Both the position numbers and the translations under genes were made by a program. DNA of 64,000 nucleotides from Podarcis gaigeae (lineage: Eukaryota), in assembly GCA_964106915.2 (NCBI GenBank), contig OZ066916.1. One strand, 5' to 3'. The notes beneath the pieces are model-generated. The model made no database searches. It was given only the letters and a program-made list of their open reading frames with translations, and was not told where the DNA came from. Shown in pieces: positions 1-64,000 of the stretch (the first letter of the stretch is position 1; every line of letters starts with the position of its first letter).

Positions 1-48
1 GACCGTTGTTGCTTTTTTGCAGAGAATGGGGTGGGTCTCTGATGGAGC

Positions 49-218
49 CAGTGGCGTAGCGTGGGTTGTCAGCACCGGGGGGCAAGGCAAGTAATTTGCA
101 CCCCCTAACCTGTGGATTTGCGCCCCCTAACCCATGGATGTGTGCGCCCTAACCCTAACCCCCAGATGTTGCGCCCAGTGCGGCCGGCCCCCCCTGCACC
201 CCCCACGCTATGCCACTG
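49..218 (-). mobile_element. hAT-type MITE with telomere-like internal repeats, copy 1
   Basis: TIR CAGTGGCGTAGCGTGGG / CCCACGCTATGCCACTG; perfect 8-bp TSD GATGGAGC (41-48, 219-226). Confidence 0.9.
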
Positions 219-1072
219 GATGGAGCCCATTGCCACTTACTCAAATGGCATTGATGCAAAGGCCTACTGGCATGGACTATTCTCCCAAACCGCTCTTGGG
301 AGGGGAAGAGTGACAGCAGAGCTTACTAGCTGCTGAATACTATCATAGGGAACAGCTAATTTTCCCACCCATGTTACCCGAGATGCCTTTGCAGTTGGGG
401 GGAAAACTGTTCACAATGCAGCTGATATTCTTCCTCCCAATTTCGGGTGGCAAGTGTGAGGTTATCCTTACAAGACTAAGAAACAGTCTAGAGCAGATCT
501 AAACGCCAAGGCCATTTAGCAAACTTCCATTTGTCTTCCCATTATGGTTTTCATCAGTGTCCCTTGAAATCTATTTCTTCCTGTATTTATAAAATTTTTC
601 TTTTGTTAGACATTTTCTTTCTTTCTGCAGAGATTCTACTGACCGAGGACAACTTGTCCTTTTTCTGTTATGAAGTGCATCTTCCTTTCCAATTAGCTTC
701 CTGCTTACCGCTTTAAAGATGACTTCCATCATACATATTTAAGAATCCATCAGTAGAGTAATCTTGATGTCAATAATTGGAAAGGGGAAGCCTTGTGGTT
801 ATGGGAATGTTGTTGCACAACCAGGCAAACAAACATTAACAAATCAATGAAGGTTTCAAAAATTGTGCATTTACTTGTATCTAACAGGACATGAATGATT
901 ATTAGTTCACAACTGTACACTGTGGGAATGGGAGTGAAATGCTTCCTCTCTCTCCCCCCCCCCCCCAATTAGCCCACAATTGGGAAGCCAGAACAGAGAC
1001 CTGAGTTCAGAACCACATTCTGCATCAAGTTTGCTAGGTGACCTTGAAATAATGATTATCTAAGAGTATAGG

Positions 1073-1292
1073 CAGTGGTGAAGCTGCATGCTCCGCTACC
1101 AGGGGTGGAGAGCAGGTGGGGGTGTGGCTGGCGCCCCCCCCCGGGGGGCATGACGTGCACCTGTGGGGGCATGGCGTCCGCCACATGGGGGGGCATGGCA
1201 CATGTCTGGGGGGGGCACCACGATGGCACCCTACTGGAATAATGGTATCGGGGGCGATCTGCTCCCTCCACACTCTGGTTCCTCCGCCAGTG
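1073..1292. mobile_element. Second GC-rich hAT-like MITE
   Basis: Imperfect TIR CAGTGGTGAAG / CTCCGCCAGTG; 8-bp TSD AGTATAGG / AGTGTAGG. Confidence 0.65.
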
Positions 1293-1377
1293 AGTGTAGG
1301 TTACGAGGAAGATGGGAGTATAGAGTCAGTTATGCCACCGGATCTCCTTAAAAGGGAAAGGAGGGGAATATGTAATA

Positions 1378-1623
1378 CAGTGGTACCTCTGGATGCGTAT
1401 GGGATCCGTTCTGGAGCCCTGTTCGCATCCTGAAGCGAACGCAACCCGCGTCCCTGCGTCTGCGGGTTGCGATTTGCCGCTTCCACGCATGACGTCATCT
1501 TGAGAGTCTGTGCATGTGCAAACGGCGAAACCCGGAAGTAACGCGTTCTGTTACTTCTGGGTTGCCGCGGATCACAACCCGAAAATGCTCAAGCCGAAGC
1601 TACTTCAACCTGAGGTATGATTG
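1378..1623 (+). mobile_element. Tc1/mariner (pogo/Tigger-like) MITE
   Basis: TA TSD; termini CAGTGGTACCTC...GAGGTATGATTG. Confidence 0.85.
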
Positions 1624-2559
1624 TACAACTATTTGTGTACTAAATCCCTTTGTGTACTAAATCTATGGAAAATATACAGAGTATACTTAATATAGACACT
1701 ATACCTTTGGTGATACCCAGAGAATCTGCCATTCACATTTCAGATGAGTTGGTATATTAATTTGGTGCTAATTAGTAGTAATAAAGCTCACTGGCTTTTT
1801 GTCATGGAATACCATAGTAGATTATCGTTTGTTAACAGGGTGCAACAGATGGAGCTGAACCTTTCCTGAATTTGGTAGCTATATGGCCACTATATAGATA
1901 TTCCAGCAGAAGGTTGGACTTAATGGGGCAGTGGTTTTTACACCTTATAATCTCCTGCCATAGAAGTCAAGACTTCAAACCTCTAGCTACTTAATGGGAA
2001 GCAAACCCCATTAAACTGAATGGTACCTGCTTCGGAATTGTCACAGTCAGGGCTAGATTTCTCTCAGTAGGAATGTGGCAATTTTGTGCAATCCAAAATA
2101 TCTTGCTAGAATTCTTGTTTTCCCACAATCCTTACTGTCACAGTAGTGACTGAAAGGCACAGAGTTCCTCAAATAAAAAAGCCCTCATGAATGGTTTCAA
2201 CTTCTACAAGTGTTAAAATCTGTGTTCTTTCCATAGTTCTATTTTTATTTACATGTTTCCTTAAGACTTCTTTTCATTTATCTAATAAAAAGCAAGAGCT
2301 ATACAAGATTGTGTCTGCCCCTATTCAACCCACTGCTGACAGCACAGCCCTTTGCTATCAACAGTGAGCGAGTAGTGGCAGATATACTCTGCTGTAATTC
2401 TTGTCTTAATTGTTTCTAGGGTGCAAGACTATAAGGTAGGACCAGCTTTGTTCTCCTGAAGCCAGGATCAAAGAGATATAAAAGGCTGCTAAAATACAGA
2501 AACAGGAAGTTAATAAAGCATTTGCTACACAAATAGCATAAAGCCATGGTTCCATGTTA

Positions 2560-2818
2560 AAGGTAAAGGTAAAGGTACCCCTGCCCATACGGGCCAGTCA
2601 TGTCCGACTCTAGGGTTGTGCCCTCATCTCACGTAAGAGGCCGGGGGCTAGCGCTGTCCACAGACACTTCCGGGTCACGTGGCCAGCGTGACGAAGCTGC
2701 TCTGGCGAGCCGGCACCAGCTCAGCACAAGGAAACACCATTTACCTTCCCACTATAACGCGGTACCTATTTATCTACTTGCACTTAGGGGTGCTTTCGAA
2801 CTGCTAGGTGGGCAGGAG
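2560..2818 (-). mobile_element. Sauria/Squam1 SINE, 5'-truncated
   Basis: (AAAGGT)n tail; TTTACCTTCC...GGTACCTATTTATCTACTTGCAC core; 13-bp TSD TGGTTCCATGTTA. Confidence 0.9.
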
Positions 2819-3293
2819 TGGTTCCATGTTACTACCAACAAAAACAGCTGCTGGTGAGGAACAACATCCTTTAAGTACCCGACCTCAGCTATTTCTCCAC
2901 GGACAACAAATAATGCTGCAAGAGTCTCCATTCACTGCAAAGCAAAGCAGTAATTTGGGGAAGTTTCATAGAATTATCCCATCTTTTACTTTTACAAAAA
3001 TAAACCTGCAACACAATTTTGCCTTGAAAAATTCTATTGAGAAGTGCCTACATTTTTATTGCTAGAGATGGAATGTGTCTGTTCCTCTGATTAGGCACCA
3101 ATGGTGCTATTGCAACCAACCTCACATGAAATATTGATTGTAATATTTAATGGAATTATTCTTCATCATTTCTAAGGGTGGTAAAAGCTATTTTAGCAAA
3201 AAGCTTTTGTGGTTTGGTACTGACGATCTTGCTGGTGCAGTTCAGATTTTAGAATTTAGCATAAGAAGGAATGTCTTAGCTACTGCCATATTT

Positions 3294-3415
3294 TGGTTGG
3301 ACAGTGTTCTCGAAGCTACTGTACTAACATGAGTTTGACCAGGAGGTGCCTAGCGTGCTCTGGTCCATGGAGTCACGAAGAGTCCGACACGACTAAGCAA
3401 CAGCAACAACAACAA
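3294..3415 (+). mobile_element. RTE-BovB 3' remnant
   Basis: GGTTGGACAGTGTTCTCGAAGCTAC...GTCCATGGAGTCACGAAGAGTCCGACACGACT(AAC)n. Confidence 0.85.
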
Positions 3416-4389
3416 ATTGCCATTTTTTAAGACCAGTTTATTTCTAGGCATTGCCTTCATGAAGGAAGAGACCAGATTTACCCTCCCCTCCCCCCAGTTT
3501 GTGATATTTTTTCTAAGCACAATTTCCAATCCAAGCTTCTTTAAGTCAGGTGACTTCAGTATCTAGTGGAGTACAGCTTATCCTACCATTTCCTTAGATC
3601 ACTGGACAAGCCTTAATTTCCATTCTGGATACCATACCAAGGTCCCATGGAGTCTAGTGATCAGAATTTGCCAAGGCACAGTTCAAGTGGCAAAAACATT
3701 CTAGCATCTGTCCCTACAGCTATGGAGAATGCATGGCTGTATTTTGCCACAAGCATACGTGTTTCCAACATGATAGTCACATAATGATGTCCCCATTTCG
3801 TAGCCCTGCATTTCCACATAGAAACAGTGCATTAAGCAGCCCTCTGCTCACCCACATATTGAACCACAGCTCTTAACAAGTCAAGAAATAGTCCTTGCCT
3901 TGATTTAAGTCTTGGTTCCATCGCATGTACCCATAACAGCATACCTGAAGATTAACAGGCAAGCAAGAAATAAGTAGGGGTTTATTTCTTAGACAAGCTG
4001 CTGAACTAGGATAATAAAAGCAATTCAGCTATTTTACAAATACAAAATGTAGCATTTTAAACCAGTAACTCTAAAGTCTATGAAAATAATTATTTTCTGG
4101 AATTTTAGAGGCATGCATTTTAAGAACTCTTTCACAAAGAACTGCCCCTTTCCCAAAAACTTGCACAGCACACCTAATCTGTAGGTATACAATTGACTCA
4201 TTATTTAACATAATCCATCTCTGAAATCTTTGTAGATCTGATACTGTGGAGAATGAACCATTCTTTACCACAAGACAGACTGGCAGACACATTCTAACAC
4301 CCAGCACTGTGAACACAATACTGCTTGTTCCTTCCTGGTTCATTACAGTCATTTATGCAAATCTTCCTCCAACTTCCTACTACCTCTGG

Positions 4390-4595
4390 CTATAATGTCT
4401 TAGCCGGAGGTTCTGATGCCATAGTTTTTGTCTGGAGCTGCTCTTTGTCTGTCTCTAGATTTGGATCCACTTGTTCCTGTATATCTGATTTTATAGCATG
4501 GAGTGCATAGTTAATACTAGTGCTTTCAGTCCAGCTCCAGGACCCAAACAGGGGGTTGTACAACATTCCTTTCACTGTCTTGACTAAAAAGCCAT
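4390..4595 (-). CDS. COQ3: COQ3 coding exon 7 (terminal); ubiquinone biosynthesis O-methyltransferase, spliced CDS 1080 nt = 359 aa
   Basis: GFLVKTVKGMLYNPLFGSWSWTESTSINYALHAIK...TL*; pyrimidine-rich acceptor; exon lengths 106+112+153+100+243+160+206 sum in frame. Confidence 0.95.
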
Positions 4596-5577
4596 CTGTA
4601 AGAAAGGAGAGAAAGAGACAGTATAAGGAGACTATTCTTAAAAAGGAGCTAACATCCACAGTAAACATGTGCAAAATTTCCTGTAATGTCATTCTGGCAC
4701 AATGGTGGTGTTGTCTTGGTAAACTGCGAGCCAAAGCAGCATTAGGAAAAGGTTTTAAATCTTGATGCTATCAAAACATTCAAGAATGTCCAAGTAAAAT
4801 GTATCTTGCTGAATATTCAGTACTACAAATTCAAATTAGCACCTGGCTGATTATTTCTGAATTGTGACTAAAACCCCAGGTTAACACATGTATTAACCCA
4901 AACCCAGAGTCAAAACAAAATACCTATCTTTAGAAAGTTGATGTTTATAATCATTTTGAAAGGACACCTACAATTTACACACCAGCATTTTACACATCAG
5001 ATGATCCAATAGTCAGTGTTTAGGTATATCTACATGTTCCTGTGTGTATATATACCACTTCATCATTTCATTGTCAGCCCTCTCCCTCCCCCAAGTGGAA
5101 TAAACACTGTTACCCAAACCTGCCACTTGTAGAACGGTACACTTGCCCCTTCCCAATCCCACGATATCATACAGTAAATCTTCTCATTGATGCTTAATTA
5201 ACATAAATTTATAAAGCAGAGAAACTGTTTTATGATAGAATCCCTTCTGAAAATATACTTTAAATGCAACCTACAAAAATCAGGGTGAAAACGGGACACC
5301 AAAAAAGGACTAACAGGGCAAACCTATGTTCACTCGGAAGAAAGTCCTATTTAATTCAATAGAGCTCAACCTCAGGTAAGTGGGGTTAGAACTGCAGGAC
5401 TCACTTCTGACAGGGACAAGATGCTGCTCTCCCCGACACCTTCCCCCATTTAATTATTTACAGTCATTCTTCACCACTCTTCATCAAAAGATTCCAGGGT
5501 TGTGGGTGTAAGTGTGAACAAATTCACAAAACTGTCTTTCACTTCCTGGTGCAAGCCTGGCAGGTCTTTTGATTTAG

Positions 5578-6018
5578 AAGAGTTTGGATTTGATATCCCG
5601 CTTTCTCACTACCCAAAGGAGTCTCAAAGCGGCTAACATTCTCCTTTCCCTTCCTCCCCCACAACAAACACTCTGTGAGGTGAGTGGGGCTGAGAGACTT
5701 CAGAGAAGTGTGACTAGCCCAAGGTCACCCAGCCAGTGGCGTAGCGTGGGGGGTGCAGGGGGGGCCGGTCGCACTGGGCGCAACATCTGGGGGTTAGGGT
5801 TTGGGGGCGCAAATCTGCGGGTTAGGGGGCGCAAATCCACGGGTTAGGGGGCGCAAATCCACGGGTTAGGGGGCGCAAATTACTTGCCTTGCCCCGGGTG
5901 CTGACAACCCACGCTACGCCACTGCACCCAGCAGCTGCATGTGGAGGAGCGGAGACACGAACCCAGTTCCCCAGATTACAAGACTACCGCTCTTAACCAC
6001 TACACCACACTGGCTCTA
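5578..6018 (-). mobile_element. Squam3-like tRNA SINE, interrupted by the MITE at 5734-5924
   Basis: Head GAGCCAGTGTGGTGTAGTGGTTAAGAGC (A box) with a B box; tail GGGATATCAAATCCAAACTCTT; TSD GATTTAG. Confidence 0.85.
5734..5924 (+). mobile_element. hAT-type MITE with telomere-like internal repeats, copy 2 (nested in a SINE)
   Basis: Perfect 17-bp TIRs; 8-bp TSD CACCCAGC (5726-5733, 5925-5932). Confidence 0.92.
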
Positions 6019-6192
6019 GATTTAGTATTTCATACACCTTAGATTCCCCTCACCCATTGACTACATATGATTACTCTGCAAAGCATGCTTGCTTTATGCG
6101 ACACCTGTATCAAGGGATAGTTAAGGTCAGCTAGCAGCCAAACTTGAAGGAAGTTACTGACTATGTCCTTTCATTGGGGTTTAAACACTTAC

Positions 6193-6352
6193 TTGACTCT
6201 AGGAGCCTCTCTAGCTCCTCAGGCGGTATGAACTTCTCCCAATCATGGGTGCCTGTCGGAACAATGCCCAATACTCTCTCAGCTACCACAATGCCAAAGA
6301 TGTAGGACAGCTGTGATTTATTGATTGTAGTAATAAATAAGGAGCCTTCCGG
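6193..6352 (-). CDS. COQ3: COQ3 coding exon 6
   Basis: PEGSLFITTINKSQLSYIFGIVVAERVLGIVPTGTHDWEKFIPPEELERLLES; 160 nt; GTAAGT donor. Confidence 0.97.
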
Positions 6353-7253
6353 CTTAAACAAAAACAGCACAAGTGTTAGCACATCTGTCATGAATACACA
6401 ATATAACTAGCAGCATCCAGTTAGCGTGTGAAAATTAGGATTGTCACCATAGTAAATAAATAAAAAAAATGGTGGTTCAAGCTTAAATTGATTTTTAAAA
6501 TCTTTACAGATTTTCCAGACATTGCAACAGACACCATCTTAGAAAAAGAATTTCCTTACATATGTGCATATAATGCTTCTTCAAATATTATTCTTCCCTC
6601 CAGTTTTCTGGAATAAAACTATTTTAAAATTCTGCCATCCCTACAAATACAGGCACCTTTCATGCCAATCACCAGATTTTTAATTGGTGAAACTAGCCTA
6701 TCAGCGAAGTAATGTAGCCCTAAACATGTAGGCTTAGCCAAAACATATTTGTATGGGTCAATTCAAAAACAGGTCTCATCGGAGCTGTTTGAATTTGTAC
6801 TATAAGCAATGCAATTTATACTGAAGCCAAATTCAAATTTATTCATGTTACTATGGTTCTGAGATTGGTATACAGAATATCTGTTAAGCGTTACTGCAAT
6901 ATTTTTGTGCACTAATAACTGTTTGGCTTGTTTCTATAAGAAAATAATCTAGGGCCCCATCTGCATTCTATATTCAAAGCAGTACTGTATCACTTTAACA
7001 GTCATGTCTTTCCCTGCAAAATCCAGGGAACAGTAGTTTGTTAAGTAAGGGTGCTGAAAGTTGTGACAAGACTGCTATTCCTCTCGCAGAGGAATCTAAC
7101 GGTTTAAGAGCCAATCCCTCTTCGCAGGGAATGCTGAGAGTTGTAGCTCTGTGAGGAACAGGATGCCACAAGCCACAAGGTAGGGTTATGTTATCGATAA
7201 ACTACTACTATTTACCCTGGGGCCCTTGGGATAAATAGAACTCAAAATATCTA

Positions 7254-7498
7254 CAGTCATACCTCATGTTACGTTTGCTTCATGTTATGTTTTTTCAGAT
7301 TGCGTCCTGTGGCGACGACAGAAAGGGTTACTTCCGGGTTTCGTCGCTCACACATGCACAGAAGCACTAAATCACGCTTTGCGCATGCGCACAAGTGCCA
7401 AATCGCACCAGCGTAGATACAGTGCTTCAGGTTGCGGGCTTTTCATGTTGCGAACGGGCCTCTGGAACGGATCCCGTTTGCAACCAGAGGTACCACTG
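7254..7498 (-). mobile_element. Tc1/mariner MITE, same family as 1378-1623
   Basis: TA|CAGTCATACCTC...GAGGTACCACTG|TA. Confidence 0.85.
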
Positions 7499-7789
7499 TA
7501 CTTATTTATTTTGTGTTTTATGATTTATTTCCTTCATGTTTTTAGATCTGTACCCAGAACCCATTTATTGTCTGGTTCATTACCTCAGCAGGAAAAAGTG
7601 CAATATTCTAAAGGTTGTGTTTGTTTTCAATATGGATAATTTGAATCAATAAGGGTTGCATAAAATTACACTCTTTAGCACAGAGCAAGTCAAAAAAAGG
7701 AAACCAATGCAAAACATTTCTTATAATCAACAGCTTAATTTTACAGTGCAAATGATTCAGCATTCTTTTTTTGCTTTATTCCAACTCAC

Positions 7790-8032
7790 TTTTAACACTT
7801 TGCTGCAGCACCTGATAAACATTTCCACATCAGCCACATGTTCTACAACTTCAGAAGCTACAATGACGTCAAATGTGTCTGATGCTTCTTCCACAATATC
7901 CTCTAGCGTACAGGATTTGTACTGTATTCTTTTAGCCAGAACTGGGTCAAATGATTTATGCAGTTCTGCTGTTCTAATGCTGTCTTCCAGAGGATCAATC
8001 CCAGTAACCGAAGCTCCCAATCTACCTAGAGG
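7790..8032 (-). CDS. COQ3: COQ3 coding exon 5
   Basis: PLGRLGASVTGIDPLEDSIRTAELHKSFDP...FDVIVASEVVEHVADVEMFIRCCSKVLK; 243 nt; GTGAGT donor. Confidence 0.97.
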
Positions 8033-8839
8033 CTAAGACCATAGACACGTTAGTCTTTTCTGCTTAAAAAAAATAGAATATGTAACCAAGTTGTTATTTG
8101 ATTAGAAGGAAGTTACTGAAGAGCGTAAAGTAAACTCCGAAGCTTCCTCCCTGACATCTATCCCTTTGGTGTCTCTCCACCCCCACCCCCACCCCCACCC
8201 AAAAAAACCCCTACTGGAATAATAGAAGGGACAGACCCAATAATATTCAATTATTTAACTTTTTCTAGGTTGATTAAGGAGAACCGATCATCATAAGCAT
8301 AGTTGCAGTTTAGACTGCCAGTTATAATAAATAGCTAATTATTTTGTCTTCTAGAAATTGTAGATCACAAATACACACTATAAAAAGTAAATCATGCATA
8401 AGGCTTCAATCCTGTCAGCACCTACTTGGAAGTAAGGATCACTGAACACAGTGCAAAATAAAAGTAAAAAAAAAACTTTGTGGAAGTTCCAGCAAATTAG
8501 GGAACTTCAACCCTTTCCACAAAATCAGTTGAAGTGTGTTCCGGCTCACAGTTTAGCTCTACAGCTAAATTCTGCATTTCCAGCAAGAACACAGCAACAT
8601 CCTGCCTGCACATAATAAATATGTGCATCGGCACACACACCATACCACTTTGCTTTACTAGACTATCTTACTCTAAATAATACCATAATGAACTAATAGA
8701 GCAGATTGCAAGAGAGACTTCTAGTTAAACAAGTACTTGGAAGAACGAAATAAACACTATTCAAAACTTCAGTGCTGTGCTACTTCAAAACAAAGGGTCA
8801 GGGATAAGAAAATTTATTATCAAAAGGTGTAAGCCCTAC

Positions 8840-8939
8840 CTCAGTTAACAATCCACCACCACAGCCAACATCCAGGATCTTCACACCAGAGAGCGGGCTT
8901 CCAGGCTGATGATCATTTCTCATATTTAAAACAGTATCT
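8840..8939 (-). CDS. COQ3: COQ3 coding exon 4 (SAM-binding motif I)
   Basis: DTVLNMRNDHQPGSPLSGVKILDVGCGGGLLTE; AG/GT boundaries; 100 nt. Confidence 0.95.
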
Positions 8940-9512
8940 CTTACACAAAGTACAAAACAAATTATGTTTTAATTATGACCGTCCACCAATAAAGAGCTTT
9001 TAGTTGATCAAGTACACTTGCATATTACCAAAGCCTCAAAATGTTTGCCTTGTTGAGATATGGAATGAAATCAGGAAACTTTCTGATTACTAAACAAAGG
9101 TTTAAGTTTATAGGAGGAAGAGTCATCCTTAATATTCTCTTCTTTTTCATCTCCTATTATAATACACACTCCAGAATCAACACTGGCTCAAAAATAAAGA
9201 CCCATATGCTTACCTCATAGCTCCAATTATTAAAACACACCCTCACTAAGTGAAATTGGTCTCCACTAAGCTCAAATCCTATACACCTTTATATGAGAGA
9301 AAGCCCCATTCAGCTCATTGGCACGTACTTGTGAATAGGACTGCTCATTCAGTCTACCACTTAAAGTCTACAGCTCCAGTTGTAATAGCTTTGTACTCAG
9401 TAAATATTTAAGCTAAGCAATACAAATGAAGACACCTCTACTCTAAAAGGTGATGTGTTACAATTTTCAGATTCCCAGAAGTATGTAAAACTGACCCATT
9501 ACAAAACCTTAC

Positions 9513-9665
9513 CTAATAAATGGCACTCTAATATCATTCATAGAATGAAGAGCTGCATAATCTCCATGCTCATCCCACCATTTATGTGCCAGGAGTTGGA
9601 ATTTTTTCATCTCCTTTGGATCGACTGTTGTTTGTGACATGCTGTAGTGTCGCTCTGTGAGTAAC
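9513..9665 (-). CDS. COQ3: COQ3 coding exon 3
   Basis: LLTERHYSMSQTTVDPKEMKKFQLLAHKWWDEHGDYAALHSMNDIRVPFIR (UbiG/COQ3 N-terminal motif); tttAG/GTAAGG; 153 nt. Confidence 0.95.
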
Positions 9666-9795
9666 CTAAACATCAAAGGTATTACTACATTAGGTGGCAT
9701 AAAAACAGGGATCAGCTAGCAGGAAAAGAGAAATTTAATGAGTGGATAAATTCAGATTACAGTTGGACCCCACATGATCGTTCCTTACATTGAAG

Positions 9796-9896
9796 CAGTG
9801 GCGTAGCGTGGTGGGTGCAAGGGGGGCCGGCTGCACCGGGCTCAACATCTGGGGGTTAGGGTTAGGGGGCGCACATCCACGGGTTAGGGGGCGCAA
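9796..9896 (+). mobile_element. Same MITE, truncated copy 3
   Basis: Left TIR CAGTGGCGTAGCGTGG and internal sequence match copy 2; ends within the repeat array. Confidence 0.85.
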
Positions 9897-10480
9897 TGCA
9901 CAGACCCAATTATATCTATTAGAGACTACAAACTATCCGACCTATGTAGAGACAAATAATTCACAAATCATATCCAGTAGTCCCAGAGGTGGATGTGCCA
10001 AATCCTGCTGCCCAATATATATAAATTATGCCTTACCAACATGTAATGACCCTTTTGTTTGAGTAACACAAATCACTGTCCATTAGCAAGGTTTGCCATG
10101 CCACTATGTAAAACATTGGTGGGAGGGACACTAACATAGTGGCACAAAATGTGCTTTATGCTTACAATACAAAGGCACAAGCGCCCAGAATGCTACTAGT
10201 TTGTAGGCCATGTACCAAGAGAGTTACAGATTACACTACTGTTATTTTGTTACTTATTAAGAAATGTATGAAAACCATAACCCCCTCCAAAAAACCCCAC
10301 AACCTTCATTTTGAGCTGAGTCGATCATTATGAAGTAATCAGAAAATACAGAAAGTGTGGGAGGTCATTATTTTTGTTTATTACTATGTTATGCATTTTT
10401 GAGTTTTTATATTGTAAACCACTCTGTGATCCTTGGATCAAGGATGGAAAGGAAATTTAATAGATAAGAATAATACTCAC

Positions 10481-10592
10481 ATTGTGTTCCTCGCTTGAAT
10501 TAAACTAACAAATATATGATATTTTAACTGATTTTTACACCTCTTAAGGAAGGGTATTTGGAGTAGTTGAGGAGGCTGTCCATAGTGATTAC
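10481..10592 (-). CDS. COQ3: COQ3 coding exon 2
   Basis: ctctctccAG acceptor and GTGAGT donor; 112 nt, open, phases 1 to 2 link exons 1 and 3. Poorly conserved N-terminal region. Confidence 0.7.
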
Positions 10593-12059
10593 CTGGAGAG
10601 AGAGAAGTAAAGCAATTTTTGTTGTAAGCTTCCTGGCCCAACAATTTTTAAAACTGCTAAGAATCCCTAATACATCTGAGTTTCTAGCTGAACAGGTTAG
10701 CACCTATTTTCTACAAACAATGGCCGCAAACGGTTGGCTCATGTAACATTTTAGAGTTCTTTCAGCAGCATATAATGTTTTGCACATTTTCATAATTAGT
10801 CTCAGGAATCAGACTGTTTTAATCCAAAAGGGCAACCATGTGTTACCACAGTTATATCTAAGTTATGATTGTGACACTGCTTTTTAATGGGCTAAAACTA
10901 CAATGTGCAATAGCTCCTTTTCCCATATTGACACACCATTGCTATAAGATCAGCAGATCAGGCACTCCTCATCTAATATGGTGCAAGAGTCAAGAAAAGG
11001 ACCTTTTCGGTGGTGGATCCTTGCACATGCATCTTGCCTCATTTATTTACAGATCCAAGTAGCTAGTAAACACAGCTTTTCAGCAGGCAATTGGAGGAGA
11101 TGAGACCTGATTGTTGCTGTGATGAAAAACTGTTATTCAGTGATTTGTTGTATGTTTTTAATAGATTTTACATATCCTTATTTACTTGCTTTGATTTTAA
11201 ACCATCCTGTGGCCTGCCTCGAAGGTGAAAGATCCACACCCTCACACTCCAGTGATAATTTCAATGCAAACTTAACATTCAATAGAATAAGCTAGTGACA
11301 TGAGGATCAGAAAACTTGTTTGGGGCTGTGAAAATTCATCCAAAGTTAGATGGCAAAGCTATTTACCCACTTTCTACTGCATTAGCAGCACACCCTAGCA
11401 CCTTGCAAAATTGCATAACCAGCAAATCGAGGGCCCTGTTCCCAAGGACCTTACAATCAACAGACAGCGGGGAAACACTACAATGGCAGGGGCAGGCAAA
11501 TGCCACGAAACCTATCTAGAGCTTTGGCTGTAATCTGTGACAGCTGAAACAATGGGGTAAAAGGAAGAGTTAAGCTCACCAGGCATGAATGCAACAGGTG
11601 CTGTTTTCTGCTATGTCAATTGGTAGGGCTGTAATTGGTAGGGTTTTCCTAAGCAAAAAAACTCAGTAACTTCCAGGGTGTCCTGGTTTTTACTTTTAGA
11701 AATTTGGCAGCCCTACGAGAGGAAGCCCCGCTTGCTAGGGTTGCCACCTGCCCTGTACAATACAGGATTGTCCCCTATTCCGATCTGAAATGCTGCGTCC
11801 TGTATTGATACATTTTTGTCTTCTCTCTCTTGCTCTCTCTCGTTAGGGATCCTCTCCAAATGCATGTGAAAGGTCCTGTATTTAAGCCAAGCACAGACAG
11901 ATTTACAAATCCATTTGTAGGGTGGGTGGGTGGGTGGGTGTGACCAATTCCAAAAGGATCATCCTGATAGGCTGCAGCAGATTGTAATGAAATGCTTTCA
12001 AGTCACTTCAGCACCAGATTGGGGTGGGGGAATCGGCTCCCCAAGCCTTTTACCAGAGC

Positions 12060-12540
12060 AAAGGTGCCAATTCCGCAGGGATATCAGGGAGCCACCCAGC
12101 CGGAGATACGTGCGGAAGAAGCCCGTCAGCATGCAAGGACACCGAAGGTAGGGCAGGACCCCAAAGCCACGGCGAAGCGCAAAGGCTTACTCACAGGAAC
12201 TCAGGGCGCGCCGGCAAGCCGCCCAGCCTCCCGCCATCTCCCCGCGGAAGACCCACAGCCGCCTGGCCCGGCTGAGGCAGCCGCTCTGCCAGCCCTTCAT
12301 GGCTCAAGCGGGTCTCCGCGCAGTGCCACTCTCAGGCGGAGCTCCACCTCCCGGTCCCTGCACCTACCAATAGGGCTCGCCGTTCCCAGCCACAACCCGC
12401 GCTCAACTTCCGGTTCCGGCGAGAAGAGACGCAGCTTTTAGGAATAGCGCCACGGTCATCCTGAAAGGCCGCCGGGGGGGAAACAGTCCTGCAGCAAAGT
12501 CATACTGTAGCCCTACTCGCGGGAGGCGAGGAAGCCGCTT
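12060..12540 (-). promoter_or_regulatory. COQ3 CpG-island promoter
   Basis: GC/CpG-rich; tandem ETS/GABP-like ACTTCCGGTTCCGG at about 12406-12419 and CCAAT at about 12367, just upstream of the ATG. Confidence 0.75.
12195..12300 (-). CDS. COQ3: COQ3 coding exon 1 (start; likely mitochondrial transit peptide)
   Basis: gagccATG at 12300 in a CpG island. Reads MKGWQSGCLSRARRLWVFRG...; GTGAGT donor at 12194; 106 nt, phase 1, joins exon 2 in frame. Confidence 0.8.
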
Positions 12541-12699
12541 TTTTGAGCAGTTTATTTGTTATTTAAAATATATATGTTTATGTACCGCTGTGTCATTAAA
12601 AAACAAACCACACACACCCAAATCGGTTAGCAGCAATAAAACATAAAACCATGCAATAAAAGACAAATAGGAAAAAGTTAATAACACAGGCATCAATTT

Positions 12700-13205
12700 A
12701 CTACTGTGGGATGGATACATTCTTAATTGTCTGCATAGGCCTGAATAGAGAAGTTCAAGGCTGACACAGAAGGAGCTTGCTGAATAATGGCAGATCATTC
12801 CACAGGACTGGGCAGATGACACCAAAGGTTCCCTTTGTTATTGTCCAAGGAGCTGCCCCAACTTGGGGAGTGACAGACGATGCTCCTGCAGATGATCTCT
12901 GGGATATAAGGATTCAGGCAATTCCTGAGGTACCCTGGACATAAATTGTTCTGGGCTTTGTAAATTAGTGCAAGAACCTTGAACCTGGTTCCACAGTAAG
13001 TGAGCAGTCAAAGCAGCTGTTTTAGCAATGGCATCACAGGTTCTTGACCAGAAGCTTCTGTCAGCTTCATTCTGCACCTGTTGGGAGTTTCCAAACCAGA
13101 CCAAGGGCAGGTCCACATAGAACACATTACAGTAATCCAGCCTCGAGGTTACCAATACATGGACAACAGCAGCCAAGTTATCCTGTCCAGGAATAACTAT
13201 AGTTG
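12700..13205 (-). mobile_element. L2-clade LINE 3' fragment
   Basis: LAAVVHVLVTSRLDYCN.FY.DLP motif, typical of the L2 ORF2 C-terminus; frameshifted; boundaries approximate. Confidence 0.75.
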
Positions 13206-15197
13206 GTGAATCAGACAAAGCTGGTAAAAAGTTTAAAGGGGGGTGACTCTTGTTTTAGGTCTTTCTCAGCAATCATCAGTCTCTGTTATAGCCTTTCCTT
13301 ATTGCAACGTTTCAATATATATTTCGTAAAGTGGAGAATAAAAAGGCTGGAGCAACAAATGTATATTTTAATTTGTACAGTAGTCTAATTTCACCAGCCA
13401 AGCACTCGAGTGTGGCCTGGCTCGCAGACAGATGTTCCCTTCCTGCCTTTATGGCTTGCACATGAGGGGAGAAAAAACTTCTGGTTGTTTACAATCTTGT
13501 ACATGGGATGGTTCTCCGTGAGACCTTCAACCTCCAATAACTCTTCAATTGTCTCTTCATTCAGCACAGAGAATAGACTCTTATCTAGGCAACTGTTTTG
13601 ATTCCACAAGCACTAGAATAATTGGCAGGGTGTGTAAGAAAGGTGATGAAATTATAAGAAGGTAGGTAACTGATTGTATGGGCTGGTGATGGCACAAGGT
13701 ACTAAAACCCAAATAGGCCCAGACAGCCTCCTTCTCTCACTTCTTTGGATCCAAGTCAATATGTTTATCATATTCTGTAGAAAAATTAATTATAGCTCCA
13801 GAAAGGCTCATTTTGACAACAGTTTGGTCCCACCATTCTCTCTGTGATGTGTTATATAGACCATTAAGTAAAACCTATGAACCTTTTAAATAGGAAGAGT
13901 ATGCTGTCTTTATTGGCATACAGACATTACTGAAATTAGTGCACTTGTGTGAATGAAATTTCCATTGATACAGGGAGTGACAAATCCAGCTGGTGTAGTA
14001 TATAAAAAGCTTCATGCACAATCTTGTTTACTTAACAAATAGAAGTCTAGTTTAAAAAGTGGATGCAGTAGATCATAGAAAGCTGTATTCCTCAGTACTT
14101 CATTTTAAAATAAATGGGAGCACTGAAAAAAATCTTTGCCCCCACTGTTTTAATTTTTGAACCAAATCTCTCAGATTCTTAGTTATCTAAAAACCAGTTT
14201 ATCCTTAGAGCTTGTTTCTCTTCTTTCGTTTAAAACTACAGTAGGTTGAATTCATGGAGAAAGGGATGGGAGGACTCTGGGCAACATAATTGTTTGGTGC
14301 AGTTCTTTTTATGCAATATTTACCTGGAAGATTTAATGGAACATTCCCAATTACATATGCCATTGCATTCGTTAGCCATTTTTAAAGGGTATATTTAGTC
14401 AGCAGAATTATATTTAAAAACCAAAAAGCATAATACCCCTCATCAGAATGTATTATTTGACATTTTGAAGTTCCCAAGAACTCACAATGTTTGTTGACAG
14501 TTGTTTGGGATGGGCAGGTTGTAAATTTGCAGTTTGCAAATGCCTGTTTTTACGAGTTCAGTTCTATCAGCCAAAATACCATCTCTCTAGATGGTTAATA
14601 TGTTGGAAAAAGAAGTTTAAAAACTGTCTTGTTTTTTAAAGTGAAACCATATTTCTAGTAATAAGTTGCAAGACCAGACCTAGTTATTTTTATTAACCTT
14701 CTGTATCACAGAGTTAATGGTTTCTAATGCAGAAGTTATAGAGTAATAAAACAAATGAATCCAAAATAGATTCTATCTTCTCTAACCATATGAACCATTA
14801 TAGAGTGTGCTTTTTAACACAGAAGTAGGATATTGAGGAATAGAGTTTCAAAGTTACAAACTCACATCATACATGTTGTTTACTTGCACTTCGCTACTAA
14901 TTGTGCTTGGCTAATATTGGTATGTCGTACAATAAGAATTATGCACATTTTAGTCACAGACAGTTGGATGATAATTCAATAAATGTTTTTTAAAAACAAA
15001 ACCCTACAGTTCATTTTAACAATTCTTTTGCCCAGGGACTGACCGACCTTGAATTATCCAAGGAGGAAACTTAAAACACTGAGAAAATTTAAAACTGACA
15101 AACTGTTCAGTATTTTACAAAAGTGTATTGTAAAAAAAAAAAGTAATTTAAAATAAATTAAAATACAAGAATTTAAACAAAAAATGAACTAAAGAAC

Positions 15198-15203
15198 TTT
15201 ATT
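15198..15203 (-). other. Candidate PNISR polyadenylation signal AATAAA
   Basis: TTTATT on the plus strand, followed on the transcript by U-rich downstream sequence. Confidence 0.5.
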
Positions 15204-15506
15204 GACATCACAGTACATTCAATAGCAATTTTAAGAACATTACAGCTGAAAGAGAATGGCATATTTCATAGTCTTAGTAAGCACTACTAAGGAAAAATGT
15301 AAATACAAAGAAATCCTAGCAAGTACTTAACTCCGAGCAGCGTTTCCCAAAAATACAGCTATTTACAGATTATTTTTTTAAAAAGGAGGGTTCAGCTTTC
15401 ACCTACACAGCCACAACTGTAGCCTCTATAATGAGCCTCTATAATGAGACAAGCCCTTAAAAACTCATGGAATTTTTAAATCGTATGACTAGTGCCATAT
15501 CATTCC

Positions 15507-15537
15507 TCAGCGTTTACGACGTGGAGGAGTCATTGAT
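15507..15537 (-). CDS. PNISR: PNISR alternative terminal exon (adds SMTPPRRKR*)
   Basis: Long pyrimidine tract plus CAG acceptor at 15538-15540; donor AG|GTAGTA at 15794; joins in frame. Confidence 0.75.
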
Positions 15538-15790
15538 CTGAAAAATAAAGAGAAAGGGAGGGAAATTAAAGAGGAAAAGAACTATCAAAAAACACACACG
15601 TTAGGCTTAAAAACTTAAATTTTCTTAGTTGGAAATCAATGCTATCAAAGTCGTTCCCATCCGCCCACCCCCACCCCACCGAGAATAATCTAAAGAAGTT
15701 AGCTTAACTTGTAAAATATATAGTTGCAGGCATGATGATGAACAAAAACAGAAATAAATACATAAATCAAACAAGATACTTAAAAGAATA

Positions 15791-16908
15791 CTACCTTGAT
15801 CGTGATTTAGACTTGTGTTTGCGGCTTGCCTTCTTACCAGACCTTTGAGATTTCTCCACGGACCGCGACCGACTATGCTTGGCTTTCTTAGACTTCTTTT
15901 CTTTGCTGCTGCCTGGGGACTCAGAACTGCTCCTTGTGCTAGATTCCGAACCTGAGTGCTTTTTGCTCTCTTTGGTAGAACTTTTCTTGCTTTCCTGCCT
16001 AGAATCATGCCTTAATGTTTTTGAGGAAACTGAATCGCTACGAGAGACCGTTCTTTCACTATCTCTTTTCCTCTTTAATCTCTCATCATGATTGCCAGCT
16101 TTACTGTCTTTTTCTTCTTTTCTCTGTTTCTCTTTGCGCTTCTCTTGGTCTCTCTCCCTCTCTCTGTTCTTTTTCTTGTCTTTTTCTAGGCTCCTGCTGC
16201 GTTCCTTTTTCCTCTCCTGAACTTTACTATCGTGGCTGTGTTTGTGCCTGTTTCCACTTTCACTTCTACGCTGGTCCTCACTTTTACGCCTATCTCGACT
16301 CCCACTATGAGTGGAAAGGCTAGCAAGTCTATCCCTTGAGTGACTATCACTTCTACGCCTCTCCCAGTTTCGGTCATGGGAAGGACTACGATTTCGCCTC
16401 CTCTCCCCCCTGTCTGCACTCCTATGTCTACTAGATCTCCGCCTTTCTCTTACCTTGCCCCTACTCCTGCTCCTCTCTCTCCTGTTTCTGTGAGAATAGC
16501 TCCTGCTTCTGCTGCGCCTAACCTTATGTGAAGGTGATCTACTGTGACTACGCCTCTTTTTCCTTTTAGGGGAAGAAGAATGTGAAGAGCTGCGACTGCT
16601 GCCAGAGCTACTGCTATAGGATGAACTAGAGGCTGTGCTGCTGCTACTACTGCTACTACTTCTGCTGTTGGCACTCGAACTACCACTGCTTGAACTTTTT
16701 GACCTACTCCTCCCTATTCTCTCTTTTTCTTTAACCTCTTTTTTGGGTTCAGCATCTGGTGTCATTTGCTTTGGAGATTTTTTCTTTTCACTGAACACAT
16801 CCGCCTCCACCTCTTCTTTTGCATCCTCTGGTGGTGAACTGCTGTTTTGCTCTTTACTGGTGAGTTCAATCATCTCTTTAGCAATTTTCTCATTCTGGAG
16901 CTTTTCTT
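15791..16908 (-). CDS. PNISR: PNISR large RS-rich terminal coding exon
   Basis: EKLQNEKIAKEM...poly-Ser, RS/RE repeats...KHKSKSRSR*; ttttgcAG acceptor at 16909-16910. Confidence 0.96.
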
Positions 16909-17740
16909 CTGCAAAAGTAAGTGCATAAAAGAAACAAATACAAAAATCACGCCAAGCGAGATGGCAGAGATACAAGAAATCTCTCCCTATCATCCACTAA
17001 TGGCCAGTGTATCAACAAGGCAGCATAGTATAACATTACTTCTTTTATATTACTTCTTTTCTGTAGCTATTTGAAAGTCAATGGAGCTTATTTACAAGTG
17101 AATATGAATTAGATTGGGTTGTTAATCATCAACAATTCCCTTTTTAATAGGGTTTTGAAGCAAGTATATAAATGGAACCTAAACAATAATCACAATAAAT
17201 ATCTATGAAATATCTCTGTTGCCATGGGCAACTGTAAACAGGCAGTCTCAATGAATTCAGAGGAATCTTTGTAATATGTGTGTTCCTGGAATCTCTGTAC
17301 TGGAAAGTGTGTGCCTTTCCCCAAGGATTTCTTCATGCTATAGCTAATTCTGCCTCTATTCTATCCAAAGATTCTAGCAGATTCTTTACTTGTTACATTC
17401 TGGATGTGAGCCAGTCCTTGTGTATCCAACTCTTAACAGATCTTAGGAATTACAATGGCCAAGGCCTCTGCTTATGAAATTTTACTATCTGTGTTATTGA
17501 CAGAGGTGAGGTCACCTAAAGATAAAACTATTTGGAGTTGTGAACTAGTATCAAAGCACAGAGAAAACCCCAAATTCCTCAGTTACCTGTAATGTACTCT
17601 ATAGCTCAGGCTTGTGTACATGGTGCATTATTCTGTGCTTGGCTCCCAGGTTGCAAGTTTGGGTACAAGCTGGCACATAAGTCTGAGAGGTTGGAAACCA
17701 CTGCTGCTGTCGTCAATTCTGAACCAAACACACATCCTAC

Positions 17741-17911
17741 CTTCCAGCTGTTTCTCTAGCAATAGCTGCTGTTCTCTCTCCTTTCTCCAAAATGCTTCTT
17801 GTTTTTGCCTGATTCTGTGTCGCAGTTCCTCGTCATCAGTATCGGATGACTCAGAGCCTCTGTCGCTCCTCTCATCGTCACTGTCTCCTGATCCATAACC
17901 ACCCAGTCCAC
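17741..17911 (-). CDS. PNISR: PNISR coding exon
   Basis: GLGGYGSGDSDDERSDRGSESSDTDDEELRHRIRQKQEAFWRKEREQQLLLEKQLE; 171 nt. Confidence 0.96.
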
Positions 17912-19107
17912 CTGCGTGCATAAAGCCTAGTCTATCACGAGGGAAGATTAATCCTGGTTCTTAATATTTCTGCAGGGCAAAGAGGAGAGTATATTGCCCA
18001 TCTTTCACTTCTTCACTGAAGAAGCCACTTATTCTGGAGGAAGTGCCAAAGGTGGTTGAGTGGATGTTCAAGGCCCACACATTTGACCTGCTGTTCAGTA
18101 TCTGGTTTTACTTCTTCCGGAATAGCTTGCCATGTTTTCCAGCAAGCAATCGCTATGGTTACATACTTTCCCGTTAAGTATATGGGTAAAAAAGCTCTTT
18201 ACAGAGCCAGTACCAAATGCTTAGTGTACATCAGCAAGAGCATATACACAGGAGTGCAGTGCCTAAGACCTGTCCCTGAAGACATCTTTGCAATGATTTC
18301 AGCCAGCTTCAATATCCAGGGCTTTAAAAAGTCCCAAATGCCAATCAATTTTCTACTGTTCAGAAAAGACTGTACATTAAAGAGGTACAGGTATGGAATA
18401 GGAATGGACTTCTCTTCCCCCAAAAGATAGATCTGGAAAAACTAACAAGACTAGCAGAAAGTAATACTGAACATCTGATACAGAAGCATTCTTACTTTCT
18501 TTTTATGTTCTCTTCAGTATTAGTTGACTAATACATTTAAGCTAACGTGAAAGATTGTTTTACTAGTAGTAAAAATATTTAATATAACAAGTTACTAAAA
18601 TTGTATAATGTTACACTGAGATTTCAAACATTTTTAAAAAAACTATTACATCTCAGAATGTAATTCTTAATTTCATATCCAGCATATCCCAATATTACAC
18701 TAATTGCTGGCTATGAGAACTCAAAACATACATTTGTTGTGTGGATTGCTGGCAGGACAAAACTGTAGATTTTTATTGGTTTCTTTTATCAAAGCACACA
18801 CTAATAGCTGAATTAAAAACAGGAGAAAAATTCCTCCAAATTCACTTTATTTAGATACTGTAGTAGCTATCTGGTGAAAAACATTTCATTTACAGGACAG
18901 GCTTACATTATGTTTACAATGGAAATAACACCACTGTACAATTTCGTGTATTTTAATAGGTTTATTTGCAAGATAAGCCCTTTCTAAGAAACACAAAAGT
19001 TATCAGATGCTTGCCTATTCATGTTGGGCAGTTTCAATACATATTTAGAAATGCAAGCCAGAGCAATCTCCCCATTAAGTCCCTCTCAAAACTGGGAACA
19101 TACTTAC

Positions 19108-19117
19108 CAAGTCCAGT
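19108..19117 (-). CDS. PNISR: PNISR short exon; only the last 10 nt are visible and the rest lies in the N gap
   Basis: Minus strand reads ACTGGACTTG|GTAAGT (T-G-L then donor), matching the end of the APAKQLAQSSALASLTGL exon as recalled from orthologues. Confidence 0.75.
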
Positions 19118-19275
19118 NNNNNNNNNNNNNNNNNNNNNNNNNNNNNNNNNNNNNNNNNNNNNNNNNNNNNNNNNNNNNNNNNNNNNNNNNNNNNNNNNNN
19201 NNNNNNNNNNNNNNNNNNNNNNNNNNNNNNNNNNNNNNNNNNNNNNNNNNNNNNNNNNNNNNNNNNNNNNNNNNN
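19118..19275. other. Assembly gap (158 N)
   Basis: Run of N. Confidence 1.
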
Positions 19276-19824
19276 AGAAAAAACATTAAAAACGTAATCC
19301 ATTGAAAACCCAGTTATTTTCTGGCCACGAATGTTTAGAAATTTAAACTGTGAATTAATAGTGGATAGATCAGTTTCTTATAGTTATACATTTCCAAGTT
19401 AATAAATTTCATCTGCAGACAGAACTGTATATAATTATTTACTCACAACTACATGGAATAAAGCTGCCTATTTTCGTAAAAAGAAAATAGCTGGCTAACA
19501 GTGAAAGCAAATTCATTCATAATTCAAGTATGCCTTAAGTTTTACTCAGCTAAATTTGAACTAGAATTATCTAAAATATGTAAACATTTAAAATAAATAA
19601 ATGACATTCTATAGGAAAGAAATGGAATAACTGAAGTTAACTCACAATACACTGCACAGAACAATACACTGCACAGGACAATAGTATATGATTATTACAA
19701 CTGAATTTTTGCAACTTTTCTTCCTTAACATACAGACTGCTTTTAGGTACAGATACTATGGATTTAAATGTTCTAGGACATGCAAAAGGATATTTAATTA
19801 AAGTACTAGAAAGCCGAAGCATAC

Positions 19825-19924
19825 CTTTTATTGCTTTACGATGGGCATCTTTAGCCACGTAATATATTTCTTCATTTGTGACATCTAGGAGAATTTCTGT
19901 CAGCAGCATTTTTGTCAGCAACAT
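19825..19924 (-). CDS. PNISR: PNISR coding exon
   Basis: MLLTKMLLTEILLDVTNEEIYYVAKDAHRKAIK; 100 nt. Confidence 0.96.
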
Positions 19925-21126
19925 CTAAACAATTATAAATATAAAATCCCCAGTTCAAACACAATTCTCAGCAAACCCTTGCAATTTTATTCGGTTATTC
20001 AGGTTAGGAAGCATAATGGTTCCTTTACCCATGATTTCTTGGAACTACTGAAGAAAGCATTGGGCTCACACTATACAACTTCTTACATGTTCAACCACAA
20101 TGTACCTATTTGTTCAGTACCTATTTAAAATGTACCTATTTGTTCAGTATGCACAGCAGTTCACCTTTGCATTCAGTGATGTGTAGTCAAGTAATGAAAG
20201 CAGATGGAAACAGAGTTTGGGAGAGAAGAGCGCTACAATCACATTTCACATACATCTTTTCTGAGTAAGAGAATCAAGATCCTTATAGGAATTTGTTGAT
20301 CCTATAAATCAAGAGCTTGAATTATCTAAAGTTTGCTCAAGCATTTATAAACCTTTGGGTATGTTATGTGTACCTAACTTGACTCTAGCCATTCTCTCCC
20401 CTTGCCATGCATCTTATATCAGCACCATATCAGTGACATTCAGTGTTGCGCTAGCCGATAACTTTACAAAAGGTCATATATGTCCACTTTTTTGCCCAAA
20501 TTTGTTTCTATGTCCTTTCTCAAGCCGGTCATATGTGTAGTTAAATGACAATGCTGGTTGTGTAGCTTTAAAGATGGAGTTGACTGTCATCATATTAGGC
20601 TGTGCATACAACCATTTTGTTCTTGCCTTAATAGCTACTAGTGGAAGCACTAGTGGAGGCACAGAGAACTTGCTTGCTAGCAGGCTTGCTAGCTTTCTCT
20701 AGCTTAGCCCAAGGGGAACAGCATTTCCTAATAACTAAGAGTGCAAATTTTAACTAATTAAGGACAGGTTGAGTAAAGTTGTTTTTATTCAACTCAAAAA
20801 GGAATCCTTACTTAATTTTTTTTAAAATGTTTTTAAGTAAGCATAAACAACAGGTGACAGACACCATCTTTAAAGAGGCACCCCTTTCAATTATGTAAAG
20901 GAGAGAATGCCTCTCTAAAATCGCACTTACTGCAAAATACATGTACACTATCTAAAAACAGAGTTTTCTGCAAACTATTATTTTAGTCAAATGAATTTTA
21001 ACAAAAATTAATTAAATCAGCATTATTTGATAAACCAACTATGATTTCTTTAAATAGAATGGCAGCCCTACTAATAAGCAAGCACATACAGGCATGGCCA
21101 TGAACTGGTCGCAAACTCATCCATAC

Positions 21127-21264
21127 CATCTGATACTCCTTTTCTTCCTCTGTCATTTCTGGTTCGCTTTGCTCCTCTTGAGGAGCTGGAGAGGGACTTC
21201 TACTGACTTTTCCACTACTTGTAGCTTCTACGTTATCAATATCTTCATCTTCTTCATCACTATC
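21127..21264 (-). CDS. PNISR: PNISR coding exon
   Basis: DSDEEDEDIDNVEATSSGKVSRSPSPAPQEEQSEPEMTEEEKEYQM; 138 nt. Confidence 0.95.
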
Positions 21265-21363
21265 CTATAAGAAAAGGGTTATGAAATAGGTTAAAATACA
21301 GGTTAGAATTCAATGCAGCATTATTACAAGTGTTCTGTCAGTTCCATAAACTTTTTCACTTAC

Positions 21364-21554
21364 AAATTTACTTTTCTGAGGTAACCGTGGTCCATCTTCT
21401 TCTCCTGTGTGAGCATTTTCCTTTTTTTCTTTCTTAGACAACTGAGAACGCTGCTGCTCCATTCTCTCTTTCTCTAGCTTCTTTTGCTTTTCTCGTTCCA
21501 TCTTCTCTAGGCCCTCACGAATCCATGCAGGCAGAGTTCGTCGTTTAACAGCAT
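21364..21554 (-). CDS. PNISR: PNISR coding exon
   Basis: AVKRRTLPAWIREGLEKMEREKQKKLEKERMEQQ...PQKSKF; 191 nt. Confidence 0.96.
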
Positions 21555-21750
21555 CTAAATATTCATACAGAAAAGTAGTTTCTTAAAAAGGAACCTATTC
21601 ATTTTCTTTTTAAGCTCATAAGATAATGGATGTGTTTGAGGTTTTTAGGATGTTTCACGGAGAGAAAGCCACTGTAGCTTTCTAATGGTCTTCCTAGGCT
21701 AAGCTAGACATTGTGGTGGCAAACACATAAATAGGAGTTGGGATGTGGCT

Positions 21751-22043
21751 AAGGTAAAGGACCCCTGGACAGTTAAGTTCAGTGAAAGGGGACTATGAGG
21801 TTGCAGTGCTCATCTCGCTTTCAGGCCAAGGAAGCCGGCGTTTGTCCACAGACAGTTTTCTGGGTCATGTGGCCAGCATGACTAAACTGCTTCTGCTGCA
21901 ACAGAACACCGTGACAGAAACCAGAGTGCACGGAAACGCCTTTACCTTCCAGCCACAGCGGTATCTATTTATCTACTTGCACTGGCATGCTTTTGAACTG
22001 CTTGGTAGGCAGGAGCTGGGACAGAGCAACAGGAGCTCACACC
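21751..22043 (-). mobile_element. Sauria/Squam1 SINE
   Basis: AAGGTAAAGG tail and the same core as the other copies. Confidence 0.85.
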
Positions 22044-22207
22044 ACCATTTGAAATCCACAGCATAGGAAGGTGCAAGGGAAATCTCCTGGCCATGCATTT
22101 TCTCACCTATTGGGGCTCGCTCAAGCTGTGATAGTACTGTACTGATAACAGGAGCTGGTTCAGCCCAAGGCACTACATTTATTAAAATTAATATGATAAG
22201 GACATAC

Positions 22208-22394
22208 CGATTTGAGGAGTCTCCTGTTTTGCAGGTAATGTGATAGGTGAACGCTGGCGATCTCTGAATGCTGGCCTCTCCCTTCGATTCTGAGGTGGTG
22301 CAGGAGGTGCTGGGGGACCTGGAGGGCCTGGTGGTCCAGGCTGCCAGTAAGGTGGATGAAACCCACCTTGAGGTGGACCAAAATTAGCCCCATG
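22208..22394 (-). CDS. PNISR: PNISR coding exon
   Basis: HGANFGPPQGGFHPPYWQPGPPGPP...RDRQRSPITLPAKQETPQI; 187 nt. Confidence 0.93.
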
Positions 22395-24082
22395 CTGAAA
22401 GAGTAACGAAGCTCATTTTCTTTCAGATCAATGCTACACATTTCCTAACTTTAATATTTGGTCTGTACAAAAATGCACAGTAGAAAGAACCTTACTAAAG
22501 TTGAATAGAAGCCCTTTTAATATTTTAAGGGACAGCCTATATTCTCTAAACTGTGAAATTGACAGTTTCAGAAAAGAAAATTGACTTGTCCTTCTCATTT
22601 CAGAATTCAGAAATAGGAATTTTGCATTACTGTAACACAACATAAATAAACTGGAAAAGTTCCAAGTCCCTTCCGTATTGGATGGGTGTTGGAAGAGAAG
22701 ATTTAAGTAGATATATTAATTATATTAATTTCAACTACAATTATCAGCTTGATTTATAGTTCAAAGGAAAGCCACTGTAGCTGCAGTAAGCCAGCTGCTA
22801 GTTTGGGATATAAAGTAAAGGAACATCACATCTAAGTTTCTTTTTAAATCATACTTGCCCCCTGGTTATGAGAGTTGTAAATTAGTTTATGCTATCTCTG
22901 TTCTAAGGAATGGTGTGGGTTTTTTGGCTGCCTCTTACTGTTTAATTTCATTTTAATTGTTATATGTCGTACTTTAATATTTTTGTAAGCTGCCTAGGGA
23001 AACTATATAAATGTGATATGTGTGAGAACAATCCGCATAGCAATGTCTGCATCAATCTCAGTCCCAAAAATTCAATGTGTACATTTTTATTTGTGTGTAG
23101 AGCTTCAGCTGACCAATCTAACAATTATATTAAAGTCTGCAGCATTTTTTTCAGTTAAAAAAGGCCAGGGGAAAAAAATTGTAATATCTACATCTAATAA
23201 GCATGTGGGGATTTGACACAGAAGTGAAAAAGGGAAAAGAAAGCACTGAAAGAGTCATTCTCCACTGATGTTTACTTAAAAAAATCATTTACAACTTCAT
23301 ATTTGACTGCCATATATCATACTTTATAACACTGTATAACATCGACATACTGTTTATAATGGCAATTCAGAAAAGTGTAGGCATGTTTAAGTGCCACTGA
23401 AATTAATGGAACTTGGCATTTCCTCTGAAAAGCCTAATCCAGAAAGCCCACACAGACTCAAAAGCATAAATGTGCACAGCGGTCCACACTGCTCACTTCA
23501 ATCCACACACCTAAAGAAATATACACTTCCAGTAAAATGAATGGAAATGCTTTTTCAGGTAGAGGTGTTCCTTGCACATACTGGGACTCTTGCCCAGGAA
23601 AAATAACAGAACCAGAGTAAATGGCTATACTTTTGGCCAGTTCTACACTTCTAAATTACTGTATTTCAGAGAAGCTTAGTTGTGTGCAGGAGCACAGAAT
23701 TCATTTTGGAAACTGATATTGTGGGCATAATTCACCTTTATGAATCAAATCAAACTGGTGAGAGGTGGAAAATAAATACTAAATAATCTAGGCTATCTTT
23801 CTAAACAGGAAGTTCCTTCTCAGAATACACTTGTTCATGTATTTAAGCATTTTGTTTTCTTTCATATTTTTCTCTTTTACACAAAACTTATTGCATTGGA
23901 AAACAAGGTGTTTTAACAACCAAATTATAAAGAGGTGTTCACAATGCAGGTGGTTTGCAGATGACAAATTGTATCTGAGCAAACAATAAAACTTGTGGAT
24001 TCTGTTGAAAATCAGCACTAGAGGCACAACTCCGTGGAATGGGCTCTGCATGCTTACAATATTTAAGCAAGAAATGTTTCAC

Positions 24083-24309
24083 CTGATAGTCAAACTGGTT
24101 CACTGGGCCCATTGCAAAGTTATCAGGTGGTGGTCCCCCAAAGTTGTGATTATTCTGACTAAATATATGCCTGTTGTCAGGGGCAAATTCCCCACTGTCC
24201 TGACTGTTGCTGTCTTCCGATGGAGGAACAATATCCATTGGGCCTGGTGCTGGAGGAATCCATGGCTGCTCTGGAGGTGGATGAGGGGGTTGGTGGGGCA
24301 TGCTCCAGT
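24083..24309 (-). CDS. PNISR: PNISR coding exon
   Basis: WSMPHQPPHPPPEQPWIPPAPGPMDIVPPSEDSNSQDSGEFAPDNRHIF...NQFDYQ; 227 nt. Confidence 0.95.
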
Positions 24310-25215
24310 CTGTTTGGATTTAAAATCAAAATGTTAACAACTCATTTTTTCCATTACTTCTCTTGAGACTTTCAAAATAAACCTTTAATGTAAAATACAC
24401 ACAAATATATACCTTAATAAAGCTATCATTCATTGTTTGTGTCCAGACTATTCCTTCTTGATTTTTGTTTGCTGGCTGAATATACCATGAAATCAACCAA
24501 AATCAGGATGATCTTGTGTTTCATCATCCATAACGTACTAAGAGCTAGTTGTGCACTTGAAAAAGGATCATGAAACAAGCCAGTGAGGAAGAACACCGTT
24601 CTTGGCTAGTTTATCCAAGTAGCTTACCATTTCCATTAGCATATAGCTGTACTAGGCATACAGGCAGAACTGGGGACGGGGGGACGGGGACAACTTTCAA
24701 CTATACATTTCCATACTGTATCCTTTAACCAGCCTAATTTGAAATACATTTAAGAGTTTGTGAAACTGAAAAATCCTTCATGTACATTAAGCAATGTACC
24801 ATAAGTACATTTGTACCATTTTAACAAATAAAGTTGGCCCATTTGAAGCATAGAGGAAGAACAGCAGCAACTGCTGAAAAGGCACCAGACTTACTGGTAT
24901 GTAGGGCTGCGTATGAAATGCCTGTGAGGGAATAGAAAACATTTTGATCTATATATTGCTATCTGACCAGAACCTGAATCTGACTACAGCTGGCTGATTA
25001 AGGCAGCATCTAGGTGTGTATCACAGAGCACTACAAAGGGCAGAACTATACGCTCTAATTTATATTCTCTGCATTAACAGAGAAAATAATTCAAAGCCAA
25101 TGAGGTTTGGATCTTGCAGTCAACTTGCCTTTTCCAAGGATGCTCCAGGCTTAGAAAGATAGAGCATAACAGTGTTAGAATCCAAAAGCAAAGAGGAAAG
25201 TATTAACAAACAAAC

Positions 25216-25401
25216 CTGGCTGCCACATTCTGTTGAAGTTTGGATCACCCTGAAAGTTGCCATGGTTGTTTGGACCAGGCTCCATGCCTGTCATCTCCTG
25301 GCCATTTGGCATCATCCCTTGCTGTTCCACTACACTCTGCTGCCCCGAAGCTTCTCGCTGAGCAATCCATGCTTGAGCTAATGCTGCCCAGTCAATTTGG
25401 C
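25216..25401 (-). CDS. PNISR: PNISR coding exon
   Basis: QIDWAALAQAWIAQREASGQQ...FNRMWQP; 186 nt; phases 1-1. Confidence 0.95.
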
Positions 25402-26722
25402 CTAGAAATAAAATTAGATTTTCAACGTACAGATTTCCATGGCAGAATTAGGAAGACATATTTGTCAAGCCCATCAGAACAGCACCTTATTCACATGTCA
25501 TAGGAAGTATATTAAAAGCTTCCTTTTAAAAGTGTCCTTCACATAATTTATATGCATTAATCTATTTTCTGTTTCAAATAAGGCAAATAATAATTAGATT
25601 TAGGCTGTAATCCTATATACACACACATAGAAATGAGCCCCAGTGAACACAGTGGGACTTCCTTCTTAAGACTGCACCTTAAGACTACCAAAACAGTTCA
25701 TTGTCCTATCACAGTTTCTTCCAATGCGCCATTTCAAAAATATCTAATAAACAGACTTTGTCAGCTGTATTCAGAGAATGAAACCTGTACTGGTACTAAT
25801 ACTCCAGTTGCTATAATGCGCATACATATTTAGCATGCATACTTAAGCTTCAATGGATTTAGTGAAACTTATTCCTGAATATGTAGGAATGGGCTGCACC
25901 CCTGAAATCCTGAACACACGCCAATTTTAATGGGATTTAAAGATTTAAGCAGTCTACCTGAAGGCTTGCAGCCTAAAAGGTTCAAATCAACATCACGCTG
26001 AAGTCAAGGGGAAAACTGCTGATGGATTTAAATGGATATGGTATGTGCCCATTTTTAATTGCAGCCTATCTTCTTTCTCCCATCTCCCAGAAGCTATTTT
26101 TTTTGGGGGGGGGATACTTTTCAGCCAGACAACCTAAATTTACTATCATTTTCAAGGCTGAAAGTTGCAATATTATTTTTGTGTACCCATGTTACCCAAG
26201 TAGGATTCATTGTAAGTATTCTATAGAGCCCGGGTCTTTAGTTAGTGCATTCTGATCTAATTGAGGAGTGCTGGTGCTGACCATAATAGTTTTAAAACAC
26301 AATAACAAATTGTCAACCAACCTACTTCAAGTCAACATACAAGAAATCAAAAGAAAGCAAATAAAATACTAACAGTTGTATTCAACCTAGTGTTACATGT
26401 ACAAGGTTTTCCACTTGTGCAATGGGATTCTCACCCTCTCGCCTTCCCGTGCCTCCCCAATTTATTACAGGGGTTCCCTCAATTTTCTGCAGATTTGGGG
26501 AGGCTGTGGGGTGCACGCAGTGGAAGATAGAGGGAGAAGGTTTTGTTGTGCTAATGAGAATCCTTGCACTGGTGGAACATGTTAGTTGCATGCTGCACTA
26601 TGGAACAGATTAGCTTGATTAATTCTGTAGCAGGTGAAAGATCATGTCCTCGTCAAATTCCTAAAATGCTAATTGCTGTGCTAGCTTTTATCTTGAAAGC
26701 ACTTTTCCAGCTATTCACTTAC

Positions 26723-26810
26723 TTGGATCTTGCTGGTGCTGAAATGACTGCATCCATTGCTGCTGATTCAAAGGCCACTGTTGCCAAGGCTGTCCGCTTT
26801 GATCCCACAT
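26723..26810 (-). CDS. PNISR: PNISR first coding exon
   Basis: MWDQSGQPWQQWPLNQQQWMQSFQHQQDP; ATG at 26810; GTAAGT donor; 88 nt. Confidence 0.96.
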
Positions 26811-28538
26811 CTTTAGTTCTTTATATATTCTACATTTAATCAAAAATAACAGTTGATGTTCGAGTTGAAGCTTCATGTGTTTAGAGCCATTTAACTCTTT
26901 CATAAGTCACAAATTATATTTTAAAATAAAATTAACTACCCAAACATTATCTCAAACAGATCAGGTAGCATTTCCATTTTGTTCCAATTTCTGGTAGCAT
27001 CCAGAAACACTTATATGCCAGACAATTGCAAATAACAGATTTGCCATTTCATATTGCAGGACTGTCATCAGTTGAGAAACAAGTAAACACTTCCAGAACT
27101 TTACACTTTCAGTAAACTGGTCAATTTAGATATTACATGAATTCCTAACAAAATTGTGAAGGAGAGTGAAACAACAATAAACACTTTTGGGAAATAAATA
27201 TATTGTGAAAAGATGTCTAGAAGAGTTGCCAAATCACAGGCATTGGCCCAGAAGTGCCTTCCAAAGAACCCCGGTCAAGAAAGATTAATTTAGTCTCTGT
27301 GACTAAACAGGTGATAACAAAAGTGTTCTCAAAGCACACTATGACTTTGAAGTGGCAACAAAAGCTAATTAATTATTGAGACTATAATGTATTATCATTT
27401 GCTTAAATAAAATTGCTAAAACTGCCAGAAAGCTATCAATATGCTTAAGAGACATGTTCCTTAGAAATACTTCTGGATACTACTGAAACATTCCTACTAA
27501 GTAGGATTCAACAAATATTTGTAACAAGATTATTACAATTTCAAAAATGAAATTATTATTATTATTAAACACAGACAAACTCATAACATGGGAAAGTGTA
27601 ACTTCCTTCCTTACAATTCTATGAACGCTACCCTAAGCAGTGGAAACTACTGAGGGAAATGCATATTTCTATTCTCCCAAGCAAACACTTTTTCTCATTA
27701 CCAGTCTGCTTGATCACTAAGGTCAACATCTGAGGCTCTTTCCCATGTGCTTCAATGCTGTATAGTAAGGCATGTGGCTACCAAGTACAAAAAGAGAACC
27801 GCCTGTTCACTGTTCACATGCCAACTTGCCTGTGGAATGTTCTCCCCAGGAATGCTCACCTGGCATTCACTTTGATGTCATTTTGGCACCAAATATTTCA
27901 CACACACCCTTCCAATCTTCCAACATATTTATTACACTCCACTGATTTTTTATTTTATTTTATTATTATTGTATTTAGGTGTTACATTACAGTACTGAAA
28001 TAAATTGTTGTATTATTTTCTAAGCTGCTCTGGGAATATATCCAGCATGGAAGGTGCTTGATATACATCTTTGAAATTATTATATACTGGATACGAAGAA
28101 CCATGAACAAGAGATTTGAAAAACAGCTTCCACAAAAATTCATATATAATAACAGGCATGGGGAGGAATTCAACACCATACAGTAATGTGATTTGTCTTG
28201 CCAGATGGAATGCTCCCCTCTAACACCCCTCAGCCAATTTTGGGGGGCACACAGTGGAGAGAGGGAGCCCTGTTGCACAAGCAGAAGTCCTTGCATGGGG
28301 CTTTCACTGATGAGACTCATTCATATGTTGAATCCCACCCTTGGTTTATACTATAGCAGTTCAGATGCATCCACTAAGAGGCTGCAGAAGCTCTTGTGCA
28401 AGCAGGTGAATTTACTTTTGCTTTCTTTGCACAACATTCCAGTGTGAGATGGAAGACAATTTTTCCATAAACAGTAGGAAGCCATCTTCAAATCCAACCA
28501 CTTGATTTTGCCTTCAGTGTTTCACAGAAGCCCTATAG

Positions 28539-28675
28539 CAGGAGTAGTCAATGTGGTGCCCTCCAGTTGTTGTCAGACTGCAACTCCCATCAACCTGACC
28601 ATTGGCTATAATGGTTGGGACTAATAGGAGCTAAAGTTCAACAATGTCTGGAGGGCACCACTTTGCCTACCCCTG
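28539..28675. mobile_element. Palindromic hAT-like MITE (ACTACAACTCCCATCA family; further copies at about 29868-30000, 50967-51090, 51634-51772, 58124-58263)
   Basis: CAGG...CCCTG termini; internal inverted repeat; 8-bp TSD CCCTATAG/CCCTAGAG. Confidence 0.7.
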
Positions 28676-29290
28676 CCCTAGAGTATTAGGGTACTAATCT
28701 ACATGCTTTATTAAGACTGGATTTGTTTCCACTTGACTGAATAGGAAATTACTTTACTAGATCTAGACATATTGTCCCTTCATGACCTATCCCTTCCATC
28801 TTTTGCCTTGTTTCTGAATGCCTTGCTCTTCTGGTGCAGCTAAGATACAATATTCCAGGCTTGAAGTTTACAAGGGGGAACCCCAATTCCTTCTGATGCA
28901 GTTGGATTTAGAATCTAGAAATATGCTAATGTTCAAACCATTCATATAAATTAAGACATGACCTATAGTTTCTGGGATTTTTAAACTTTTTGAACAAACA
29001 GAAGTGACAACAAACAATCTTATGATCATCTAGTAATACAAGAAAAGTTATGCCATTATATATTTACACATAAAATGTCTCACAGAACTATAAAATAGGT
29101 CTCTCCTTCATAAGTATTGTTGAATTCCAAATGATGTGAAATTTGAAATACTAGAACTCCTTCCGCTGGCTTACCAATTTCCAAAGTAAATTCTAAAAGA
29201 TTGCTATTGCCTAGTTTTTATTATGTTTTAATCCATTAGAGACCAATATCTTACATATATTAAGAAAAACAATTATATTTAATGGAATGT

Positions 29291-29330
29291 TGTTGTTTAG
29301 TCGTGTCTGACTCTTCGTGACCCCATGGAC
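29291..29330 (-). mobile_element. 40-bp BovB 3'-end insertion
   Basis: Matches the BovB tail; 11-bp TSD TAATGGAATGT (29280-29290, 29331-29341). Confidence 0.85.
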
Positions 29331-32300
29331 TAATGGAATGTACTTCCTAATAATTTTGGAAAAATATTTTACTATGTTTTTCTTTATCAGAGCATTCCAA
29401 ACAAAAATGAAAAAGTTGCCTTTTGATTCTTGCCTTCTCCTCTATTCACCTACTCTTCTTAGTATATAATTTCCAAGTGGAAAGTGTCAGTACAGAACCA
29501 CTGAAAAGCAACACTCTATCTTGCATGTGGCCCCAATTCTCATACATTCAGCTGAGATGGCACTGCAACAGAATAATGATGAATGAGTGGCGCAAGACCA
29601 CCCTCTCCTCCATGTATAACTGGCTCATCTGCTTAAGTTTGCATGGTGACATATTAATGTGACTTTATCCCTTCAAAAAGCAGGGGGAGCTCACAAGTCA
29701 AATGGGCATATGCAGAGAGCCAAGTTTGCACTAGAGACTGTTTATGTGTAGGCGAGGAGCAGCCGACATTGCTCCTCCACTGCTAAACTATTTTAACATG
29801 AGCCAGACAGTAAGTTTTCATCTATAAATATTCCCAAAATATGAATCATTTTCTTCTTCTGTACTAGGTATAGGGAAGTTTTCACCCTGCAGATGTTGCT
29901 GAACTACTACTTCCATCATCCTTAGCCATTGGTCATGCTTGCAGTGTTGATGGGAGTTCTAGTTCAGTAACATCTGGAGGCCCAAAGGTTCTCCACATCT
30001 GTTCTAGATCTTCTACCATTCAACATGCCTTATTTTTCAGTATTCTAAAATGATGCAATTGATACCTTTTTGATCTCAAATGCTTTACTTCTATTAATAA
30101 ACGTTTCAAAATTATTCTTTCTGCCTTTGAACTTGCATCCCCAAGCTGGCTACCTACTCTCAGCAGATGGGAATATGTGTGTAATTTCAGTAAAGGACTG
30201 AAAACAGATGACCAGTACATACTAAACATACATGACTCCAACACAATCTAACATATGTACTCTATATAGAAGAGGCTGCAATTTCCTGTTTGTTACTAGT
30301 ACCATGCTACATATATTTCACTAAGATCTTCAATAGGTGCCCCTATCATCTGAGGTGCAGCGGGTGGCTAAGGAAAACAACCTACTTATTTTTATTACAA
30401 TTGGAGTGCATAGCCCTCCAGTTGTAGAATGCTGTACCCAGGGAGCATTGCCTGAAAACGCCATGTAATTTCATGAGTAAGCAAATACCTATTTTCTGTT
30501 CAAGCCTTTTAATCCTATCTACATTACTTTTATGCTTTGGTGTTTGCTTTTATGCTGTTTGTTTATACTATGGCTTTTTAATGTTTTTAATTTTAATCTT
30601 TTATAAACTATCCTGGAGAACCGTAGAACAGATTTGACCTGAACTAAAATCTATTTAATGGAAAACACTATTTCCCCATATTCTCAGACACCAGTTTGAC
30701 TACACAGGATCATATGCAACAAGATACCTTCCTTGATTTCAGGCATTTAACAGATATATTTTACTTTTAAAGCCAAACTGGTCCTTTATATTTTTTATTT
30801 ATATTTCTTTAACTAATATCATATGCCTTGTATATGTCTATTTTGTCCTCTATTAAGCACAGTGAAAATTCCAACAAGCAAAATGTTGCTGAGAAGCCAT
30901 TAGAGCATTCCCAGAACACCCATCACAGTATAACTATGTCAGCTCCCAAAAGTAAACTGCAATTGGCAAAAATGTGGCCAAGGCTGATGTATGATTTTGC
31001 TGAAAAGTAAACTTGGGTGCAGATGTTTCACGCATTAGGTGTGTGAAGTTATTCACTGAAGTTCAAGCTTCAATGATTTCCAGAAGTGCAGCAAAGCCTT
31101 CCTGTCTGGAGTTTTGACAGCCAAAGTTTTGACACCCATGTGGCAATTTTAATTTCTAAATATTTTAACTAGATAGTCTGTTTTCACTTTATTTTCTTGA
31201 GCTGCTATTATTCATCCCAAACCTTTCAAAAGAAGTGGGACTTAAAACAAAAATAATTATTTAGACAATAGCTGGTACAGAGAGACATCTGGATGTTATC
31301 AACATAGATTACCCAACAATGAATTTTTGACTATGAGAGTATTTCAGTTTTCAGTGTATGTTGAGAAGTGTATGAAGTTGATAAGTATGTTTTAGTACCT
31401 TAGTTTCCCACCATAACCCCACTTATCTAGAAGTCTTATTGAATACAATAGGACCTACTTCTGAGCAGACTAAGTTAGAATTACATTATCAAAATAGCTG
31501 TATGATTTGAACACTATATGTTAGCATGGACAAGACAAGTCCTTTTGTACATATTCCTGAACACTGCATTCTACATGCATTTCCATCAATAATGTAACTG
31601 GTTCCATGCATACTGAAGCTTCTTTTCCATGAAATATTTACACTCAGGCCATCCAGAGTTGGTATACAGTGGGGACTAAGAACTGTCAACTGTGAATTCC
31701 CTGTTTAAAATCTCAAAGCCATTAACTCAGCTGGTAGCATTCAGCAAAATTGCTACTCTCTCTTCTTCCCATCTACAATGTCAAAATACTCTCCTACATT
31801 ACAGAATCTTTATTAGGATTACTTAGATAGTGCATGTAAAACCACTTCAATTGCTAAATACAAAAGCTTAGTTCCTACCCCAATGTTTTGTGTACACAAT
31901 CACAGATTTTACTGCTGTGAAGCAAAATGAAGTAGAGTGCTTCAGTTAGCACACATACTTTCATAGCAAAGATGTAAAAGGCTGCAAATTACCGGTAATC
32001 CTAACCATGATAATCTTTTATTTATTTCATTTATAGTTCAACTTTCTTCCGTCATGGAACCCAAATCATTATACAGAAAGTTCCCAGACTGTCTCCCATC
32101 CCGGCACTGATTATTTATTGCGTTTATATCCCACGCTTACTCCCCAAGGGACCCAGGCAGGCAAATAAGATACACAACTTAAAAACAAAAAGCCAAAACA
32201 TCCTGAAAACAATCAGTTAAAAAATCTCATGTATCAAAATCCAGGGTAAATAGGTGCGTTTTCAGCATTTGTCAGAAGCTGCATAATGAGGATGCCAGAA

Positions 32301-32699
32301 TAATGAGAAGATAACACAACTTCAGGGTTGCCACAGAAAATATGTTCTGCCACCGCTCCTCTTTGAGCATCTGGGAGCTAAGGAAACACCAAGGGGGCTC
32401 CCCCTCTGCCGATCTGTGCAAGATCCGTGAGGTTAGAGCTGCCTTCCCGAGCCTCAATGCTTGCGGCTAGGCCTCACTAAACTGAACAATGCTTACTGCC
32501 ATGTAAACATGTGCAGGGTACTGTTGAAAAACATTATCACAGTTCAAATGAATAACTGCAAGAATTTGACAAACATTTTTGGGCCAGACGATTATGTAGC
32601 GAAGTATGAATTGCTTTACACGAGGGGAAAACCCACTTAGCTTAAAAAGCATCTATACCCATTAGGGCAACTATCAGCCAGTAATCCTATATCATAAAA

Positions 32700-33960
32700 A
32701 CGCCTCTCGAGCCAATGGGCGTGACTGACTCCATCCCTTCCCTCCAGGCACCACGACCAACAAAACCACCACCGGCCCCAAACGTCAAACCCCATATATT
32801 TCATTCCGATCAACCGGGAGCGCACCGGCGCATGCGCATTATGGATTCGTAACGGGTTTTAATCTCAACCCGCCCGTTCAGTACCACAGCTAGGACAACG
32901 GCGCATGCGCAAAAGGGGGTGGGTACGTGAGGGGTGGGGGAAAGAGAACCTCGAGAAAAAGGGGTTACGTGCAGTAAATAAGCGCCCGCTGCGAGTCAAC
33001 CACTGTGGGGGATTCGAGAAGGGCGAATCCCTCCACGCTTCTTCACATGGGCCCAGAGGGCAGACCCCTCCCCGCCCCCACCTTCTCAACCGCCCCGGCT
33101 GCTGGGACAACAGCGCCGAGCCCTGGCGCGCCCCCTGACGGCGAAGGGAAAGGCGCCCCAGTCCTTCAGCGGCGTCGAGCGTCTTTTCAACGGCAGCCGC
33201 CCTGTGGGCCGTTACTCACCCCCTCCCGCTCCTTCCCCGCCGACCGGCGGCACTAGCAGCTCTTGGGCTGCCTCCGTCTCTCCGGTAGGCTTTTTTCCCG
33301 AACCACACAAAATGGCGCCCGCTAGGACTCACCCGGAACAGAAACTCACGTCACTGGAACCCGCTGGAGAAAGCGGTCCGACCGCCATCTTTGGTAAGGG
33401 CAGACGCGGCTCTTGAAAGAATCCCTTAACGAGAAGTGGGCGGGGGGGGGAGGTTAGCCATTTAGGGGCTAAAAAAGTCCCACTATTGACAAAGAGAACA
33501 CGGGTCCTCCGAAATATATGCTAGGAAGAGGAAAGAGTTCTTTCATGTCTGCTGGTTTTAATTTCAGTCTGCTCTTCCCCGCCACCGACACACACCTTTT
33601 AGGGTTCAGATTAAGTTTATTCCGCTGGCGCCATTTTTAGGAAGGGCGCAACGCCCTTTCTTCCGCTCTTGGCATTTCCGCCTCGAGACGAGGCTTGGGA
33701 AGGGCAGCGGCGCGTGCCTGGTGGCTCTAAGGTGTGTTCCTGGGTCGCTGGCAAGAAAGCCAGTGGAGCTGCGCATGCAGAACGGAGGATCAGTGAGACC
33801 GTTTCGCATTTCGAGACTGCTGCGAATAAGGATGAACCCAGTGGATGGTCCTTGCAAAATTAAGACATGCCTCACGCTCCTTTACCCAGAAATAAATTCT
33901 ACACTGAATGGTATTATTTCTAGGTGAGTGCGCATAAGGTTGCAAACACGACAAATGAAG
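32700..33960. promoter_or_regulatory. PNISR CpG-island promoter and non-coding exon 1 (donor GTGAGT at 33219, minus strand)
   Basis: CpG-rich; YY1-type AAAATGGCG (33309) and CCGCCATCTT (33382); NRF1 GCGCATGCGC at about 32828 and 32902; GC box at about 33437. Confidence 0.85.
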
Positions 33961-34013
33961 TAGTCGGAGTGACCTACATCTAACGCCGCCCTAAACTGCA
34001 ATTATAAACATTT

Positions 34014-34391
34014 TTTGTTGTTGTTTAGTCGTGTCCGACTCTTCATGACCCCATGGACCAGAGCACGCCAGGCCCTCCTGTCTTCCACTGCCTCCCACGC
34101 CTCCCGCAGTTTGGTCAGACTCATGTTTGTAGCTTCGAGAACACTGTCCAACCATCTCGTCCCCTGTCGTCCCCTTCTCCTTGTGCCCTCCATCTTTTCC
34201 AACATCAGGGTCTTTTCCAGGGAGTCTTCTCTTCTCATGAGGTGGCCAAAGTATTGGAGCCTCAGCTTCAGGATCTGTCCTTCCAGTGAGCACTCAGGGC
34301 AGATTTCCTTCAGAACGGATAGGTTTGATCTTCTTGCAGTCCATGGGACTCTCAAGAGTCTCCTCCAGCACTAGAATTCAAAAGCATCAAT
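34014..34391 (-). mobile_element. RTE-BovB LINE 3' fragment
   Basis: ORF RVPWTARRSNLSVLKEI..LEGQILKLRLQYFGHLMRREDSLEKTLML..RRRGRQ..RWLD..DRRAWRALVHGV.KSRTRL; (CAA)n tail. Confidence 0.95.
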
Positions 34392-34856
34392 TTATTTAGA
34401 AATAAAAATCTGTGGCAGTGAATGTGACGTGCTGCTCGTTTCCATGCAAGTTTGCTTTGCAGTTAGTCCCGCTGAATTTGAGTGCAACCTACTTCATAGT
34501 AAGTATACAGGTCATCGCAGCTTTATGTCCAAATAAATATGCCCAGAATTTGTGGGTGCACTGCAGCCACAGCCTTCTTATCTAGATAAAACCCACAGAA
34601 CTCTTTAAAACTCTTCTTATCTACATAAAACCCACAGAACATTTAACTGCAATCTTGTGCATTCTTATCTGAAATAGATTTATTAAACGCAATACTTTTA
34701 ATCATTAATTTATATCCCACCGTTCCTTAAATTAGCCCATCCTTTCCACAACCCTGCAAGGAACGTTAGGCTAAGAGATGTGCCTGGTGCAAGCAAGACT
34801 GTTGAGTGATGAGTTGAAGCCTGGTTTCCCAGATCCTAATCTGACACTCTTAACTA

Positions 34857-35065
34857 CAGTGGTACCTCTGGTTAAGAACTTAATTCGTTCTGGAGGTCTG
34901 TTCTTGACCTGAAGCACTACTTTAGCTAATGGGGCCTCCGGCTGCCGCTGCACCACCAGAGCACGATTTCTGTTCTCATCCTGAAGCAAAGTTCTTAACC
35001 CGAGGTACTATTTCTGGGTTAGTGGAGTCTGTAACCTGAAGCGCTTGTAACCCAAGGTACCACTG
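34857..35065. mobile_element. Related Tc1/mariner MITE inserted in a decayed tRNA-SINE
   Basis: TA|CAGTGGTACCTC...AAGGTACCACTG|TA; flanks resemble an old Squam3/MIR-like SINE. Confidence 0.8.
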
Positions 35066-38000
35066 TACTATGCTATGCTATACTGATTCTGAGCAAATAT
35101 GCATAAACTCATGCTGTATTCAAATTATGTTAATGTATTTTCACATTCTGTGATGGAAGGGGTTTGCATGATGTGGGTGTGTCCCTCTGCTTAGTCCTGC
35201 CCAGCTCTGTCATGAGGGAAGCTGTAGCAATAGGCCAGCTGAAGCCACTGCCAGCAGCAAAAGAGTATCTGGTGCAGCAAAAGAGTATCTTTCCTACCTT
35301 CCACCTTGTCTGGTATGAGCAGCAGAGCTGTGCTGCTCCATCAATCCCTGCCATTGTTGGCCAGGGACTTGGAGCTTATGGGTAGGAAAGGACCCTGATC
35401 CAATCTACCTCACATTCCATTAGTTTCCACCTGGTTATTGGAAACTTTACAACTCGCAGAACAGGCAAGTAGTAAGGGGCAAACTGCAGAGCACAGCATC
35501 ATTCAAAAAGACATAACATAGCTCTAACCATCTGCAGCTGGATCTCAAGAGGTGCATGTGCCAGATTGCCTGCCTGTGTCTCTTCTCTGACTCCTCACAG
35601 TGACAGCACTTAACCAAAGCAAAGATAAGGGAGATGATGCTGGGGACACATCAAACAAGGCTGACAGCCACACCCATCCCATGAGCTCAATAGTAAAAAG
35701 AATCATTTGGCAAGTTAGGGAAGGCATGATCCCCCACCCGACTTAGTGAAATCAAACACAATAATCTGTTTAACATCTGACATTCATTTCTGGAAATTTC
35801 CCACTATTATTTTCCAACATCTTAAATATGAAACACACCTCAGAGAAGGGAACGATAGATTCTGGGTAAGCTGTGGGTTCAAAATAAGCCCTTTCCCATC
35901 CTAAAGTGGGGTGACTTTAATGAACCCACATACTGAATAAAGTAAGCTTGGAGAAAGAATAATTTAGAAACCAGAATATGACACCAGATTTCAGTTAATT
36001 TATCTTACCCCTTCAAATAAATGTAAACTGAACATTTTTCTCAACTTGTGTGCTGACTTTTATGTTTTATTTTGACAATCAAAAATAAACAAGTGTTTTT
36101 GTATCCCAATGGTATATATTTAGCAGACATTTTCATATTTTGCCTCCATTCAATTAAATACATATTCCTGTTTAACATTCTCTATACATTTTATACATAA
36201 AATATGTAAAAATACAGTAATAGGTTCATTTATTGCACATACAAAGTAAATTATGCTTGCATTTCTCTTTGCTCTGCAATATATTATTGGCCTGAATATT
36301 TTAATATAATCCAAGTCTACTAGTATACTGAAATATTAAGGAATAGAAAATCTGTTATTCATAGTGCATTCTAAATTTATTCTAAGTATCTGCCTCACAA
36401 AGTTCCCTGGTTTAATCTATCATATGTAAACCATTGAGGAAAAATATAAAATATTTCATTTCGAAATTAAGTATTTTGAAATTCTAGACTTCTTTTCAAC
36501 ACACTGCTGTTCCCCACAGGCAAATCAAGTTCTCATTGTGCCTTATACATAAAACTCACAGCGACTCTTGAGTTGCTAAGCGAACACCTTGGGAAGTACT
36601 GGCCTGAAATTTTGTAGCCTAAATTCCAATAGATCCAGGTTTTACAGTGTGCAGTTCCAAGATTTAGCCAGAAGATGGTGCAACTTGCACTGCTCAGTTA
36701 CCATACTGTGGTCGTATCAGATTTCCTTCTATGGTGCCTCCTTATCTGAGGAAGTGTTTTACAGTCAGGGGACTGATTTCAGTCTGAACCACAACCACAC
36801 TAACATGGGCATGCAAGTATAGAGAAAAAGAAGTCGAAGGTCAGGAGCCATTTCAAAAGGCTGAAAAGGTTGAAACGCATGGGGGGGAAAGCAAAGAGGG
36901 AGAGGGAGAATAAGTGATGGTGGAGCGTGTCTGTTATTGGGATACTGAATTCTAATTCTAGGGCTGAATATAAATACAAGAGGTGAAAACCTGAGGTAGT
37001 ACAAGGAGATTGCAAGGGAGATTCGGGCAGAGATCTTTTCCAAAAATCACAGAAAACCACTCAACTATGATAGCTCCAGAAGTAGATAGCTAATTCGGCT
37101 TTTGTAGCATGAGCAGAACCCACACACTGTTCATTTGCTATCATGAGCCAGCCAAAGCGAAGCATATTTAAAGCCCACTGATTTTAATGTGAGCATTAAA
37201 AAAGTGTAGTTAACTCCCTTTTAATTTGACAGAATTTAACTTTGGGTTGCGTGAATTTTAAAGGATGCTTTTTAGAAAGGTGCCACTGAATTTTTTTAAT
37301 ATAATGTCTTTATTTCATGTAGAAACCAAAACATAAATCACATTCCAGAGCTTGTGTATGCATTCTTCAGAACTCCCGTACCAATGAATAGGTACCATTT
37401 CCTTTCAGTGTAAGAGGTTTTAACCCCTATTGAAACAGATAACAAATTCCTGTATGCACTTGAATCTTCATGTCTTATCCCCAAAGTGCTGGAATGCAGG
37501 ATTTAAAATAAATTCTGGATATGATTGTGCATAAAAGGGTACATCTGAGTAAGCTACATTGTTCTAAATGTGCATGGGTGAGTGATGGATTTGTTGGGAT
37601 AGATACGTAATCTGGAAATGATCACTCACTGAAACTGATTAATTTACTTTAAATTATCAGATTAAATGTGGATCATCATGGATTACTACAGGTCACAACA
37701 ACTCTCTCTCCAGTGCTGGGATTATAGCATAATATCAATAAATTATCATTAAAATTGGAATTAGTGAGGTGGGTATGGAGACATTCTGGATGTATTCTGC
37801 AAGAAATTACTCAGAGATAGATGGATACGTATGTGCATGACACACTCACTGCTGTCCCATTATACAGCTTGTTAAATTGACTCTTTTGTTTTTAGCAGGC
37901 AGTGGGTTATATCCAACAGTGTTGCTCTGCTGGTAAGCAAAGCTGCTGTTACTGGAAAGGGAAACAATTTCCCATGATTCCTCCTCCCTCTTGCAGCCCC

Positions 38001-38519
38001 TTACTTCCCTTAAATATGCTCTGGAAGCCCCCCCCCCCCCACGCCAAACTGCTTTCCTCCCCATTCCATTGATGGAAGCCTTACCATCGGCTAAGACACA
38101 TAACTGGCTGGAACCCAATGGCTACAATTTAAAGAGTATCCTAGAATATGAGGGGTTCATTGCACAGGAGAAACCTGGATTGTCCTGAAGCTGAAAAGGA
38201 GCATCCACAAAGAGATTATAATTTTTCTTTAAAATTCTCCAAGTCCTAAAAGTAGATCATGTGGTGCACAGGTAAAAAATAAGAAGTAAAAAAACTGCAT
38301 TTCACATGTGGAGCTAGTCCCACTGTCCTCTGTACAATAGAAATAATATGGATTTATGCATATTGAGGACAGTTATAAACAGCAGCCCTGATCCTTTGTA
38401 AGAGACAGCAATATACCCCCACCCCCATATTTAATAGAAAAAAAAGTTGAGTACAGTCGGGAGTGTATATATTGTGTAAATCACAGAAACTAAGAAAATG
38501 TATAATTATAAGTTATCCA

Positions 38520-39090
38520 GTCACCACCCTAAAATGTTGGGTGTGCAGTAAATCAGCATGCTTGATTATATGATGCTTTGCAGATAAAAATGGGAGAGAA
38601 CATAATGTACGACTAGGAAGTATATTTGGATATCTATAAGCAAATGCAAAACACTACTAAACCTTAGGCTACGTAAGTACAATCCTGGTAACAACACACA
38701 CAACATAACGGCCTGTTTTTGACTATGTAACTTGTACTTCAATCACAATTCAACATATAATATCTCACGAAGTGTAATTCCATAGACCAACACATCATGT
38801 AAACAGAACATATCAAGAGAAATTAAAGTCCAATGGATGGTCAGGAGAGTTAGAATCTACACTGCCTCTCTGTTTAAAAAGGAACTTTGGCCAGTGATTG
38901 GATTTATTTTGTTCCATATTTCCGTCATGCAAGAATATGGTATGTAAACTTGTTTAATTTGTATGTTATGTTACTTAGTTTGTATAAGGATTATGTTACA
39001 TGATGTTTGTTTAATTTAGAGCATGCACAGCTGACGAAGCCCGGTTGGGCAAAACAAGGTATTATCCCGGAAACCTTGTCGTGCCATACC
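38520..39090 (+). mobile_element. Decayed Penelope-like element 3' end
   Basis: Faint GIY-YIG-region peptides (C-x-x-C; CTTRKYI...LRLR; W...LESTLPLCL), then a hammerhead-like CTGACGA...AAAC motif. Confidence 0.4.
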
Positions 39091-39155
39091 TTCAAGTTTT
39101 CCATCTGATCCGATATCTACATACAAGGAATGTTAGAATCCTCAAAGCAGCGATA

Positions 39156-39356
39156 CAGTCATACCTCGCGTTGAAGTAGCTTCGGGATGAATATTTTCGG
39201 GTCGCACAGTGCGGTGACCCGGAAATAACGCAGACGTTCAAAATGACGTCATGCGCAGAAGCGGCGAAACGCAACCCGCGCAGACGCGCCTTACGTTTAC
39301 TTCAGTATGCGAACTGGGCTACGGAATGGATCCGTTCGTATCCAGAGGTACCACTG
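39156..39356 (-). mobile_element. Tc1/mariner MITE, same family
   Basis: TA|CAGTCATACCTC...GAGGTACCACTG|TA. Confidence 0.85.
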
Positions 39357-39774
39357 TACGTGGAAAATCATAAGATAAGCATATCATATTGTGGTTATTG
39401 CCAATATGCCAATTTAGGAACCGAATGGACTTGTGAGATATTATATGTTCAATTGTGCTTGAAATAGAAGTTACATAGTCAAAAACAGCCTGTTGCATTG
39501 TGTTTGTTGTTACTATATCTATAAGCAAAGTCAAATGTTCTGAAAAAGTAGCATAGTGACTATAGTCATGGTGCATATCTGAATACACTCCCATGTCAAG
39601 CACTCCTTGAATGTGAAAAGGGAGCACATAAGGTAGAAAGGTTCTGTTTTAATGGTTCTGTTCTAATCTACTCCCTGATGTACTCAACTTTCTGCATATA
39701 GAACTCAACATGCATTCAGAAGAGAATCTGTTCTAGAAGAACTGTGCAACATGCCTTTTTTTAATATATGAACT

Positions 39775-39855
39775 GACAGAATTGTAAAGTTAGAAGGGAC
39801 CACAAGGGTCATCTAGTCCAGCCCCCTGCAATGCAGGAATCTCAACTAAAGCATA
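39775..39855 (-). mobile_element. CR1-type 3' end fragment
   Basis: AGAATTGTAAAGTTAGAAGGGACC...GTCATCTAGTCCAGCCCCCTGCAATGCAGGAAT. Confidence 0.6.
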
Positions 39856-40721
39856 CACAACAGAGTAGAACTCAATTGTTGAGCTTTCAACTTAAACTAC
39901 AGCAATGTTTTAAAGGAACACAATTAGTGAATGGCACAGGCTAGCACTTAATGGTTGCACAAACAGAAAGCCTGTGCAATCTCTCTCTCTCTATTCCCCA
40001 CTCCCTTCTATACTGCCCCGGAAAAGCCTTCTCCAAAGGAGAGGGCTGCACAGTGAGGGTTGTGTTATACTAGCTTGCAGTGGGAGGGGGGAAATCACCA
40101 AAATTAGGTGGAAGAATTTTGCTCTATCCTCTGCTGTACAGTCCTCTGCCTCCCCTTTTTGCAAGAGAAAGGTAGAGAAAGACTGCTTATGTGAGCTGCA
40201 ACCCTACCTCTGTATTAAGAAAAAATCAGGCACAACTCCAGTTCATGTCTCAATTCATGTTTTTTTAAAAATGTTGCTTATCCAAAACTGAAATTTCACT
40301 ACAGTATTCAGTTTCCAAGCATATTGTTTCAAATGCATTTTGGGGATTTAAATAATGAGCATGTGGGCTTATATTCAGAGAAACATGAAGTTGTTTCCAC
40401 TTACACATGATGTGATTTTCTGTTCCTCCACTCTGGTGGCAGCTCAACATGCCCCTTCCAAAAGCAGCAACACAGGGTGCTAAAACTGCACCCTCTGCTG
40501 TTTGATGGGCAGCTGCCAATCAGCATAGTAAGCTACCCAACTTATGTGTGCATCTAGGTGCTTTGTGCATGCACCAGCTTCTCAGAATGCAAGGCATTGT
40601 TTTTAAAGTAAGAAATCATGGTAAATTTTGTTTTAGAGAACAGATAAAAGCACAATATTTACATGTACTGCTGCATTTAAGAAAACACAAAAATAACTTA
40701 GACTTTCAGTATTGATTACAG

Positions 40722-40852
40722 CTACAGTATTCTTTCATAGAAAAGCAAGTAAGCTTGTGAATTTAATACTCTTGATTCTGTAACTGCTTGTACATGGGTA
40801 TCACTAACATATACCCACTGTCCTGCAGTGGCTCCTACAGAGTCTTTCAAAC
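40722..40852 (-). CDS. USP45: USP45 terminal coding exon
   Basis: [42 protein letters not shown]; 131 nt. Confidence 0.96.
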
Positions 40853-41489
40853 CTGAAATGCAAAAAACAAAACAAAAAGAGTTATTAATTACCATCATAG
40901 TGCAAAAGAGAATACAATATGACTAAGCCAGTAACTGTGAGAATTTTGAAGGTTTGCTATTGTATAAAATTCACTGAAACTTTGTTTTCATATCCTCAGT
41001 ACTGCCAGCTTTTGCCTTAGCAAAAGAGTACAAATGAGTACAACTGCATGTTGAAGTGAGCCAGGATGGCCTTGAAAACTGAAGCTACTTTGTTGGATAC
41101 TTCCACTGCTCTGTGCTTGGGCAGGGAGACAAGGGCCAGTAACTGGGGGCGGGGGGACAGAGAAGAAATGGAAATAAAAGTGCACAGAGCACCAAAACCC
41201 CACTACATGAGCAGTGGATTTCTCCTCCTTTCTAGCCTCTTGAGATTTCACTAGAAACTTGTCCATGTTACAAATACATTTCTGCTTCTGTGCAGGCTAC
41301 ACACTGATATTTAAAAAAAGAGAAATCTTAGCTTCTGAAGATACCCATTTTATGGGGCTGCTTTGTAAATTCAGAATCATTGAGTCTACAGCACAGATAT
41401 CCAGCAGTCCTGGATACTACACAGAGTCCTGAACAATGTTAAATGACATCTTATCTCCAATGTAGAAGATACAAGATTTCAGCAGTAAA

Positions 41490-41830
41490 TGTTAAGAAGG
41501 GCCCTGATGACCCATCAAGTCCAGCACTCTTTTGTCATGGTGGCTAACCAGATGCCTATGAGAAGCCTATGAGCAGAACCTAAGTGCAGTAGTGCTCTCC
41601 CACTGACTTCCAACAACTGGTATTCAGAGCCTTACTGCTTCCAACATAGTCATCTTGATTACTAGCCATTCATGGCCTTACTGTCCATGCGTCTGTCTAA
41701 TATTTTAATGCCATCCAAGTTGGTGGCCATTATTACTACCTTGTGTGGGAGAGAATTCCACTGTTTTAATTATCATGTGCTGTGTGAAGAAGTACTTCCC
41801 TTCAGTATGTCCTGAATTTTCCAGCATCCA
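41490..41830 (-). mobile_element. Old CR1/L3-like LINE 3' fragment
   Basis: TAAGAAG..CCCTG...CCATCAAGTCCAGCA...GAATTCCA...TGTGTGAAGAAGTACTTCC pattern. Confidence 0.5.
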
Positions 41831-42066
41831 GATTCAAAAGTTACTGGAAATCTTGAATGTGCAAATTATTGCAAGCGTAAGAAACGGAATGTCTTAATTG
41901 TCCTTTTGCTGAAAAAAGGTGGGCTGGATCTAAAATATAAATGTTTATTGTAGTTGCAGAAGTACTGAACTGATAAAACCAACTGCGTGATACTGAGAAA
42001 AGGGCATGCATTTAACGTACTAGATGTGCGTGTCCCCAAAATACATCATTTTATTTAGGTACATAC

Positions 42067-42220
42067 CTTGAACATTTCTGTTGCTAGAAATGTGCTCCAA
42101 CATCTTTTTGGATGGTGCTCTGACTTTCACATATGCTGCATAGTGACCTCCTCGCATGGACCCACTATGCTCCACTATTCCATAAAGAGAATAGAGAACT
42201 TTCCCACCATCTGCCACATT
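42067..42220 (-). CDS. USP45: USP45 coding exon (His box)
   Basis: NVADGGKVLYSLYGIVEHSGSMRGGHYAAYVKVR...; 154 nt. Confidence 0.96.
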
Positions 42221-42554
42221 CTTCATTGCAAAAACAAAAGGGAGACAGAAAGGGAGAAACGTGATTTCTATGCAGTGAGTTTTGAGAACATACTCAGCTT
42301 AAAAATATAACAATTAGCAAAAACAGTGACAAGCCTTCACTAATTCTACATCTTAGGCTAGCAAAAGGTGTGGTTTTTTTAAGCTATTACCAATTCAATA
42401 CAGCTATCTTGACTTGGCAGAGAAATGAGGCTTTCTGTAATTTAAGGGGAAGCCTTAGGCTTCACTTGAAAACAAAGACAGCTGTAAAAACTGAAGCCTG
42501 AAATTATCTTTGAAGTACTGTATAAATTGAAATGGTGCTTCTGACATGCCATAC

Positions 42555-42641
42555 CTTGCAAGAGGCAGAACAAAACGGAGCCAAGTCCAAAACAAGAGGG
42601 AAATCCACATGACGGTTTACTTTCCTTAGACTCATACCAGC
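42555..42641 (-). CDS. USP45: USP45 coding exon
   Basis: AGMSLRKVNRHVDFPLVLDLAPFCSASCK; 87 nt. Confidence 0.96.
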
Positions 42642-43359
42642 CTGAAGAAGAAATGAAATATTTACTGTTTCTACTTGAGTGCCACCTGAATCCAGCTGTA
42701 CTGCAAAAGCATAGTACTGAACTTTTTAAATTCAAAAATTCTGAATCGACTGCAATGACAAGAACAGTATACATACACTGACAAATTTATTTATTTACTT
42801 GTTACGTTGATAAGAAAATTGCTAAATTCAGTCATGCAGAAATGCAACATAGAAGGCTAAATTGCAGTACCACAAAGAGAAAGGCTGCATCTGTTGAAAT
42901 TATGTATTGTACAGAACTAAACTGCATTTTTAAAAAATCCTATAAATCTAAAGACCCACTTACAAAATGGCTCAGTCATTTCTACCTTATTTATTTATAA
43001 ACCACACAGTCATAGAAAATATAACAAGGCAGTACACAACATTAAGAGCCAACAAATCCTACTCAGAGTAGACTCTTTGAAATTCATGAACCTTTGTTAG
43101 TCATGTGTGTTAGCTTCAATGGGGTCTGGTCAGAGTAGGATTAGCAATGGATACCACCCTAAAACACAATTTTCTTTGGCTGTGTATAAAAGGATCAAGT
43201 CTTTGATATTTCTTCCACAGTCAAAATGCGACATGGATGAGGATAATTTTCATCAGCAGAAGAATCACTAGTCACTCTGGAGAAAATACAGTTTTACAGA
43301 AATTCAGTACAGTCCAAAATTATAACTCGTTTCAGTAACACCTTATTTCAAGACTTTAC

Positions 43360-43457
43360 CTGATGAAATCTTTTCAGATGGAGAACAAGAACAGCAGGAA
43401 CCGAAGAAATCAACAGCTGCTTCCTGGCATTTGTATATACACCTTCTATTTTCTTTT
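43360..43457 (-). CDS. USP45: USP45 coding exon
   Basis: KKIEGVYTNARKQLLISSVPAVLVLHLKRFHQ; 98 nt. Confidence 0.96.
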
Positions 43458-45443
43458 CTGTACAGAAAAAAAAATACCAATTTAAAAAGCATGGCAGTAT
43501 TTTTTATTTTCTGTAGTATTTTAAGTATGCATACAATCCCTACAAAAATCCAGAAAGATGAATGTTTAGTAATAGTCCTATATTCTTATTTTTCAGATGG
43601 CAGCTGAGGTTAAATAAGCAATGATTTCCCTAAAGTCACCAACACAGCTAAATATCTGAGCCAAAAGTCTCCAAGATCTAATTCCATTAGACTTTCTACT
43701 GAGAACACTGGCTCAGTGAACATATTGAATGTTCAAAAATGGTCAGAAGGACCTCTCTTTTTTTGCTGGATATTTTGGACATAATATTGGAGAAAAAAAT
43801 ATTTCATATTTGATTATTAATTTTATAGTCAAACTAAAGGAATGGCTCTGGGAAATCCTGTTGCCTCTAGCACAGCAAATTTATGTAAGTCCTACTTCAA
43901 TAGCCACTATCAGTTCTGAAAAGAAGAAAAACCTTCATGTACAGTACAGCAAGTATATGATATTACTGCTCATCAGGACTGTGTGTTTTCCCCATGTTTT
44001 ATACAGATGAACATGGATGATATTCCGTCATATGAACTTACAACAGACACGGTGTTCGATGTTATGATTTATAACTCACACATACAAATTTGTGTAAAAA
44101 AATGACAGCAAATCCACTTTTAAAACAGATAGATACAGTCATGGAAGAAACACTTATCAATTTTTAATTGGCCCGGACACTCAAAACAGTGTTTCCATGC
44201 ACTGAAGCAATATATCTCACATTATCGGGTGCTAAGGGCAAACAACTTGTGGAAGTAGACAGACCTCAGTCTGGTCCAGCAAGTCATATTGCTAAACTCC
44301 TAAATTATGTTCTGAAGGGAGTAAGTTTCTGACAGAGAAAATTCAGCTAGAGGCAACTATTGCGATCTAGCCACTCTCCAACTGCATTATTTCCCATGTT
44401 TACAAATCACAAGACAAATCTCAATCTCTTTCACGTTGGAGTGATTTTGCTGAGAGGAACTGGGAGACATCAATAGAAGAAGAAAAACACTGTAAATGCA
44501 TTTTGGCCACAAGAGGGCATTAATATACAAATACAAACTAATGAAAGATGGTGACAAATGTCGTATTTATTTAGGTCCTCTAGAATATATAAATCACACA
44601 TGCACGTATAGACAAAACCTATTTATGCTACTGGAATAAATTACATATGTGGGGAATCTGCATAAATTTCATCAATCACAAGCTTTGTATTATATGTCAA
44701 TTAGAGTTAAGGTTTTGTGGAGTTTCTTGTTTTTTTAAAATTTGAAGTGCTTTGAATGTATCACATCAATATGTAATTGAGTGCATTTGTAGCCAAAATG
44801 GCATTATTCACACAGAAGAGGGACGTTATTAGCATGCTCTGGGGAATCTCAAGTTCTGTAGAGAGACAGCCAAAGAGGACTGAGCTTGCCTGAGTAGGCA
44901 TAGAATGACAACCAAGTGTCCCGAATCTTGCACGGGAGCACTGCACACCACAACCTTATGTTGCAGGCCCCATTTGTGCTTGTGTCATACAAATGTAATG
45001 GTTAAAAAGATTTAAGATTATTGAAAAACTGTACTGAGGTCAAAAAGATTTGCAAAGACATGGTGAGATGAACAGGTTCCCCTCATTAGTTCAGTCTCTT
45101 AAATGTCACTGGTTGTGTTCTGTGGTGCAATCATACAGCTTTTCAGGGTCTCTTGGTTATTCAGCCAGAATCCAAAGGACTATTTTAGGCTGATCAAGGT
45201 CTTGGAAATGCCCAAAAAGAGTTCTGAACTTTATATCTGGAGAGCGGACTTTCATGCCGGGTGACAAAAGGTCTTTGAAATTCCTCTCTGTTTCAAATGC
45301 AGTTTACCATGCAGGATGGTGGCTGCTTTTGAAGGCATATAATACATTCCCCATCCCCCCGCAAGTGTGCCAGAATCATACAATCCTTTGGACCCTAGAA
45401 AGTTGTCTATGTGAAACAATATACTCAGCCACCATTTCATTAC

Positions 45444-46134
45444 CTGTGAAATTTCCTTTCTTCTGCTGCTTCTGTTTCCGTTCCGTACACTTCTCACACA
45501 AAAGTTTGTTGTTTCCCATTAAGAGCTCCACATATGTAAACTGGTAGAGGCATGACTGGACTGAACATTCTTTAGAACTAGTTATGTAACACTGAGAAAG
45601 AGTCTGGAAAGCATTTTGAGGGTTTTGCAGTAACGTGGGGTTCTCTGCTGAAACGTCTATGTTGTTGGACAGACTTGACAGCTGATCTCTACTGAGAGTC
45701 CCTTCAGTCTCACTGACACCACTACCCAAGCAGAGGTTTGATAAGCCAGTAGTAAGTCCCTCTGTACCGCCATCACTTGATTTGTTACACTGTGGTTTAA
45801 TGCTTGCAGATAAATGTTTATGCTCATCAGTGCACACACCAGGTGTGCTACAAGCTCTGCTGGAAGCAGTTTGCTTAGAATGACTTTCGCTTTCAGAGGC
45901 CTCACTGTCTGCACCAATGCTACTTTCAGAATGACTTGCTTCTTTTTCACTGCCTTCAGTCTGACTTCCATTTGCTGCAGATTCCATTACCGAACTGCTG
46001 TCTCCTGTATATGGAACAGCAGATCTGCCTTCACCTTTAGTGTTTCTGACTTTTTTGTGCATGATAAAATGTCTTGTTTCTTCTTCAGCAGAGGAGGAAT
46101 TTTTGGCAAATCTTCTTTCATGATTTTCTTGGTT
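45444..46134 (-). CDS. USP45: USP45 large insertion-region exon
   Basis: NQENHERRF...SEKEASHSES...PQNAFQTLSQCYITSSKECSVQSCLYQFTYVELLMGNNKLLCEKC...; the nearest in-frame (phase 0) AG is at 46135-46136; 691 nt. Confidence 0.88.
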
Positions 46135-46853
46135 CTGTCAATTTCCACATCATTAGCAAAAGGGAGGAAAAAAACCCAAACGTAAGTCTGTTGAAAATCC
46201 ATAAAAGCATTGCATTAACTCTTAAAAGCATATTGAAAAGATGGGTTTTAAAAATAAAAATAAAAAACAGTATTTATGCATTTGCTTTAAAATGTCTTTG
46301 GCGATGTATTCTAACCTGAAATATCCTAGACAGAAAAACCCTTTAACCTATCTTATGGAAACCCTACAGCCCCTCCCAGGTGTTAAGAATAGCAGAAGGG
46401 GCTTCTTGGTAGTTCCACTACCCTCAGGAGTTTGGGTGGTGGTGGTCCTGGAGAGGGCATTCTCTATGGCAGACCCCAATATCCTCGTGGATTTCCATGG
46501 TCTTTATATAAGATGACAACAAAACCAGCCACAGAAGGCACAAAGACATACGATTTGATAATGGTTTTGAGGGGATTCCTTGCACAAATGATGATGATCC
46601 ATAAGTATCTGTGCACTGGATCCATGTTTTTGCATAGCAGTGCTGGAAAGCTCTGGATCTGTGATGTTTACAGATCAGTGAACACAGACACAGCTGACCA
46701 GTTATTTGATAGGAGTTGCAGGGCAGTCCAGTTTCCTTTCCCCAAATAACTCGCCTACCCCCATGCCCTTCTCAGTTACTCCACCTTCTGGTTAAGCTAC
46801 TCAGATACAGATAAGCTCTGAAAAGTATATAGAGCTGAAAGAGGTAGTGCCTA

Positions 46854-47188
46854 AAGGTGTAAAGGGACCCCTGACCATTAGGTCCAGTTGTGGCCGACTC
46901 TGGGGTTTTATTGGCCGAGGGAGCTGGTGTACAGTTTCCGGGTCATGGGGCCAGCATGACTAAGCCGCTTCTAGTGAACCAGAGCAGCGCACGGAAGCGC
47001 CGTTTACCTTCCCGCCGGAGCGGTACCTATTTATCTACTTGCACTTTGACATACTTTCGAACTGCTAGGTTGGCAGGAGCAGGGATCGAGCAACGGGAGC
47101 TCACCCCGTCGCGGGGATTTGAACCGCTGACCTTCTGATCGGCAAGTCCTAGGCTCTGTGGTTTAACCCACAGTGCCACCCGCGTCCC
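46854..47188 (-). mobile_element. Sauria/Squam1 SINE, full length
   Basis: tRNA-like head GGGACGCGGGTGGC; 12-bp TSD AGGTAGTGCCTA (46842-46853, 47190-47201). Confidence 0.92.
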
Positions 47189-50100
47189 TAGGTAGTGCCT
47201 AGGATATCTTAAATTTAATGCATTAATTTAGTATTGCAAACAAAAATATTTAGTTACTAACCAAACTTAAAGCTTAAATTCAATTTTTGATTCCATGCAA
47301 TTCAGACTTAGATTCTATCTGTAATAAAATCTCTTACACTTTCAAAATCAATTTATCTTAAGGGCTTGTAAAACTTCTGCAATAAATAAAGAAAAAACAG
47401 TGGCAGCTCATTCCTCTCATGACTCCAATTCTACAATATTTCATGGATGGATTATTCTTAACATAAAGCTATTTTGGCTGGTTTGAGCAGTAAGTGGGAT
47501 ATGAAAGCATAATAAAAATGAATGTGTACAACTTAAGTAAAACTGAAAGTGTTTAAAAATCCATCTTGAGAACTATATGAACACTATTATACATTTATCA
47601 ACACTACAAAGTTTAACTATGATTAATAAAAGCAGCATTAGGCTCAGCAAAAAGGATTTAAAAGCCTGCCTTCCAATAAAGTGTTGGTTTTTTTCCAAAT
47701 GCCCTTGAATATTCAGATATAGCTGGGCTTTCTGTCATCCTTGGCTAAGGAAAGAGGTTCCCAACACATGGTGTTTGGAATTGGCAGTGTCCTATCTCAA
47801 AATAAATTTTCTAGTAAATATAAAGACGGTAAATATCCCTTAGGTGATAGTCCTAAATTACCTCAGCTGGAACTAAAGTCCACTGAATTCAACCGGGCAC
47901 ACATACAAGTTTATGTTTATATGACCAAGGGGACCAAGAAAGCTTTCAACTAGCAACAAGAAACTTTCTAAATGAAAGTGAACCATTTAACTATAGAGTG
48001 TAAAGACCTCTTTAGGTCATTTACATACTCCTCCTCAGATGTATTTCTCTTTATTTTAATTCAGACTTTGAATTCTAAAATTAATCAGCCTCTAGACCCT
48101 ATTAGAATTTTCCCAACTTGCTGTATTATTATGGGCAAGTCACTCATCTAAAAATGGGAACGGCTTCCATTAATTTCTATGGCTCAAAGCTTATACTCTT
48201 AAAAGCCTTTCTAAACAATCAGGAGGAAGGGAATTGCACTTTAGTGGCATGGGATCCAAAATACCCTTCCTTACAGAAGCACTTGTATTGGCTGTATCAC
48301 ATTTTCCTAGTGCTCAAATCACAGCCTATGTTGCTCATCTCCCAGCAAGCAAGGTCTTTGGACTGAAAATTCTGCCAGGAATGTGGCTGAGCAAGTTTCA
48401 TGGGCCACCAACAGGCCATCAACATTTCAGGAAATGGAAGAGTCCAAGCCTGTACCCCAGAGTAGGGGACCCACTACCAATACCTGCAGGCTCCTGATCC
48501 TGATATACTCATCCTCACTGCTGCTGCTGCTGCTTGTTTATCCGCCCTCTTGAAAGGAACAAGCAAGGAGAAGGAGCAGAAACCCAGCATGCCTCACTGA
48601 TTATCTTAGAGGACTGGGCCAGTGGGAGAGGTAAGCAAGTGAGAAACAACAGCAAGGTGGAGGGCCATCTCATGCAGTATCTTGCCTCAAAGTACCAAAA
48701 AGCAGCACTTGGTACTATCAGTGACTTACTGATACTGCTGATGACATTCTTGATCACCCCATCCCATGTCTGAGACTGCACAAAAGAGACTTGCATGAAA
48801 GTTGAAACTGACTGCTTTCCTGCAGGCAAACTATTGGGGGGGTGGGGCAAAACTCATAGTATTTACAATTATTCAATTCCCATTGAAGGATTTCCCAAAT
48901 AGCCCCTGAAATTCAGTTCCCTGTATTGCTAGCTCTGGATTCCTCCACATACAGTCTGAGCATTCCCACTTGTCTTGCCTTTTAAAAATAAGAAGGGGGG
49001 AAAGGAACACAGCACAACTATTATTCTCCATGCATTGTACATGGCCTCAATTTCTCACTGCTACCTCTGAATCAATATGGATTCCCCCCCCCCCAAAAAA
49101 AAAGATTAAAACATAGCAGGGGCAGTCTGTGGCCTGATGGTCTCACCACAATTCCTTTAGTGACCTTTGCCACTATACAAGTGGTAGAATGTTTGAAGGA
49201 AGCCTTGTGGTCCAGTTTCTGAAACTGGAAAAATAAAAAAAGCATCTCCTAATTCCAGACTCCATTAAAAAAGAGGGGGAGAGTTTCTACAAATTTGCAT
49301 GACTGCATACAAAGAGATGCCAAGTAGAAGATTTTGTTCTAAGAGCAAATGTATCAAAATCTGAAACAGACAACAAACATAAAAATCAAAGCATTTGTGT
49401 GTATATGGTAGTGGGGGGGGGAGAAGGGGGGAGAGAGAAAAGAGCACAATAATGGAAGGGAATGAAAAAATAAAAAGCATAAATAGCCATTGAAACCTTA
49501 ATGCCATCCAAAAATAAATAAGTAGGTTTTAAGATTTTCAGCAATGGTATTTTTAAAGTCAGTGGATTAAAAGAACGAATAGAAGATGGGAAATTCTGCC
49601 AGACTGCCTTAGAGGCCTCACGCTCACCACTCAGCTGTTAAGCAAAATATTTTTTCATCTGTCAAATGCTGAAGGATATAGGTTAAAATTTTAAATGAAA
49701 AAATGGTCTGAAGTATTCTATTTTCAATAAATGATCTAAACATAAAAGCTTTCCTTGTAAAATAATCTACAGTAGAATATTTGCAGCAAAAAATATCAGC
49801 ATCTCACATTGTATTAGCACATCATATCTGCAGCATGCTGTGCCACCATCAGGAAGAACCATGTTAAGAGGCTGAACTATGGTTCATAGGCCCTTGGGCC
49901 ACTGGAGGCTGAGCACATCATGGAAGCCATGTTCCAAGTCTCCCGGGAGACTGTGTTGGCTGCACTTCTCATATAGTACACCCTGCCAACTGATCCACCA
50001 AATGGCACGAAGGCTGACTTGTCTGCTCTCTTGGCCAGCCCTGCACTGCTTGCAATTGCAGCCAGAAGCAAACTTGGACAACACTAGAGGAAAGCAGGGA

Positions 50101-50472
50101 GGAGGGCACAGAGTGTGGAGAATGAATTTGAAAAGTAGCTTTTTATTTTATTTTATTTTAAGAAAGAAAGATCATTTTTAAACCCATTTTTTTATAAAAG
50201 AAAAAATAACCTACAGACACACACACATACAATATTTATAGGTGTGGGTGTGAATATATCACACACATTTAAGTTTCATAAATACAGTACTTTAAAATGT
50301 ATTAACACCACATCATGAGCCCCGGAAGTATTCGGTGTACATATATCAAAAAATCTGCAATACAGTGCTGTAGATTAAAAGAGACCTATTCAAACCAAAT
50401 TTGCAGCTACTGCAAATTTCCATAAAAATGTGATTTGTTATACAACTAGTTGAACTGCTGTTGCATTCTTAC

Positions 50473-50616
50473 CTTATCTTTTGTTAACAAATGTTTTCTA
50501 GACAATTTAGATTGTTGATTATTCAGAGCAGTAACAGAAGAACAGTTGTACTCAACATCTGCTTCTTGGATATGTTTACCTCTGCTCGTCCTCCCAAAAG
50601 GAACAGGTTTTGAGAT
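50473..50616 (-). CDS. USP45: USP45 coding exon
   Basis: ISKPVPFGRTSRGKHIQEAD...RKHLLTKDK; 144 nt; phases 0-0. Confidence 0.88.
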
Positions 50617-53193
50617 CTGGAAAATACACGTGGTTATTCAAGGTAAAACATACAATCTCCTATATAAAAAAATATCCTTCCCTCCTACCTTTTCCAAACA
50701 AGATAGTGCTGGCTTATATCAATATGCACAGGGTAAATTAGACATTTGACACTTTAAAAAATATATATCTGGTTAGTTTACTGGTCAAGTCCTAATCATA
50801 TCATGTAAAATAATATTAATGTGTTTAAAAATTTAACTAGATTGTGTTAATAATTACAAAGACATGTATCTTCTAGAAAACTTCACAAAATTACTGCTCC
50901 CAGAAACTTGAGAGAGTAGCAAAGGTCAAGGCTTTCCTTTTAAAAATCAAATACAATGGGCTAAATCAGCCTTTTCCAAGCTCAGGTCCCTAGTTGTTGT
51001 TGGTATACAGCCCACATCAACACCAACCACCAGTCATGTTTGAAGGAAATAATGGATGTTGCATCTGGGCACCCAAGGCTACAGAAGGCTGGGCTAAGAG
51101 GTAGTCCGAAGCCTTGAGCACTTGCAATCTATGCAGGGTTGCTCCTTCAGGAACTCCAGAAGCTGCCTTATACTCAGTCAGGCTACTGTTTCATCTTGCT
51201 CAGTAACTAGCAGTGACTTTCCAGTTTTCAAATGGGGTTTTCTCTGTAGATGTAGGGACTGAACCTGGAACCTTCTACATGCAAAGCACATGTTCTGCTA
51301 ATAGAGCTGCAGTCCTTCTCCAAGAGCTATGGTCCTGCCCTCAAAATGTTCCGGCAACTGTAGCTAAGTGTCTATGAACAGCTGTAGAATTTCCAAACAT
51401 AAATCAAGTAGTCCCTGAGCATTTTCAGAGCACATTCATCTATTATAAATTCATTTGGGTATTTTATACCCTGCTTTTAGGATTAAAATTTCTCAAAGCC
51501 CTTTTTTGTTAAGTTCACGAAGAACTGATGTCTGTCTCACCATTAGGCTGACTACCTAGGATGGATGCAGTGTGAGAGGTGTAAATCAGCAGTGACAGGA
51601 GGCTGTCTGAAGTAGGGGAAGAAGCTCAATAAACCAGGGTTAGGGAACTTGTGATGCCCCTCCCCCAGCTGTTGGACTCCTAACTCCCATCGGCTTCGAG
51701 CAGCACGGCAAATGGTCAGAGAAGAGTTTGAGTCCAGCGACAGTTGGGATCTCCACCAGTTCTCCATCCCTGCAATATGTGAAATCTAAGTATTCCCTAC
51801 AAAATAGTGACATCACTGCCTTATTAAGGAGTGCATGCATTTGCACATACATACTCATTACATACAAGTGGTCAAACATGTAGTAAATTGAACAGCTTTC
51901 CAACTCCAGAACAAGTATAAAAAGTATAAAATTGCTTGAAAAAGAAGACACACAAAAAACACAACCCACAAGTAAAAGATCCTGCAAGCTGAATGTAGAG
52001 ATTTAGCCAACTCCACCTAGCTTTCTTCACTGCACCTTCCATAGTCATTACATGCTGGTTTCTCTGTTGAGAGATACTGTTTACTAATCTATTTCACATA
52101 GCAGGGTCCTAGGGTTTTAAAGGTCCCCTCCACCTGCTTGACTGGCTTCAAGGCATATCCTTCCTTTCTTTTCTATTGGTGACCAGTTAAAGTAATACAG
52201 TACAGCTGAAAGTGTGTACTCACATATGCTTGTTTTAATAAATTTCAATTCACAGAAAAATGTGGTAGATTTGTACATGCATATGGGCTATCTAGTCCAA
52301 ATCAGTAGCACTAGCCTAAGGAGATCATATGTTGCAGAAAAGCAAAAGAACTTCAACTCTACAGGTAATACTCAAACATCTGACAAGGCTGGGCCTGTAC
52401 AGAATACAAACTTCATTTATTTGCTCATTTCAAAGTCGTGAGGCGGCTTAGATAACCAGCTGAGGACTGCATCCATCAGAAATAGCTCTTTTCCCACAAC
52501 AGTGATCCTTACCCAACCCCAATAATGCTACTTGTTAAAAATACCTGATTGCCTGAAGAAGTTCACCCTTCATGGGTCAACACTGAATAATTTAGGTCAT
52601 TTATTTTAAATATAACTGATGCGGCTGAGCAAATTCCTTCTCTCCCACCTGTCCACCCTTCAAATACCAAACACTGTGAGGGTGCTTATACTTTATGAGG
52701 AAAACACCTCTTTCCATAAGACACTTCAGTTACACTGCATGTTTTCACTGTGATAACAGATTCATAGCAGAGAAAATGCTAATAACTACTTGTAACACAT
52801 CAAGTTAATGCTTATACTGCTCACCTTTTATATCTGACAAGATCAGTTGTGTGCTTCTGGTATAAAACCAGTATATCATACAGGCAAAGGGAAATGGCTA
52901 GATAATAAATGTGTTTGAATTTATTAATCTTGCATAAGAGTCCCAATTCAGGAAGAGCAATCCACACACATTAAAAAGGCTCCAGGCATGATTTATTTTT
53001 TTAAAAAAATCTGACAGTCACCCCTTTGGTCAGTGCAGATGGTCAAGTTCAGTTTTGCAGTGCCAATATCTAAAGTTGGGTATGGAGAGACTGAATCCTG
53101 GCAATCTAATGTTTTGGCTGCTCCAATATCCAACACAGCAGCATGATGCTAATGTAGCAATCGTAGCTATTTATTAAAGAAGTTGTTTCTTAC

Positions 53194-53250
53194 CCTCTCT
53201 TCTATTATAGGAAGTGAAAGATCAATGAAAGGTTCCTTTACTGTGGAAAT
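53194..53250 (-). CDS. USP45: USP45 coding exon
   Basis: ISTVKEPFIDLSLPIIEER; 57 nt. Confidence 0.95.
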
Positions 53251-56229
53251 CTTAGAAGAAAGTAAAAAAAGAAATATATCAAAGTGGAGTATGCATCATT
53301 TCTGGTTTCCTTCATGCATTAGAATCTATAAACAATATCTATAAACAATAAACAAAATTATGTTGTGAACCACCCTGCGATGAAGGGTGGTAAACAAATT
53401 TAATAAATAATAAAAAATTAATAATATCTGCCTAATTCAAAAATATTACACACATTAAGGTTTCTTTATGTAGTGAAGAACTTCACAATACTGTTTTAGA
53501 AATGAAGTGACTGTGATTTCATTTTGGTTGTGTTGTTGTTGTTTTTTAAAACAGCAAAACGGAAGTATGAACACTGTCAAAATCTAGAGATAGGCATAGA
53601 TTTCATTTTGTCTTTTAGAACTTAATTTCAATACTATCAGAACATTATTAGAGGCTAAATTTAGGCACAGAAATCTAAACATGTTTAGTTTTTTGCTGTT
53701 TTACACCGACTTTAACATGCTCCCCTTTCTCTTAACCACTAGCATTACTTTAGGCTTCAGCAACACAAGAACTCTGGCAATGGGCCTATACTAATAAGCA
53801 GAGGCAGCAAAATGCCCCCACTTAGAGACTCCACTGGAAATCCACACATTAACATTTAAAGGTGGGTCATGTTTCTTTCAAAGTTGAACTTTGAGAGACA
53901 CTGATGAAGTCTTTCCAGATACTAGGAGAGGGAGGGGGAAAGAAATATTTTTTCAAGTCCAGCTACAACTGTATCAATGTGGTGCCTGCCAGCAGGATTC
54001 TAGCCTTGTTTCCTATGGACAGGGACTCTCCATGTCCAAAAAAGCAAGCCAACGTTTGCAGTTCAGGGCACCGGTTTCCAGCGACTAGTCCCTGCCAATG
54101 CTGGCAAGGGAATACGAGTCAGAAACTTGTTTACCAGGGCTGTAGATAGCTCATGCCTGACACCAGCATGAGCAGGATTGCAAGGATGAGGCCACAATGA
54201 TACAGAACAGTTAATCTTTCTGGCACCCCAATCCTAGCCATATGCATGGATCTAGCTGCTTGCAAAGGCTTTGGCTCAATGACATGTTTTCTGACATTTT
54301 GCTTATGAAGTATTCAACATGCATCACAATCGGTAATTTCCTGGTACAGCAAGTCTTAAGGATGTATTTCCCTCGGTGGTTTTTCCCAGGAGGTATCTTG
54401 GGAACAAATGGTTCACACAGTTGTTGCAAGATGGTAAATCCCACATTTAAGAACAATTTGCCCCCCAGGGACATTCTGATCTACATTGTGAGGAACACTG
54501 CCCTCTTTCAAGGTAGCAAATCTGGCTCCAGTATTTCCATTTATGCAACTGTTCAGCATCATCTCTATGCCAGTAGATAACATCATGAGTAAACATTTCA
54601 ATATGCCACTTCGATGCCACAGACTGCAGGGCTTATTCAGGAATAAATTGTTTTACTGCTTTTTGATGGTGCAGCATAATAATACTCTAAAACAGGTGTG
54701 GCTAACTGTTTTTTACTTGAAAGCTGACCAAATTCACTACTGACCAACCCTTCAGGGTCCACATGCCAGTGATAAGTGTGGCCATTCCACACATAGGGGC
54801 AAACAGCTCCCCCCTTCTCAGAAAATCCATGCAGATCAGCTAATTTCAAATGTTTGAGCTAATGACTGAGAAGGTGGAGATTTGGATTCCCATAGGGGTG
54901 CTGGGCTCTGCTCACCTTAGAGCTATCTCTACTTTGAAGTGTGTAGAATTATATTTTTTTGGCCAGAGCTGCAAATTCTGAGGTCTTGAAGAGCAAAGAA
55001 ACTGACTTGGGGGGGGGGTTGGATCAGGTCCCCAAACTGGGGGTTAGCCACCCCTGCTCTAGAAAGAGGAGGAGCATCATGGAATGATTAAAATCGTCCC
55101 TTGTTATGCTGGAGTGGAACTGCGTGGTGTGAACAAGTTTGTGGAACAGGGCTAAAGGCTATAGAAAGATTGAAGTCTTTCAATGATGTACTGTATTTAG
55201 ATTGATATTATAAAACAAGTCTACTGAAAGTTATAATGGAATTGCCACACTGGGGAATATCTCATATTTGCTAAAATATGAAAGCCAATATATTGTCAGT
55301 TGGTAGAACTATATAAGGCTGCTGAACAACTGTCTGTCTACCAGTCTTTCTACCTACCTATCACCCAGAGCCAGCCTCAGGGATCATCAGCATTGTTGGG
55401 CAACAACTGAGGCCCATGGCCTTGCGGGGGCCCTCTGCCAATCCCTGGAATCTCTTGGCCCTCTTGTTGCTTCCTATTTAACTGCTCTTGAATCAAAAGG
55501 AAAATTAGGGAAGCAAGAAGGACTCACATACCTCCCCCACCCAACACACACTCTCTCTTTCTTGAAATTGGTGGAAACAATCTGGAGGGAGGAATGAACA
55601 GGTAGTGGAAACAGTAGCAAGGAAAAGGGTTAGGGAAAAGTTAGGGAAAAGGGCGCACTGAAAGAATTTTGTCAAAAGACCTCACCACAGAAAAAAAACC
55701 TACCCCCATTTATAACTGGCACTACTAACAGCTTCTGGGATATTAGTATTTTCTGCAGATGGCATTTTTAGTTCCATGCTGTGCATGAGGAACTAGCTAA
55801 GGAACCCTGAAGATCATGTATAAGCACACACAAAGACCTATAGGTCTTTGATGATAATGTGACAAACCTGCAGAAGGGCTGAGAAGAACATCTAGTTTTT
55901 CTTCAAGCAAGGAAGCAGCTACATGGCAGCTAGAGGGATATGTTATACTTAATGCATAATTAGTTTTTGATCTTACTTTCATTACAGTATTAGAATTCAG
56001 ATCTCCAACCTAAAATTATCCAGGTGATCAGGGTTGTTGTTTTTTATGAAACTCCCTTCTCTATATGAAAGTGAAATTTAAAGGGTTGCACTTTGAAATA
56101 ATCTGTTTTCTAATATACTATTGCAAGACATTGATAAAACAGACAGTACAGAAGTTAATCAAAAAACACAGTACATTCACATCATTAAGTGATCTTTTAC
56201 TTTAACAAATCAAATTCCAGAATACCTAC

Positions 56230-56321
56230 ATTTTCACATTCCTCACACATGATAGTGCTAGTCAATTCACCAACAAAGATCCTATCTATGAAGTTCATCT
56301 TCACACCCTCTCTTCCATATG
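56230..56321 (-). CDS. USP45: USP45 coding exon
   Basis: YGREGVKMNFIDRIFVGELTSTIMCEECEN; 92 nt. Confidence 0.95.
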
Positions 56322-57552
56322 CTGCAAAAACATTACCCTTTTTTAAAGGAGGAAACACATACATCCATTCTAAAAACAATTCATTCTAGGATTTTCTTCT
56401 GAAAACAATTAGTGCATTGTAAGTAAACATCTGCAATACTATCAACACAGAAACGTTTCCATTCAGCAGTACTTAATACAGTTTTTGAGAGTGATAAAAC
56501 ATTTAGTTTTGATTTCTGTTTCAGATAGGTAACAGCATGTATTTCAAAATGAGGGATTAAAATGCAAAATATGACTATACCTATCCATATACCAGTACTC
56601 TTACATAGTGAACATTTTATTATGCTATACAAAGCATCAACAGCACTTCAGAGTGATCCCACTATGTTTTTCCTCCTTGAGTAGTCTGCCTTAAGTATTA
56701 AAGAATTAACATTTAAGGCAGACTCCTTTGCGGGGCAGGGAGAGGAACTTTTGGTTTTCGTATTCAAAACAAGACTCCATAGTAACTTGTAATAAGATAT
56801 CAAAAGCAAATACTTTAACATAAATCATAATGCTTGTGTTGTAAATTCATAGATAAAAATATATTCCAGCTCATGTTTTTTGTATGTGTGCTTTGATATT
56901 TTGACTCATGCAGCTGTTAAGGCAGTCCTGCTGGTTTTGCCTGAACTTGCTTCCCAGTAAATGTGGAATGTGGCCGTATAAGGTTACAGCCTTATATCTC
57001 TGTCTTACAGGGTAATTTATGGACAGCTTAATGCCGCAGTTTCTAAGTGGTGATTTGCCTTGAACTAGACTTCACAGACTCATCCTCCAAGGGCTGAGAA
57101 AAAGGGGAGGGTGTTATCCATTCCTTACTCCTCTAGCCTTCCCCAAATTGAATCCTCAACTTAATTAGAATATGTATACTTGAGCAGAGGGCATCGAGCA
57201 GGACTTCCTGACCCACTTAAAATTCTAACTTCTCCATATATATTTTATACAGAGGGCTAAAGACGGAAGACAACCTAGCTATGTGAATCATAGATATGTG
57301 AATCATAGCTAGATCAGGGAATCACGTTACAAGTGTGGAACAAAATGATCAATGGGAGTGTTTTGCATGTGCACTAGATGGCACCAGAATAATAGGCACA
57401 AGCCCTGAAAAAGCCACACGGAACCTCCAGTGTGAGTCATCTGAATGAAATTACATATTCATGAATACAATATTTCATAGTCAATTCATCTGCAAAAGCA
57501 AACTCAAACCAGACTCTGTGCAAGTTAACACAATGGCACATTTGCTAAATAC

Positions 57553-57634
57553 CTTTGACTTTCCTTTTTGTCTCTTCGTCTGCAGTTTTAGTGGTTGGAT
57601 TATTGAATGCTTTTAAGATTGCAGCTTGTATGCG
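57553..57634 (-). CDS. USP45: USP45 coding exon
   Basis: RIQAAILKAFNNPTTKTADEETKRKVK; 82 nt. Confidence 0.95.
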
Positions 57635-60600
57635 CTGTAAGAAACATTCAGAACATATTTTATTTGTGAAAAGTTCAGACTTGCAAGTATATATAAGTGA
57701 AAAATATTAAACGGAACAAACAACAACAAATAAGAAGAACACTTGACAATACTGTCAAAAATACGTAGCCTCTTACACTTTATACATTGTCAGTAAATTT
57801 GAAACTTAAACTTAACTTAAATATTAACTTAAATTGTTAATATTAAAGGTTTCCTTCAGCTGCCCCACTTCAAAGATAACTATGTTTCTTCAGGCAAGTA
57901 GCAAACTGATTACAGAACTGTAGAATGATTATCTTTTTCCCTCCCTAAAAAAGCCATGGGAGAAACCCTGAAATGCCAAGTAGAAGACAACAAAATTGCC
58001 ACCCTAATTTAATTGTTTTAATGGAAAAATGCAGCTGTATTTACTGAGCCAGCTTTCTAACATAAAGGACAATGACAAAAGTAATTAAAGTCAACCCCGT
58101 ATCTTGGTGATGGGGTATTTGTTACAGGGCCCAGAACCTGTGGCTCACCAGATGTTGTTGACCTACAACTCCCATCATTCCTGACCACTGGCCATGCTGG
58201 CTGGTAGCAAAGGGAGTTATAGTTCAGCAGCAGCAGCTGGAGGGCTACCAATTCCCTGCACCTGACATAGAATCTATAAAAAAACACTGGTATGGTATAA
58301 TGGCTAAGAGTGTGAACCGAAGTGCCCAGTTTGCTTTTGCCTCAATGTATATGAATATATTTAACATTTCAGCTTTCTCTCGCTATAAACAACAGAAGCA
58401 AAGAGACAAGGCAATCAGAATTGGGCCTGTGTTGCATGCAGGACAGAGATTAGCTCTTTCCCCCACTGTGGTCTAGAATGAAATAAAATACACAGACACA
58501 CACTGAACCCTGCCAGGGAAGATTCCATCAGAGTCAATGGAAACTTTATTGCTAGGACTTATAATGACTTCAGGGGGATACAATTTCCACTGGGACTACG
58601 GGGGAGGGAGTAGAAAGGTTAACTCCTTCTCCCCATACATCATGGTTCCAATCCTTAGGGATGCCCCCCTAGCACAATTAACAATTGTGTTAGGGAGAGT
58701 GAGGCCACACACACAACTGAACTTCTGAAAATAGAAAATGTTAAGTATTAAATAAAGCCATAATGTTTGGGGGGTGGGTTATAGCTAAAACATATATGAA
58801 CATGGCATTCAATGAAAATCTAATTATATAATCCACATATAGCCAAACATTTAAGTACCTTAAGTATCTTCCAACTAAGTCATGTTTTACTTTGCAATGA
58901 CATTCTAGATATGGGCCTTTCTAAACTCATTCCTCACATGTGCTGATAAGATGTGTCAGTGTCAACATCAGAAAAGAAGAGGGGAAAAATACAATTGTAT
59001 TTCTAACTTTGAAATGATGTACTTGCTCCACTTATACACCTTAAACAGAGAAGTACCATGATAAATGTATTTTGAAATATTAACTACATCACTAGTGCAC
59101 CAAGTAACAGCTTCTACTTCACGAGTATCTGACCTGGCTAGTGTATTAACTCCCAGTGCCCCAAGCTCTTTGTTCATCTTAAATCCAACAATATACTAAA
59201 GAGGGCTAATCAATAAATAACTCAGCAAGTTGGATACCATAAATGGGTTTAAGGCCATAAGCTACTCCCTTTTTGTTGGGATGAGTGCGTTGAACCATTT
59301 ATTTAGGTCAAAGAAAACATAGTCTTTGAAGGGTTTGGGTGCAGCTAACAATGGCATCAGACATTAATCAATTAGCAGCAGGGTTCAAATACTTCAAGCC
59401 CTGGTGTGAAGCATCTCCAGTGCACAATGTTGGAAAAACCAGACAACGTGCAATTTTGACTGTAGTATTGACTATTTCAATTTGCTGTGCCATTTTCAAA
59501 AAAGGCTCACTTATACATTAATGTAATTTAGAAGGATGCAAATACAAAGAACACCAAGTGTTTGGGAATAAGGAAGCATTCAGAGTCCACAAATGAGATT
59601 ATCAGCATGAATGAAAATTTGAAAGCACTTTAACAGGAAATAAAATGCAGGATTGACAAGCAATAGAGACTCCCTGCACTAAAAAAAAAAAAAAGTTGTC
59701 ATAAATTTTAGTTTAAAATAGTCTTTATATTACTGTATTTTAAAGGATCAGAAGATTTTTTATTTTAAAAACTAAAGATCATATTTTTAAAAAATTATAT
59801 TTTAATTTATGCAAAATAGATGGTTCAGAAATAAAAGTTTATTATAGGGAAAGTGAAAAACATGGCTATTTGGCATTTTAGCAAGACTGGTCTAAACTTT
59901 TACACTCAGAGTAAATACATTTAAGAGCAGCGTGAAAAACAGGAAGTTTTAAAGGATTCTGGTGGCAGACAGATTGCTCTAGGCTTCCCTTCAAATAAAA
60001 AACAAAACACATGGTAGTGACACTCTCTAACAACAGCACGATTAACAGCTGTGGGGTTCCCATGACAGACAATGTTGCTCATGTTTTGTTTCAGACTGGC
60101 ACAACTGTCACGGCTCACAAGATTGACCAGATCTACAAATCTGACATTTTCAGTTTGTCACACATCTATAAAATCAAAAAGGGGGAAGGGGGGGAAATCC
60201 CAAGAGCTTTTACTAGTAATGTCCCTTGCTGTGATGCCTGAGGTGATAAATTCCCAGTTCATACTATTCCACCATTATGGCAAAACGTGGGTTTAATTGT
60301 TATCAGGGGTGGGATCAAGCTTTGTTTGTCCGTAAGTGGAAATGGGACTAGAAAACAACTTCTACGCAGCTTTTCTTTTTCTGGTTTAAGTAAGACTAGA
60401 ATGCATAATTATTGGCAAGGTAATGAAATAAACAAATAACTTTTAAGGCCCAAGGGTGTGTGCTAATTTTGGTTTATTTATTCTAACATAGTATTGGCCA
60501 ACATTCTATTATAGGCAAGCACTTTCTTGCTATAAAATTTTGCACAAAGCGATCAAGTGTTTCAAGCTATCAGTTGTGAAAATTAATATCTAATTAATAC

Positions 60601-61296
60601 CTAAACAGGGAAAAAAATCCCCCATTTCTACTTTTGGTTCTAAACTAAAGCATCAGCATGTCTGAAGTGCTCACGCAACAATCTCAATATTTCCCCTCTA
60701 TGTTTAACCTATAACTTTATTAGCTAATTAAGCATTAGGGATACTTTTATACTCCAACACCCTAATAGTGTACATGCAAAACCAAAGCATATTGTAAGCA
60801 ACCTTGTCCACCATACACGAAGAGCATTTCAATAAAAGCAAAACATGTTGTGTGATGATGACACAGCTGGACTGTGTGACACAGGACTGTGTGCACCCCA
60901 TTACATTGGTTTATTTTCCAGCTGAACAAGTTAGAGGGAGAACCCAGGACAAAGAAAGCAGTTTCCACATTGACTCATGCCATGTAAGATTTTCTCGTCC
61001 TTATTTACACTTTACAGTGACATCTAAGATTTGTGGCTTCAAACCAAGGATTCCACAAGCTATGACAAACAACCTGGTAGCCAGACCTTACTGAAGCTAA
61101 GGAGGTGTAAAATTACTGAGAGCCTTATGTTAAATTGCCCTCAGATTACTAAACAAAGGAAGACATGAATACAACTAAATAGGAACAAAAAGGAACAAAA
61201 ACAGACACATATTTGCTACTATTGCACAGATGTGTTACCTTTGCTGGGCCTGGAGTCCAGGGGTCCTCTCCATGCAGTAATATCTTTAATATAGAC

Positions 61297-61403
61297 TCAT
61301 AGAATTGCAGAGATGGAGGGGACAGCACGGATCATCTCATTCAACACCCTGCAATGCAGGAATCTTTTGCCCAACGTGGGGCTTGAACCCAGATTAAGAG
61401 TCT
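61297..61403 (-). mobile_element. tRNA-head/CR1-tail SINE remnant
   Basis: CR1-like tail as at 39775, plus GCCCAACGTGGGGCTTGAACCC (reverse of a tRNA B-box region). Confidence 0.55.
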
Positions 61404-61499
61404 ATTCTGCTTGTCTCAACTACCACATCAGAGCACCAAAAAATAGTTGAAATGTAAATTTAAGTCTACTGCCTACTTATTGATTTACAAACATATCAC

Positions 61500-61587
61500 C
61501 TTTGTCTCTTCTATTCTCATTGCATCTAGCAAATAGTGGAGAACTTCTTGGCTGTCCTGCTGTTGAAATCCCTTAAAGCGAGGAGCC
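61500..61587 (-). CDS. USP45: USP45 coding exon (QQD box); upstream exons lie beyond the window
   Basis: [29 protein letters not shown]; 88 nt. Confidence 0.95.
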
Positions 61588-64000
61588 CTGCAAAACGGGA
61601 GAGAAGAAATGAGTACATCTCTAGCAGATGAGTTTTCAGATTCAATAATAAAATCATACGTTTTCTAAATAAGGTAATTTATATACAAATGTGTGTTTGC
61701 TAAGGAATCAAAAGAAAACCATGGCCAAAAAGAGAAAACCACAGCAAGAAACAGGAATATATAAAGGTGAAAGGGAGGTGGAAAGCATATAAGCTTCAAT
61801 ATGAGACATAGCTGAGAGGCAACAAAACTCAAAACTGTAGGGGCAACGCTTGAGAAAAGAAACAAACTTATCACAGTGGTGTCAAGTTTCTCCTACACAA
61901 GTGAATGGCTGCCATTTGCTCCTATGACAAAAAATAAATGCTGGAATCGTGGCCAAAACCACCAATCCACCCCCTCTGAGATCAAATGGCTGATCTTAAA
62001 TCTGCAGAGATGTTCACAAATTTATCCAGGCAGCCAATTTTCAGAAGGACAGTCCACAGGGCATTACGATTTTAGAATAAATGCTGGAAATTTACAGACC
62101 TTCACTCTGAACACATAATGACATGGGTTTTTTTTTTTAGTTCCAGTAAAAAATATTTAAAGGTACTTGAGTTTTGGTATATTGAGGGTTATACAGCACC
62201 TATTATAAAGTATATGAAGGCTAATCTTAAAAGTCCTTCAATATGTAGAAGAGCAGGTAGCTTGCTTCTTTGTTGAAAAGAGCAGCAGAGTATTGTCACA
62301 TTAGTGCAGCAAACATGGGACATTTCATTAGCAAAGAAAAGGAGTGCACACTACCAGCTGTCTTAGATGCACAATGCCAGGTGCTTAATGAAAATTAAGA
62401 ATAAGTTTTAGCTCACCATTACCAGCATTGTTCCTATAAAAATATTCAACTTTCCATAAAAAGACTGTGGCCCTGTTCACACATAATAGTAAAATATAGT
62501 TAATGGTTTATAATAATCACACCTGAGTGGTCTCTTTCATTCTTCCCTGTTTGCGCTAGGGAGAAGCCATGCAAAGCCAGGCTTTCCTGGTAATCAAACT
62601 GGATGTACTGATCATAGTTTGCTAAAACAAACCATGATCTCTGGTTCAGACATAACACAAAGGGAGGGATCAAATTCCCCACTGCCTGCTCCCCCCTCCC
62701 CCCCAGCAAATATACAGAGTAGTGAAAGAGTCTTCTTAGGTGCATTCACAATAAATTGTTAACTGTGGTCTGTCCAAGCAAGACTGCAGAATGCAAATGT
62801 GATAGATACATGTATCAGGCTTATAAATAGTGATTAGCCATGGCAAGTATGTACTGTATTGTCTCAAGGTGAAGAGGCCAGAAAGCATTACAGAAGTTTG
62901 ATCTTTATTTATTTTAGACCTAAACACAGATCAGCTACAGACTTTGGTGGACTGATTTCTTAAACTGAAATATTATATTCAGAGACTGGTCAGTTTTAAA
63001 ACAAACAGTAATTCTTACAGCAGAATACTATACATTCTTATCTAAGCTGCCACTGAAAGGCACTATCTCATGGGAAACTGAAACTTGTTTGTAAATACCA
63101 GTAAATGTCAAAGCCATTACTTATTTGCGTAGAGAAGTGGAACGGGACACATGCACAACGCCTGTCCACTCCTCTTGATATACAATCCAGAATATAATTG
63201 ACAGAACACAGCTTATGGTGATATTTAATAAAACTTGAAGTTATGGGGAAAGAAAGAATTTCCTGCTTTGGCCTGTTCCACCTTTTAATAAAATTAGAAG
63301 AACTGATTCCAATTTTTGTTTTAGCCTAAGGAGAGATGTTCTGAACAGTAGGAGCAGCAGAAGAATTTTCAGTGTATGTCAGCAACTTGTCCTATATACA
63401 GTAATTTCATTTGTCATTTGCCTAACCAAGGCCTTTTCCGTCAAGGTCTTATACAATTGTACCAGTTAGTGAATACAAGAAGAAAAATGTTAGAGCTAGC
63501 CCAAAATTTCTCATAAAGTATTTCTTTCTGAAATTTTCCCTTTTTCTCACTTACAGTTGAAAAAGAGGACACCTTGCAGAACATTTTCTGAATCTTCTCT
63601 GCCATTTATTGTGACACAAGCCATCAACACACTTTCTACTGGAACTACTTACATTTTCCTCTAAAAAACCTCAGTTTTACTCTCTCCCCACCCCCACCCC
63701 ACCATTTTATTCACAACAAGTACTTGTGAAGTAGGCTAGGACAGGCTAAGAGATGAAGGCTGGCCCAAGGTCACACACTATAAAGGTGTAATCAACACAC
63801 TTTTCAGTATAAAATGACTAAAGTACAGCAGTTTAAAAATAAGACATTTCGTGGTTAAGCCAGTTGCTTAAGGCCTATGAGCAATAAATATTAACCTCTG
63901 TTAACATACAATACTGCACTAAAATTCTTAGTGAGAAATGGAAAGATTTCTACAGGAAACCTTTGTCAAAAAAGCTAAAGAAAGAAGAGTGGGGGAGAGT

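Follow-up and report, generated by a model that had tools for sequence, protein, structure and literature searches.

A telomere-like hAT MITE of a lacertid genome derives from a Tip-type transposon probably shared recently with Iberian amphibians

Three short repeats lying within 10 kb of a lacertid genome carry a tandem 22-bp unit that resembles the vertebrate telomere repeat, which raises the questions of where this array comes from and whether its telomere likeness has any meaning. The stretch analysed here (64,000 nucleotides, hereafter the window) contains the following features.

41..48 and 219..226, no strand: TSD of copy 1, GATGGAGC, 8 bp, exact
49..218, minus strand: MITE copy 1, complete, 170 bp, three units (the first degenerate)
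94..155, minus strand: tandem array of 22-bp units in copy 1 (2.8 by TRF)
4393..12300, minus strand: host COQ3 gene, seven coding segments
5571..6018, no strand: interspersed, high-copy, SINE-like repeat into which copy 2 is inserted
5726..5733 and 5925..5932, no strand: TSD of copy 2, CACCCAGC, 8 bp, exact
5734..5924, plus strand: MITE copy 2, complete, 191 bp, four units, youngest (TTAGGGTTTGGG) subfamily
5797..5880, plus strand: tandem array of 22-bp units in copy 2 (3.8 by TRF)
9796..9896, plus strand: MITE copy 3, left end and about two units, without the right end

All three repeats were re-found where the sequence-only reading had placed them, and they are copies of one hAT MITE, whose TIRs measure 17 bp and whose TSDs measure 8 bp. 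The shared TIR described in that reading is real, its true length being 17 bp, and copy 1, which is in the opposite orientation, has one TIR mismatch. The exact TSDs claimed for the two complete copies were recovered, the TRF counts for copies 1 and 2 agree with the roughly three and four units first noticed, copy 3 having about two, and the motif preceding the units is, as described, TTAGGGTTTGGG in copy 2 and TTAGGGTTAGGG in copies 1 and 3. A 16-mer of the TIR has five matches in the window versus none in 100 shuffles, the 22-mer unit has five at up to three mismatches versus none in shuffles, and no further copy with the MITE TIR was found in the window. Copy 1 lies about 4.2 kb beyond the COQ3 stop, copy 2 in the last COQ3 intron, within a repeat that may be a Sauria SINE, and copy 3 in the COQ3 intron between 9664 and 10480.

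Genome-wide, the right-end 29-mer of the MITE has 4,788 exact matches (sister families included), and seven other copies are 98-99% identical to copy 2. The element is small (123-213 bp), non-coding and abundant, it shares its ends with an autonomous-type element, and it has the 8-bp TSD and short TIRs (17 bp in copy 2 and in the parent) of hAT transposons. In a survey of 83 copies, mostly best hits and exact-end hits, the TSDs were exact in 60, with one mismatch in 14 and with two or more in 9, i.e., 74 of 83 copies have at most one mismatch. The unit number is indeed variable, from one to five among sampled copies. CpGs had been called largely intact, which is true but not wholly so: in 26 sampled copies 56 of 503 CpG positions (11%) are off the majority versus 68 of 2,843 non-CpG positions (2.4%).

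Two insertions are missing in relatives. At copy 1, contigs of three related organisms match only from 219 and have other sequence before it, and the repeat hosting copy 2 is absent in runs X1 and X14, whose contigs join 5570 directly to 6019; the flanks of the relatives without copy 1 and without this hosting repeat are about 2-6% diverged. We consider the MITE young because of its 2.4% non-CpG divergence and because these insertions are missing in relatives so close, and the proposal of a young non-autonomous hAT element with 8-bp TSDs is upheld. At copy 3 the relatives' contigs lose the match at 9721, and run X2 has a contig that crosses the break of this copy without differences; the left flank of copy 3, CATTGAAG, has no second occurrence between 9800 and 20000.

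An autonomous-type hAT with the same TIR is present in the same assembly. Briefly, a PF05699 search combined with an end scan located a 4,835-bp element (G000:C2:65527529-65532363, on a contig of 127 Mb), and a DUF4371 search matched the same locus (L065). It has the same ends as the MITE (the last 70 bases of copy 2 match the parent end at 68 positions), is flanked on both sides by the exact 8-bp TSD CATGGGAG, and codes one intact ORF for an 825-aa Tip-type transposase. Both DUF4371 and Dimer_Tnp_hAT score above cut-off, the hAT dimerisation domain (PF05699) with 45.3 bits versus 21.4, and it is on this domain content that the element is provisionally placed in the Tip group. Presumed DDE-type motifs (DSTPD, GQGYD, CNNH and ERSFS) were located by pattern; a PDB sequence search with the transposase gave no match at E up to 1. 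This was the only full-length intact transposase ORF found in the assembly, and because of this and because several end positions differ, the MITE does not descend directly from the intact copy. Multi-copy hAT families coding 658-aa and 730-aa proteins were considered as partners and set aside, the MITE TIR being in 0 of 20 stretches examined.

The array of the MITE is a duplication of a subterminal segment of the parent. The parent has the 22-bp unit a single time, with AAATCCACGGGTTAGGGGGCGCAAAT once near its right end, and among 18 parent-type right ends 13 have one unit, four have two and one has three. A 390-bp sister family, which retains parental internal sequence, has duplicated the core repeated in the MITE with a period of 33 bp in 9 of 29 complete sampled copies. 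The 825-aa transposase would bind the common 17-bp TIRs together with subterminal sequence, excise the MITE and reinsert it elsewhere, generating the 8-bp TSDs; such mobilisation in trans is suggested by hAT biology, the shared ends and the intermediates. Slipped-strand duplication between the two AAAT words likely gave rise to the 22-bp array, which may then have expanded and contracted to the one to five units observed, and the repeated core may serve as extra transposase-binding sequence. Slippage or microhomology joining at the deletion junction is the likely origin of the TTAGGG doublet. The microhomology route, from an upstream parental TTAGGG, is weakened because 17 of the 18 parent-type ends read TAAGGG and one TTAGGG; it may nonetheless be one of the two routes.

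Does the telomere likeness matter? The idea had been put forward that the MITE might disperse micro-interstitial telomeres or G4 seeds which are functional and attract shelterin; we now regard this as quite unlikely. Several features agree with it: left junctions with TTAGGGTTAGGG number 3,940 exact matches in the genome, the 10-mer TTAGGGTTAG is present in 20 of 26 sampled copies, all 26 reach a G4Hunter score of at least 1.5 in some 25-base window and 25 fit a loose G4 pattern, and in human cells TRF2 is described as binding numerous G-repeat sites outside telomeres (PMC7614491). The G-richness and G4 potential noted at the outset hold, but a strict G4 pattern is found in only 2 of the 26 copies, and the highest G4Hunter score in copies 1 and 2 falls on the left-end G-runs, the array alone peaking at 1.4, while the predicted single-strand fold remains the TIR hairpin with G4 allowed. 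Shelterin-like recognition, too, is not supported by the sequences: the 22-bp unit is without a ds-TTAGGGTTA Myb site because its TTAGGG is followed by GG, two Myb sites are needed in the band shifts of the same source when a POT1 overhang is lacking (PMC3241663), and TAGGGTT occurs not at all in 4 copies, once in 20 and twice in 2, i.e., 24 of 26 copies fall short of the tandem TTAGGG holding two or more ds Myb sites by which an interstitial telomere may be recognised.

Nor do the hexamer runs grow, as telomere seeding would imply. Only 15 of the 3,940 junctions have three hexamers and none of these 15 has four, and units extended by one hexamer occur in two places; telomerase-like extension was rejected on these exact-match counts. 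The youngest subfamily (TTAGGGTTTGGG) has lost the TTAGGG doublet, and the 390-bp sister family is abundant without doublet and without array. The repeats are likely a by-product of copying, and their telomere likeness is likely incidental; chance may easily produce such motifs in the G-rich ends of transposons.

The relatives of the parental transposase are found in amphibians. It is 90.7-97.2% identical to 12 named proteins from three species, Pleurodeles waltl, Pelobates cultripes and Pelodytes ibericus; among the 120 matches listed, other named long proteins are 35-47% identical, the named squamate ones only 37% and 41%. In a quick tree the lizard protein joins seven of the 12 amphibian proteins (SH-aLRT 100, branch 0.023), the lizard, the newt and the two anurans standing apart from homologues of Hemicordylus, Pelobates fuscus, Rana and Bombina. 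This distribution is patchy and discordant with the hosts, as far as a quick tree shows and with absence elsewhere judged from protein collections, which often leave repeats out of their annotation (about 8,000 candidates scored per search). As host control we used one 80-aa COQ3 exon, which shares 78-93% identity with other squamates and 75% with one frog (Hyla sarda, not among the three sharing species). DNA transposons are held to evolve neutrally inside genomes (PMC7070016). Because the transposase is 91-97% identical in amphibians versus 75% for the host exon, much above the host gene in this protein-level comparison, the transposon likely moved horizontally, and recently, between the lacertid lineage and Iberian amphibians. 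The element's word share of 0.43 in an amphibian metatranscriptome is only a hint; small shares in runs X19 and X20 and none in X21-X23 were counted as no evidence.

If the transposase had instead descended vertically and been kept as a domesticated gene, the amphibian likeness would say nothing of transfer; the single intact ORF in the assembly and the ZMYM1-like labels of homologues in databases agree with this. However, the lizard ORF is still enclosed by intact TIRs and a TSD, the amphibians have many distinct copies spread over different chromosomes, lizard-newt identity (95-96%) is about the same as that between newt copies (96-97%), and the listed matches include no close homologue with a name from birds, mammals or squamates other than this lizard, which makes domestication highly improbable. 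A single full-length copy would also be compatible with contamination of the assembly, but this transposon lies with its TSD on a 127-Mb contig, thousands of derivatives are spread across many chromosomes, 14 runs from six organisms (one of which may be the assembly source) hold 0.70-0.81 of its words, and the amphibian proteins, 3-9% different from the lizard's, are encoded on chromosome-scale contigs in three species; contamination is hardly credible.

It is quite probable that the MITE is an internally deleted derivative of the 4,835-bp Tip-type hAT in the same lacertid genome and that this hAT was recently transferred horizontally between the lizard lineage and Iberian amphibians; taken alone, a recent passage among newts, spadefoot toads, parsley frogs and lacertids is likely. 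Confinement of the transfer to Iberia is somewhat doubtful, and unnamed proteins matching at 67-88% identity, together with named fragments (Bufo gargarizans, 80%; Lucifuga dentata, 85% over 14%), show the clade to be wider than Iberia. It is very unlikely that a regional, perhaps still active transfer has combined with some ten thousand G-rich cassettes with the TTAGGG doublet that titrate or recruit TRF2/RAP1, making a new telomere-length-sensitive regulatory layer.

Like BuT2 of the Tip group (Tip100, BuT2; PMC3942097), the parent has DUF4371 and a hAT dimerisation domain, and both share short CAG-starting TIRs, the 8-bp TSD and, probably in the lizard case, horizontal transfer, whereas the lizard parent differs in its vertebrate hosts and single long 825-aa ORF. 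Transfer of hAT-6_XT among turtles, fishes and a frog (PMC11008031) is similar in its near-identical transposases in distant vertebrates, its patchiness and a non-autonomous derivative; its hosts are others, lacertids and Pleurodeles going unmentioned in the relevant sections, and it may be a different family. No turtle or Xenopus proteins are among the close transposase matches listed. BovB, passed from snakes to frogs in a geography-dependent manner in Madagascar (PMC9007160), likewise links squamates with amphibians with a possible regional signal, but it is a LINE, whereas the lizard element is a DNA transposon. Most reported transfers between vertebrates concern ray-finned fishes (93.7%; PMC7070016). 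A DNA transposon that is nearly the same in two frogs, a newt and a lizard with overlapping ranges may be a tractable case for asking whether shared geography and parasites drive transfer among land vertebrates, and it offers an intact vertebrate hAT transposase plus its presumed natural substrate.

Tandem-repeat-containing MITEs with a short variable-number array within the cassette include Xstir/Xmix and miDNA4 of Xenopus. DTC84 of Donax (PMC3879986) also has a short variable array of up to five units; its TSD is AA, whereas that of the lizard MITE is 8 bp, with a parent found and the unit traced to one parental subterminal segment. The series from parent through intermediates to MITE would show the birth of an array from one such segment, and the thousands of young lineage-specific insertions may be usable as markers. 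By simple arithmetic, a genome of 1.5 Gb holding about 8,500 copies should have a few 10-kb clusters of three copies, such as the one in this window.

The MITE is a real and young hAT family with a parent that we have traced in the lizard genome assembly (G000). Its three copies, for which the sequence-only reading had described TIRs, TSDs and tandem arrays, were borne out within and shortly beyond the COQ3 gene on the minus strand; a GC-rich element nearby is probably a different non-autonomous hAT.

49-218, reversed: MITE copy 1
1073-1292: GC-rich element with an internal 24-bp repeat between CAGTGG-type ends
5734-5924: MITE copy 2, complete, with four units
9796-9896: MITE copy 3, without the right end

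The right-end 29-mer of the MITE has 4,788 exact matches in the 1.51 Gb genome, and the left junction with two TTAGGG hexamers has 3,940. The first 30 right-end loci comprised 26 MITE copies, three sister derivatives that differ internally and one locus without a left end within 1.5 kb; because 12 of the 26 copies have the exact left junction, we arrive at a rough figure of ~8,500 copies, which is probably too low. Two units are the most frequent state among the 26 copies (n = 13), followed by three (n = 9), one (n = 2), four and five (n = 1 each). The 8-bp TSDs hold in further genomic copies, being exact in 60 of 83 surveyed and with a single mismatch in 14; a strong target-site consensus was sought across the TSDs of these 83 copies and none was found. 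The 26 copies, a sample that leans young since it was picked by exact end match, diverge from their majority sequence by 2.4% at non-CpG and 11% at CpG positions, and copy 2 has seven further genomic copies at 98-99% identity. Two loci hold several copies. At L037:1013-1529 (G000:C1, about 2321100-2321614), ~225 bp of other DNA lie between two MITE copies of the same orientation, whose sole common TSD is the outer 8-bp CTGCCACC, each copy being scored individually as a TSD failure; it is likely that this composite transposition carried the intervening ~225 bp along. At L158:916-1491 (G000:C1:7344415-7344990), three tandem copies with a 192-bp period and a short TIR remnant are bounded by a single TSD, ATCCTGAA, possibly the start of a MITE-derived satellite.

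An autonomous-type hAT with the MITE's TIR, the search for which had been proposed from the sequence alone, was found in the genome. The TIR scan of hAT transposase loci gave two loci with this TIR. The parent (G000:C2:65527529-65532363) is 4,835 bp long, has the TSD CATGGGAG and carries an intact 825-aa ORF with DUF4371 and a hAT dimerisation domain; an incomplete copy, also with TIRs and a TSD, lies on G000:C28. No second full-length transposase ORF was found among 15 candidates. One sampled locus (L053) is a 390-bp element with the MITE's ends, and this sister family is abundant (1,021 candidates, of which 40 were scored; 2.3% from its own majority). Other hATs were also encountered. A separate family (L136-L140, e.g., G000:C8:83325500-83332000, and other loci) carries its 658-aa ORF intact at 10 or more places, with copies about 98.6-99.8% identical and a tandem-repeat region upstream, and is probably very recent or active; a third, with DUF4371 and an open frame of up to 730 aa (L141-L145, e.g., G000:C1:109564500-109572500), has five copies at about 97-98% identity. 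Elements beginning CAGTGGCGTAG or CAGTGGTGTAG adjoin broken hAT transposases at L120 and L129 and are related families.

The segment AAAT-CCACGGGTTAGGGGGCGC-AAAT occurs once in the parent. A single unit is present in 13 of 18 parent-type right ends, two units in four and three in one, so unit duplication already occurs in longer derivatives, and the same core is duplicated with a 33-bp period in 9/29 complete copies of the 390-bp family. Slippage between short direct repeats would be the simplest source of the array. GGGCGCA, part of the repeated core, occurs at the left end too. Transposase-binding subterminal repeats are a known hAT feature, and the recurrent gain of the same core would fit such putative binding sites; one-unit families have spread as well.

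It had also been proposed that the TTAGGG-bearing MITE seeds telomere-like and G-quadruplex sites, possibly by shelterin-like recognition. We consider a telomere function unlikely. TRF2 is described to bind non-telomeric G-repeats in human cells (PMC7614491), and TTAGGGTTAG is present in 20/26 copies, but the double-stranded shelterin site described in PMC3241663 is TTAGGGTTA, two of which are required without an overhang, and the 22-bp unit has none; TAGGGTT is found at most once in 24/26 copies (zero in 4, one in 20, two in 2). The hexamer runs stay short, i.e., only 15 of the 3,940 junctions reach three hexamers and none of those 15 reaches four, which does not sustain the seeding claim, and all eight closest matches to copy 2 have TTAGGGTTTGGG. 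The G-quadruplex part has in its favour that all 26 copies are G4Hunter-positive; the strict pattern, however, occurs in just two of them, and the folding predicted for copies 1 and 2 stays the same with G4 allowed, copy 3 gaining 0.6 kcal/mol.

The lizard transposase is 90.7-97.2% identical to 12 named proteins of Pleurodeles waltl, Pelobates cultripes and Pelodytes ibericus; it resembles the newt copies (95-96% identity) almost as closely as these resemble one another (96-97%). In a quick tree with 28 proteins selected from the matches, seven amphibian copies form its sister group (SH-aLRT 100). Homologues in Pelobates fuscus, Rana temporaria, Bombina, Hyla and the lizards Hemicordylus and Rhineura are at 37-44%. 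As a host control, an 80-aa COQ3 exon has 75% identity with Hyla sarda, which alone represents the amphibians in the best 120 of 331 matches; the exon matches a cluster labelled Podarcis lilfordi at 100% and other squamates at 78-93%, which identifies the host as a lacertid lizard. Judged from these sequences, horizontal transfer of the transposon between the lacertid and the three amphibians is likely, and it is the finding worth following. The three amphibians have Iberian ranges. For P. waltl, this is supported by the common name used in PMC11872487. A purely Iberian story has wider relatives of the transposase against it: identity is 67-88% for unnamed proteins, 80% for Bufo gargarizans and, over a short stretch, 85% for Lucifuga dentata. 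The ORF word share, a measure of words only, is 0.70-0.81 in 14 runs of six organisms, 0.58-0.62 in three possibly-RNA runs and 0.43 in an amphibian metatranscriptome. We found no account of the MITE family or of the lizard-amphibian transfer in the abstracts and main texts searched; species lists and repeat libraries in supplements could name the family. PMC11872487 describes hATs as abundant and expressed in P. waltl and has "horizontal" zero times as a whole word, and the main text of PMC7070016 leaves Podarcis, lacertids and Pelobates unmentioned.

For timing, contigs of four sequencing runs (X1, X2, X5 and X14) were aligned to positions 1-10150 of the window. Those of X2 are almost identical to the window, of which this run may be the source, and the divergence of X1, X5 and X14 contigs is about 2-6%. 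In these last three, copy 1 is likely missing, because their contigs match from 219 only and have different sequence ahead of it; X1 and X14 contigs connect 5570 directly to 6019, so the repeat hosting copy 2 is absent there. Very many contigs of all four runs heap on the MITE bins, which indicates that the relatives have the family too. Together with these absences, this makes it likely that MITE activity both spans and postdates their split. A SINE-like insertion at 2547-2818 is also missing in X1 and X14 contigs. At 1378-1625 and again at 7253-7500 lies a high-copy element whose ends are of the CAGTGGTACCTC type, and loose contig ends are numerous at 7252 and 7500, flanking the second. The match of X1, X5 and X14 contigs ends at 9721, 74 bases ahead of copy 3; the sequence from 9722 onward is an insertion or replacement that varies between lineages.
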